NCBI GenBank assembly: GCA_964016885.1
Contig: OZ024750.1
Coordinates: forward strand, 6,448,001-6,512,000
Reading direction: 5' to 3'
Length of the DNA: 64,000 nucleotides
From: Eledone cirrhosa
Lineage: Eukaryota
Below are positions 1 to 64,000 of this stretch, in pieces. Positions within the stretch are counted from its first letter, which is position 1. Every line of letters starts with the position of its first letter. The position numbers and the translations under genes were made by a program. Below the pieces are notes generated by a model. It ran no database searches. It had not been told where the DNA came from and saw nothing but the letters and a program-made list of their open reading frames with translations.

Positions 1-393
1 ACTCAACTTTCTTTCCTGAATACTAAATTCTGAACCACATCCCCTAAAATAATCATTTGGCCGCCCTTCTCTTGGATCTTAACAAACATTATAAGTAAGC
101 CTGGCTTATTATATTAGGTTTGTCTTTCATGATCCCCACCAAACTACAAGGGCTGATTATAAAGCCGGTGCTTAACAGTGGATCTATAGCATTAACGGGG
201 CTATTCTATAAATACCTTCTTTGAGTAAAAGGTAACATTCCATTGCAGGTAACGTTCACAGAACATCTGTGATACGTAAAATTGTCTGACTAAATATAAA
301 CAAACACATGGGAGAAAGAATCAACTATGAACTTCTGACCCCCATGATTTGGCAGTATTAAACCTTTCTCATCCTATTCATTATGTATGGATA

Positions 394-754
394 GTGGATT
401 GTCCGTATCGCTTTTCAGCATAGTTACGTCCCTTTATGGTCTGAGTTCAAATCCCGCCGAGGTTAACTTTGCCTTTCGACCTTACGGGGTCGATAAAATA
501 AAGTACCAGTAATGCACTGAGATAATTGCAGGCCTTGTGCCAAAAGTAAAAACAATTATTTAGGGCGGTGGATTGGCAGTATCGGTAGAGGGCAGGACGT
601 CATGCTTTGACGCATAGAGTTACGGCCCTTTCCATTCTGAGTTCAAATCCGGCCGAAGTTAACTTTGTCTTTCATCCTTACGGGGTCGATAAAATAAAGT
701 ACCAGTAATGCACTGGGTAATTGCTGGCCTTGTGCCAAAAGTAGAAACAATTAT
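394..754 (+). mobile_element. SINE family A (tRNA-derived), two tandem copies (394-559, 563-754)
   Basis: A-box-like TGGCAGTATCGG, B box GAGTTCAAATCC, central GCCTTTCATCCTTACGGGGTCGATAAAATAAAGTACCAG (recalled as Meta/MESC-domain-like, unverified), tail GTAGAAACAATTAT. Confidence 0.9.
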
Positions 755-1130
755 GCATATCAGCATGGGAGTAATAATTCGTTAGGACCAGTTATAGTTA
801 ACTGAATCTACCGCAGCGTATTAATGACATTCATTTTATCGACCCTCGGAAGGATGAAAGTCAAAAATCTGCTCCGTGGAGGTTTGAAATTTTGGCGTAA
901 ACAGAGGTAACTAAATATCACAAGACGTTTAGTCCAACATCCAGTCCTTCAAACCATAACATGTTTAGGGTAAGCTTTGTTCTTTTTCTGTTTTTTTCCT
1001 TCTATAAATATCGCTGCCACGTATCACTTCCAAGCAACACATAAGATAAGTCGGCCCTATCAGAACTTAATTCAAAACACGAAGTCCCTCAGGCTCGTAA
1101 GCTACCCCTCACATCTCTTTTCGCTCCGCC

Positions 1131-1193
1131 AGTGTATGTACGTGTGTACGTGTGTGTGTGTGTGTGTGCCCCTCACATCTCTTTTCGCGCCGC

Positions 1194-1233
<40 letters not shown>

Positions 1234-2240
1234 GTGGGATCGTATGTATGTATGGATGACTATGTGAGATAGATGTATGGACATTTGTGAGAAAGAGGCC
1301 TTTATTTGCTTTTCTTTAAATTTTTCGTTTAGCTTTTGTGTCCGACTTTCCTCTCTCCCTTCCTTCGACCGCGGGTTTCCTTCCCTTCCTCCTCCCGCTG
1401 TTTACCTCTCTCCCTCTCTCTCTATTTTTCTCCCGCACCTTCTCCTCTCCTTCTTTCTCTCTCTATTTTTCTCCCGCACCCTCTCCTCTCCTTTCTCTCT
1501 CTATTTTCTCCCTCCCCCTTCCCTTCTCTCTGTCTCTCTCTTTTTCTCCCCCACCCTTTCCTCTCCTTCCCTTTCTATCTCTTTCTCCCCCCACCTTTTC
1601 CTCTTTCTCTCCCTCACCCTTTTCCCCTCTCTCTATCTCCCCCTTTCCCCCCTCTCTCTATCTCTCTCTCCCCCTCTCCCAATAATCTTAATTCTTATAT
1701 TAATATATTATTCCGTCTCTTATATTTTATTATTCTTCACTAGAAGAAAGTCGTTTTTCCTAATTAAACAACCACATCAAATATTTTCCTTCGCTTCTTA
1801 TTCTTTTAATTATCTCCACCTCCTTCCCTTATCTCCACCTCCTCCTATTTATCTTCACCCAACTCCCTCCATTTTTTACTTTTGGTCTTCCGTTTATTTC
1901 TTCACTTTCATCTTTATCTTTCTCGCCTTTCTTTCTTCACACCTCCCCCTCCTCCACTTTTCCCCCCTCGTCGTCGACGTCCTTCTCCTTTCTTATCGTC
2001 TTTCTCCTCCTCGTCCTTTCTACTCGTCCTTCTCCTTTCTTCTCGTCTTTATCCTCTTACTTTTGCTCATCCTTCTGTCATCTATTCTTTCCTTCTTTCC
2101 TTCTTCTCTTCACTTAACCTATTTCTTCCAATCTCTTTCATTTGTTTTTTTTTTATTCTATTTCTTAACCCCCCCCCCCCCGACTCATTCCCTCCAAAAA
2201 TTCACACCCCTTCTGTCTTTCTCATCACTTCTAACTAATA
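1131..2240. repeat. (TG)n followed by long polypyrimidine low-complexity tract
   Basis: Direct inspection; includes a ~64-bp tandem duplication at 1105-1200. Confidence 0.9.
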
Positions 2241-2289
2241 TCCCTGAAATATTTCTCTTTGTTTGTTGTTTATCCGAGGTCAATGTTGT

Positions 2290-2708
2290 ACCAGCACAGT
2301 CCCTCCATCAACAGTCTACCAGCGCTGTCCCCCCAGCACCCGTCTGCCAGCGCTGTCCCCCCAGCACCCGTCTACCAGCGCTGTCCCCCCAGCACCCGTC
2401 TACCAGCGCTGTCCCCCCAGCACCCGTCTACCAGCACTGTCCCTCCATCAACCGTCTACCAGCGCTGTCCCCCCAGCAACCGTCTGCCAGCGCTGTCCCC
2501 CCAGCACCCGTCTGCCAGCGCTGTCCCCCCAGCACCCGTCTACCAGCGCTGTCCCCCCAGCAACCGTCTACCAGCGCTGTCCCCCCAGCACCCGTCTACC
2601 AGCACTGTCCCTCCATCAACCGTCTGCCAGCGCTGTCCCCCCAGCACCCGTCTACCAGCGCTGTCCCCCCAGCAACCGTCTACCAGCGCTGTCCCCCCAG
2701 CACCCGTC
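2290..2708. repeat. GC-rich minisatellite, 28-bp unit x ~15
   Basis: CCCGTCTACCAGCGCTGTCCCCCCAGCA; the same peptide appears in all three frames. Confidence 0.95.
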
Positions 2709-2842
2709 ACCCACTAAAGACTAACCTTACATATAACAATACAGAAAAAAAAAAGAATTTAAAAAAACAACAACACGTTTGGATGTTGTATACATAAGCA
2801 CGCCCTCACATACAACCACACATACATATTCACGCAGACGCC

Positions 2843-5015
<2,173 letters not shown>

Positions 5016-5072
5016 ATTAAGGCTGAGAGCAGCGATTCTTTGTTTAAACTTTGATCTGGTCTTATAATATAT

Positions 5073-5395
5073 ATATTAATTCAAAATATTAACAAAATAG
5101 ATATTCTTGTGATTAACTATATTTTATACTACCATGACTGAATCTTAACCATCTACTATGTCAGGGTATGTCATGCATCATCTTATTTTATCTGATGAGG
5201 ACGTACTGTTGAAGTTAACTCAGTACCTCTGAAATATGTATAATAAAATATACTTGATCACAAGAATATCTATTTTGTTAATATTTTGAATTAATATTAA
5301 TAACTCCGGAAAGTCATTGCTGTTGAGTGCTTCCAATCTATTGTAAAACTCATTCTTTGATTTATTCATTGAACCTTGTTTAACCTTTAAATATG
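5073..5395 (+). mobile_element. Fold-back hammerhead element family 1 (Penelope-like pLTR fragment)
   Basis: 55-bp inverted repeat 5073-5127/5243-5297 (2 mismatches) around the hammerhead, a ~97-bp one-sided tail, and (TA)n on both flanks. Confidence 0.65.
5184..5250 (+). ncRNA. Type I (minimal, Penelope-type) hammerhead ribozyme
   Basis: Stem I TATTTTAT(5184-91)/ATAAAATA(5243-50); core CTGATGA 5192-98; stem II GGA(C)GTACTG/CAGTAC(C)TCT; GAAA 5231-34; near-palindromic stem III ATATGTAT; cleavage triplet AUA, predicted cut after 5242. Confidence 0.8.
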
Positions 5396-6019
<624 letters not shown>

Positions 6020-6602
6020 CACGTGTGTGTATGGAGTACAATAGGTATTGCCTTCAAGAAATATCAGTACTATGTAAAATTGTCTGGTAAATTCCATTTA
6101 TATAGATTTAGACTTGACAATACCTAGGAACCAACTTTTACCCGAAATATTGTGTGTGTGGCAGGTTAGGGGCAAACGAAGACCTCAAGTACCTACATTG
6201 TTTAAATAGTTTCTACAAGATGCAAAAATATCTTTGTCAGTATTTTTCTCGGCTGTTTTTTTATTTTTATTTAATTACACGACAGTCGCCATTGTTATTT
6301 GTCTATTAATAAACATTGATAACCGTCCGTATGAAATCAATATTATCTCTATGTATATATTATCAAATAACAAAACACAACCACAATACAACATTTGTAG
6401 TTTAACTTGTATAAAAGTAGTCAGAATAATACAAACCAAGAACTATCTAAATGCTATAACTATATGAGTTGTTGTTGTTGTTGTTGTTGATGATGTCATA
6501 GTTTAGCCTCATGTCAGCCGAATTGAACAGAGTTTTGATCAGTCATTTTAGATATTAATATATCGTCTTTTCAGAGCCGTTTAAGATTATTTTATCAAAC
6601 GG

Positions 6603-6728
6603 TTAAACCCTGCGATAGACTGGCGTCCTGTCCAGGGGTGGAGTCTTGTAGTCTCAGTCGCTTCACGCCACGAAACCGGGATAAACACTGGCCTGGCGAG
6701 TCTGCTGGCTTGAGACACACTTTAAACT
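6603..6728 (+). mobile_element. Probable SINE 3' fragment
   Basis: CCCTGCGATAGACTGGCGTCCTGTCCAGGG..GTCGCTTCA..GAAACCGGGATAA resembles bodies of V/CORE-type invertebrate SINEs (from memory); single copy here. Confidence 0.5.
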
Positions 6729-8192
6729 AGAGATCGATATCTATCGATAAGGACTCGCTCTTCTTTTTTGTTGCGATTATTGAAATATTCTTCTTGTGAC
6801 GCTAAACTCCGCCAGATGCAGACTTCGCATCAACATGAGATATTTTTCTCCACAAAGTTCGAAACATCATACGGACTAAAATGGAAGCTATTCTGCAGCG
6901 TCATTCAACTTGCTAGAAACTGAAGCACGAGACCCCTAAAAAATCGGCGTGTGTAAGTGTAGATATGCAGTTAATGTGAAATGATCACAGCTAGTATGCC
7001 TTTAATGGTTGGTCTTTTCACTTACAGCCAGCCAGGGGCTCATTTAACATCAATATATGAGAATTATTAAAAAGGTACTCGTAGATCTCGAGTGACAAAT
7101 GCTCTCAAGTGAAATTGAAGTGTATTGATTCTGCACTATAACATTCGGTAATAAATTCATAATGTAAATAATGATTTTATAATGTTTAAAATGCTGGAGT
7201 CCCTTGTAACTTGAAGAAGCAATTCAGAAAGATATCGACAAAGATATATATTTTTTAATCTTATAAAAACTATTCAAATTTTCAGGTACACGAGTTTATC
7301 CTGTTTTATGTATTTTTTACCTTCTTTAAACTCGACAAAGTGACATTTAGATATAATGATTTACAACATTAGCTAAACACCACAAATTTCAGAGGAAGGG
7401 AATAGTTGATTCTATCGACCTCAATACTTGACTGGTACTTATTATATCGACCTTCTAAAGGATGAAAGGAAAAGTTAGCCCTGGGCTATAGATGAGAAAG
7501 GTTCAAGTAGATTTCTATCTTATTTTATTTATTTTATTTTTTGGCTTCCCTTATACTCAACTGACATTTAAAGATAATAACAATAACAACAACAGCGACA
7601 TGAACAACTATTACAACAATAACAACACTAAGTGGATATTTATTCAGGGCCAGTTTGCACTTCCTTCACCCCTTTTTACAAATATGTCCTTCCTTGTTTA
7701 CATCCATCTAACTTCTTCATGAAGTTTACTTCTTTAACATGTTCTTACTTCGTTTCTTTAATAGCCTCTTCCTTCCTTATCACCCACCCTCACTCATCCA
7801 CCTACACTCCACCGCTCACTCACTCACCCACCCACTCACTCACTCACCCACCCACTCACTCACTCACGTTTTCTTCCCTCCTCCCTATCATCTCCATCCT
7901 CAAGCTTTTTTCATCTTATAATTTCTCTCTCACCCGGAAAAAAAGGTAGACCGACCCCGTTGTACGCACCTGCTTCAACGTACATATATATACACATGTG
8001 TCTATACGACATAAATGTATATACACATGTGTCTATACGTACATAAATATATATACGCATGTGTCTATATGTACATAAATATATATACGCATGTGTCTAT
8101 ACGCATCAACATGCGCACATCTTTCTCTCTATCCTTCCCCGACTTCTTTATGAGTACGTACACACACACACACTCTCACACACACACACACT

Positions 8193-8332
<140 letters not shown>

Positions 8333-8659
8333 AAACATACCAACGTCCATACGTGTATATATGCATGCTAACTTCTATATCCATGCCTGTAATATACACA
8401 AACATATATTCACGTAAACCTATCAATGTACATGCATGCACGCTCACACACACACACACAGATAGACACAGACACACACACACAGAGAGACACACACAGA
8501 CAGAGAGAGAAAGACACACAGAGACACAGACATACACACACACACACACGCCCAGACGTGAGTTGGTACTGATTCCACTGATAGGGAGTTACGCACCAGA
8601 TGTTGTTATATCATAGTGATATCCACAATTACCGTTTTCCTATTCCATGAGTAAACGTG

Positions 8660-8713
<54 letters not shown>

Positions 8714-9068
8714 GCGCATGAGGGAATGTCCAAAGACTGTCAGTATTTTGGTGGCTGGCCGTTCCATGCAATTACTTAACCATTTTCTTTTTTGTCTTAG
8801 ATATTTCCTCATTCCTGATAAAGTTCTGAATTTATTTTCTGAATTAAAATTCTCATAATATAACAATGGAAGGGGCTGATTGTTAGATCGGACCAAGGAA
8901 ACAATGTTTCCACAGGTTTTTTTTATATTGTTGATACTACCTGCCAACCACAACTCCAGGCAGAAGGAGCAACATGAAATAAAACCCTCAACCTTATAAC
9001 CATGAGTAAAAGCACCCTAATTATTAGGTCACGCTTGCACCTTATATATTCTCATAATATGTATGGAT

Positions 9069-9577
9069 CGGTGGATTGGCAGTCTCGGTAGAGGGTCGGA
9101 CGCCATGCTTTCCAGCATAGTTACGGCCCTTGCATTCTGAGTTCAAATCCCGCCGAGGTTAAATTTGCCTTTCATCCTTACGGGGTCGATAAAATAAAGT
9201 ACCAGTAACGTACTGGGATAATTGCTGGCCTTGTGCCAAAAGTAGAAACAATTATTTATACTTTTTAGGACGGTGGATTGGCAGTATCGGTAGAGTCGAA
9301 CGCCATGCTTTGCAGCATAGAGTTACGGTCCTTTACGTTTTGAATTCAAATCCCGCCGAGGTTAACTTTGCCTTTCATCCTTACGGAGTTGATAAAAAAA
9401 GCACCAGTAATGCACTGGGGTCAATTTAATCGACTTTCCCCTCCCCCCCTCCAAAAGAAAATTACCTGCCTTCTGCCTAAATCGAAATAAAGTACCAGTA
9501 ATGCAATGAGGTCAATTTAATCGACTTTCCCCTCCCCCCAAAATGATTGGCCTTCTGCCTAAATCAGAAACCGTTAT
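9069..9577 (+). mobile_element. SINE family A, two tandem copies; second has a duplicated 3' part
   Basis: Same consensus; copies 9069-9255 and 9268-9577. Confidence 0.9.
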
Positions 9578-10514
9578 TTGTACACGTCGAAATAATTTGT
9601 TAATTATGACAGTTTAAAGGATATTTCGATCATCACATCTGGTGAAATAGCGAAAGCCCATTTTCCAGTTTAACTCCTCTTTCACACTAATTATTATCAG
9701 CTGAAGTAATTAATGCCGAGGTTAAACGCTAATGGTGTTCATGTGTACAGAATACTGCATAGCCTCTGCTTTCTTGTGTGTGTGATGAGATAATACATGT
9801 TTCATTCGCTACTTTGCTTGAATGTGGATGACAACGGAAACAGCCGTGAGCAATCTAGTGTTTGAATGTGATAATGAAAACAAACATTGATTTACAGTTT
9901 ATGAAGGAAAAAATCTTTTGTAACGGCCGTCATTTCAAACCAAAATTTCCGCTTTAGAATACGATAGATGAAATAAAGAGAGAGGGATCAGTGAGAAAGA
10001 GAAGGGGTGAGAGAGAGGAAGAGAGAAAAGGGGTGCTTGAGAGGAAGAGAAAGAAGGAGGACTAACGTCTACATCTTATTACCTCCTCGGTACTCGCTTC
10101 TGTCGTTTTATACACATTATTATATCTGCTCAGCTGTTTCAGTGTTCTGACCAAATTTCTGTTATGAATCAACATTGCCTTGTATCGGTTTGTAATCGAT
10201 ATAAAATAGATACTATTGATACAGGTATTTAATGTATTTGATGATGATGAAAAAGTGACCTTCTGAATAGTTTGGGGGTTCTAAATCATTAGACAAGGAT
10301 GGGGTGAGTGGACTTTACACATACTAGCACTTATTTTATCTACACCCCAGATGAATCTAAAATGTGGCCCCACCTTCAGAATTTGAACTCGGAAATGAAA
10401 GGACTGAAGCCAACATTTTTAATTCATTTAATTATGAGATTTTCTATCTTGACCATTCCCAGTAATCAGAAGAAGGAAGGTAGGCGAAAAAGCCAAATAT
10501 CCATGAGCTTGGCT

Positions 10515-10740
10515 GGTCATAGTTGGGAATCCAAACACTCCTTCCAGTAGGTCCTGTCAGAGCAATCATCCGTAACTGATCCGGCTGGATCTCCGAGCGA
10601 TACCAGCCAAACTCATGGATGTTATCCAACCATTTTGCTCGGATTTTAGACCTAGGTCTCCTGTCGGTTGGTTTTGCCCGTAAAAACCTGTCCAGTGATT
10701 CTTTCCTGAGACATTCTAACCACATGTCCATAGTATCGGA
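10515..10740 (-). mobile_element. 3' fragment of RTE-clade LINE (Expander-like)
   Basis: Frameshift-corrected RYYGHVVRMSQERITGQV/LRAKPTDRRPRSKIRAKWLDNI..W..IQPDQL../DRTYWK matches the RTE post-RT motif LRWxGHVxRM..GxRxRGRPxxxWxD. Confidence 0.75.
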
Positions 10741-10754
10741 TGTGGTTGCGGTGC

Positions 10755-10915
10755 TAGTCGATTAAATCGATCACAGTACTTAACTGGTACATTAATTTAT
10801 CGATTGCGATAGGATGAAAAACAAAATTTACCTTGGTGAGATTTGAACTCAGAACGCAAGAAGCCGGAACTAATATAACAAGACATGTTCCAACGATTGT
10901 ACCAACCCGCCACCC
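10755..10915 (-). mobile_element. SINE family A, old diverged copy
   Basis: Reverse-complement B box GATTTGAACTC and degenerate central domain. Similar old minus-strand relics at ~810-905, ~7390-7490 and ~35520-35700. Confidence 0.65.
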
Positions 10916-11342
10916 TTTCCATCAACATGGTGGTTTCTAATGTTAGAAATCAATTCGAAAAACTAACATGCAGATATATATTATATGTAAACAAAACAAA
11001 AAAAAAGGGACTGTGGCAATAAAAAGAGTACTTTCTGAATTAAAAGAAAGCCGTGTTTTTCACCGTTTTTCAGGCCTTGTATTTCTAGCCTCGACATTAT
11101 TTTATTGTGTTCCCTGGCCTTGATTTTTATTAACCTTTCCCCCCTTTACAGCCTTCCGCTAATATAATCTGAATTCTGTTTGCCATGTTTCTCCTCGGTC
11201 TGACAAGATCGAAACTTTGTCCTTCCGCATCTAACAATCTTTACTACACGGCAGTTTTTACTACCCGGATTAACTCATCTTCTTTCTCTTTCTCTCTGTT
11301 TGCGAAGTGTGTGTGTGTGTATGTATGAGAGTATATGTGTGG

Positions 11343-11380
<38 letters not shown>

Positions 11381-11541
11381 ATATGTATGTGTGTGTAAAC
11401 ATGTCTGTACACAATTTTATTATTTTACTTTTAAATCTCAACTCGTTGCCTTGGCCAGTCTTTCTACATCTCTCGTATGTTTGTGTTTTGATTGCCCGTC
11501 TCTTTTATCAACCATCTCTCTCACTTTATACATACATACAT

Positions 11542-11615
<74 letters not shown>

Positions 11616-12377
11616 GCACACACACACTATTTTCAGATCGTGCTTACTATCATCAGTTTCCTCTCACTCTCTCGGTGTTTATGTTTAACCCCCTCTCTCT
11701 CTCTCTCTCTCTGTTATTCCTTTATTACTCTACAAGATTTTATTTTTATTATTTTTATTATTTTCTCACTACTACACACTTTCACCCTTCGCAACCTTCC
11801 CACAACTCCCACCCTATCTTTCCGCCCTTTATCCCCCTCAGAGATCTTTATGGCCAAAAGGAATACATAGTAATTAGTTTGCGCAGACTGTAATTAGAGG
11901 AGTGAGGAAAAAATAATAAAATATTTAGAATAGTCGAGCCCTAAGCTGACATATAATGACAAATATGTCAGACTTGGCCATGTTAGAGCCGCGAATGTTT
12001 TATCCCATTTTTATTGTTGCTTTCTTTTATAGTTTACTCCTTGCCTCACCCTTTCGATATCTGTTTATCTGTCTGTCTATCTATCTATCCATCTACATTT
12101 CTTATTTCTTTGTCTTTCTATCTGATGCTGTTCTATGACTTATGTTTGTGAATGTGATTTTTTTTTCTATATTCTTTTAACACTTCCCTGTTTCACAGAC
12201 ACCGTCTCTACATTTGTGTGTGTGTGTGTATATATATGTCTGCGTGTGTGTATATATGTGTGTGTCTGTGTGTAATTATGAATGGCTCTATGTATATAAT
12301 ATTCCGTTTTGGGATGTGTGCTTTACTTCGTTTCTTCTATCAGTATATATATATATATGTCCATGTGTGTGTATATA

Positions 12378-12428
<51 letters not shown>

Positions 12429-13569
12429 GTACCTCTTTAAATGTGTGTGTGTTTCGCACTAAACGTTAATTTATATCTAAGCATATATATATATATATAT
12501 GCGTGTGTCTGTGTGTGTATGTATATATATGTGTGTGTATATATATCTGTGTGTCTGTGTATATATATATATGTGTGTATATATATCTGTGTGTGTATAT
12601 ATGTGTGTGTGTGTTATATTTGTGTATTTGTATTATTATTTTCTATTTTATTTTCTCGTTGTTTACAACGCTCCACTTTGAAATTTGTGAGCTTCAACAA
12701 GCTTTATGGTGTCTTAAGTGAGATGAGACAACTGGGAAATTCTTATTCCCAACGATGGCATTAGAAGTGAGGGAAAAGGCGGCATATTATGTTTGATTTC
12801 GAGAAATAAGGACAGTAATTAATTGAAAAATATCCCATGTTTGTCACTTAATTAGATGCCTAGTCATCGAAAGACATCTTCTTAACGAAGTGATGATTCT
12901 CTTGAGATAGGTTTCCATCTAGAAAGGTCTACCGCCTTAATAAAGTTATCATTAGATTGTCAACCACGCTGGAAGTGAAAAAGAATCCAACTTATAAACG
13001 TTTGCCAAATGGTTTGATAAACTAACTTATTAAAACAACTCGTCGCTTTGATAATGTTTCACAAAATATGAGAAACAATTTATAAAAACACAACAAAGTT
13101 TAGCGATCTAAGAAATCAAACATCTAAGACATTTATCATTGGGTTTTGTATTCCATCTAAAAATGTAATTTTTCTCTGAACAACATGAACAGCATATTTG
13201 ATTCGTGATCATGTTCGAAAATATGTCTTAGCTATGTTTCTTCGCAGGTTTTACTACAGTCTACTAAAGTGGTAATGTTCCTTTCTTAGAATGGTATGCT
13301 TCATAAAAGATAACTCACATTTGTTGTTTCGCTTACATTTTCTCTCTATCTTTCTTTAGATTGGTAAGCTTCTTAGAATATCTATCAATTTAACTATGTT
13401 TCATATTATATTGCCAGACATTTTAGAAATTCAGATGAATATTTTATAGTACAACGTATAGCTAACATTCACTTAACAAAACTATACACAAAATATGAAT
13501 ACACTCGCCTCCATTTAAAGACAAATACATATATATACACAAAGATACATATATACGTGATGTATGTGT

Positions 13570-13641
<72 letters not shown>

Positions 13642-13697
13642 TTATATATATTTATATATATATATATATTTTATATATATATTTATATATTGTTGTT

Positions 13698-13806
13698 AGG
13701 GGTGTCAGGGTGGATTGGCAGAATCGGTAAAGGGTCGGACGCCAACCTTTGATGCATAGAGATACGGTCCTTGCCATTCTGAGTTCAAATCCCGCCGAGG
13801 TTAACT
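13698..13806 (+). mobile_element. SINE family A, 3'-truncated
   Basis: Head through GAGGTTAACT; shares diagnostic variants and 5' flank with the 15574 copy. Confidence 0.85.
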
Positions 13807-14133
13807 CTTCTCTCTCTTCTCTCCTATCCCACTCTTCTCTCTCTCTCTATATATATATGCACACACTCACACACACAAATACACACTTCTATTTCTTTAT
13901 AAAAGTATACATACGTATCTGTTTTGCTAAGTGCTAACATATATAGACATGACCTTTTTATATCAATGAATATCTGTAGCATTACAGGTTCCTGCATGCG
14001 TGAAAGTCTGCGAATGGACCACTCGTAATTATTTCCTCACACGCCATTTAATCGCTTTATTGGGAGCTGTGAAATAATACTGTGAATCATTTTTGGTATT
14101 TCGTTTTAACATATATATATATATATATATATA

Positions 14134-14222
14134 TAGGGTGTGTGTCCCCTCCCCCCAAAAATGTATATGTATACAGACTTCACTAGCATTCTAATGAATG
14201 TGTATACGTTGTTTTGGGACAC

Positions 14223-14272
<50 letters not shown>

Positions 14273-14360
14273 GTGTGTCCCCCTCCCCCCAAAAATGTAT
14301 ATGTATACAGACTTCACCAGCATTCTAATGAATGTGTATACGTTGTTTTGGGACACTATG
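14134..14360. mobile_element. Two tandem ~93-bp Tc1/mariner-like MITEs separated by (TA)n
   Basis: Ends TAGGGTG..TGTCCC..CCAAAA and TTTTGGGACACTCTG-TA; copies 14134-14226 and 14267-14360 are near-identical. Confidence 0.65.
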
Positions 14361-14368
14361 TATGTATG

Positions 14369-14413
<45 letters not shown>

Positions 14414-14416
<3 letters not shown>

Positions 14417-14525
14417 AAAAATTATGTCCCCGACGGCAGAGCTCAAGCCGTTTCTACGGCTATTTCAGTCTAGAAATAGCCGTCGAAACGGCTTGAGCTC
14501 TGTCGTCGGGGTCATACTTTTTCCT
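14414..14525. mobile_element. Fold-back element family 4, tailless palindromic copy
   Basis: Near-perfect ~112-bp palindrome AGGAAAAA..TTTTTCCT; contains GAAACGGC-ttgagctct-GTCGT-C-GGGGTC; near-identical to 52071-52180. Confidence 0.65.
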
Positions 14526-14775
14526 ATATGAGAGAGAGAGAGATTTGTGTGTATTCGTGTGTATATATATATATTTGTATTCGTATATATACATATATAT
14601 AAAGGCACGTATGTATGTATATATATTCGTATATTTATATATATATATATATAAATGCACGTATGTATGTATATATATTCGTATATTTATATATATATAT
14701 ATATAAATGCACGTATGTATATATATATTTGTATTCACATACATATATATAAATGCATGTATTTATGTATGTATG

Positions 14776-14815
<40 letters not shown>

Positions 14816-14832
14816 GCAAGTGTGTGTGTATA

Positions 14833-14891
<59 letters not shown>

Positions 14892-15225
14892 GCGTACGTG
14901 TGTTCAATCGTATATGAGGGATACAGGTGGTGGTGGTGGTGTTTTGGACAGCAATGAAAAGAGCGATTTGTAGCGTCTCGGCTGAAGGAAATCTTCTTAA
15001 GAGGAAACCTTACCAACTGGCCTTCATGAAGTGTTGTATACTATTTCTCATAGTGTCATCAATTTTGATTGGATTCAACCCCCACCCCTCTTCCTCTCCT
15101 ATAGCAACTTCCGCTCAGATGATCTTTAACTCCTGAGAAGGTAACATCAAAAGATCTTGACCTTGTCCATTAAACTGTATCCTCACATATGCACACATAC
15201 ATAGATACACACAAACACACACACT

Positions 15226-15279
<54 letters not shown>

Positions 15280-15573
15280 GACACAAACGCACATATATAT
15301 ATACATATATATATACATACACAGACAAACGCACATATATATATACACACACACACACATATATATACATACATACATATATACACACACACACACAGAT
15401 ACATTTTTATTTCCTTTATTTCTAAGATGGTTGTTTTGCCCTTCAAGAAAACCATTTCATGTCATTACTTGAAGCGATAAAGTTAATTTGTTTTCGTTTG
15501 TTAAACTTTTTTTTTTTTTATAGAACGTGAGAAAAAAACAATAATATCCTGGAAATGTTTCATTATTGTTGTT

Positions 15574-15985
15574 AGGGGTGGTCAGGGTGGATTGGCAGAA
15601 GCGGTAAAGGGTCGGACGCCAACCTTTGATGCATAGAGATACGGCCCTTACCATTCTGAGTTCAAATCCCGCCGAGGTTAACTTTGCCTTTCATCCTTAG
15701 GGGGTCGATAAAATAAAGTACCAGTAATACAGTGGGATAATTGCTAGCCTTGTGCCCCAAATAGAAACAATTATTGTTATTAGGGCTGGTCAGGGACTGG
15801 CAGAGTCGTTAGAACGTCAGACAACATGCTTTGCATTCTGAGTTCAAATTCCGCTGACGTTAGTTTTGCCTTTCAGTCTTACGTGGGGCGATAAAATAAA
15901 GTACCAATCACCCATTGGGGTCGTTTTAATCGATTTTCCCCACCCCAAAACTACTGGCCTTGTGCCTAAATCAGAAGGAGTTATT
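15574..15985 (+). mobile_element. SINE family A, two tandem copies
   Basis: 15574-15775 and 15782-15985. Confidence 0.9.
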
Positions 15986-17504
15986 AGGGCCGGTCAATAT
16001 AAATGGACTATATACACATTGGTTGATAGTATCGGTAGAGTATGGACTCTGGCTTACGTGGTTTCCAGTCATTTGACTGGAAGAGGAAAACCGAGGTTGT
16101 GCCTATATAAGGTGCAAATATTGATAAATGACATAAATATCAGGGATGTAGTGTGTGGGATACCATGTAGAAGCTCGTAATCCTGGCGTATGTTTAAACA
16201 TACAAACTCTTGGCTATTCCTGTACAAAATACGACTACATCACGGCTAATTTCGGAAAATTCTATCAACTGTATTTTCCCTTTTTTTCTGTCAACTCAGA
16301 TTATCAGTAGATTTCTAGGGCACTTTTTTATGTTTGCTTACTACACTTGGTACTTTGACAAGAGTTAGCACCATAATATAACGAGCAGACAAAAAAATAC
16401 GTTGGCAGCTTATTATTATCACCTCTATTAATCGTAGGGTCTCCTTTGCCCTACCTATTATTTATGGCAACTAAACATTACCATCAATAGTACGTACGTT
16501 GTGAGTCCTACATTCCAACATATATAATTAACAAGTTGACCGAAGGTTAGAATTATAGGAGAAATTTCGTATAAATTCTTCTCATATATATATATATATA
16601 ATATCTCATTTATTTGTCTTTAAGAAATACTTAAAATGACTTGCAGTTATTATTAGCCGTTTAGAGCGGTGACATTCAAAAATGCCATAATTTTTTCCAA
16701 CAGGAAGTCGAGAAATTATTCCATGTAATAGATTTGTTTTAATTTTCTTTGAATGCCAGCCCACCAACTAACCTCTAATTGGTCGCTGTTCCTCAGGCGA
16801 GAAAAAACATTGAAATAAACTGTTGTTAGTGTCTTAAAAATATAAGAGGACGCGATAGAATTCAGGTTCTTTGCTGTGTTCGTAATTTGCCAAAGTTCAA
16901 GTGGAATTAAAGTGATAATTCTTCATTCCCTCTTTGACTTCTACACTCACTTCCTTCATTCTTCCTGGTGCATTTCGTCTAACGTTTATCCTCCTCAAAA
17001 CTTTCTTCATAATCCTCCACCACCACCTTCTCTTCTTTTCCTCTTCTTTTTCTCTTCATTTTCTCTTTTTCTCTTCCTTTTCTCTGCTTTTTCTCTGCTT
17101 TTTCTCTTTTATTTCTCTTTTTTCCTCTTCTTTTCCTCTTCTTTGTCTCTTTGTTTCTTCTTTGTCTCTTTTCTTCTTTGTCTCTTTTCTTCTTTGTCTC
17201 TTTTCTTCTTTTTCACTTTTTTCTTCTTTTGCCTTTTTCTTCTTTTTTACTTTTCTTTTGTCCTCGTTTCTTTTTCTTTTCTTTTTCTTCTTTATTTCTT
17301 CTTCTTTATCTTTTGTTTTCTTTCTTTCTTTGTGTCCACCGCCACCGTCCTCGACTGCATTATCCTTCTGCTCCCCCTCCACCACCACCTAATAATGTTT
17401 ACGATGTTTTCGCCCCTGTTCAACAAAATAACACCTTCCATTCTTTTACTCATCGAACTAACAGAAAAGGTTTGTCCATCACTATACAGTTAAACTAGAC
17501 GACG

Positions 17505-17814
17505 AATTGTGAGAGACGTTAGAATGTCGGATAAAATAGTCACTGTATTTGTTCCAGTTCTGAGTTCAAATCAGCTTTGCCTCCCTTATCCTTTCAAGAT
17601 GAATAAGGTACCATTATATAAAGAGCGGTGAATTGGTAGTATCGGTAGAGGGTCGGACGCCATGTTTTGCAGCAAAGAGTTACGGCCCTTTATGGTCTGA
17701 GTTCAAATCTCGCTGGGGTTAACTTTGACTTTCATCGTTACGGGGTCGATAAAATAAAGTACCAGTAATACACTGGGATAATTGCTGGCCTTGTGCCAAA
17801 AGTAGAAACAATTA
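17505..17814 (+). mobile_element. SINE family A, old copy followed by young copy (17625-17814)
   Basis: B boxes and central domain in both. Confidence 0.85.
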
Positions 17815-18782
17815 TATATTGGAGTCGATTCGTCTCTCCCTCTCTCTCTCTCTCTCTCTCGCCATCTGTATTCAACACTATTTTGAGATGGACTCCACCA
17901 GGCTTTAACGCACAAGACAGGCCGTATATAAATCACTACGTTGCCTCATAAGACCCCGTCGGGAGTTAAGGCCACCCTTGGTAACCATGCAGCTATATGA
18001 AGGTATCGAAAACATTATTGTACTCCTTAACACTGAAGCCGCAAAGAAAGTTGTCCGTGTGTCTACCATACTGTTTATAAAGGAATCAAATCTTCAGTCA
18101 AATGTTTACTAAAACAACATTTTGGTTCATGTATAACTTTCGATCATTTCTTCTATTGCCGTTATAAATATTCACTTTACTTAAACGAGAGGAACATATT
18201 GTGAAATTATTTCTTGCTACCTTTATCAAGATTTACTTAATCAAGAATACGAAAAGGGCCCTTAACAACTGATCGCGTCTTAAGAGCTCCCTCTTAACAC
18301 ATGGCGTGTTTTGGACATTTTAAACTTGGCAGAGCCTATCTTTCTCCAGTTTAATGTATACTACTAATTTTAAAGCAAAACTGGTTTCAATTCCCACCTT
18401 ATTCCCATCAGTATTTAAATAATAAGCTTACTTTTCAGTGACTGCAAATCAATATTTCTAAACTACTACAAACTATCATCAGTTTACAGAACACATCATT
18501 GTATTATTATATGTGAATATTAAATACCTAGAGTTTAACTGTCTGTCTTGTTTTGTAGTACGACAACGCTTCGATTCTCGAAAAGACTATTAAATAAAGT
18601 AATAAAAATAACCTAATTGTAGTAAGTAACAATGACTGTACCAACTATTGGGCATACTATCATAATTAAGAAATGTCAAATCATTAAAGTGTCAATGTAT
18701 CTTGACCTCCTGTCAAGATCATTCTAGATATTTAATATTGTATTTCTAATACTTAAGAATTTAAAATTGTTTTAAACACACA

Positions 18783-18862
<80 letters not shown>

Positions 18863-18865
<3 letters not shown>

Positions 18866-19094
18866 GTAATAAACAACATAAGAAAATTATTCCATTTACC
18901 AAAGGTTTCACGGAGACAGACGAGCTCGACACAGACGCCTGAAATCGCTCATCAGAATGAAATTTTATTTGATGTGAATGTAAGATATGGATTTAAAAAC
19001 AATTGAAAGCGAGGCTGTTGTTTATTACATAACTAAATAGCTCTGTAGCTTACATAGAGCACTCTCCTTTCCTTTACCTTGCCTACGGAAACAC
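18863..19094. mobile_element. Fold-back hammerhead element family 2, copy 1
   Basis: 16-bp inverted repeat 18863-78/19016-31, ~62-bp tail ending GGAAACAC, (TA)n on both sides; homologous to 59938-60145. Confidence 0.7.
18889..18963 (-). ncRNA. Type I hammerhead ribozyme
   Basis: Minus strand reads ATTTCATT-CTGATGA-GCG..CAGGCG..CGTCTG..CGT-GAAA-CC-TTT-GG-T-A-AATGGAAT: 8-bp stem I, two-part stem II, stem III ACC/GGT, GUA triplet. Confidence 0.8.
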
Positions 19095-19104
19095 AATATA
19101 TATA

Positions 19105-19405
19105 TATAGAGTCGTTAAAACGTCAGATAGAATGCTTTGTAGTAGTCGGTCTGGCTTTCTGCTCTCTGAATTCAAATTCTTTCGAGGTGGATAAAAAAAA
19201 AATAGTACCAGTCTAGTACTGGGGTCGATTCTTTCTCTATAACTCTTTCTCACTTCCTCTCTCTCTCTCATTTCCTATCGTTATCATTCTCTGGAAGAAA
19301 TTTACTGTAGTCAGGCCTGGAAAGGGATGGGCTCTGCCGGGTTTAAAATGCCCAAGAAACGTCGGATGCCAATACGGCACCCCTACAACTACATCAGGAG
19401 TTACA
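19105..19405 (+). mobile_element. SINE A-related subfamily with long 3' extension
   Basis: Degenerate head and central domain, then CATTCTCTGGAAGAAAT..GGGCTCTGCC..CAGGAGTTA. The extension recurs at 26120-26345 (+), 45083-45242 (-), 55300-55500 (-) and 18290-18350 (-). Confidence 0.65.
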
Positions 19406-20652
19406 AGACCATACAATACCATAGATCAATATATAGACATTACTAGAGTTTGAATTCAGTCAGCCCTCACCGAATGATATAAATATGTGCTAATGTTACA
19501 ATGCAATTCTATTATCGGTCAATAAGCAAAATTCTATCTGTGGGGCCCGAATATAATGTGTAGCAGTTGTATTTGGGATCTTCGAAATATCAAAATATAA
19601 TTTCGTTCTGTTGTATATATTAGAAATATTTAAATGTAAACTGAGGTTGAGATGAGGAGTGGAAGAGGTTTTGCTTGTAAACACAATTCTGTAATCAGAG
19701 ATCATCGCAACATAGAAGAGAACAAAATTTGTAGGTTCCATTCCATTTGAAATTTATGGTATCTTTGAATAATTATAATTCCATAATGCTCCAAACAATC
19801 TGAGACTGACACCGATATTTCTTCTTGTACCCAGTAAGAATTTACTCACTGTACTGATTCTGTTAAAACGCATTAATTTATAATTTCAAACTGATACAAT
19901 GTTGCGTGTTTTAACTTCTTGCTGTGATTCATGCAACTTCGCAGACAACTTGTCGCCAAATTAATTTGTAAATATAGTTTGTCTTTCGCTTTTGAAAGCG
20001 GTATGTATAGACATAATTTCTACTAGCTACTTGAGAGTGACTCACGCAAACATCTTCCTGTATCGATGTTATGTGCATGTAGTTTTAATTTGTATCCATT
20101 TCAGATGTAATATGCAAGATACTTAAGAAATAACTAATTTTATATGCGAATGAATATTTGATATGTTTGCAGTTGTACATGAAATATAAAACCCGCGAAA
20201 ACCGGCTTCGTTCGAAAACTTTCGAGGTTTTAATAATTATATTTGTATTACCCAGTTTATTTGGATAAAAACAAAGGTAAAAAAATAAAAGAAACTTTGG
20301 AGAATTAAAGATGGTATGATCTCGGGATAAGAAAAAATGTTAAGAATTTAATAAAACTACGAGATAGGTTTTATAAAAGTACAGAACATTTGCCATCTCG
20401 TTGTCTTATGACAAGGGCTGCGCTATTAGTTTGCAGCGTTTCTCAAGGGTTTCCTTCGTTACAGAAAAGACAAAAAAAAACTGAAATATTTTATTACTAT
20501 TTTCTTAATAGTATTAATGGGTGCCCTTATTGTGGAGTTCAGATATATGAGCAGTGACATGAAATAACCAAGAAAATGTTTTATAAGTGCAGGAAGATGG
20601 GGGACGAGGGTTGATGATTTCAATATCGAATGGAATACAGATATATAATATA

Positions 20653-20739
20653 ACTGTTTCTACGTTAGGCACAAGGCCAGCAATTACCTAGTGCATTACT
20701 GGTACTTTATTTTATCGACCCCGTAAGGATGAAAGGCTA
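20653..20739 (-). mobile_element. SINE family A, 3' half
   Basis: Reverse complement of central domain and tail. Confidence 0.85.
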
Positions 20740-21188
20740 CAGATATATAATATAATGTCAGTAAACAAGCATCTGCATGGGTGTGCATATGCTTAGGCGT
20801 ATATGAATGCGTGTGTACATATACTGAGGCGTATATGAATGCGTGTGTGCATATACTGAGGCGTATATGACTGCGTGTGTGCATGCTGTTAAATTTGCGA
20901 CGAAATAAAGCTGAAGCATTGCTGATTTCTCACGTTTTTCGAATTATACTATTCTCATGAATATGTAGGCATATATGTATATATAAATGTATCCACACAC
21001 ACACACACACACACGTGTGTATATAATGTATGTATATATTTCGCGAGAATGAGAGAGATTTATAGATGTGTGTGCATGTACATATACAGTAGATGCTACT
21101 TATTAAAGTCACTGACCTTATTATTAACGGGTTATTGTGATTGAAAAGGATTTGTCCTAAGGTGATCACATTAAGCGGCTTCCACTAC

Positions 21189-21267
<79 letters not shown>

Positions 21268-22556
21268 TGCGTGTCCTTTTCTTCCGAATGTTAGTAAGAA
21301 TGGAAACTGTTATGCATAATTGAATTCAGACGAACATTCCAACAGGCTTGAGACGTGAGATAATGTTTATATCAGTGAACAATGCCCATATATGGCTCTT
21401 GTGCCATTGAAACAAATCAATAAAAACACATATATATAAAAACGTGCTTGTCTGTTGTTGTATGTGTAGAATTATTTAACTGGAAATCTATTAACCTTTT
21501 TTTTTCCTTCTCATTTTGTTGTCTGTTTCACTCAATTGTCTTTTCACTGGTCGATATTGAGAACTATTAAGCGATAACGAATCCCTATTTATTGACCCAA
21601 GAAGATAAAATTACCTGATTATGGCGATCTTAAAGCAATAACCAACTCCTGCACACATATTGCTTAATCAGACTGGAAAACTATTCTAAATTCTTAATAT
21701 ATTTAGCTCCAACATCTGTTTGGTTTTCAAAAGATAGATTTTACGTTCAAGTTGTCTCCTCTGGAACATTTTCCAATTGATCCATTACATACAACTTCTA
21801 TGAGAATATGTCCATTTCTACTTTCGTTTCCTCTCTTTTTTCCTTCTTTTATTTTTGTTTGTTTTTGTCTTCGTTTTCATTCATGATTCTTGGTAATTCT
21901 TATAAAATTCTTATCATGTTGCTTCTGCTACTGTTGTTATTCATTTTTGTTTTTCTCCTTCACTTTTAAATCTGAATACGCCGTTAACAAGAATATTAAC
22001 TCTTAACATTCTGCAATAATTTAACAGAAAATATCTAAAGACTGGTTTGTTAATTCAAATGTTTGTAATATTTTTTTCATTTTACTCATTTACAGCATTA
22101 AAGTAAAACCTTTCAGTTGTAACATGATGCAGTCATAGTTTAGTTTCATGTGGTGCAAGTGTTCAGTTCATAGATCAATGAGGTTTGTCTCCATCGTTAA
22201 AGATATAGTTTTCCTTATATATTTACTCGAAATGAGACAAAATAGTATTATCATTCTCTTTGTTGTCGTTTTCATTAAATGCGAGACAGAAGTGGTTAAC
22301 ATTTACATCGTTTTGGTATTGTATTACTGACTGAGTCTTGTGATTTGCTTTTGGAAATACCAGATAAGATTGAAGAAGGTGATATTTCGCGTCTTGTGAA
22401 ATCGCTCTTTCTAGGTGCCTCGTAATTTGAATGTACTTTTGGGTGTTAATTTGTCCCTTTAGATTATCATTTTCTTTGTATTTCACCATTATACTGTCCC
22501 AAACATATTGGTCCCTTGTCGTCATTATTGGTATTATTATTGGTGATATTATTATT

Positions 22557-23007
22557 GGTGGATTGGCAGTATCGGTAGAGCGTCAGACACCATGCTTTGC
22601 AACGTAGAGTTACGGCCCTTTATGATCTGAGTTCAAATCCCGCCGAGGTTAACTTTGCCTTTCATCTTTACGGGGTCCATAAAATAAAATACCAGTCACA
22701 CACTGGGGTCGATTTATTGGACTTTCCCCTCCGCCAAAATTGCTGGCCTTGTGTTTATATAAGAAACCATTATATATTATTTATGGTGGTTGACTGGTAG
22801 TATCGGTAGAGCGTCGGAGAACATGCTTTGCGTCATATTTAGTTGCGGTCCTTTAAGTTCTGAGTTCAAATCCCGCTGAGATTAGCTTTGCCTTTCGTCT
22901 TTACGGGGTCGATAAAATAAAATACCAGTATCGTACTAGGGTAGATTTAATAAATCCCCATCTCTTTAACTTGCTGATGTTGTATTAAAAGTAGAAACAA
23001 TTATTAT
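22557..23007 (+). mobile_element. SINE family A, two tandem copies
   Basis: 22557-22773 and 22785-23007. Confidence 0.9.
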
Positions 23008-23399
23008 TTTCATATTCCCCTTCCCCTTCTTCACATCATCATCATCATCTCTCAGACACGTCTATTTTAATAAGAAACTGTTTAATCTAACCATATTACC
23101 TTGACCATTACTGCAACAAATGAATTGTAATGTCTTTATAATCCTATAATATAAAGCCAATGACCAATATATATATATATATATATATATAGTAATAATA
23201 TATATATATACTAAATAGTAAGAACATACACGTAATGGCGTCTATTAATAATATTTATGTAATGGACATAATGGTGCTAACTGGACTGTTTCACTGATGC
23301 AGATTTAATAGATTAAGAACAAATCACTGTTTCCACAAATCTATATATCTATATATCTATATATATATATATTTATCTTATATTCATCTATTTTCAATT

Positions 23400-25802
<2,403 letters not shown>

Positions 25803-26488
25803 TTGTAGTACACATATAGTAATATGCCAGTGGATAATACATACAATATTATACATTCCTATTAGATTACTTTCTATTTCACATATTTACCATATATTTA
25901 TGTAATATAATGCTTGTTATATTAGAGACTAAATACCACAATCAACCTTTCTAGCAGCGATAAATATGTCTCTTTTACAGTTATACTCCAATCTAAAAGT
26001 AGTCCTGCAATGTTTTCCATTTCTATTCATACCCTTCAGTTTTGAATAATAATTTCTAGTACAACCGCAAGACCTGGAATTTTCCTGCAGGGTGGAAATG
26101 TCCTCTGTTAATTTAGATGAGGTAGCGAATTAGTAGAACCGTTAGAACCTCAGTGGTATTCGTTTTGGTTCTCTGATCTCTGAGTTCAAATCTCACCGAG
26201 GTCAACTTTGCATTTTACCCATTCAATGTCGATAAAAAAAAGTAACAGTCTAGTACTAGAGTCGATTCTTTCAGTGTATCTCTTTTTCACTTCCTCTCGC
26301 ATTCTTTTTGTCCTTCTCTGGAAGAAATCTGCAAGATTCAGACCTTTAAGTTCTGTGTCCAAATTCTATCGAAGTCACCTTTCGTATCTAATTACCAACT
26401 TTCAAACAGTTCTTGAACTATCTGCAGTTTTCAACATAAACTCTGGCGTCATGGTAATCTAAAATGGTATTATGAATTTTCTAGAGGG

Positions 26489-26670
26489 TCGGTTATCGTT
26501 AGAGAGTCGGACGCCATGCTTTTCAGCAAAGAGTTACGGCCTTTTGTGGTGTGAGCTCAAATCCCGCCGAGGTTAACTTTGCCTTTCATCCTTACGGGGT
26601 CGATAAAATAAAGTACCAGTAATACACTTGGATAATTGCTGGCCTTGTACCAAAAGTAGAAACAATTATA
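26489..26670 (+). mobile_element. SINE family A
   Basis: Consensus match. Confidence 0.9.
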
Positions 26671-26841
26671 TATGTTCATATATTATTGGAAACTAAACCA
26701 TATTTAATTATCTAGAGAATATGTAATACACGCCCTTTCCCATAATCCCACGAGGAAGGCTTTACTTATTTATATCTAATTACAGGACCAACTGATAGAC
26801 ATAAATTAATAAATATATTATAGCAATTGTCAACGGAATCG

Positions 26842-27845
26842 GGATTGTCTATGGTGTGTTTGATCTGTACTACACAGTAACCACAGAAATATCAGGATTG
26901 CCTATGGTGTGTTTGATCTGTACTACACAGTAACCACAGAAATATCAGGATTGTCTATGGTGTGTTTGATCTGTACTACACAGTAACCACAGAAATATCA
27001 GGATTGTCTATGGTGTGTTTGATCTGTACTACACAGTAACCACAGAAATATCAGGATTGTCTATGGTGTGTTTGATCTGTACTACACAGTAACCACAGAA
27101 ATATCAGGATTGTGTATGGTGTGTTTGATCTGTACTACACAGTAACCACAGAAATATCAGGATTGTCTATGGTGTGTTTGATCTGTACTACACAGTAACC
27201 ACAGAAATATCAGGATTGTCTATGGTGTGTTTGATCTGTACTACACAGTAACCACAGAAATATCAGGATTGTCTATGGTGTGTTTGATCTGTACTACACA
27301 GTAACCACAGAAATATCAGGATTGTCAATGGTGTGTTTGATCTGTACTACACAGTAACCACAGAAATATCAGGATTGTCTATGGTGTGTTTGATCTGTAC
27401 TACACAGTAACCACAGAAATATCAGGATTGCCTATGGTGTGTTTGTTCTGTACTACACAGTAACCACAGAAATATCAGGATTGTCTATGGTGTGTTTGAT
27501 CTGTACTACACAGTAACCACAGAAATATCAGGATTGTCTATGGTGTGTTTGATCTGTACTACACAGTAACCACAGAAATATCAGGATTGTCTATGGTGTG
27601 TTTGATCTGTACTACACAGTAACCACAGAAATATCAGGATTGTCTATGGTGTGTTTGATCTGTACTACACAGTAACCACAGAAATATCAGGATTGTGTAT
27701 GGTGTGTTTGATCTGTACTACACAGTAACCACAGAAATATCAGGATTGTCTATGGTGTGTTTGATCTGTACTACACAGTAACCACAGAAATATCAGGATT
27801 GTCTATGGTGTGTTTGATCTGTACTACACAGTAACCACAGAAATA
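26842..27845. repeat. Minisatellite, 53-bp unit x ~19
   Basis: GGATTGTCTATGGTGTGTTTGATCTGTACTACACAGTAACCACAGAAATATCA, near-identical, no spacers. Confidence 0.97.
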
Positions 27846-27885
27846 AGTCTGCAATTTGACACCTGAGATTTTCCTACACATTATA

Positions 27886-28067
27886 ATAATTGTTTCTACT
27901 TTTTGGCTCAAGGCCAGCAAATACCAGTACAATCCTGGTACTTTATTTTATAAACCCCAAAGGGCAAAGTTAACCTCGGCGCGATTTTAACTTGGATCGT
28001 AAAGGGACGTAACTATGCTGCTAAGCATGGCGTTCGACCCTCTACCGATACTGCCAATCCACCGCCC
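27886..28067 (-). mobile_element. SINE family A
   Basis: Reverse-complement consensus match. Confidence 0.85.
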
Positions 28068-28210
28068 TACATATTATAATAATGTCAATAGTTTCTGTAA
28101 GACTGAATCTCTCCACTATTAAACATTCTTTCTAATTAAACAGTCTGCATCTATAGAGGTAAAGTCTCGAATTCTGCTATTTTAAATGAACATTTATTAA
28201 ATTATTATTA

Positions 28211-28314
28211 CCGTATTTCCCGGCGTCAAAGACGCTACTTTTTCCCTAAAATAAGTCTAAAAAATCTACCATGCGTCCACGAGGACGAAGCATCTTCGGC
28301 ATCGGGAAATACGG
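28211..28314. mobile_element. pogo/Tc2-like MITE
   Basis: 12-bp TIR CCGTATTTCCCG, TA target duplication. Confidence 0.75.
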
Positions 28315-28549
28315 TATATCTGGAGATTAGTAGTGCATCATGTTTCTTTATTTACAACCTTTAAGTTCTGGGTTCAAATTCCATCGAAATCATATTTCGG
28401 TATATTTCATCTATTACAATGGTGGAATAACAGAACATGTCTCTCGATTATTAAACCATAATAAACCCTGTGGTGCTCTTAAGGGTATAAACTCAACGGT
28501 TATTCATTCACCGTAGGATAAGACACCCTGGGAAAATACACAAATATAT

Positions 28550-28900
28550 GGTCACTTGTATTGCTAGAAATAGCAGCTGATCTCATTCAAATCACGCACT
28601 TCCCGTCTTAGAAAAGGAAAGACACGTTGAATAATGTATGAATAAATAAAAGAAAGCAGTCGGCTTATTCATGGCTGGAATGCCATTAATATTAATCAAA
28701 TCAATCAGAATTGACTCAGGGTTAAACAACACCACTGTTCCTTATTAGGCAAATCTTCAGAAAATTACACCTTTATGTCTTAATCAGGGATGGACACATT
28801 TCTTTTGTAATGTCTGGAAAAATAAACAGGATGGTCATGGCTAGAATACCTTTCATCATAGATTTTTACAATGAGGTCTGACCTGGGGTTAACAACAACA
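28550..28900. repeat. Old unclassified dispersed repeat
   Basis: Motifs TTGCTAGAAATAGCAGC..ATGGCTGGAATGCC..GGGTTAAACAAC recur at ~6905-7050 and ~36570-36740, and reversed at ~4840-4905, ~6500, ~36000 and ~63325. Confidence 0.5.
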
Positions 28901-29284
28901 AAATCGCCAGGATTTCATGCAGACTATGCAGTGTTATTTGTTTTAAAACTATAGGGATAATGAGAGAGAGAGATATACGGGAGAGGGGGGGTAATGAGAG
29001 AGGGGGGGTAGACGGGAAAGAGAGACGGGAGAGGGGGTAATGAGAGAGAGGGGGAGATAGAGTAACGTGAACGAAAAAGATGAGTTCCATTACGTCAGTC
29101 TCATTGAAAAGTGATAATTAGTCTAAACCATATAAATTGATTGAATAGCTCAAAGACCCACCCCTAATTAACCTTCAGGTCCGGCCACGAGTTATAATGT
29201 CTGCTGGAAGAGCGTAGACTGTGGTGTAGAGTAGGGAGGGTGGGAAGTAACTCTATATAGCTCAGTCTCCCACATAATACGTCT

Positions 29285-29822
29285 ACATACACAGACACAC
29301 TCACACAGATACAGGCACACACAGAGACAGACACACTCACACAGACACGCACACACACTCACACAGACACACTCACACAGATACAGACACACTCACACAC
29401 AGACACACTCACACAGACACGCACACACACGCACACACAGACACACTCTCACACACATACATACACGCAGACACACTCACACACTCACACGCAGACTCAC
29501 TCACAGAGACGGACCCACACACACACACTCACACACAGACACATACGTAATGAAACATTTATACATATGTCTCCATGTGTGTCTGTTTGTCTAGTACGTG
29601 CAGTCAGACACCATACACACACATAACCACACACATAACCACACACACACACACAACCACACACACACATAACCACACACACACACACACACACAACCAC
29701 ACACACACACACAACCACACACACACACATAACCACACACACACATAACCACACACACACATAACCACACACACACATAACCACACACATAACCACACGC
29801 GCATTAAACATACACATACACA
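29285..29822. repeat. (CA)n-rich compound repeat
   Basis: Direct inspection. Confidence 0.9.
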
Positions 29823-30269
29823 CCGTCAAACATCTGAACACAAATACATGTACAATTCAAAAGTCGAAGTCGAATCACTACACACGTGATTACTCTTATA
29901 CGCGTAGATACATGTGTGTGAGGTGTCAGCGATTTCCATAAAAGAACTGCAAGATGGACCACTTACTAAGGCCCTCGCTAGAGATAATAGATATGTTGAT
30001 GACACATCGATCAATTAGAAAATATCCACAGGCGAAGCATTTAATATAAAGAGCTTGGAAATAAATGGCGTAAAGTGTTCAAGATGCTGACACATAGCAA
30101 GGATCATACTGAGTGATTCTGAAGTAAAAACATGTTATAGTTTGATTTTCGGCAGTATGGGATAAACATTTTGTCATAGGAGACCTAGGAATGGTAACTT
30201 CATAATGTAACTGTTATGAATGTAATTTTCCTTGAATAAGAATTTCGAAATCTAAATGATCTGAATGTA

Positions 30270-30536
30270 CAGGGTTATTCAAAAAGAATGAACCGATTTC
30301 ATTACGCAATATTTTAATCAGGAAAACCAATAGAAAACTGCAGCCAAGTCACAAGTATTCTACTCACAATCGACCTTTATTTCCTGTCTTACAAGTGTTC
30401 AAATGTGGCCACCACCTGCAGCCATTCAAAACTTAGAAAACTCCTCTTTCAAATGGTCACTGACTCATTCCATGACGATGCTTAAGAACTGAAGCAATGC
30501 GTCATGAAATCGGTTCAGTCTTTTTTAATAACCCTG
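30270..30536. mobile_element. Tc1/mariner-type MITE
   Basis: ~39-bp TIR CAGGGTTATT(C/A)AAAAAGA(A/C)TGAACCGATTTCAT(T/G)ACGCA, TA on both sides. Confidence 0.85.
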
Positions 30537-30554
30537 TATAATCTGAACAGTGAT

Positions 30555-30790
30555 GATGAGTGGCTTAGTGGTTAGGGTTATTCAGCACACGACAGTAAGG
30601 TTATGAAATCGATTTCAGGAGACGTATTTTGTCCTTCAACAAGACATTTTATTTGATGTTGCTCCAGCTCACTCACCTGACAAAAATGAGCTGTACCTGT
30701 GATTCAAAGAGGCAGTATTGGTACAGACTGCATTGTGCTGAATCTTCCTGAGAATTGGGATAAAAAGACATGTGTCTGGATCACACTCTC
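30555..30790 (+). mobile_element. SINE family B2, diverged
   Basis: TGGCTTAGTGGTTAGGG head, degenerate CORE, CTGAATCTTCCTGAGAA. Confidence 0.7.
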
Positions 30791-30969
30791 ACACACATAT
30801 CTACTAACAGAAATATATACGTACGTATGTATGTGTGTATTTATATAATATATATATTTATATGTGATTTGTGTGTGAATGTATGATCTGTGTATATATC
30901 TATATCTATATATATATTCGATTCTTTGCTTAAACATTAATCTGTTATTTTGATAAATATTTGCTCTAT

Positions 30970-31086
<117 letters not shown>

Positions 31087-31148
31087 TTATTATCCTTATC
31101 GAGTCTTCTTCGTATTTTAGTCTTCACGTTTATTACTATTATTATCAT

Positions 31149-31334
31149 TGTGGATTGTCAGTATCGGTAGAGGGTCGGACGCCATGCTTTCCAGCAGAGT
31201 TACGTCCCTTTACGATCTGAGTTCAAATCCCGCCGAGGTTGACTTTGCCTTTCATCCTTACGGGGTCGATAAAATAAAGTACCAGTAATGCACTGGGTAA
31301 TTGCTGGCCTTGTGCCTAAAGTAGAAACAATTAT
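31149..31334 (+). mobile_element. SINE family A
   Basis: Near-consensus full copy. Confidence 0.9.
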
Positions 31335-31532
31335 ATATATTATATATATATATGGTCGAACCTCACATACGTATATCTACGATCATTCAACATGTTCATC
31401 TACCATACATTGGTAATTGTACACACATTACCTCCAGACATATTATGAAATGTTATACTGAAATGCCAATAGCGCCATTATGACAATAATAACAATAACA
31501 ATAAATAATAGTCACAAGAAAACATTATTATC

Positions 31533-31572
<40 letters not shown>

Positions 31573-32166
31573 ATTATTAAACTATTGACTGCGGGCCTCA
31601 TGTCTCTGCTGCTATTTCATTCTGGCTTACTTTGGGCGACATGTTGTTTCATCAAAATTAGCCTCGAGGATTTTTTTCTTTCTTATTTATCTATTTATTT
31701 ATTTATTTATCTATTTATTTATTTATTTATCTATTTATCTATTTATTTATTTATTTATTTATTTATTTATCTATTTATTTATTTATTTATTTATTTATTT
31801 TGTTTGTGGCTTATTTTTTTCTTTTCAACTGGTTTGTTTGTTTCTTTATTTCTTGCTTTATTTGTATTTTTTGAAATTGTAAAACCACACGCAAATACAA
31901 AGCATAGTTATAACTAAATCGAGATACATGCACCAGCACACATATAAGTACATAGACACACGCAATGCAATCATGCATTGCTATATCTATATGTTAAACT
32001 ACATATATCTGACATTTAAGATTACATTAAAAACAAAATCGTATTTGAAACGCAGGAAAAATACAACAAAACCACGAATTATAAAAAACGAAACGAAAGA
32101 ATAAGGAAGTATTTTAACGCTTAGATATTTCGAGCAAGGAAGCTATAGATATGCATACATACATGC

Positions 32167-32219
<53 letters not shown>

Positions 32220-32356
32220 CATGTGTGTGCATGTATATATATGTATATATACATACATGTGTGTGCATATATATATATATGTATTTATACATACATGTGT
32301 GTGTATGTATATATATGTATGTATATATATATGTGTATGTATATATGTGTATGTAT

Positions 32357-32390
<34 letters not shown>

Positions 32391-32924
32391 GTATATATAT
32401 ATATATATACACACACATACAGATAATGCATGTTTAAGCAGTATCCAATTATTTACATGTATACATATATTCATATATACACCAAAATTACCTTATCTCT
32501 ATGTATGCGTATATATATATATATATAAATATATATATATATAATGTGTGTGTGTGTATATATATATATGTGTTTAAGCAGTATCCAATTATTTACTTGT
32601 ATATATATACATATATTAATATTCATATATATATATATATATACACACCAAAATTAACTTATCTCCGTGTGTGTTTGACAACTACAAACCGTTGGAATTC
32701 TGTGTAATCACTAAAAGACGCGCGACACGTTCTCCCGAGAGTTGTTTTACAAATCACTGACAATATGTTGGCATTTGGGCTCACATAACTTTCTTCTCCT
32801 TCTCTCTCTCCTCCTCTCTTCCTATTTGAGGTCACCAATAAGTTTGATACCAACCCGCCCAAAATCCGCCTCTCTATGAAACAAAATCATCCATTTTAAA
32901 GGGTTCCTACTTGTTGCCACTTGT

Positions 32925-33400
32925 TTGGCAGTATTGGTAGAGGCTTGGACGCCATTCTTTCCAGCATAGTTTTGTCCCTACATGGTCTGAGTTCAAATCT
33001 CGTCGAGGTTAACTTTACCTTTCATCCTTACGAGGTCGATAAAATAAAATACCAGTAATGCACTGAGGTAATTGCTGGTCTTGTACCAAAAGTAGAAACA
33101 ATTATCATTATGATAAGCGATAAGCGTGGTGGATTGGCAGTATCGGTAGTGTCGGACAACATGCTTTGCGGCATAGTGTTATTGCCCTTTACGTTCTGAG
33201 TTCAAATCCCGCCGAAGTTAACTTTGTCTTTCATCTTTACGGGGTCGATAAAATAATGTACCAGTAATGCACTGGGGTATTTGCTGGCCTTGTGCCAAAA
33301 TTAGAAACATAATTGGTAGAGCAAAGAACACGTTGCCTTACGATATTTACTATTCTTCACTTTCTGACTTTAAATCCCGCTGAGGTCAACTTTGCCTTTC
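32925..33400 (+). mobile_element. SINE family A, three tandem copies; the last runs into a minisatellite
   Basis: 32925-33105, 33126-33313, and 33314-33400 (truncated at TTTGCCTTTC). Confidence 0.85.
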
Positions 33401-34333
33401 TTGTCGACATAATCTCCCGTCATGCTTTTCTTGTCGACATAATCTCCCGTCATGCCTTTCTTGTCGACATAATCTCCCGTCATACCTTTCTTGTCGACAT
33501 AATCTCCCGTCATGCTTTTCTTGTCGACATAATCTCCCGTCATGCTTTTCTTGTCGACATAATCTCCCGTCATACCTTTCTTGTCGACATAATCTCCCGT
33601 CATACCTTTCTTGTCGACATAATCTCCCGTCATGCTTTTCTTGTCGACATAATCTCCCGTCATACCTTTCTTGTCGACATAATCTCCCGTCATGCCTTTC
33701 TTGTCGACATAATCTCCCGTCATACCTTTCTTGTCGACATAATCTCCCGTCATGCCTTTCTTGTCGACATAATCTCCCGTCATACCTTTCTTGTCGACAT
33801 AATCTCCCGTCATACCTTTCTTGTCAACATAATCTCCCGTCATGCCTTTCTTGTCGACATAATCTCCCGTCATACCTTTCTTGTCGATATAATCATCTCC
33901 CGTCATGCCTTTCTTGTCGACATAATCTCCCGTCATGCCTTTCTTGTCGACATAATCTCCCGTCATGCTTTTCTTGTCGACATAATCTCCCGTCATGCCT
34001 TTCTTGTCGACATAATCTCCCGTCATGCCTTTCTTGTCAACATAATCTCCCGTCATGCCTTTCTTGTCGACATAATCTCCCGTCATACCTTTCTTGTCGA
34101 TATAATCATCTCCCGTCATGCCTTTCTTGTCGACATAATCTCCCGTCATGCCTTTCTTGTCGACATAATCTCCCGTCATACCTTTCTTGTCGACATAATC
34201 TCCCGTCATGCCTTTCTTGTCGACATAATCTCCCGTCATGCCTTTCTTGTCGACATAATCTCCCGTCATGCCTTTCTTGTCGACATAATCTCCCGTCATG
34301 CCTTTCTTGTCGACATAATCTCCCGTCATGCCT
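33392..34333. repeat. Minisatellite, 30-bp unit x ~31
   Basis: TGCCTTTCTTGTCGACATAATCTCCCGTCA; two units carry a 3-bp insertion. Confidence 0.97.
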
Positions 34334-34465
34334 ATGTTAGGGAGCACTAGGGCGGTGGATTGGTAGGAAATGTAATGTTGGACATCATGAAATGACTTTA
34401 ACCATAGGTTTGTTTGATCAAGACTGACTAGGTTTAAACAATTATTTATATAAGTATCTTGGTTA

Positions 34466-34714
34466 GTGAAGGCGCATGGCTTAGTGGTTAGAACATTGGG
34501 CTTGCAATCGAAAAGTTGTGAGTTCAATTCTCGGACCAGGTGATGCATTGTTCCCTTGAGCAAGACACTTTATTTCACGTTGCTCCAGTTTACTCAGCTG
34601 TAGAAATGAGATGATAGGGACTGGGGTCCCTATCATTAAATCACCTAAGACACCTCCAACGAGATATACCTTAGAAGAGGCCAGCTAAACCTGCATAGGT
34701 GTGAGCTGTAATAG
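34466..34714 (+). mobile_element. SINE family B (tRNA head plus CORE-like domain)
   Basis: A box TGGCTTAGTGG, B box GAGTTCAATTC, CORE-like CCTTGAGCAAGACACTT; TSD CTTGGTTA 34458-65/34715-22. Confidence 0.9.
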
Positions 34715-36301
34715 CTTGGTTACATTAAGCTACATTCTATGATCTAAAGTTAATCATTTATTTATTACTACCACTACTATTTTCACGTATATTATTAATG
34801 TACTTTATTTTAGAAAGAAGGGTATATAAGCGACAACATCACATTTCTTACTTTCTTTATAAATCTATCAAGTTTACGCAAGAAATCATTATTTATATAT
34901 TTATTCAAACGAAATGTTATCTTTTTATTTTAATTCAATTTTATTTTGTGATATTTTTCACTGTATTTTTTAAAACTTTTATTTTAAAGACAATCTTCAT
35001 TCCCATCACATCTCTATGATATTAGTTTAATTTATTTTATTTTCCTTCATGTGCTACCTCATTAATCACCAATCCAGTTCTACTTTTATTTTTCTTTCCT
35101 GAGATTATGTGTTAGACTTTACTCTAAAAAAAATATAAATATAACTAAATAACAACGCAAAACAACAACAGCAAGAACTACAAACATGTTTTAGATTTAA
35201 TTGTACGTCCGAGGGATTATTTGCTAAAAAGCTGTAAGTTGAAAGAACCTTCGATAGGTTACAAGAAATTTTATTTCTCCCAAAGGACTACATTGGAGAA
35301 GAATGCCCTATAAAATAAAGCTGTTTAAGCCGAAAATAACAAATATTTTGAAAACTATTATGAACCCTTTACTGAAATAGAATGTCACTGAATACGTGAA
35401 TGGTTCACAAATGTTAACTAACCCTTCACCAACAGATTCAGATTAATCGGGAAAATAACAAGGAAAAAGCTTAGTTTATCTAGAGATAGATTTATTTTTA
35501 TTACTTAATGCTGATCTCTGAAATTGGCACAATGCCACAGAAAGAAGCAGTTGAATGGATTGATTCCAGTACAAGAATGGCACATATTTTGTTAAGACCG
35601 GAGTTGTAAAAGACAACGAATTGACTCTGGTGGAATAGAGGAGAGATGAAAGCAAATACTTTTAGGCATTTCATCCGACATGCTATTGTTTCTTCTCCTT
35701 CACCTTCACCGTATTTTTAATATATTTGTTTTGGAGTTCTGGTAGAGATTAACCTAGTTATAAATAATGACATTCACTGTGGAGTTGCAGACGATATCAA
35801 GTGATTTTGTCAATGAAGCAGTTTCAGGATTGTCTGGGGGATATTTTACTAAAGATTCTAGTAACTAATCCCGGCAGCTAGTTAAGTGGCCTTATAATTA
35901 TTTAGTTAGAGTTAACTATTATAGTTACGGCTAAGCTGGTATAGTAGCTGCATAAGAACACAAAGTAATTAGAGAAGTAAATCGTTTCGTTTCTGTTTCT
36001 ATAGTCCTATGTCTACTCAAATCATTCAGTTCTATAATCAAAAGCGTTCCGGCCATGTCAATTCCATCTTTTATTTGGAAATAACATACCTAGGTCTAGA
36101 TTAATCAAGGTGCTTTTCTTTTTCAAAAACAGTAACGTCTGATTTAAGAAACATTCCCCTAATGTCTAGCAAGCTCGGGGACCATGTAGAGGTTCCTTCA
36201 CTGGCCAGGTTATTGGTTTTGGTGTTGTTTAGCTCCATGTAAGTGTTGATAAAGGTATTCATACCGTGACCATCAGGTTTTTTTAAGTAGGACATTATCA
36301 A

Positions 36302-36479
36302 CAGTATCAGTAGAGAGTCGGACGCCATGCTTTCTAGCATAGAGTTGCGTCCCTTTACGGACTGAGTTCAAATCACTCCATGGTTAACTTTGCCTTTCAT
36401 CCTTACGGGGTCGATAAAATAAAGTACCAGTAATGTACTGGGTTATTGCTGGCCTTGTGCCAAAAGTAAAAACAATTAT
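36302..36479 (+). mobile_element. SINE family A
   Basis: Consensus match. Confidence 0.9.
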
Positions 36480-37045
36480 CAACATCTCTTTCACTTTTAG
36501 ATAGTAGAATATGATTCAGAGAGATCTCTATGTGGTCGTTCCAGTCATCACCGAATGTAATCCTTTAACTTGCTAGAAATAGCAGCCAAATTTCCCACAA
36601 ACTGCACCCAAGTGTCATTTCAGACGTTATGGATCCTAGATACACAATGCATGGAATACGGGATAGGATGGGATGGTCAAAGCGGGATAGGATGTAATAC
36701 TTTTGACCATAAGTCTACTCAATTAGAACCGATTAATGACTAGACACCACCTACAATCATTACAACCTTCTAGAAGGTTGATGAGTAATCGGAAGACATC
36801 ATTAGGTATTTTTAGCTCTGGAAGACGTCTCACCATTGTTGTTTATGATGTTTCTCTGTTTTTCCCCTCTTCTAGTTTATTCCGACATTTATTGTGTCAT
36901 TATAATCCTTTATTTCATCTTATCAATTCTCGGTTTAAAATTAGAATCTGTGTTTTCGAGACAAATTAAGGACGACATGTGCGCATACATCCCCTATTAT
37001 CTTCAAGCTAAAATCTGCCTGGGAGCGCCAGATTACACTAACTGG

Positions 37046-37116
<71 letters not shown>

Positions 37117-37930
37117 AATATGTGCTCTTCCTCTAAGTTGTTCTGACAATAATTTCAGTACGATGTGACCAAAATGTCATTCAGTTTGTTACAATTACTC
37201 CCTAGTTGCTGATCAATTATTATGTAAATGGAAGGGTGTTTCTGTATTTTCGAAATCTGTCTTTCCCGCATGGGGCTAGAGACTGGGGTTGATAACATTG
37301 AAGCTACGTTACGCCTACATATTGTCATTTTGTCAGGGAAGTATGAAAAGTGTGTCTCCTGGTACACGACAGATTACTTGTTTACACAGACTAACATATA
37401 GGTTGACACAGTTAAAGAGGAGGATACAGAAATCATCAAGGGATAATTTGAGGATTTAAACTGTTGTTTATTTACTGATGTCGTTTTCAGGCATTGAATT
37501 CTACATTTTAGGGAATAAATGGTTTACATTTGTCTAGTGGTTTATATAATACATATAGTGTGTGTGTACTTGGGGGGAAAAGTAGAATTCAGATCCTCAC
37601 ATGAAATACGACAAACCACGAAGACAACGTCATTCTCTCTCTCTCTCTCTAGTCGTTTCTTTTATCCCCTCTCTCTCATCCCCCCTCCATCCCTCTCTCT
37701 CTCTCTCTGCCTCGCCCCTTCTTTTATCTCCCTCCTCTCCATCTCTCTGTCTCATTTAGTGCTGTTTCTTTATGAAGAAATCACGCAATATATAATTTGA
37801 AATCGAAGTCAATTATCTCTGAACAAGAATCTATGATATGTAGCAATAAGTTCTGTTCGACTACAAATAAGCAGCTCTAGGAAGATAAGACTTTCATAAT
37901 AACAAGAACATTGGTAATGTAAACGAAGAA

Positions 37931-38144
37931 TAATGGTTTCTATTTTAGACATAAAACCAGCAATTAATTTGAGGGGAAGGGAAAAGTCGGTTAAATCGAC
38001 CCCAATACTTTACTGGTATATTAATTGTTGACCAGAGAAAGATGAAAGTTAACGTTGACCTTGGCAAGATTTGAACGCAAATCGTAAGGAGATTGAAGAC
38101 TAAGCATTTGTCCAACGCTCTACTGACTCTATCAATCCACCACC
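37931..38144 (-). mobile_element. SINE family A, diverged
   Basis: Reverse-complement match. Confidence 0.75.
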
Positions 38145-39316
38145 ATATAAGACTTTAATGATAATTATAGCAAGAATGCGAACTTGTTTCTTTAGTTTGG
38201 TTTGTACTGTAATGTACTCATATCATATTAAATATTACCATCAGGATTAAACAACAACCATTTTTACAAACAAGTAAAGAATTGAAGCTAGCAAGAAAAT
38301 ATTTACATGACTACGATCGCTTGTTCTAAAAATAACACAGCCACATTTTAATCAAATCATTCTGTAAAATCTTGAAAAGAAGTCGGTTGCACAATTTAAA
38401 TTTGAAACAATATGGTTTAGAATAAATAGAAAGGCAAATAATTATTTTCAAATCATAAAAATACATTTCGGAATTGAAATAATTTAATTTGAAATATTTA
38501 AGATAAGATCTCTTTTAATGCGTACATTTATATGCACAAAATGTATCTTCAAAAGATGACATATTTTGAAATAAATACAAAATAGTATTAAGTCTATTGG
38601 TTTCTTTTATTGCAACCACCCTGCTACAGAAGAGCCAAAGAATTAGGAGTTTTAGCATTATTACAGTGACTGCTGGAACTTTGGGTGTTTATTTCATTTT
38701 ATTTATTCGGTACATGTATGCACAATGAAGGTGCATGAATCATGCAGCTAAACTGGAGTTGGATGGGTAGATGGATGAGGGGAGTGATATCTTCTCGTTT
38801 CCTTGGCAACAGGTCATCGACAGAAAATGGTTTAGGATGGGAATAAATTAGTTCTCTTCGGAATAACTGAATGCTATTAACTAATTGAGTTGAGAATGAT
38901 GAGTTGGATGGGATAAAGAAAAGACATATTTTAAAATACCCTAAAATACCCAATGAATGCACCACGTTCTTTTGTGCATATATTCGCGAATGTATGCAAA
39001 TGTGATTGTCAATTTGCATTAGAGTTGTGGCTATATTATTAAAAATACGCTGGACGTATTTGGTTTTATTTTTAATTATTTTATTAATTTTTCACATCTT
39101 ACTATAAACTAATTAGACTCACAATTAATATAAATTTAGATATCGGCACTCTACTATTATTTTTAAATAGGGAAGAACATAAACATTTAGTATTGCCTCA
39201 CAGAAAATAATTAGTAGAATTGCGTGAAGCTTGTAAACCATGTATATATAAATGTATATATAACGTATGTATGTGGGTGCGCGTACATACATATATATAT
39301 GTGTGTGTATGTATAT

Positions 39317-39370
<54 letters not shown>

Positions 39371-39627
39371 GTGTATATACATACACACACATATATATAC
39401 GTATACATTCATACACGTGTACATACACACACACATATATATATATATATATACGTATATATACATACACACACATATATATATATATATACGTGTGTAT
39501 GTGTGTATGTGTGAAGGAAAGATAGGGAGGAGACTGCGCGTTTTTTACAAATATTTACATGGAATAGGACAAGAAACTAACTGTAAGATATCCAAGAATA
39601 TTTGTATTTTAGTTTTATATAATAAAC

Positions 39628-41027
39628 AATAATATCACCATGAATACATGACACTGTATATAATAATATCACCATGAATACATATGGCACTTTATATAAT
39701 AATATCACCATGAATACATATGGCACTTTATATAATAATTTCACCATGAATACATATGACACTTTATATAATAATATCACCATGAATACATGACACTTTA
39801 TATAATAATATCACCATGAATACATGACACTTTATATAATAATATCACCATGAATACATGACACTGTATATAATAATATCACCATGAATACATGACACTG
39901 TATATAATAATATCACCATGAATACATATGACACTTTATATAATAATATCACCATGAATACATATGACACTTTATATAATAATATCACCATGAATACATA
40001 TGGCACTTTATATAATAATATCACCATGAATACATGACACTGTATATAATAATATCACCATGAATACATATGACACTGTATATAATAATATAACCATGAA
40101 TACATGACACTTTATATAATAATATCACCATGAATACATGACACTGTATATAATAATATCACCATGAATACATGACACTTTATATAATAATATCACCATG
40201 AATACATGACACTGTATATAATAATATCACCATGAATACATGACACTTTATATAATAATATCACCATGAATACATGACACTGTATATAATAATATCACCA
40301 TGAATACATGACACTTTATATAATAATATCACCATGAATACATGACACTTTATATAATAATATCACCATGAATACATGATACTTTATATAATAATATCAC
40401 CATGAATACATGACACTGTATATAATAATATCACCATGAATACATGACACTGTATATAATAATATCACCATGAATACATATGACACTGTATATAATAATA
40501 TCACCATGAATACATGACACTGTATATAATAATATCACCATGAATACATATGACACTTTATATAATAATATCACCATGAATACATGACACTGTATATAAT
40601 AATATCACCATGAATACATGACACTGTATATAATAATAATATCACCATGAATACATATGGCACTTTATATAATAATATCACCATGAATACATATGACACT
40701 TTATATAATAATATCACCATGAATACATGACACTGTATATAATAATATCACCATGAATACATATGGCACTTTATATAATAATATCACCATGAATACATAT
40801 GACACTTTATATAATAATATCACCATGAATACATATGGCACTTTATATAATAATATCACCATGAATACATATGACACTTTATATAATAATATCACCATGA
40901 ATACATGACACTGTATATAATAATATCACCATGAATACATATGGCACTTTATATAATAATATCACCATGAATACATATGACACTTTATATAATAATATCA
41001 CCATGAATACATATGGCACTTTATATA
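39628..41027. repeat. AT-rich minisatellite, 34/36-bp units x ~40
   Basis: TCACCATGAATACA(TA)TG(A/G)CACT(G/T)TATATAATAATA. Confidence 0.97.
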
Positions 41028-41442
41028 ACATATATAAATATATATATAAATACACAAGGCCATACGTCTCTACACAGCTCTGATGTCATGAGTATCGATA
41101 GAAATGAAAAACCATTTAATAATATAGGGACGTATTTCACTGTTCTATGACTTAAGCCGATAAGCAGACGAACAGACAGATCAATATAGAGATAATGATA
41201 TATAAACAACGATTATTGAAGATCAGGAACAATTAATATTTTATTTATATTCAGTGAAAATCCCTATGGAAGTTAATCCTTTCCAGATCAATTAAGATCC
41301 ATTCAGCTCCTGCTTATCTTTGCTTTCCTCTGCAGTTGGCTGAAGAGTGATAAACCCTCTGATGGTTAGAAAGGTAATCCATTATAAGCCATCTGTCTAT
41401 TTTAGAAATCATTAGCATTGTTATTGCACTTTGGCGCGCCTC

Positions 41443-41456
41443 TGTGTGTGTGTGGG

Positions 41457-41487
<31 letters not shown>

Positions 41488-41646
41488 ATATATGTGTGTG
41501 CATATATATATGTGTGTGTATATATATATATATGTGTGTGTGTATATATATATATATATGTGTGTGTGTGTATATATATATATATGTGTGTGTGTATATA
41601 TATATATATGTGTGTGTATATATATATATGTGTGTGTATATATATA

Positions 41647-41701
<55 letters not shown>

Positions 41702-41835
41702 ATATATATATATGTGTGTGTGTGTGTGTATGTGTGTGTCTTATGTGTGTGTGTGTCTCTGTATATATGTGTGTGTGTGTGTGTGTATATGTGCATGTGT
41801 CTACTCTGTATATATATGTATGTGTCTGTGTGTAT
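41443..41835. repeat. (TG)n(TA)n compound microsatellite
   Basis: Direct inspection. Confidence 0.95.
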
Positions 41836-42330
41836 AAAACATTCATACGTCTAGGAATCCTGCTTACATCGCAGTTATAACTGAATGGCACATTATATGC
41901 ACAACACACAAGAGATTACTTAAATTAGAGAAGTCCTTTGAGATGAGTGGAGGGCGAGGGGCAGCATTTGCCTTTCAATACCACCTGGTCTGAATCTCTT
42001 CAAGAATGTCAAGCATTCCTTTTCAACAAAGATTCTAACCTTATCTAAATAAATACATAAACCTCAGCGTAGTATTATAGCAAATGGTAAAGCGTAACCA
42101 CTACAAAGCATGGTGTACATACCAGCTGGCAGTGAACTGTACCGGCAATGGAGACTTTGGACGGGTAAAAGAAACACTTTGAAAATTCTTTCCTAAATAT
42201 AAAATTTCTTTCTACCATCGTTTTGTTTTGTATGGAGTATTTTGAAAAGCAATTGTAGCAATAAAGTTCTTGATTCGGGGCGAGTGGTAAGTTAAAAGGA
42301 CACACCCTGCGTATGTATTTTACATTTGCT

Positions 42331-42361
<31 letters not shown>

Positions 42362-42424
42362 AATTGAATACATTGAGTTCTTCATACGGATTGGACACTA
42401 CCGTAAACTCTTGGTAGATTTATC

Positions 42425-42474
<50 letters not shown>

Positions 42475-42709
42475 CACACACATATATACATACACACATA
42501 TATATATACGCACACATATTTATTTATATATATATATACATACATGTGTGTGTGTGTGTGTGAACGCTTTGTACGTAATATCTATTTAGTGAGAGTAACA
42601 GGGTAGTTTAAAATAGACTGCAGTCAAGATTTATTTGTTCTAAGTTGAAATCTTGCAAGGGATGACTGTTTGTTTTCTACAGTGGTCATTTAAATACGTA
42701 CCTATAATA

Positions 42710-43038
42710 TAATTGTTTCTACTTTAGGCCAGCAAATTGCAAGAGAAGGGAAACTCGATTAAATCGACCTCAGTGTGTACTGGTACTTTGCCTTTCATCC
42801 TGACGGGGTTGATAAAATAAAGTTAACCTCGGCGTGATTTCAACTCAGAACGTAAAAGGCCATAACTCTATGCCACAGAGCTCTACCGATACTGCCAATG
42901 CATCGTCCTTCGTATATATTAAATAATTATCCCAGTACATTACTGGTACTTTATTTTATCTACCCCGTAAGGATGAAAGGCAAAGTTAACCTCGGCAGGA
43001 TTTGAACTCAGACCGCAAAGGGGCGTAACTCAATGCTA
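42710..43038 (-). mobile_element. SINE family A, two copies; one has an internal inversion of the central domain
   Basis: 42710-42910 contains GCCTTTCATCCTGACGGGGTTGATAAAATAAAG in + orientation inside a minus copy; 42925-43038 is partial. Confidence 0.8.
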
Positions 43039-43857
43039 TATGATGATAAATAGAAATTACGCATTAGGAGGCTCATTTTTTTAACAGAACATGCGTCTTC
43101 ACAAAACCAGTGAATCAGAAAATTTGATGAGCAAGAAGTTTGTTCGAATCTATATTAAACTGGTTTTAGTGTTTACAGAAAAAAAAAAAGATTCTTCGCC
43201 GCCCAAAACACTTATCTGCTTAGCAGTTATTATGTTATATACATGTATATTCGATATGTATAGATGTTTATTGCGTATTTAATTTTCTTTTGGGGATATA
43301 TATTTTTTTCATAGATCTAACCGTAGATTTGATAAAGAAATATCATATTAAGAATGATATATATTGTTGCAAAAATAGTCTGAAAATTACGAAGTCAATA
43401 ACGGTGGTTAAACTAAAACGAGAAGTCTCAACAGTGATAAAGCGCATGATGAGGTAAATTGAATTAATGTCTTACAACATCCCAGAGTTAAACAGGAACA
43501 TCACGATCGGAATATTAACTAAATAATTTAGTCAATTAGAAGATAAAGAATTCAGCGGTTATATAATATCGCTATTTGCTTTCATTTGGAGCCATTAGTT
43601 CCAGCTGTTTCAGTTAAGCACATACATTACTTTTATCAATAAACAGTGATTCTGTGTCAATGGGAGGCTGGCAGAAAAGGACTGTTAGTTCAAAAAATAC
43701 GCTTACAAAAACTGAAAGGGGAAGAGATATGTATGTAAGTATATAGATGTGTCTGTATGTGTATAATGTACTTTCTCTCGCTCTCTCGCTCTCTCTCTCT
43801 CTCTCTACCTCTCTCTCTTTCTCTCTTTCTCTCTATCTCTCTATCTCTTTCTCTCTC

Positions 43858-43889
<32 letters not shown>

Positions 43890-44206
43890 CCTATATATAT
43901 ATATGTAAAGATATATATATGTGTGTGTATATGTATGTATATATTGTATATAAATATATGGATTTACGTATATATGTATGTATATATTGTATATAAATAT
44001 ATGGATATACGTATATATGTATATGTACGTATATATTGTATATAAATATATGCATATATGTATGTATGCATGTATATATTGTATATAAATATATGCATAT
44101 GCGTATATGTGTATGTATATATTATATATATGTGTGTGTGTGTGTGTGTCTGTATAATGTACCTTGTAAAAGCTTTGTCACTGTTAAAGATTATTTGATA
44201 TAGCCA

Positions 44207-44426
44207 GGTGGTGGATTGGCAGTATCGGTAGAGGGTTGGACGCCATGCTTTGCAGCATAGAGTTACGGCCCTTTATGATCTGAGTTCAAATCCCGCTGAG
44301 GTTAACTTTGCCTTTCATCCTTACGGGGTCGATGAAATAAAGTACCAGTCACGCACTGGGGTCGATTTAATCGCCTGTCCCCTACCCCAAAATTGCTGGC
44401 CTTGTGCCTATATAAGAAACCATTAT
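44207..44426 (+). mobile_element. SINE family A (long form), with TSD
   Basis: Full copy flanked by direct repeat ATTATTTGATATAGCC at ~44190-44205 and ~44422-44437. Confidence 0.9.
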
Positions 44427-44743
44427 TTGATATAGCCGGTACCAGGGATATTTAAATAGAAAAAAGAAAACATGCATTCAACTGCATCGTTTTATGGAAA
44501 CCCTGTGTGGTTGTCTCCCAACATAACACATTCGAAAGAGTTATTGAATAAAGTAAATACATAAAATATGGTAGAGAGGATCAGATGTACATTTGACATA
44601 TGCCTTCGTGTAACTGGAGAATCTATTCTTCCTGCCAATGTATCCAAATGTAACTGGACTCTATGAGTCGCAGCTGGTGGAGTTCTCTTCTTATGGTGTC
44701 GAAGTATTGACATGCTGTATGAGTCAGGTCTTCGTACACTGTT

Positions 44744-45002
44744 GTGAAGGCGCATAGCTTAGTGGTTAGAGCATTGGGCTTGCAATCGAAAGGTTGTGAG
44801 TTCAATTCTCGGACCGGGTGATGTGTTGTTTCCTTGAGCAAGACACTTTATTTTCCGTTGCTCCAAGTTGCTCAGCTGTAGAAGTGAGATGATAGGACTG
44901 GGGTCCCTATCATTAAATCACCCAAGACACCTCCACCAAGATATACCTTGGAGGAGGCCATCTAAACCTGCATAGGTGTGAGCTGTAACAACAACAACAA
45001 CA
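44744..45002 (+). mobile_element. SINE family B
   Basis: Same consensus, (CAA)n tail, TSD ACACTGTT(GT) at 44736/45003. Confidence 0.9.
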
Positions 45003-45877
45003 ACACTGTTGTACTGTAGTATTACTGTAATATTCAGACATGTACCATGCTATATTCTTTCTTTCTTTCTTCTGTTGTCCCCTAACTCTTGATGGAGTCG
45101 TAAGGGATGCAGTAATGATATACAAAGTTTCTTGGGCATTTATTTAAAGCCTGGCAGAGCCCATTCCTCTCCAGGTTTGATTACAGTAGATTTCTGCCAG
45201 AGAATGATAGTAAGTGAGAAAGAGATATAGAGGAAGAATCGAAAGGAAGAAAACATAAAACGAAGAGACAAGAGGATGCATTAAGATAGAATTGTATTAG
45301 TTTCACGCTCAAAATATAGAGAGTGAGTTATACAGTCAATGTATCGGGCATGTGTCTCTCATTAACAAAAACAGTTTTCAGAGAGTTGTAAAAGACAAAA
45401 CACAAAAGGAAAAACGGTGGTGAGAATTTGCGTAAAATATAGCTAAATGAGCATCTATATGAGCATGCGCATAAACACACACACAAACACACTCATATAT
45501 ATCTATATATATGCACACTATTAACCACCTGTAGACATGCAAACAACTAGCATCAGTAAGCACGGCGGGATATACAGACACAGATAGATTAGAAATGACA
45601 ATTTAGACGTTAATAAGGTATTTTACCAGCAAAATAATTCCGGATGTACTTATAATGTTATCATTCGATGCTAATATAAACTGTATAATATTTATACCAT
45701 ACTCTATAATGTTATCTCTTTATTAGCGAACTGACAGCATATACTTGCCATTTGGTGAGCTCGCATGAAACCTATACATATATGATGTAACATATACTTA
45801 TTATGACAGTTAAGTATGTAAGATATATGAAGGTAATATGTAAATATATATTATATATATATAGTTTATTTATATAG

Positions 45878-45916
<39 letters not shown>

Positions 45917-45970
45917 TTGTGTGTACTGATATTCAGAGATATGGGAACATATGTAGGTATGTTTGCATAC

Positions 45971-46082
<112 letters not shown>

Positions 46083-46260
46083 AATTGATGTATGAAGCAT
46101 AATTTGAAATACTTCCCCAGGTGGTGCTATTAAATTAGACATGGCTAGGACTGGCCGAAACCTATCAACTCACATACATACATACATACATACATACATA
46201 CATACATACAGAATGTAATAGAATGAGTACTCAATACATGTAAACAGTGTAAGTTTAATA

Positions 46261-46462
46261 TTGGTTTCAGATATAGTCAAAGGGCCAGAAATTTTGGGCC
46301 GGAGGGAAAAGTCGGATTAAATCGCCCCAGTGCATTACTGGTACTTTATCTGATCGACCCCGAAAGGATGAAAAGCAAAGCTAACCTCGAAAGGATTTGA
46401 ACTCAGATCGTAAAGGGACGTACCTCTATGCCATAAACCATGTTGTTCTACGTTCTACCGAT
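46261..46462 (-). mobile_element. SINE family A
   Basis: Reverse-complement match. Confidence 0.8.
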
Positions 46463-46644
46463 TCAAAATATTTATTTATTTCTGTTGTATGTTTTTGTTG
46501 TTTAGTTTTATTGATTATCGCCTCAGCTAATCACGAGAACTAAACATAAATTAAACATCACCAATTGGAGGCTCGCAGTCTGAAGAAGCAAGATAGCCGA
46601 AACTTGCAATTAACTAGCACCGCCTTTTGCGGAACATAAAAGTG

Positions 46645-46726
<82 letters not shown>

Positions 46727-47004
46727 GTCTTTATTTTGATAGCCTGGGGGGTGAAACCGTCAAATAAACCACCAGCTAGGCAAAAAATATTGTCTTGGCC
46801 TCACGATTCATGTAAAAGCAATGGTCATACACGTCTGTGATTCGACTCCTGTCAAGATATATATATATATACCATGTTTATGTATGCGTGTTTGTGTATG
46901 TGTATATATATATATATATATTTATATTACACACACAAACATACATATTCATACGTATGTTGATATATTTGTATACATATGGTGATATGTGTATTTATGC
47001 ACAT

Positions 47005-47009
47005 ATATG

Positions 47010-47056
<47 letters not shown>

Positions 47057-47131
47057 ATACGTCTAGATATATATTCATATATGTATATGCACACACATAC
47101 ACAGATGTATGTATATATATGTATATATATG

Positions 47132-47172
<41 letters not shown>

Positions 47173-47281
47173 GTATATATGTATATATATATATATGTAT
47201 ATATGTATATATATATATGTATATATATATATGTATATATATGTATATATATATATGTATATATATATATGTATATATATG

Positions 47282-47356
<75 letters not shown>

Positions 47357-47364
47357 GTATATAC

Positions 47365-47411
<47 letters not shown>

Positions 47412-47592
47412 CATACATATATATATATACATACATATATATACATATATATATATACATACATATATATACACATATATATATACATACATATATATAC
47501 ACATATATATATACACATATATATATACATACATATATATACACATATATATATATATACACATATATATACATCGATATATATGTATGTAT
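47005..47592. repeat. (TA)n with TATG-to-TACA polarity switch
   Basis: Direct inspection; switch near 47360. Confidence 0.95.
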
Positions 47593-48038
47593 ACGTGATT
47601 CTGAAGTAAAGGTGGTGAACGGTGGCAGTAGCAGTGATGGCGGTGGTACAATTATTTCATTGTATTATACACTACTCACAACACTTTGCCCTGAATACTA
47701 AACGCTTACTAACCATCTTAATTTAGAAAGGAGAAATAAAGCAGAGAAATTTTACATAGATTTATTTACTAATTTACTTTTCTATGGTAATATTTTTACT
47801 TCTTTCCTTTATTTTATTTTCTGTGTATTTTATTTTATTTTCTGTTCAGTTTATTAGTTGTTTTCTTTTGTCAGATCGATATGTGTCCTTAAGCGGAATT
47901 CAAATTTGTGACTGACTGACTGTATTAAAGGATTCGAGTAGATAGACCAGTGTGTGGTTGTATGGTTGGCAGGAGAGGGTGTGGAGTTGGCTGTGTGATG
48001 CAATGAACGAGATATATATATATATATATGTGTATGTT

Positions 48039-48132
<94 letters not shown>

Positions 48133-48321
48133 GCGATTGTGGAAGTGGGGTCGTGTTTTGAGTTTGAGACTGTGTATATGTTTAAAGAAAGGATATATAT
48201 ATACACACACATATATATATATACACACTGGAAGAGTATGTATGTGTAAGAAAATATGTACCATGTGTATATATGAGAGTGGTGTAGGAAATAAGTAAAA
48301 GGCAATATAGTGTTTTGTGCC

Positions 48322-48587
48322 TATATGCAACATATGTGTATATGCAACATATGTGTATATGCAACATATGTGTATATGCAACATACGTGTATATGCAACA
48401 TATGTGTATATGCAACATATGTGTATATGCAACATACGTGTATATGCAACATACGTGTATATGCGACATACGTGTATATGCAATATATGTGTATATGCAA
48501 CATACGTGTATATGCAACATACGTGTATATGCGACATACGTGTATATACTACATACGTGTATATGCAACATATGTGTATATGCAACA
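48322..48587. repeat. Minisatellite, 17-bp unit x ~15
   Basis: GCAACATA(C/T)GTGTATAT. Confidence 0.95.
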
Positions 48588-48686
48588 GATAGAATGAGGT
48601 TAATTATATGCATATATGTTCCTTTCTCGATGTATATGTATGTATTTATATCTGTATATGTGCGCGTATATATATGTGTGTGTGTA

Positions 48687-48744
<58 letters not shown>

Positions 48745-49094
48745 TGTGTGTGTGTGAGAAATAAGTAAGAATTACTGAAACAATCAAATTGAGAGAACGA
48801 GGAAGGAAAGAAATGATCTGCAACCATGAAATGAAAGACTGTGTATGTGTGTGTGTCTGCACATGTAAATATGTCTGCGTATATATATATATGTATGTAT
48901 GTATATGTGTGTGTCCGTGTATAAAAATGCAAATAAGACAAGAAAACTCAATTATTCAATAAAAGTCTATATTCGTGCCACTCCAGCGTCTCACTACAGA
49001 GCTCCAAGTTTTACCTGTGTAGCGATAGTTCGTAGTGTCACTCTTTCCCGTGAAATTCCGAGCAGCTATGCAGCGAATAAACCGACCTCACACG

Positions 49095-49823
<729 letters not shown>

Positions 49824-49825
<2 letters not shown>

Positions 49826-50190
49826 AAAATTGAAAAAGTGGAGAATAACATGGTCAACAGTACAAAAAAGGGGATATATTTGCAGTCTAACAATTGTTTC
49901 ACTGATAAAGTTGTCTAAAAATTGCTGCAATTTTTAGACAACTTTATCAGTGAAACAATTGTCAGACTGCAAATAAATCCCCTTTTTTGTACTGCTGACC
50001 ATGTTATTGTCCACTTTTTCAATTTTATTACTCCAAGATAAACTTACACAGGAATACAAGTGAAATCATAACTCGTCATCTACGTAAACCTCTTGTTGAG
50101 TCAAGCAACGACGTACGCTAAAACTCTCCATAATAAGAAGTATTCACAACCTCTAATTGGATTACCTATAACGATATTTTGTTATCTTTT
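49824..50190. mobile_element. Fold-back element family 3: 205-bp palindrome plus tail, with hammerhead 3' half
   Basis: 102-bp arms centred on 49926; GAAACAATTGTC at 49952-63 (palindromic stem III plus GUC); tail 50029-50190; flanked by (TA)n. Confidence 0.6.
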
Positions 50191-50229
50191 ATATATATAT
50201 ATATAAATATAGAGAGAGAGAGAGAGAGA

Positions 50230-50452
50230 GAAAAGAGTCAGGACCACGACGGATGAGCTCCGGCCGATTGGGCAGCTAGATTCGATCTAAGCCAGCAGTA
50301 TTCTGGCCTAGTTCGGATCTAGCTGTCGAAACGGCCGAAGCTCAGCCGTCGGGGTCCTGACTCTTTTCCTATTACCCACTCTACTACCCTAAGTATTGAG
50401 TACTCTGGTGCGTTATGGTCCATCTGGTTCCTTACCACACTTTCTTTGTTAT
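50230..50452 (+). mobile_element. Fold-back element family 4, diverged subfamily with ~80-bp tail
   Basis: Imperfect palindrome 50230-50370 with GAAACGGC-cgaagctca-GCCGT-C-GGGGTC; tail 50373-50452 matches the reverse complement of 51991-52069. Confidence 0.65.
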
Positions 50453-50552
50453 ATAAACACACGTACAAAGAAACACTCAGAGGAATGGAACCTTGCACTT
50501 GACATCGGTAGAAAGTGAATAATAAACTGGTATGGAGAAGAGAGAGAGAGAG

Positions 50553-50672
<120 letters not shown>

Positions 50673-50789
50673 ATCTATATGATAAAGAAAGAATCGATGT
50701 AGTTGTTCCTTTATCTGTTAGTGTGTGAGGTGTTTCGATCACAAGACAAAATAACGATGTTACGACAAATGGTGGGGAAAGAGTAACTA

Positions 50790-51092
50790 AGTTGGAATAG
50801 TGGTCGGTGGAGCGTCGGCGAGATGGTGTTGAATAGTAAAGAGAGGAGGAGGGTTGGAATAGTGGTCGGTGGAGGGTGGAGGTGATAGTGTTGAATAGTA
50901 AAGAGAGGAGGAGGGTTGGAATATTGGTCGGTGGAGGGTCGAGGTGATGGTGTTGAATAGTAAAGAGAGGAGGAGGGTTGGAATATTGGTCGGTGGAGGG
51001 TCGAGGTGATGGTGTTGAATAGTAAAGAGAGGAGGAGGGTTGGAATAGTGGTCGGTGGAGGGTCGAGGTGATGGTGTTGAATAGTAAAGAGA
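50790..51092. repeat. Purine-rich minisatellite, 62-bp unit x ~5
   Basis: GGGTTGGAATAGTGGTCGGTGGAGGGTCGAGGTGATGGTGTTGAATAGTAAAGAGAGGAGGA. Confidence 0.93.
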
Positions 51093-51267
51093 GGGGGAGA
51101 GAGAGAGTGGAAGAGCAATGATGAAATCTAGATATATGCAGAAAAAGAGATAAAAATAAAGGTTTTTTTCCCAGCATCTTTTTCTGATGAAGACACTTAA
51201 GCTTGCCAAGGAAACTAGTTAAGGGAAAGCACATTGGAGCGCAAATTCAATTTTGATTCTGCCACAA

Positions 51268-51581
51268 CTATCATCACAACCACCACCACCACCACCATAA
51301 CCACCACAACACCACCACAACCAGCACCACTACCACCACCACCATCACCACCACCACAACATCACCACAACATCACCACCACTACCACCACCATCACCAC
51401 CACCACCATCACTACTACCACCACCACCACCACCATCACTACTACCACCACCACCACCACCACAACCATCACCATCACCATCACCATCATCACCACCACC
51501 ACCACCACCACAACAACATCACCACTACCACCACCACTACCACCACAACCATCATCACCACCACCACCACCACCACCACCA
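51268..51581. repeat. (ACC)n trinucleotide low-complexity tract
   Basis: Direct inspection. Confidence 0.9.
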
Positions 51582-51990
51582 AAGACCTCATCATTAACTT
51601 TTACCATCGTTAGTATCCTCACCAGCGCTAATACCACCATTGCTGTTACGTGCTAAATTTGGAATCCTGTTCTCTTGAACCAGAAACTATTTCGGGTTAC
51701 GAAGTGAAGTAAAGAACTATAATGATTTATTTCTAATGATAGAATTATATATATATAATTCTATCTTCATCTGAACTCTTTTACTGGTTCCAGTCAGTTG
51801 CCTCTGCTAAATTATAGCATCGTGAACAGAACAGGTCTGGTCGTTTTCCATGACCTGGCTAGGCGGAAGAAGCGTGTGGTACGCATCAGATAGCGCAATA
51901 CACAAAGCAGTTTATATATTATACACACATACATACTTAATAATATATATATATACATACATGTATATGTATATATATATATATATATAT

Positions 51991-52180
51991 ATAACAAAGG
52001 AATTGTGGTAAGGAACCAGATGGACCATAACGCACCAGAGTACTCAATACTTAGGTTAGTAGAGTGGGAAATAGGAAAAAGTATGACCTCGACGGCAGAG
52101 CTCAAGCCGTTTCGACGGCTATTTCTGGACTCAGTCGAAACGGCTTGAGCTCTGCCGTCGGGGTCATACTTTTTCCTATA
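51991..52180 (-). mobile_element. Fold-back element family 4 with ~80-bp tail
   Basis: Palindrome 52071-52180 plus tail 51991-52070, inside (TA)n; GAAACGGC-ttgagctct-GCCGT-C present on both arms. Confidence 0.65.
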
Positions 52181-54081
52181 TATATATATATATATATATA
52201 TTTACTATATATATATTTACTATATATATATACTATATATATACTATATATATATATATATTTACTATATATATATATATACTATATATATACTATATAT
52301 ATATATATATTTACTATATATATATTTACTATATATATATACTATATATATACTATATATATATATACTATATATATACTATATATATACTATATATATA
52401 TATATATATCTTCCGTCTCACTCAACAAACATTAGGATATACCTTAGTATAATCCCAATTATACGTTTGGGGTGCTAACTATACGTATTTTGCGGATAGC
52501 CAGTTGTATTATTTTATATGAGACATCTCTCTCTATATATATATGTAATGTCTTTCTCATTTCTGCTGCATTAGAAAACTTTACTATGGATCTTTTCTTT
52601 CAGCAACCAATTTTCCAAAAACCTCATCCCTTCCCCTTTTCCAGAAATAAATCCATCCTATGCGCTAATGTATTCCCGCTGGAGACTTCACTTAGAAATG
52701 CATCAGCCTCTACATTATTGAGATTAATCCTGCCTAACCATGCAATACCTCTAGTAAAAGATGATGTTAGTGTTCGTTCTTAGGATATGGTTTTCATAAG
52801 TACGGAACTATATTATGTAAGATTCATTCTTGGGACTAATCTAGGATTAAGAGAATGCAACTAAATGTAAAACAAACCCTATGAAACTTAGATAAGTGTG
52901 AGGAGAGCCCACTGGGAAACAAAGCTGCATATATTTCTTAGTTGACGCCCCATTTCTGTTTCTGTATTTAGTTGAGATGAATTAATAAGTATCTTGGAGT
53001 TAAGGGTGAGAAAATAAATATCTTGGCTTCATGTCTACACTTTACGAACAAGTCTTCTTTCTACCATCTACATCTCTCTCTCTTTCTCTCTCTCTCTCTT
53101 TTACCCGCAACTCTCTCTCTCTCTTACCCACCACCCTCTCTCTCCTCTCTCTCACTCTTCTCTCTCTCTCTCTCTCATGTCTTTCCTCTCTCATTTCTCA
53201 TACTCTTTCATCCGCCACTCTATCTCTTCCCTCTCTCCTCTCTCCCTCTTTCCCTTAACGTTCTCTCCACTATCTCTATTTCCTCCCTCATCTTCTCTTC
53301 TCTTTCTTCCTCTTTCCCCTACAAACACAAAAACAAACACACACACACCTAACCATACAACACATGGAACTCCATGTAACCTTAACATGTATATAGAAAA
53401 AGACACATACAGCCGAAGTATGTTCCCTTTTGCACTCATTTACATATTTCTTCTTTCTATTATTTCCTTTATTTATTTTTGTAATAAATCAAATAAATGA
53501 TCAAATAGTGTTTTCTAAAAAGATGTGCCACTTAGGTAATGAATAAAGTTTCATTAACCTTAAACAACTAATGGAATGCTCATTCTGCCAAATAATCTTC
53601 AGGGAAGAACCTTTTCTGGCACAACAGAAAGAATGGCTGGCCAATGTAACAGGTTGGGGTTTGAAGCAACAGATTTCAATATATTGATCGGTTGGTTGGC
53701 TGCAGGGAAATAGTCCCTTGCTGTGAGGTAGGATGACTCACAGAGAAATGGATAAAAAGAAGCGAATAAATTGGTTAGTTGGAAGAAAACAAAAAGAAGA
53801 AATCAAGAAATTTCATTTCTTTTCAATTCGTTTACTATATGGGTACTGGATAAATGCGTTGGGGTATACATGTATATGTGAATGTGACATGTATGCATGT
53901 ATGTATCTATAAAACTGTATGTGTATGCATGCATGTATATATATATATGTATGTATCTATAAATCTGTGTGTGTAGGTATGCATGTATGTGTGTATACAC
54001 GCATTGTATATCTAGCTATAAATAAGACTATCAATCTTTATTTTCGTCCATCCAGCTGTCAAACTATCTCCCTTTCTCATT

Positions 54082-54134
<53 letters not shown>

Positions 54135-54237
54135 CTCTACCTGTATATTTGTAATTTCTATGAAATATATTTAAGTACAATATATATATATACACACACA
54201 CATGGCGTCTAGTTAGATGTTTCTTCTCCCTTCACCA

Positions 54238-54396
54238 TATATGTATGTGTATATATATGTATATGTATATATATATATGTATATATATATATATGTATAT
54301 ATATGTTTATGTATATATGTATATGTATATATATATGTATATATATATATGTATATATATATGTATATATATATGTATATATATATGTATATGTAT

Positions 54397-54472
<76 letters not shown>

Positions 54473-54477
54473 ATGTG

Positions 54478-54510
<33 letters not shown>

Positions 54511-54631
54511 GTATATATATATGTATATATATATATATGTATATATGTATATATATATGTATATATATATGTATATATATATGTATATATGTATATATAT
54601 ATGTATATATATATATATGTATATATATATG

Positions 54632-54666
<35 letters not shown>

Positions 54667-54980
54667 GTATATATATATGTATATATATATATATATGTAT
54701 TTATATATGTATATATATGTGTATATATGTATATATATGTATATATGTGTATATATGTATATATATGTGTATATATGTATATATATGTGTATATATGTAT
54801 ATATATGTGTATATATGTATATATATGTATATATATGTATATATATGTATATATATATATATATGTATATATATATGTGTGTGTGATATTGATTTGCAGT
54901 CAGACTGACATATACAATATGGTTGTAATCAATTTATACATACATAATACCATATACTCTGATATATATATATATATATA

Positions 54981-55039
<59 letters not shown>

Positions 55040-55062
55040 GTGTGTGTGTATAGCGCAGAGTG

Positions 55063-55113
<51 letters not shown>
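54238..55113. repeat. (TA)n/TATG microsatellites
   Basis: Direct inspection. Confidence 0.95.
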
Positions 55114-55116
<3 letters not shown>

Positions 55117-55944
55117 ATATTATCCATCTTTCTAGATTTATTCCATATTATATAAATTTTTAACTTTGTTATTTCTGAGCAATATTTCTCTTATTCTGGT
55201 AAAGGAAAGTAAAATTACTACTTAAAGAAATCGAATCCTTTAGAATTTATAGTCTTATAACGATTTCTTATATTTATACATGATCAAATGATTTAGGGTG
55301 CTTAACTCCTGTTGGAGACGTAGGGACGCCAGCTGACACATGGCGTTTCTTAAGCTATTTAAACATGGAGGACCCCATCCCTGCGTGAAAGCGAGAAAGG
55401 GGAGGAATCGACCCCGGTACTTTATTTATCAACTATCAAATGACGAAAGGCAAAGATAAGGGTTCAGTGAGCCGGAAGAAATCCGTCACCATACTGACTT
55501 TACTAATTCGCCTCCTTTACTTATGAACTTAGGTGTATATGTGGGATAAATGGAATATTATAATTCTCAGGCCTTTTGAAATCGTATCCCTTGCTTAAAT
55601 CGATACTCACACATTGATTTCCAGCATCGATACAAAGCCTGAGTTTTTTTTTTTATTATTAGAAGAGAACATTAACTTCGAGTATTTGACTGATACTTAT
55701 TTCATCACCACCCACCACCTTCCCCACCACGAGGGAGTGAAAGTCGAAGTTGAACACAAGCCATAAAAACATGCAACTTAATACCGAAAAGTGTTATGTC
55801 AGACACTCAACGATGTAACTAACTCACTGTTCTTCGATACACAAATATCACAAGCGTTTATTAAACGCCAGGTTCACATTCTATTTGAATGTGAATAAAA
55901 TATAGTAAATTTGTGGTTCGGTAAATAAATATATACATATACAC

Positions 55945-56330
55945 CAGGTCCGAACACAAAGGAACCAAACCCCCACTGTCACTGCCTCCGTCTATTCCAC
56001 TCTGCCCCTCTCTCACTCTTATGAGCAAATGGGTGCCGGCGCACTAGCCCTGGGCGGACAGAATAGAGAAGGCGTTTCCCCGGAGGATGGTGACGGAGAC
56101 GCACTGGAAGAGCCAATCAAACTCGCGAGGCTCACACCTGGGGGTAGCCTACTCTGTGCTGATGGTGGTGAGTAGTGGGATGGCCCTAGGGCCCAGGACA
56201 GCAGAAGTCTCCACAGCTACGTGCTTGACCGCGCAAATCTGTCGGAGAGCAACCGATATTTGGAGAGTTTGCCCTTCTCGGCCCAAAGTGCAGCAGAGCC
56301 TTGGTTAGTCGCAGACACCACCAGGTTGCC
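55945..56330 (-). mobile_element. Second, decayed CRE-clade 3' fragment
   Basis: Nucleotide-homologous to 61278-61525; translates NLVVSATNQGSAALWAEKGKLSKYRLLSDRF/VAVETSAVLGPRA..EPREFDWLFQCVSVTILRGNAFSILSA with a frameshift and a stop. Confidence 0.75.
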
Positions 56331-56444
56331 ACTGAAGAATCTGTCATTAGTTTTATAGCTAAGATTAACATTTAACGCTGAGTTCATAAAACTTTCTGAT
56401 TTAGTATTCCATTTCTTTCATAATATTTTCGTTCGGTTTCTTCG

Positions 56445-56623
56445 ATAATTGTTTCTACTTTTGGCACAAGGCCAGCAATTACCCAGTGTATTACTGGTAC
56501 TTTATTTTATCGACCCCGTAAGGATGAAAGGCAAAGTTAACCTCGACGGGATTTGACCTCAGATCGTAAAGGGACGTAACTACGCTGGAAAGCATGTCTG
56601 ACCGTCTACCAATACTGCCAATT
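56445..56623 (-). mobile_element. SINE family A, with TSD
   Basis: Reverse-complement consensus flanked by TTCTTCGATAAT repeats (~56438 and ~56628). Confidence 0.9.
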
Positions 56624-56929
56624 CGGGTTCTTCGATAATGATGCTAGAATATAACAATCCTTGGGTGAGTAACGCAACACCTACCTGAATATATACAATT
56701 TTATCCTTACCTATCTATGATACAAAGAACTGAACATTTTGCTTTTCTGCTTTTTTTAAAGTTTCTTCCTGATTTGGTTATTTAAAAAGAAGAGAGAAAC
56801 AAATATAGAAAAGAGTAATTTATTTTTGATTAAAAAAAATGACTACATATATATTTATTTTTCTTTCTCCTTTGTTGTTCATTGTGTGTGGGAATATATA
56901 TATTACAGCTGGTTATATATGTGTCTGTC

Positions 56930-56975
<46 letters not shown>

Positions 56976-57196
56976 CTGTGTGATGCGTCTTTGTGCACGC
57001 TTTCGAAGTTTCATGTGACTGAGTTTTTCTTGAAACTAAAATATTCTACTCATAATTCTATATTCTTTCCAATTCTCATTACAAACTAAAATGTGTACAC
57101 TTCAGAATTCGTGATGTGGAAACCATATAAGAAACTTGTGGAGATCATAAGAGACATACATACATTGCAAACATATATTACACACAAGCCACACAC

Positions 57197-57239
<43 letters not shown>

Positions 57240-57530
57240 CACCTATACATGCGCACACATATTCACACGTTGTTAATCACATAAGAAATGCGGTACGGTA
57301 GCCTTCTAACAAGAAAACATGATAGAAAATGATGTTTTAATATTTTATATGTGTATTCATATTCATTTACAAAGAAGTATTGTATGTTAAATTGTGAGTA
57401 AAGCCTTCACCTGCTAGCTACAGAGGTGTAGTAAATGCTTGCCAGTGCAATTGCATCAGAAAAACATTCGAAATCTTCACACACATAAATATCTTAACAG
57501 AAATAGATTTGTTCATAGTTATTATTTTGT

Positions 57531-57662
57531 TGGTAGTATCGTTAAAGTATCGGAAAACATGCTTTGCAGCATATAGTTGCGGCCCTTTACGTTTTGAGCA
57601 CAAATCCCTGCGAGATTACGTTTGTCTTTTATCCTTATCGGGTCGATAAAATAAAGTACCAG
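57531..57662 (+). mobile_element. SINE family A fused to RTE fragment
   Basis: Ends at AAAGTACCAG, which is shared with the RTE sequence. Confidence 0.8.
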
Positions 57663-58067
57663 CCAAACTAATGGATGTTATCGAACTATCTTGCTCGTGG
57701 TCTACCTCTGGGTCTCCTGGAGGTTGGGTTTGCCCGTAATAAAATCTGTCCAGCGATTCTTTACTGAGATTTTCTAACCCCGTGTCCATAGTATTGGAGC
57801 TGTGATGTCTCATTTCAGAGAAATAGCGGTTCTACCTGGAACAAGTCCTCTGATCTCCGAGATACAAATCTGTCCAGCGATTTTTTTCCTGGGACATTCT
57901 AACCATATGTCCATAGTATCGGAGCTGTGATCTCTCATTTCAGAGAAGTATTGGCTCTACCTGGAGTGACTCTTCTGATCTCCCAGCTACAAATCTATCC
58001 AGTGATTCTTTCTTGAGATATTCTAACCACATTACCATAGTATCAGAGCTGTGATGTCTCAATTCAA
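57657..58067 (-). mobile_element. RTE-clade LINE fragment with internal ~124-bp tandem triplication
   Basis: Homologous to 10601-10740; units start at 57742, 57866 and 57991; unit translates roughly SLQVEPILL*NERSQLRYYGHMVRMSQE. Confidence 0.75.
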
Positions 58068-58112
58068 GAAAGTGTTTCGAAGTAAAATAGCTTAAAATTT
58101 AGTGTTGTTCAG

Positions 58113-58305
58113 GATGTTGGATTGGCAGCATCGGTAGAGCACGGACAACATGCTTTGTGGCATACAGTTACGGCCCTTTATTTTCTGAGTTAAAATTCCG
58201 CCGATGTAGCTTTATAATAAAATACCAGTAATGCACTGGGATCGAATTAATCGACTTTCCTCTCCTCCAAAATTGCTGGCCTTGTGCTAAATTAGAAACC
58301 ACTAC
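58113..58305 (+). mobile_element. SINE family A
   Basis: Consensus match with internal deletion. Confidence 0.85.
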
Positions 58306-58561
58306 TTCGGTTCGCTAGGATATTCCTTTCACTAGATTATTCATTCTGTTCACTACCAGCACATCGATCATTAGTAGGTTTGTATGTCATCGAACATCGT
58401 GTCAGTTAATCAGTCAAATCACATGACCAATTATTAATTCATTGTCTCGACATCTTCTGATTAGTATCGATAATTATTGCAGACATCTAATTCATTAGAT
58501 TTTATAAAATATATTTTTATTCTCACCCTCTATCTCTCTCTCCATCTCTCTCTCTCTCTCT

Positions 58562-58621
<60 letters not shown>

Positions 58622-58755
58622 TTATCACTCTCTTTCTATCTATCTATTATCTATTTCTATCTATCTAACTCTCTCTCACTCTCTATCTATTTCTTTCTCT
58701 CTCTCTATCTTACTCTCTCTATATACATGCATTTATTTATTCATTTGTTACAAGT

Positions 58756-58883
58756 CTAACTAATTGTACATAATGCTTCTTTCTATATTTTTCAGGTAAG
58801 ACATACATATATACATATATATATACTTCTATTTAAAAATACATAACGTTTAATTCCATATGAAAGTATTCATCAAGGTAAGT
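58756..58883 (+). promoter_or_regulatory. Candidate recursive splice site (ratchet point) with 82-nt RS-exon
   Basis: CTAAC/CTAAT branch motifs 58756-64, pyrimidine tract, TTTTTCAG|GTAAGA at 58795/58796, and a second consensus donor AAG|GTAAGT at 58877/58878. Confidence 0.5.
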
Positions 58884-59236
58884 TGAGCAATTTTCAACTA
58901 TTTAAACATGAAATTACTGGGGATTTTCACATACTAATTAAAGCAATTAGTAAAAACAGATCATTCATTATATATTAGTGATGTACTGACAGAAAAAAAA
59001 AGACATTAATTAATTTGCTGGTTTCGGAAAGAAAAAAAATTGAGATGAAATTTTTATTGTCTTCCCAGAGGGCGAAAGACATATTTTCCCCTGATTAGAT
59101 AATCGTTGATGCCAGTTTAGATCGTTCAATTATTGCTGTAACTTTTACCAACCAAATATGCGTAAAGGTCACGAAGTTTATCTCGAACTAATCAGGCAAA
59201 AACTATGTAGTTTCCTTGCTGTTATCATGTTGCCTT

Positions 59237-59568
59237 GTGGAGCTGTGTGGTTTTATGGTTAGGGGTATTTGGCTCACAATCATAAGGTCGTGAGTTCGAT
59301 ACCCGGCGATGCGGTGTGTCCTTAAGCAAGACACTTTATTTCACGTTGCTCTAGTCCACTCAGCTGGTAAATTATATGTTGTGTCTGCACTTCAAAGGAC
59401 CAGCCTTGTTACATTGTTCTGTGGCACACTGAATCTCCCTGAGAACTACGTTAAAGGTACGCGTGTCTGAGGACTGTTTAACTCCTTGCACGTTAGTTTC
59501 AAGAGCAAGTTGTTCCAGTGATTGGATCAACGTGAACACTCGTCGTCGTAACCGACGGAGTGCCAGTT
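59237..59568 (+). mobile_element. SINE family B2 (same head and CORE, different 3' body)
   Basis: GAGTTCGATACC B box, CCTTAAGCAAGACACTTT, body CTGAATCTCCCTGAGAACTACG. Relatives at 30555-30790 (+) and 62605-62900 (-). Confidence 0.8.
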
Positions 59569-59663
59569 TATTCTGTTGCTTTTATGATGTTAGTGTGAAC
59601 ACAACAGATACTTTACAAATGTTTTAGTCCAATGCCTTTTTCTTCTAAGTTCAAAATCTACCA

Positions 59664-59701
<38 letters not shown>

Positions 59702-59850
59702 GCCATGCTTTGCAGCATAGAGTTACGGCCCTTTACGGTCTGAGTTCAAATCCCGCCGAGGTTAACTTTGCCTTTCATCCTTACGGGGTCTATAAAATAA
59801 AGCACCGGTAATGCACTGGGTAATTGCTGGCCTTGTATAGAAACAATTAT
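59702..59850 (+). mobile_element. SINE family A, 5'-truncated
   Basis: Consensus match from GCCATGCTTTGC. Confidence 0.9.
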
Positions 59851-59937
59851 ATATAGAAATGACTTTTACAGGACAAGAACTGTTTCATTCGTATGAAATC
59901 ATCAGGAATGATATATATATATATATATATGTATTAA

Positions 59938-60145
59938 GTGTTTCCGTAGGAAAGGTAAAGGAAAGGAGAGTGCTCTATGTAAGCTACAGAGCTATTTAGT
60001 TATGTAATAAACAACACAAGACAATTATTCCATTTAGCAAAGGTTTCACGAAGGAGCGATTTCAGACGTCTGTGTCGAGCTCGTCTGTCTTCGTGAAACC
60101 TTTGGTAAATGGAATAATTGTCTTATGTTGTTTATTACATAACTA
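59938..60145. mobile_element. Fold-back hammerhead element family 2, copy 2 (CTGAT lost at the inversion)
   Basis: 57-bp arms 59997-60053/60089-60145; same tail and essentially the same two termini as 18863-19094; retains GAGCG..CGT-GAAACCTTTGGTA-AATGGAAT. Confidence 0.7.
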
Positions 60146-61237
60146 TATATATATAATCTTATCTTCTTGCTTAACGTTATAGTACGATCTCTCTTCTTAT
60201 AACCACACAACTGCTGCGTTTCCTGTTGTTATTATGCATATGGGTGTTTTTGTATGTGTGTATATGTTTGTTTTTTCTCTTGTTATCTAAGTTTGTAAGA
60301 CAGCACCCACCTAATTGTCAAGCACTACTCTTCACCTTTTATCTGCAGCACCACCAGCAGTGCCATCATTACCACCAGCATATTTCTATTGAAGATGCAA
60401 TTAATTCACCCCAATTTGCACCGACTGCTACAGTCAACCGTAAACATATGTCTGTGTCACTCAAAACATTCATTCATATACAACCACATAGTTTTTCAAT
60501 GAACATATACAACCTACAACCACCTTCACCACTATCATTATTCTGTTTACAAACATTGCACCCGTGATCGGATGTCTGCACTTTACACTTATCTTTCTCC
60601 TTGTTTTTCCTTTCTTTTTTTTTTTGTTATTGTTGTTGTTGTTCTTATTGTTCGTTTTTTAGTGGCTGTTTGTTTTTATATATTTCGAGTTTGCTTTACC
60701 CGTCCGCCTTCATTGTTTGTGATACGAAGCTATAACAAAGACCTCTCTTTCCCCGTTTATTTAAACCTTTGTCATCTTCTATCCCATATCATTTTCTGAG
60801 GTCAAAATCATAAAACAAAAATAAACTAAAGCACAAAATAAATAAAACTTAAATACAAAAGAAAAGATCGCTTTGTTTCTCACTTCCTAACCAAAATATT
60901 TTTTAAAATAATAAAATGGATAAAAAGCAACAAAACCCACCATAAATCTCCCAACGAGATGTCAAATAGAATCAAACTAAATATAGACTAAAATATCTTT
61001 CTCCAAAAAGACTTTCACTACAATAATGTTATTAAACATTATTTTCTTCCATCATCGACTATTCTCAAGTGCGAAACTGAGGTTAAGAGCTCAAGCTGTT
61101 TCCTCTATATTCTTCTTTCTTTATCTCTTCTTTAACCACACAATCAGCAATACATTGCTTTATTTTTTGTTTTACTAACTCCCTAAATCGCAGCTGGTCC
61201 GTTGCAACGAAACAGGGATGAACAATGAAAGTTTGGA

Positions 61238-61530
61238 TGGTCCGAAATGTTCCTGTTTGTAGCTAGGGTACAGAATGGCGGACAGAATAGAGAAGGCGTT
61301 TCCCCAGAGGACGGCAAGGGAGACGCGCTGGAAAAGCCATTCCAGCTCGCGAGGCTCACACCTGCGGCTGACCAGCTCAGCGCCTATGGTGGTGAGTAGG
61401 GAGGTAGCCCTAGGGCCGAGGACACCAGAAGTCTCCACTGCCAAGGGTACAACCGCAAACCTGTCGGAGACCGACCGGTATGTGAAGAGTTTGGTCTCCT
61501 CAGCCAGACGTGCAGCAGAACCTCTTGAAC
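61238..61530 (-). mobile_element. 3' fragment of CRE-clade (restriction-like endonuclease) non-LTR retrotransposon
   Basis: Peptide GSAARLAEETKLFTY..FAVVPLAVETSGVLGPRA..EPRELEWLFQRVSLAVLWGNAFSIL fits the CRE C-terminal pattern AE-x2-K-x2-KY..PxAxET-x-G..QR-x-S-x-A-x3-GNA (recognised from memory). Confidence 0.75.
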
Positions 61531-62118
61531 TGAGCCAAACAGATAGTTTACAACCACGCACTGACGAGATCTCTAAAAACCCATTTGTGAAACAGTTTAA
61601 AAGCCTTAGGACCAGAACTGTAATTTAAGTTTAAAGTAGGATTCTCGTTTCTCCCATTTGGTGGAAGATATATATTCTACCGAAGATATATCATCTACAA
61701 AATCAGAGTTCTACATTTAACCAACCATGTCACCTAGGTGTTATTGTTTTAAATGGTGAATTGCTGTTCACATTAAAGCAAGTGTTCTCATTCTAGTACT
61801 CTGCTGGTTTTGCCAACCTTCAACACTCGAGATTTATATCATGTTCTCAAGTATTACATTTCGTTTATTGACTATATATCTTTCCTTGGCGTGACACTTT
61901 GCTATTTATTTACTCACTTTATGAAGACAAATAAGCTGAGTGCCAGACCCGGCGATGGATTAGAACATGTCTAATCTGTGATTAGTTTCTAATCTTATAA
62001 TCTATGCCATCTATAACTAATTTGGGGTTTTTTTTTTAAATATTCTCATTAGTACGTACGTTATTTCTTTTCACACATCACGGACATTTCCTGTTAAATA
62101 CGAATGTCAAGCCATTTG

Positions 62119-62181
<63 letters not shown>

Positions 62182-62203
62182 GTGTGTATATGTGTGTATG
62201 TAC

Positions 62204-62265
<62 letters not shown>

Positions 62266-62604
62266 TATATTTATATGTTTGTATGTGCGTGTATATAATA
62301 ATAGAAAAAAAAAACTGTTGAATCAGATCGGGATTTTTTTAAATTTTGTATGTCTTTGTACATGTTATATTTCTATATATTCCAAAAGTTAGCATTGAAA
62401 AGCGAGTAAGACACGGAAATAATGGCGTGATACGAGAGAAACTTTTATTACGTCGATGATTGTTCTTTTCTTCATTTGATTGGCGTCGTTAGAATAGCAA
62501 AACTGAAATCTTTCGTCTGTAGTTTTTATAGCGTGTATGCTTATCTGTAAACAACGCAATGTCTAAGTAGAGTTTTCAGCAGAACTTGGATGGATGTGTG
62601 TTGG

Positions 62605-62900
62605 AGGATCTCCGTGGGTTATGGCGATGAGTGTATCAGTTGTTCGAACAACGGAACAACTTGCTGGCGAGATTAACAAGCAAATGTCTGAGCATGTTAC
62701 AGACACGTGTACTCTTTACGTAATTCTCAGGGAGATTCAGTGGTGTGACAATGCTGGCCGTTTGACTTACATGTACAACTCATTTGTTCGCCAACTAAGA
62801 GCACTGAAGGAACGTGAAATAAAATGTCTTACTCAGGAGCACAAAGCCTCGCCGAGAATCGAATTCACCACCTTACTCTTGTGGGCCGAATACACCTTGG
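62605..62900 (-). mobile_element. SINE family B2, diverged
   Basis: Reverse complement TTCTCAGGGAGATTCAG and AACGTGAAATAAAATGTCTTACTCAGG. Confidence 0.75.
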
Positions 62901-63654
62901 AGTATAGGAACATCAGACACTAGAGTAATGAGATCTGTTTTTTTTATATCGTCTCATAAATGAAGAAGTTGTCATAATTTCAGTATCGTTTTTAATGAAC
63001 TTAACCATTTACCGAACCTTACGTTTACTTGAACCAAGGGATTAAATCTGTTAAACAGATGAGAGAGAAATAGACTGTGACATTGATAAGTTGCGGCTTT
63101 ACTTCTCATCTCCGGCTCCTAGTAAACGAAGGTGGTATATAGAAAAACATACCCTCTTCGGAGTCATAAATACACCTGCAGTAGAAATTGAACTCAAGAA
63201 CTATGAGTTCACTGAAAAATCTACGTGACTATTTTGTTCCGAAATTCAACTGTTTCTGTGGTGATTATGGCTATTGCTAGTTATGTTGTATCTTCTCTTA
63301 CTGGCACTGATGCTGTTGTTGCTAGTTAGCTTCAGGTCAGCTCCGCTTAAACCAGCTTACGGACAAAAGAATTCTAAACATAACTCTCGTCTATTTTATT
63401 CATACATAGTGTAGGAGCTGTTTCATGGATTCATTGCAAACGGTTGTCAAGGTGAATTAAGTAATAGGGATTTCTGGGATAAACTTTCTATTCCAAACAT
63501 ATTTTTAATGAGAACACGATTTCTCAATTGCTAAAATGATTTCTCAGCCCTCTTTCATTTCTGTGTCGTAGTGGCTTTTATCTCTATTGTTATTGCCCCT
63601 AGATATATCCTGAACATCAAAACTAGACCTTTCTCTCTATTTAAAATCTTAATA

Positions 63655-63908
63655 GTGAAGGCATATGGCTTAGTGGTTAGAGCATTGGACTTGCAATCGA
63701 AAGGTTGTGAGTTCAATTCTAGGACCGGGTGATGTGTTATTTCCTTGAGCAAGACACTTTATTTCACGTTGCTCCAGTTTACTCAGCTGTAGAAATGAAA
63801 TGAAAGGACTGGGGTCCTTATCAATAGAACATCTAAGACACCTCCAACGAGATATACCTTGGAGGAGGCCAGCTAAATATGCATAGGTGTGAGCTATCAC
63901 ACACACAC
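63655..63908 (+). mobile_element. SINE family B
   Basis: Same consensus, (CA)n tail, TSD ATTTAAAATCTTAA 63639-52/63909-22. Confidence 0.9.
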
Positions 63909-64000
63909 ATTTAAAATCTTAACATTTCATTTTACCTCAAGTTACTAAATAAATTTTTCTCGTATGACATCTAATGTTCCGCGGTACTTTCTAGCAAAGC

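Follow-up and report, generated by a model that had tools for sequence, protein, structure and literature searches.

A hammerhead-bearing element end in Eledone cirrhosa: probably a decaying, end-inverted insertion of a Hydra-clade Penelope-like family

Where does the hammerhead motif in a 64,000-nt stretch of the genome of Eledone cirrhosa (below: the window) come from, and does this copy still act as a ribozyme? On the evidence described here the motif is very probably the hammerhead of the 3' end of a Hydra-clade Penelope-like element (PLE), carried by a truncated, end-inverted insertion in (TA)n that is likely decaying neutrally and whose RNA is predicted to misfold.

The hammerhead motif and the insertion that carries it

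The minus strand from 18963 to 18889 reads ATTTCATT - CTGATGA - 39-nt stem II - GAAA - CCTTTGG - TA - AATGGAAT, which is a type I hammerhead, as the initial annotation had proposed, with CUGANGA, GAAA and UH in order, an open stem I and closure of both stem II and stem III (Table 1). All the core letters that had been listed were found (CUGAUGA at 18955-18949, GAAA at 18909-18906 and A as H17 at 18897), as were the 8-bp stem I, in which one pair is U·G, the three pairs of stem III around UUU, and the stem II pairings GCG/CGU and CAGGCG/CGUCUG; the predicted cut at 18897/18896 also agrees with the earlier position. A loose type I descriptor applied to both strands of the 64 kb matched only this site, and Rfam at its gathering thresholds detected no hammerhead in the window. 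The site belongs to a large repeat family and is therefore not a chance occurrence.

Table 1. Features of the hammerhead-bearing insertion, of the second insertion in the window and of a sister-family tandem (positions in the window unless another locus is given)
Feature	Position	Strand	Remarks
Whole insertion, 234 nt, 5'-truncated end of a Hydra-clade Penelope-like element	18863..19096	forward arm -	plus inverted 3' arm
(TA)n target, left	18844..18865	not applicable	after (CA)n run
Rest of pLTR 3' end	18863..18888	-	'short' end (~+34 to +38 past the cut) grades into (TA)n
Stem I 3' strand, AATGGAAT	18889..18896	-	sequence and type I descriptor
GAAA, stem III ACC-UUU-GGU and H17 = A	18897..18909	-	predicted cut 18897/18896
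Extended stem II, 39 nt	18910..18948	-	sequence and family alignment
First half of catalytic core, CUGAUGA	18949..18955	-	C3 = 18955; sequence and type I descriptor
Stem I 5' strand, ATTTCATT	18956..18963	-	sequence and type I descriptor
3' UTR remnant upstream of ribozyme	18964..19018	-	12-nt deletion compared with most copies
Inverted arm	19016..19096	+	element +19 to +38, then ~65-nt tail (19036-19096)
(TA)n target, right	19096..19108	not applicable	
Second family insertion, incomplete hammerhead	59932..60145	+	inverted arm with tail 59932-60053; forward arm G8 to +38, 60054-60145
Sister-family tandem	L136:8354 to L137:2986 (G000:C28, 90.742-90.747 Mb)		inverted unit adjoining

The window copy keeps all core bases and 20 of the 21 family pairs, but two of its ribozyme positions, 18938 (G for A) and 18913 (C for U), deviate from the column majorities. 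The change at 18913, which had been overlooked when the motif was called intact, breaks the fourth pair of stem II (A·C here, A-U in 69 of the 75 aligned pieces). Stem II of this copy is made up of G10.1·U11.1, C-G, G-C and the A·C mismatch, and distally of a 3x3 internal loop, a 6-bp stem with the private G at 18938 and a 13-nt loop. CAGGCG had been taken as a pairing-compatible change relative to CAGACG in a second copy at 60063. It is actually a one-sided change from A-U to G·U that is private to the window copy, and therefore not covariation: the 23-mer with G at 18938 has a single genomic match, that with A has 55. The family letters at the sites of 18938 and 18913 account for 98.8% and 99.7% of depth in the contigs of run X1. 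The three DNA runs compared with the window come from a single sample, perhaps that used for the assembly, and none of their pieces spans the insertion.

In the predicted fold of the window copy the core UGAUGAGC pairs with the 3' strand of stem II and is thereby buried. Adopting the hammerhead fold would cost 6.2 kcal/mol, compared with 1.5-2.1 kcal/mol in typical copies and a median of 4.1, which places the copy 30th among 43 core-intact copies drawn from 55 gap-free ones; adding the native flanks raises the cost to 8.3 kcal/mol, and typical copies too become worse with longer flanks. Stem I had a probability of 0.00-0.04 at 37 C whichever context was used. In typical copies stems I and II form in prediction, the full fold being reached just 1-9% of the time. 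These values come from nearest-neighbour folding, which includes neither Mg2+, tertiary contacts, co-transcriptional order nor protein help. Formation of stem III between two molecules would be possible only around a U-rich gap. The two stem II changes are thus predicted to favour a hairpin in which the CUGAUGA core pairs with the stem II 3' strand, the hammerhead stems are not predicted to be preferred over rival folds, and by these models the window copy is likely inactive. The proposal that it is the best candidate for a still-active ribozyme stands insofar as it is the only complete hammerhead in the window, but neither 'intact' nor 'still active' is supported for this copy, given how usual an intact core is in the family, the lack of the ORF and of the 5' part of the element, and the predicted misfold.

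The insertion contains neither the ORF nor the 5' part of the element, and it matches the pattern of the family, with a forward arm (19018-18863) and an inverted arm with tail (19016-19096); the sequence of the tail is the start of the 5' UTR in ORF-bearing copies. The second copy does contain CAGACG, but it starts inside the core at G8: CGAAG stands before G8 (60054) where CTGAT is expected, and in place of the 5' strand of stem I there is an inverted arm of 61 nt that repeats the copy's 3' end. Without the first five core bases and this strand it is no hammerhead.

Elsewhere in the window, a very high-copy repeat (19100-19424; summed contig depth above 100,000 at 19179-19260) abuts the insertion. 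A tRNA-like Rfam match (44755-44812, plus strand; 29.8 bits, barely over the cut-off) is likely the head of a tRNA-derived SINE; similar text occurs near 63600-63750, and the tRNA-like sequence also flanks several of the genomic loci examined. Homogeneous minisatellites (91-98% matches) lie at 26838-27845, 33393-34333, 39628-41028 and 2289-2708, with units of 53, 30, 34 and 28 nt, respectively. With regard to a host gene, Pfam gave no match for 60 of the 120 stop-free frames of at least 60 aa in the window, a search that short exons would escape.

The driving element and its relatives

A search of the same genome with the window feature yielded 2,938 first-look candidates, 40 of which were scored, and an exact 20-mer from just past the cut site has 834 genomic matches, among which are those in a sister family, with paired insertions counted once for each arm. 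The copies lie in (TA)n, are shortened on the 5' side and frequently form head-to-head pairs. By inspection, both window copies and most of the loci viewed have (TA)n as target.

The link to an ORF could be followed from both sides. In L093 and L132 an ORF is followed by a long, repeat-laden 3' UTR and then by the ribozyme, and in L031, L099, L109/L138, L113 and L132 the pLTR end or tail leads through a 5' UTR to where the ORF begins, so that the tail forms the initial part of this 5' UTR; the AUG lies ~220 nt past the cut site (counted in L031). The ORF contains the motifs MRWK, FSDKT, GLYRDDG, CSCRKAEEC, IVY..YVG without inner CxxC, CSLC and CPH, from which we assigned it by eye to the type with a reverse transcriptase (RT) plus a GIY-YIG-type domain at the C-terminus. 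Pfam found neither domain in 6 + 4 ORF sequences, giving only weak, unrelated matches below the cut-off, and PDB gave no RT or GIY-YIG match for the ORF pieces; the domain calls therefore depend on motifs read by eye. The marks by which the Hydra clade is described (RWK, DKT, a CxCx5C linker, no CCHH, and CxxC and CxH near the C-terminus; PMC8557442) are those of our ORF pieces, which have no CCHH and align by eye with Hydra-1_Obim, and it is on this motif likeness that the placement in the clade rests. Judged by these sequences, the retroelement is a Penelope-like one of the Hydra clade, and the window feature is its 3' end (pLTR). Relatives of the ORF of at least 628 aa number 209, mostly of ~700 aa and unnamed or 'hypothetical'. 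None of the ORF copies found is full-length and uninterrupted; all are broken, the longest open stretch being 358 aa. The element unit measures 4.6-4.9 kb (L132, L136/L137), partly via repeats nested in the 3' UTR, compared with a tendency of Hydra elements to be below 3 kb (PMC8557442).

A sister family, with protein pieces that are 70-90% identical, is present as a head-to-tail tandem with ribozymes 4,632 nt apart (Table 1). Core, stem I and 3' end are the same as in the window's family and the tail is related, whereas stem II is entirely different and stem III is ACCA-C-UGGU. Other hammerhead families in the loci likewise keep the core with other stems, several of them with a long, internally looped stem II. 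Between families, core and pairing are thus kept while the stem sequences differ (by inspection). Within the family, the check for covariation that had been suggested for the motif gave a null result, with none above shuffles (55-145 of 500 shuffles reached the observed value; 57 copies, 54 distinct rows). Support for the putative hammerhead structure comes only from the comparison between families, not from covariation within the family.

Several further elements were met in the loci. The ORF adjoining L024/L032 was considered as the driver of the family but ruled out, since a different hammerhead ~1 kb downstream belongs to that ORF family. A second, very abundant Hydra-like family (L034-L061, e.g. 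L035:3087, plus strand; 68,252 first-look candidates for the endonuclease piece) has a hammerhead ~1 kb past its ORF with the palindromic stem III AUAUAUAU and an internally looped stem II. Three identical type I motifs at a spacing of exactly 310 nt (L109:2676, 2986 and 3296, minus strand; = L138:8322-8942; G000:C4 near 367.375 Mb) have a palindromic stem III (CGCG) and look like a genuine retrozyme array, arranged head to tail, from a different family. Ends of other families that carry hammerheads, often as opposite-strand pairs, are nested in the TA-rich 3' UTR parts of the window's family or adjoin it (L093:2001, L096:5106/5244 and L137:2182/2349), and further unrelated type I motifs occur at L094:3656/4061, L121:2967/3109, L049:3431, L062:1234, L092:461 and L129:868, so that the scanned loci hold at least 6 more hammerhead sequence types.

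Insertion ends, template and selection

The ends of the copies cluster at two places. Among 164 aligned pieces, 63 end at +31 to +43 and 85 at +99 to +108 past the cut, together 148 of the 164, and at the cut site itself none ends and two start. Foreign letters immediately before +1 occur at 14 sites genome-wide, compared with the 834 matches of the 20-mer, and 6 of these 14 prove to be small indels, upstream of which the ribozyme sequence is present. The idea that copies start or end at the cut site was rejected on these counts. Head-to-head pairs combined one short and one tail end in 37 of 45 cases and two short ends in none; the others were 2 two-tail pairs (L160 and L161, apparently a single duplicated locus), 1 ambiguous pair and 5 that continue into the 5' UTR. 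The 45 pairs come from loci chosen by searches in which some queries contained the tail, and a few are duplicates. Tandem and inverted 5'-truncated structures with a tail at one end were seen among the loci of the family and its sister. At one site (G000:C1:20804336-20804448) the post-cut 20-mer recurs every 40 nt, its three occurrences forming a small tandem derived from the 3' end of the pLTR.

A mechanism in line with these ends may be outlined as follows. In source elements the ribozyme would be under selection and would cut head-to-tail transcripts 38 nt before the end of the pLTR and ~220 nt upstream of the start codon. The element protein would nick both strands of a (TA)n target, and reverse transcription would start from two RNA sites, +38 and ~+103, one per strand; both cDNAs would halt early and then be joined head to head. 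The RNA template would be uncut at the ribozyme site or circular, as suggested by genomic ends that lie 38 and ~103 nt past the cut and by inner junctions that are not enriched at the cut, and the data are equal for both forms. In vitro work on the Poseidon element PAc of Anolis (PMC11167929) described nicking of both strands and priming from two RNA sites, insertion that was unaffected by ribozyme mutations, and cleavage that required protein; RNA ends at the cut site were not seen.

A more specific reading is that priming is coupled, with two fixed start sites on an RNA that is uncut or circular, and that the extended, internally looped stem II is a docking module through which cleavage comes to depend on the element's own protein. 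The nearly constant combination of one short end and one end with a 65-nt tail, without footprint of the cut, would in that reading point to coupled priming of the target strands; we regard it as tentative and on the whole unlikely.

We observed no clear sign of selection on individual copies. In 67 copies (8 of 75 were left out because their stem II was divergent or deleted) variants of all kinds were rarer in the core (15/729) than in the flanks (290/3860), but singleton (private) variants did not differ significantly, with 6/729 and 54/3860 (p = 0.28), i.e. rates of 0.008 and 0.014 in a comparison of little test power. In the 28 copies that were found without a ribozyme query the singletons numbered 3/300 and 38/1674 (p = 0.19). 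The core is intact in 51 of the 67 copies and in 16 of these 28. Selection on individual cores, for which a first test had given p ~0.001-0.02, was rejected: the signal was gone once only singletons were counted, the first test having been confounded by shared variants and by the 8 pieces with divergent or deleted stem II. Common variants within the motif (N7, U/C; 10.1, G/A opposite U; one stem I site, G/A opposite U) sit at positions where the fold tolerates them, with the exception of CpG sites in stem II, where they are often pair-breaking. We read the pattern as selection acting in source elements, followed, once a copy has inserted, by decay that is mostly neutral; the singleton test being weak, it is also compatible with weak selection on individual copies.

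Alternative origins, relation to known elements and significance

The preserved core and pairs of the window copy might mean that it travels as a passenger which, on transcription of the minus strand, still slowly cleaves intronic or read-through RNA of the host, and its three stem III pairs are indeed more than most animal Penelope hammerheads have (PMC4209133), while a protein-assisted Penelope hammerhead is on record (PMC11167929). Such cutting is nevertheless improbable in view of the predicted misfold, with its paired core and a stem I that hardly forms, and of the weak cleavage of animal Penelope hammerheads in vitro, mainly as dimers (PMC4209133, PMC6765202), for which the window offers no second complete motif. 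Maintenance by selection as a domesticated regulatory ribozyme of the host is hardly credible, the least probable of the explanations considered: the core is intact and divergence from the column majorities is 5.1% compared with a family median of 6.3%, but 21 of the 67 copies are less diverged, most copies have an intact core anyway, and the changes of the window copy weaken stem II.

Most of the sampled copies are short and without ORF, as would be expected of a non-LTR retrozyme or satellite, that is, a short tandem hammerhead repeat spreading via a small circular RNA, and derivation of retrozymes from Penelope pLTRs has been reported (bioRxiv 10.64898/2026.07.22.740005). The copies are however head-to-head with ragged inner ends instead of fixed-length head-to-tail units, no tandem array covers the ribozyme among the 150 of 176 window repeats listed, which include this region, and longer copies continue into the ORF, a linkage by which the retrozyme explanation is largely refuted; we consider it very improbable. 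With animal non-LTR retrozymes the family shares the type I hammerhead and short, ORF-less copies; it differs in its own ORF, and no short head-to-tail arrays of its unit were seen. A truncated end of a Hydra-clade element is thus the reading that we retain.

Hydra-clade hammerheads have been published, one of them from octopus (PMC8557442), and the nearest listed element, Hydra-1_Obim of Octopus bimaculoides, has the same single ORF with RT and C-terminal GIY-YIG-type domain. The clade and the family share RWK, DKT, CxCx5C, CxxC and CxH, the (TA)n target, a hammerhead of type I close to the 3' end, 5'-truncated arms in inverted orientation and a tail at one end, and File S2 of PMC8557442 also contains motifs with U11.1 and G10.1 and with a UUU loop III (Penelope-13_HM, -17_HM; Penelope-2_HM, -5_HM). 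In contrast, Hydra-1_Obim has another ribozyme sequence and a protein that is unlike at many positions (by eye), and compared with the clade as described the unit is longer (~4.6-4.9 kb vs <3 kb), as are the tail (~65 vs 30-40 nt) and stem II (39 nt with an internal loop vs short hairpins in nearly all listed Hydra motifs). The PLE hammerheads of PMC4209133 are likewise of type I, in the pLTR, with a long helix II and a short helix III, and occur mostly as solitary truncated copies with some opposite-strand pairs 100-700 bp apart; the family differs from that description in that it lacks a bulged base between A9 and 10.1 and has G·U or A-U in place of G10.1-C11.1, an 8-bp stem I and a non-palindromic UUU loop III (the ACCA-C-UGGU of the sister family is nearly palindromic). 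As in PAc (PMC11167929), the tail equals the sequence that separates two 3' ends and, read from pLTR to ORF, follows downstream of the ribozyme, the target is AT-rich and the cut site leaves no footprint. The PAc ribozyme, however, overlaps the ORF start and its tail lies within the ORF, whereas in the family both lie in the 5' UTR, ~220 and ~120 nt before the AUG, respectively, and the PAc start sites showed no strand bias in vitro, whereas the two ends of a family insertion almost always differ. The ribozyme of the window's family is absent from the motifs of File S2, and the open literature on cephalopod and Penelope hammerheads (Repbase and Dfam being outside this scope) yielded no account of it.

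We thus describe a new family of a known kind, within which the window copy is a poor choice for an activity test. The single locus carries little weight, as one decaying end among many hundreds that belong to a known retroelement class; the find, of modest value, is the family rather than this copy. For the question of what the hammerhead does in Penelope-like elements, this genome offers several families with the same core, swapped stems and countable insertion ends. The end counts, with one tail end per insertion and none at the cut, agree with the unprocessed-RNA template described in vitro (PMC11167929), and they contribute something unseen in that work on PAc, namely that an insertion's two ends are coupled.
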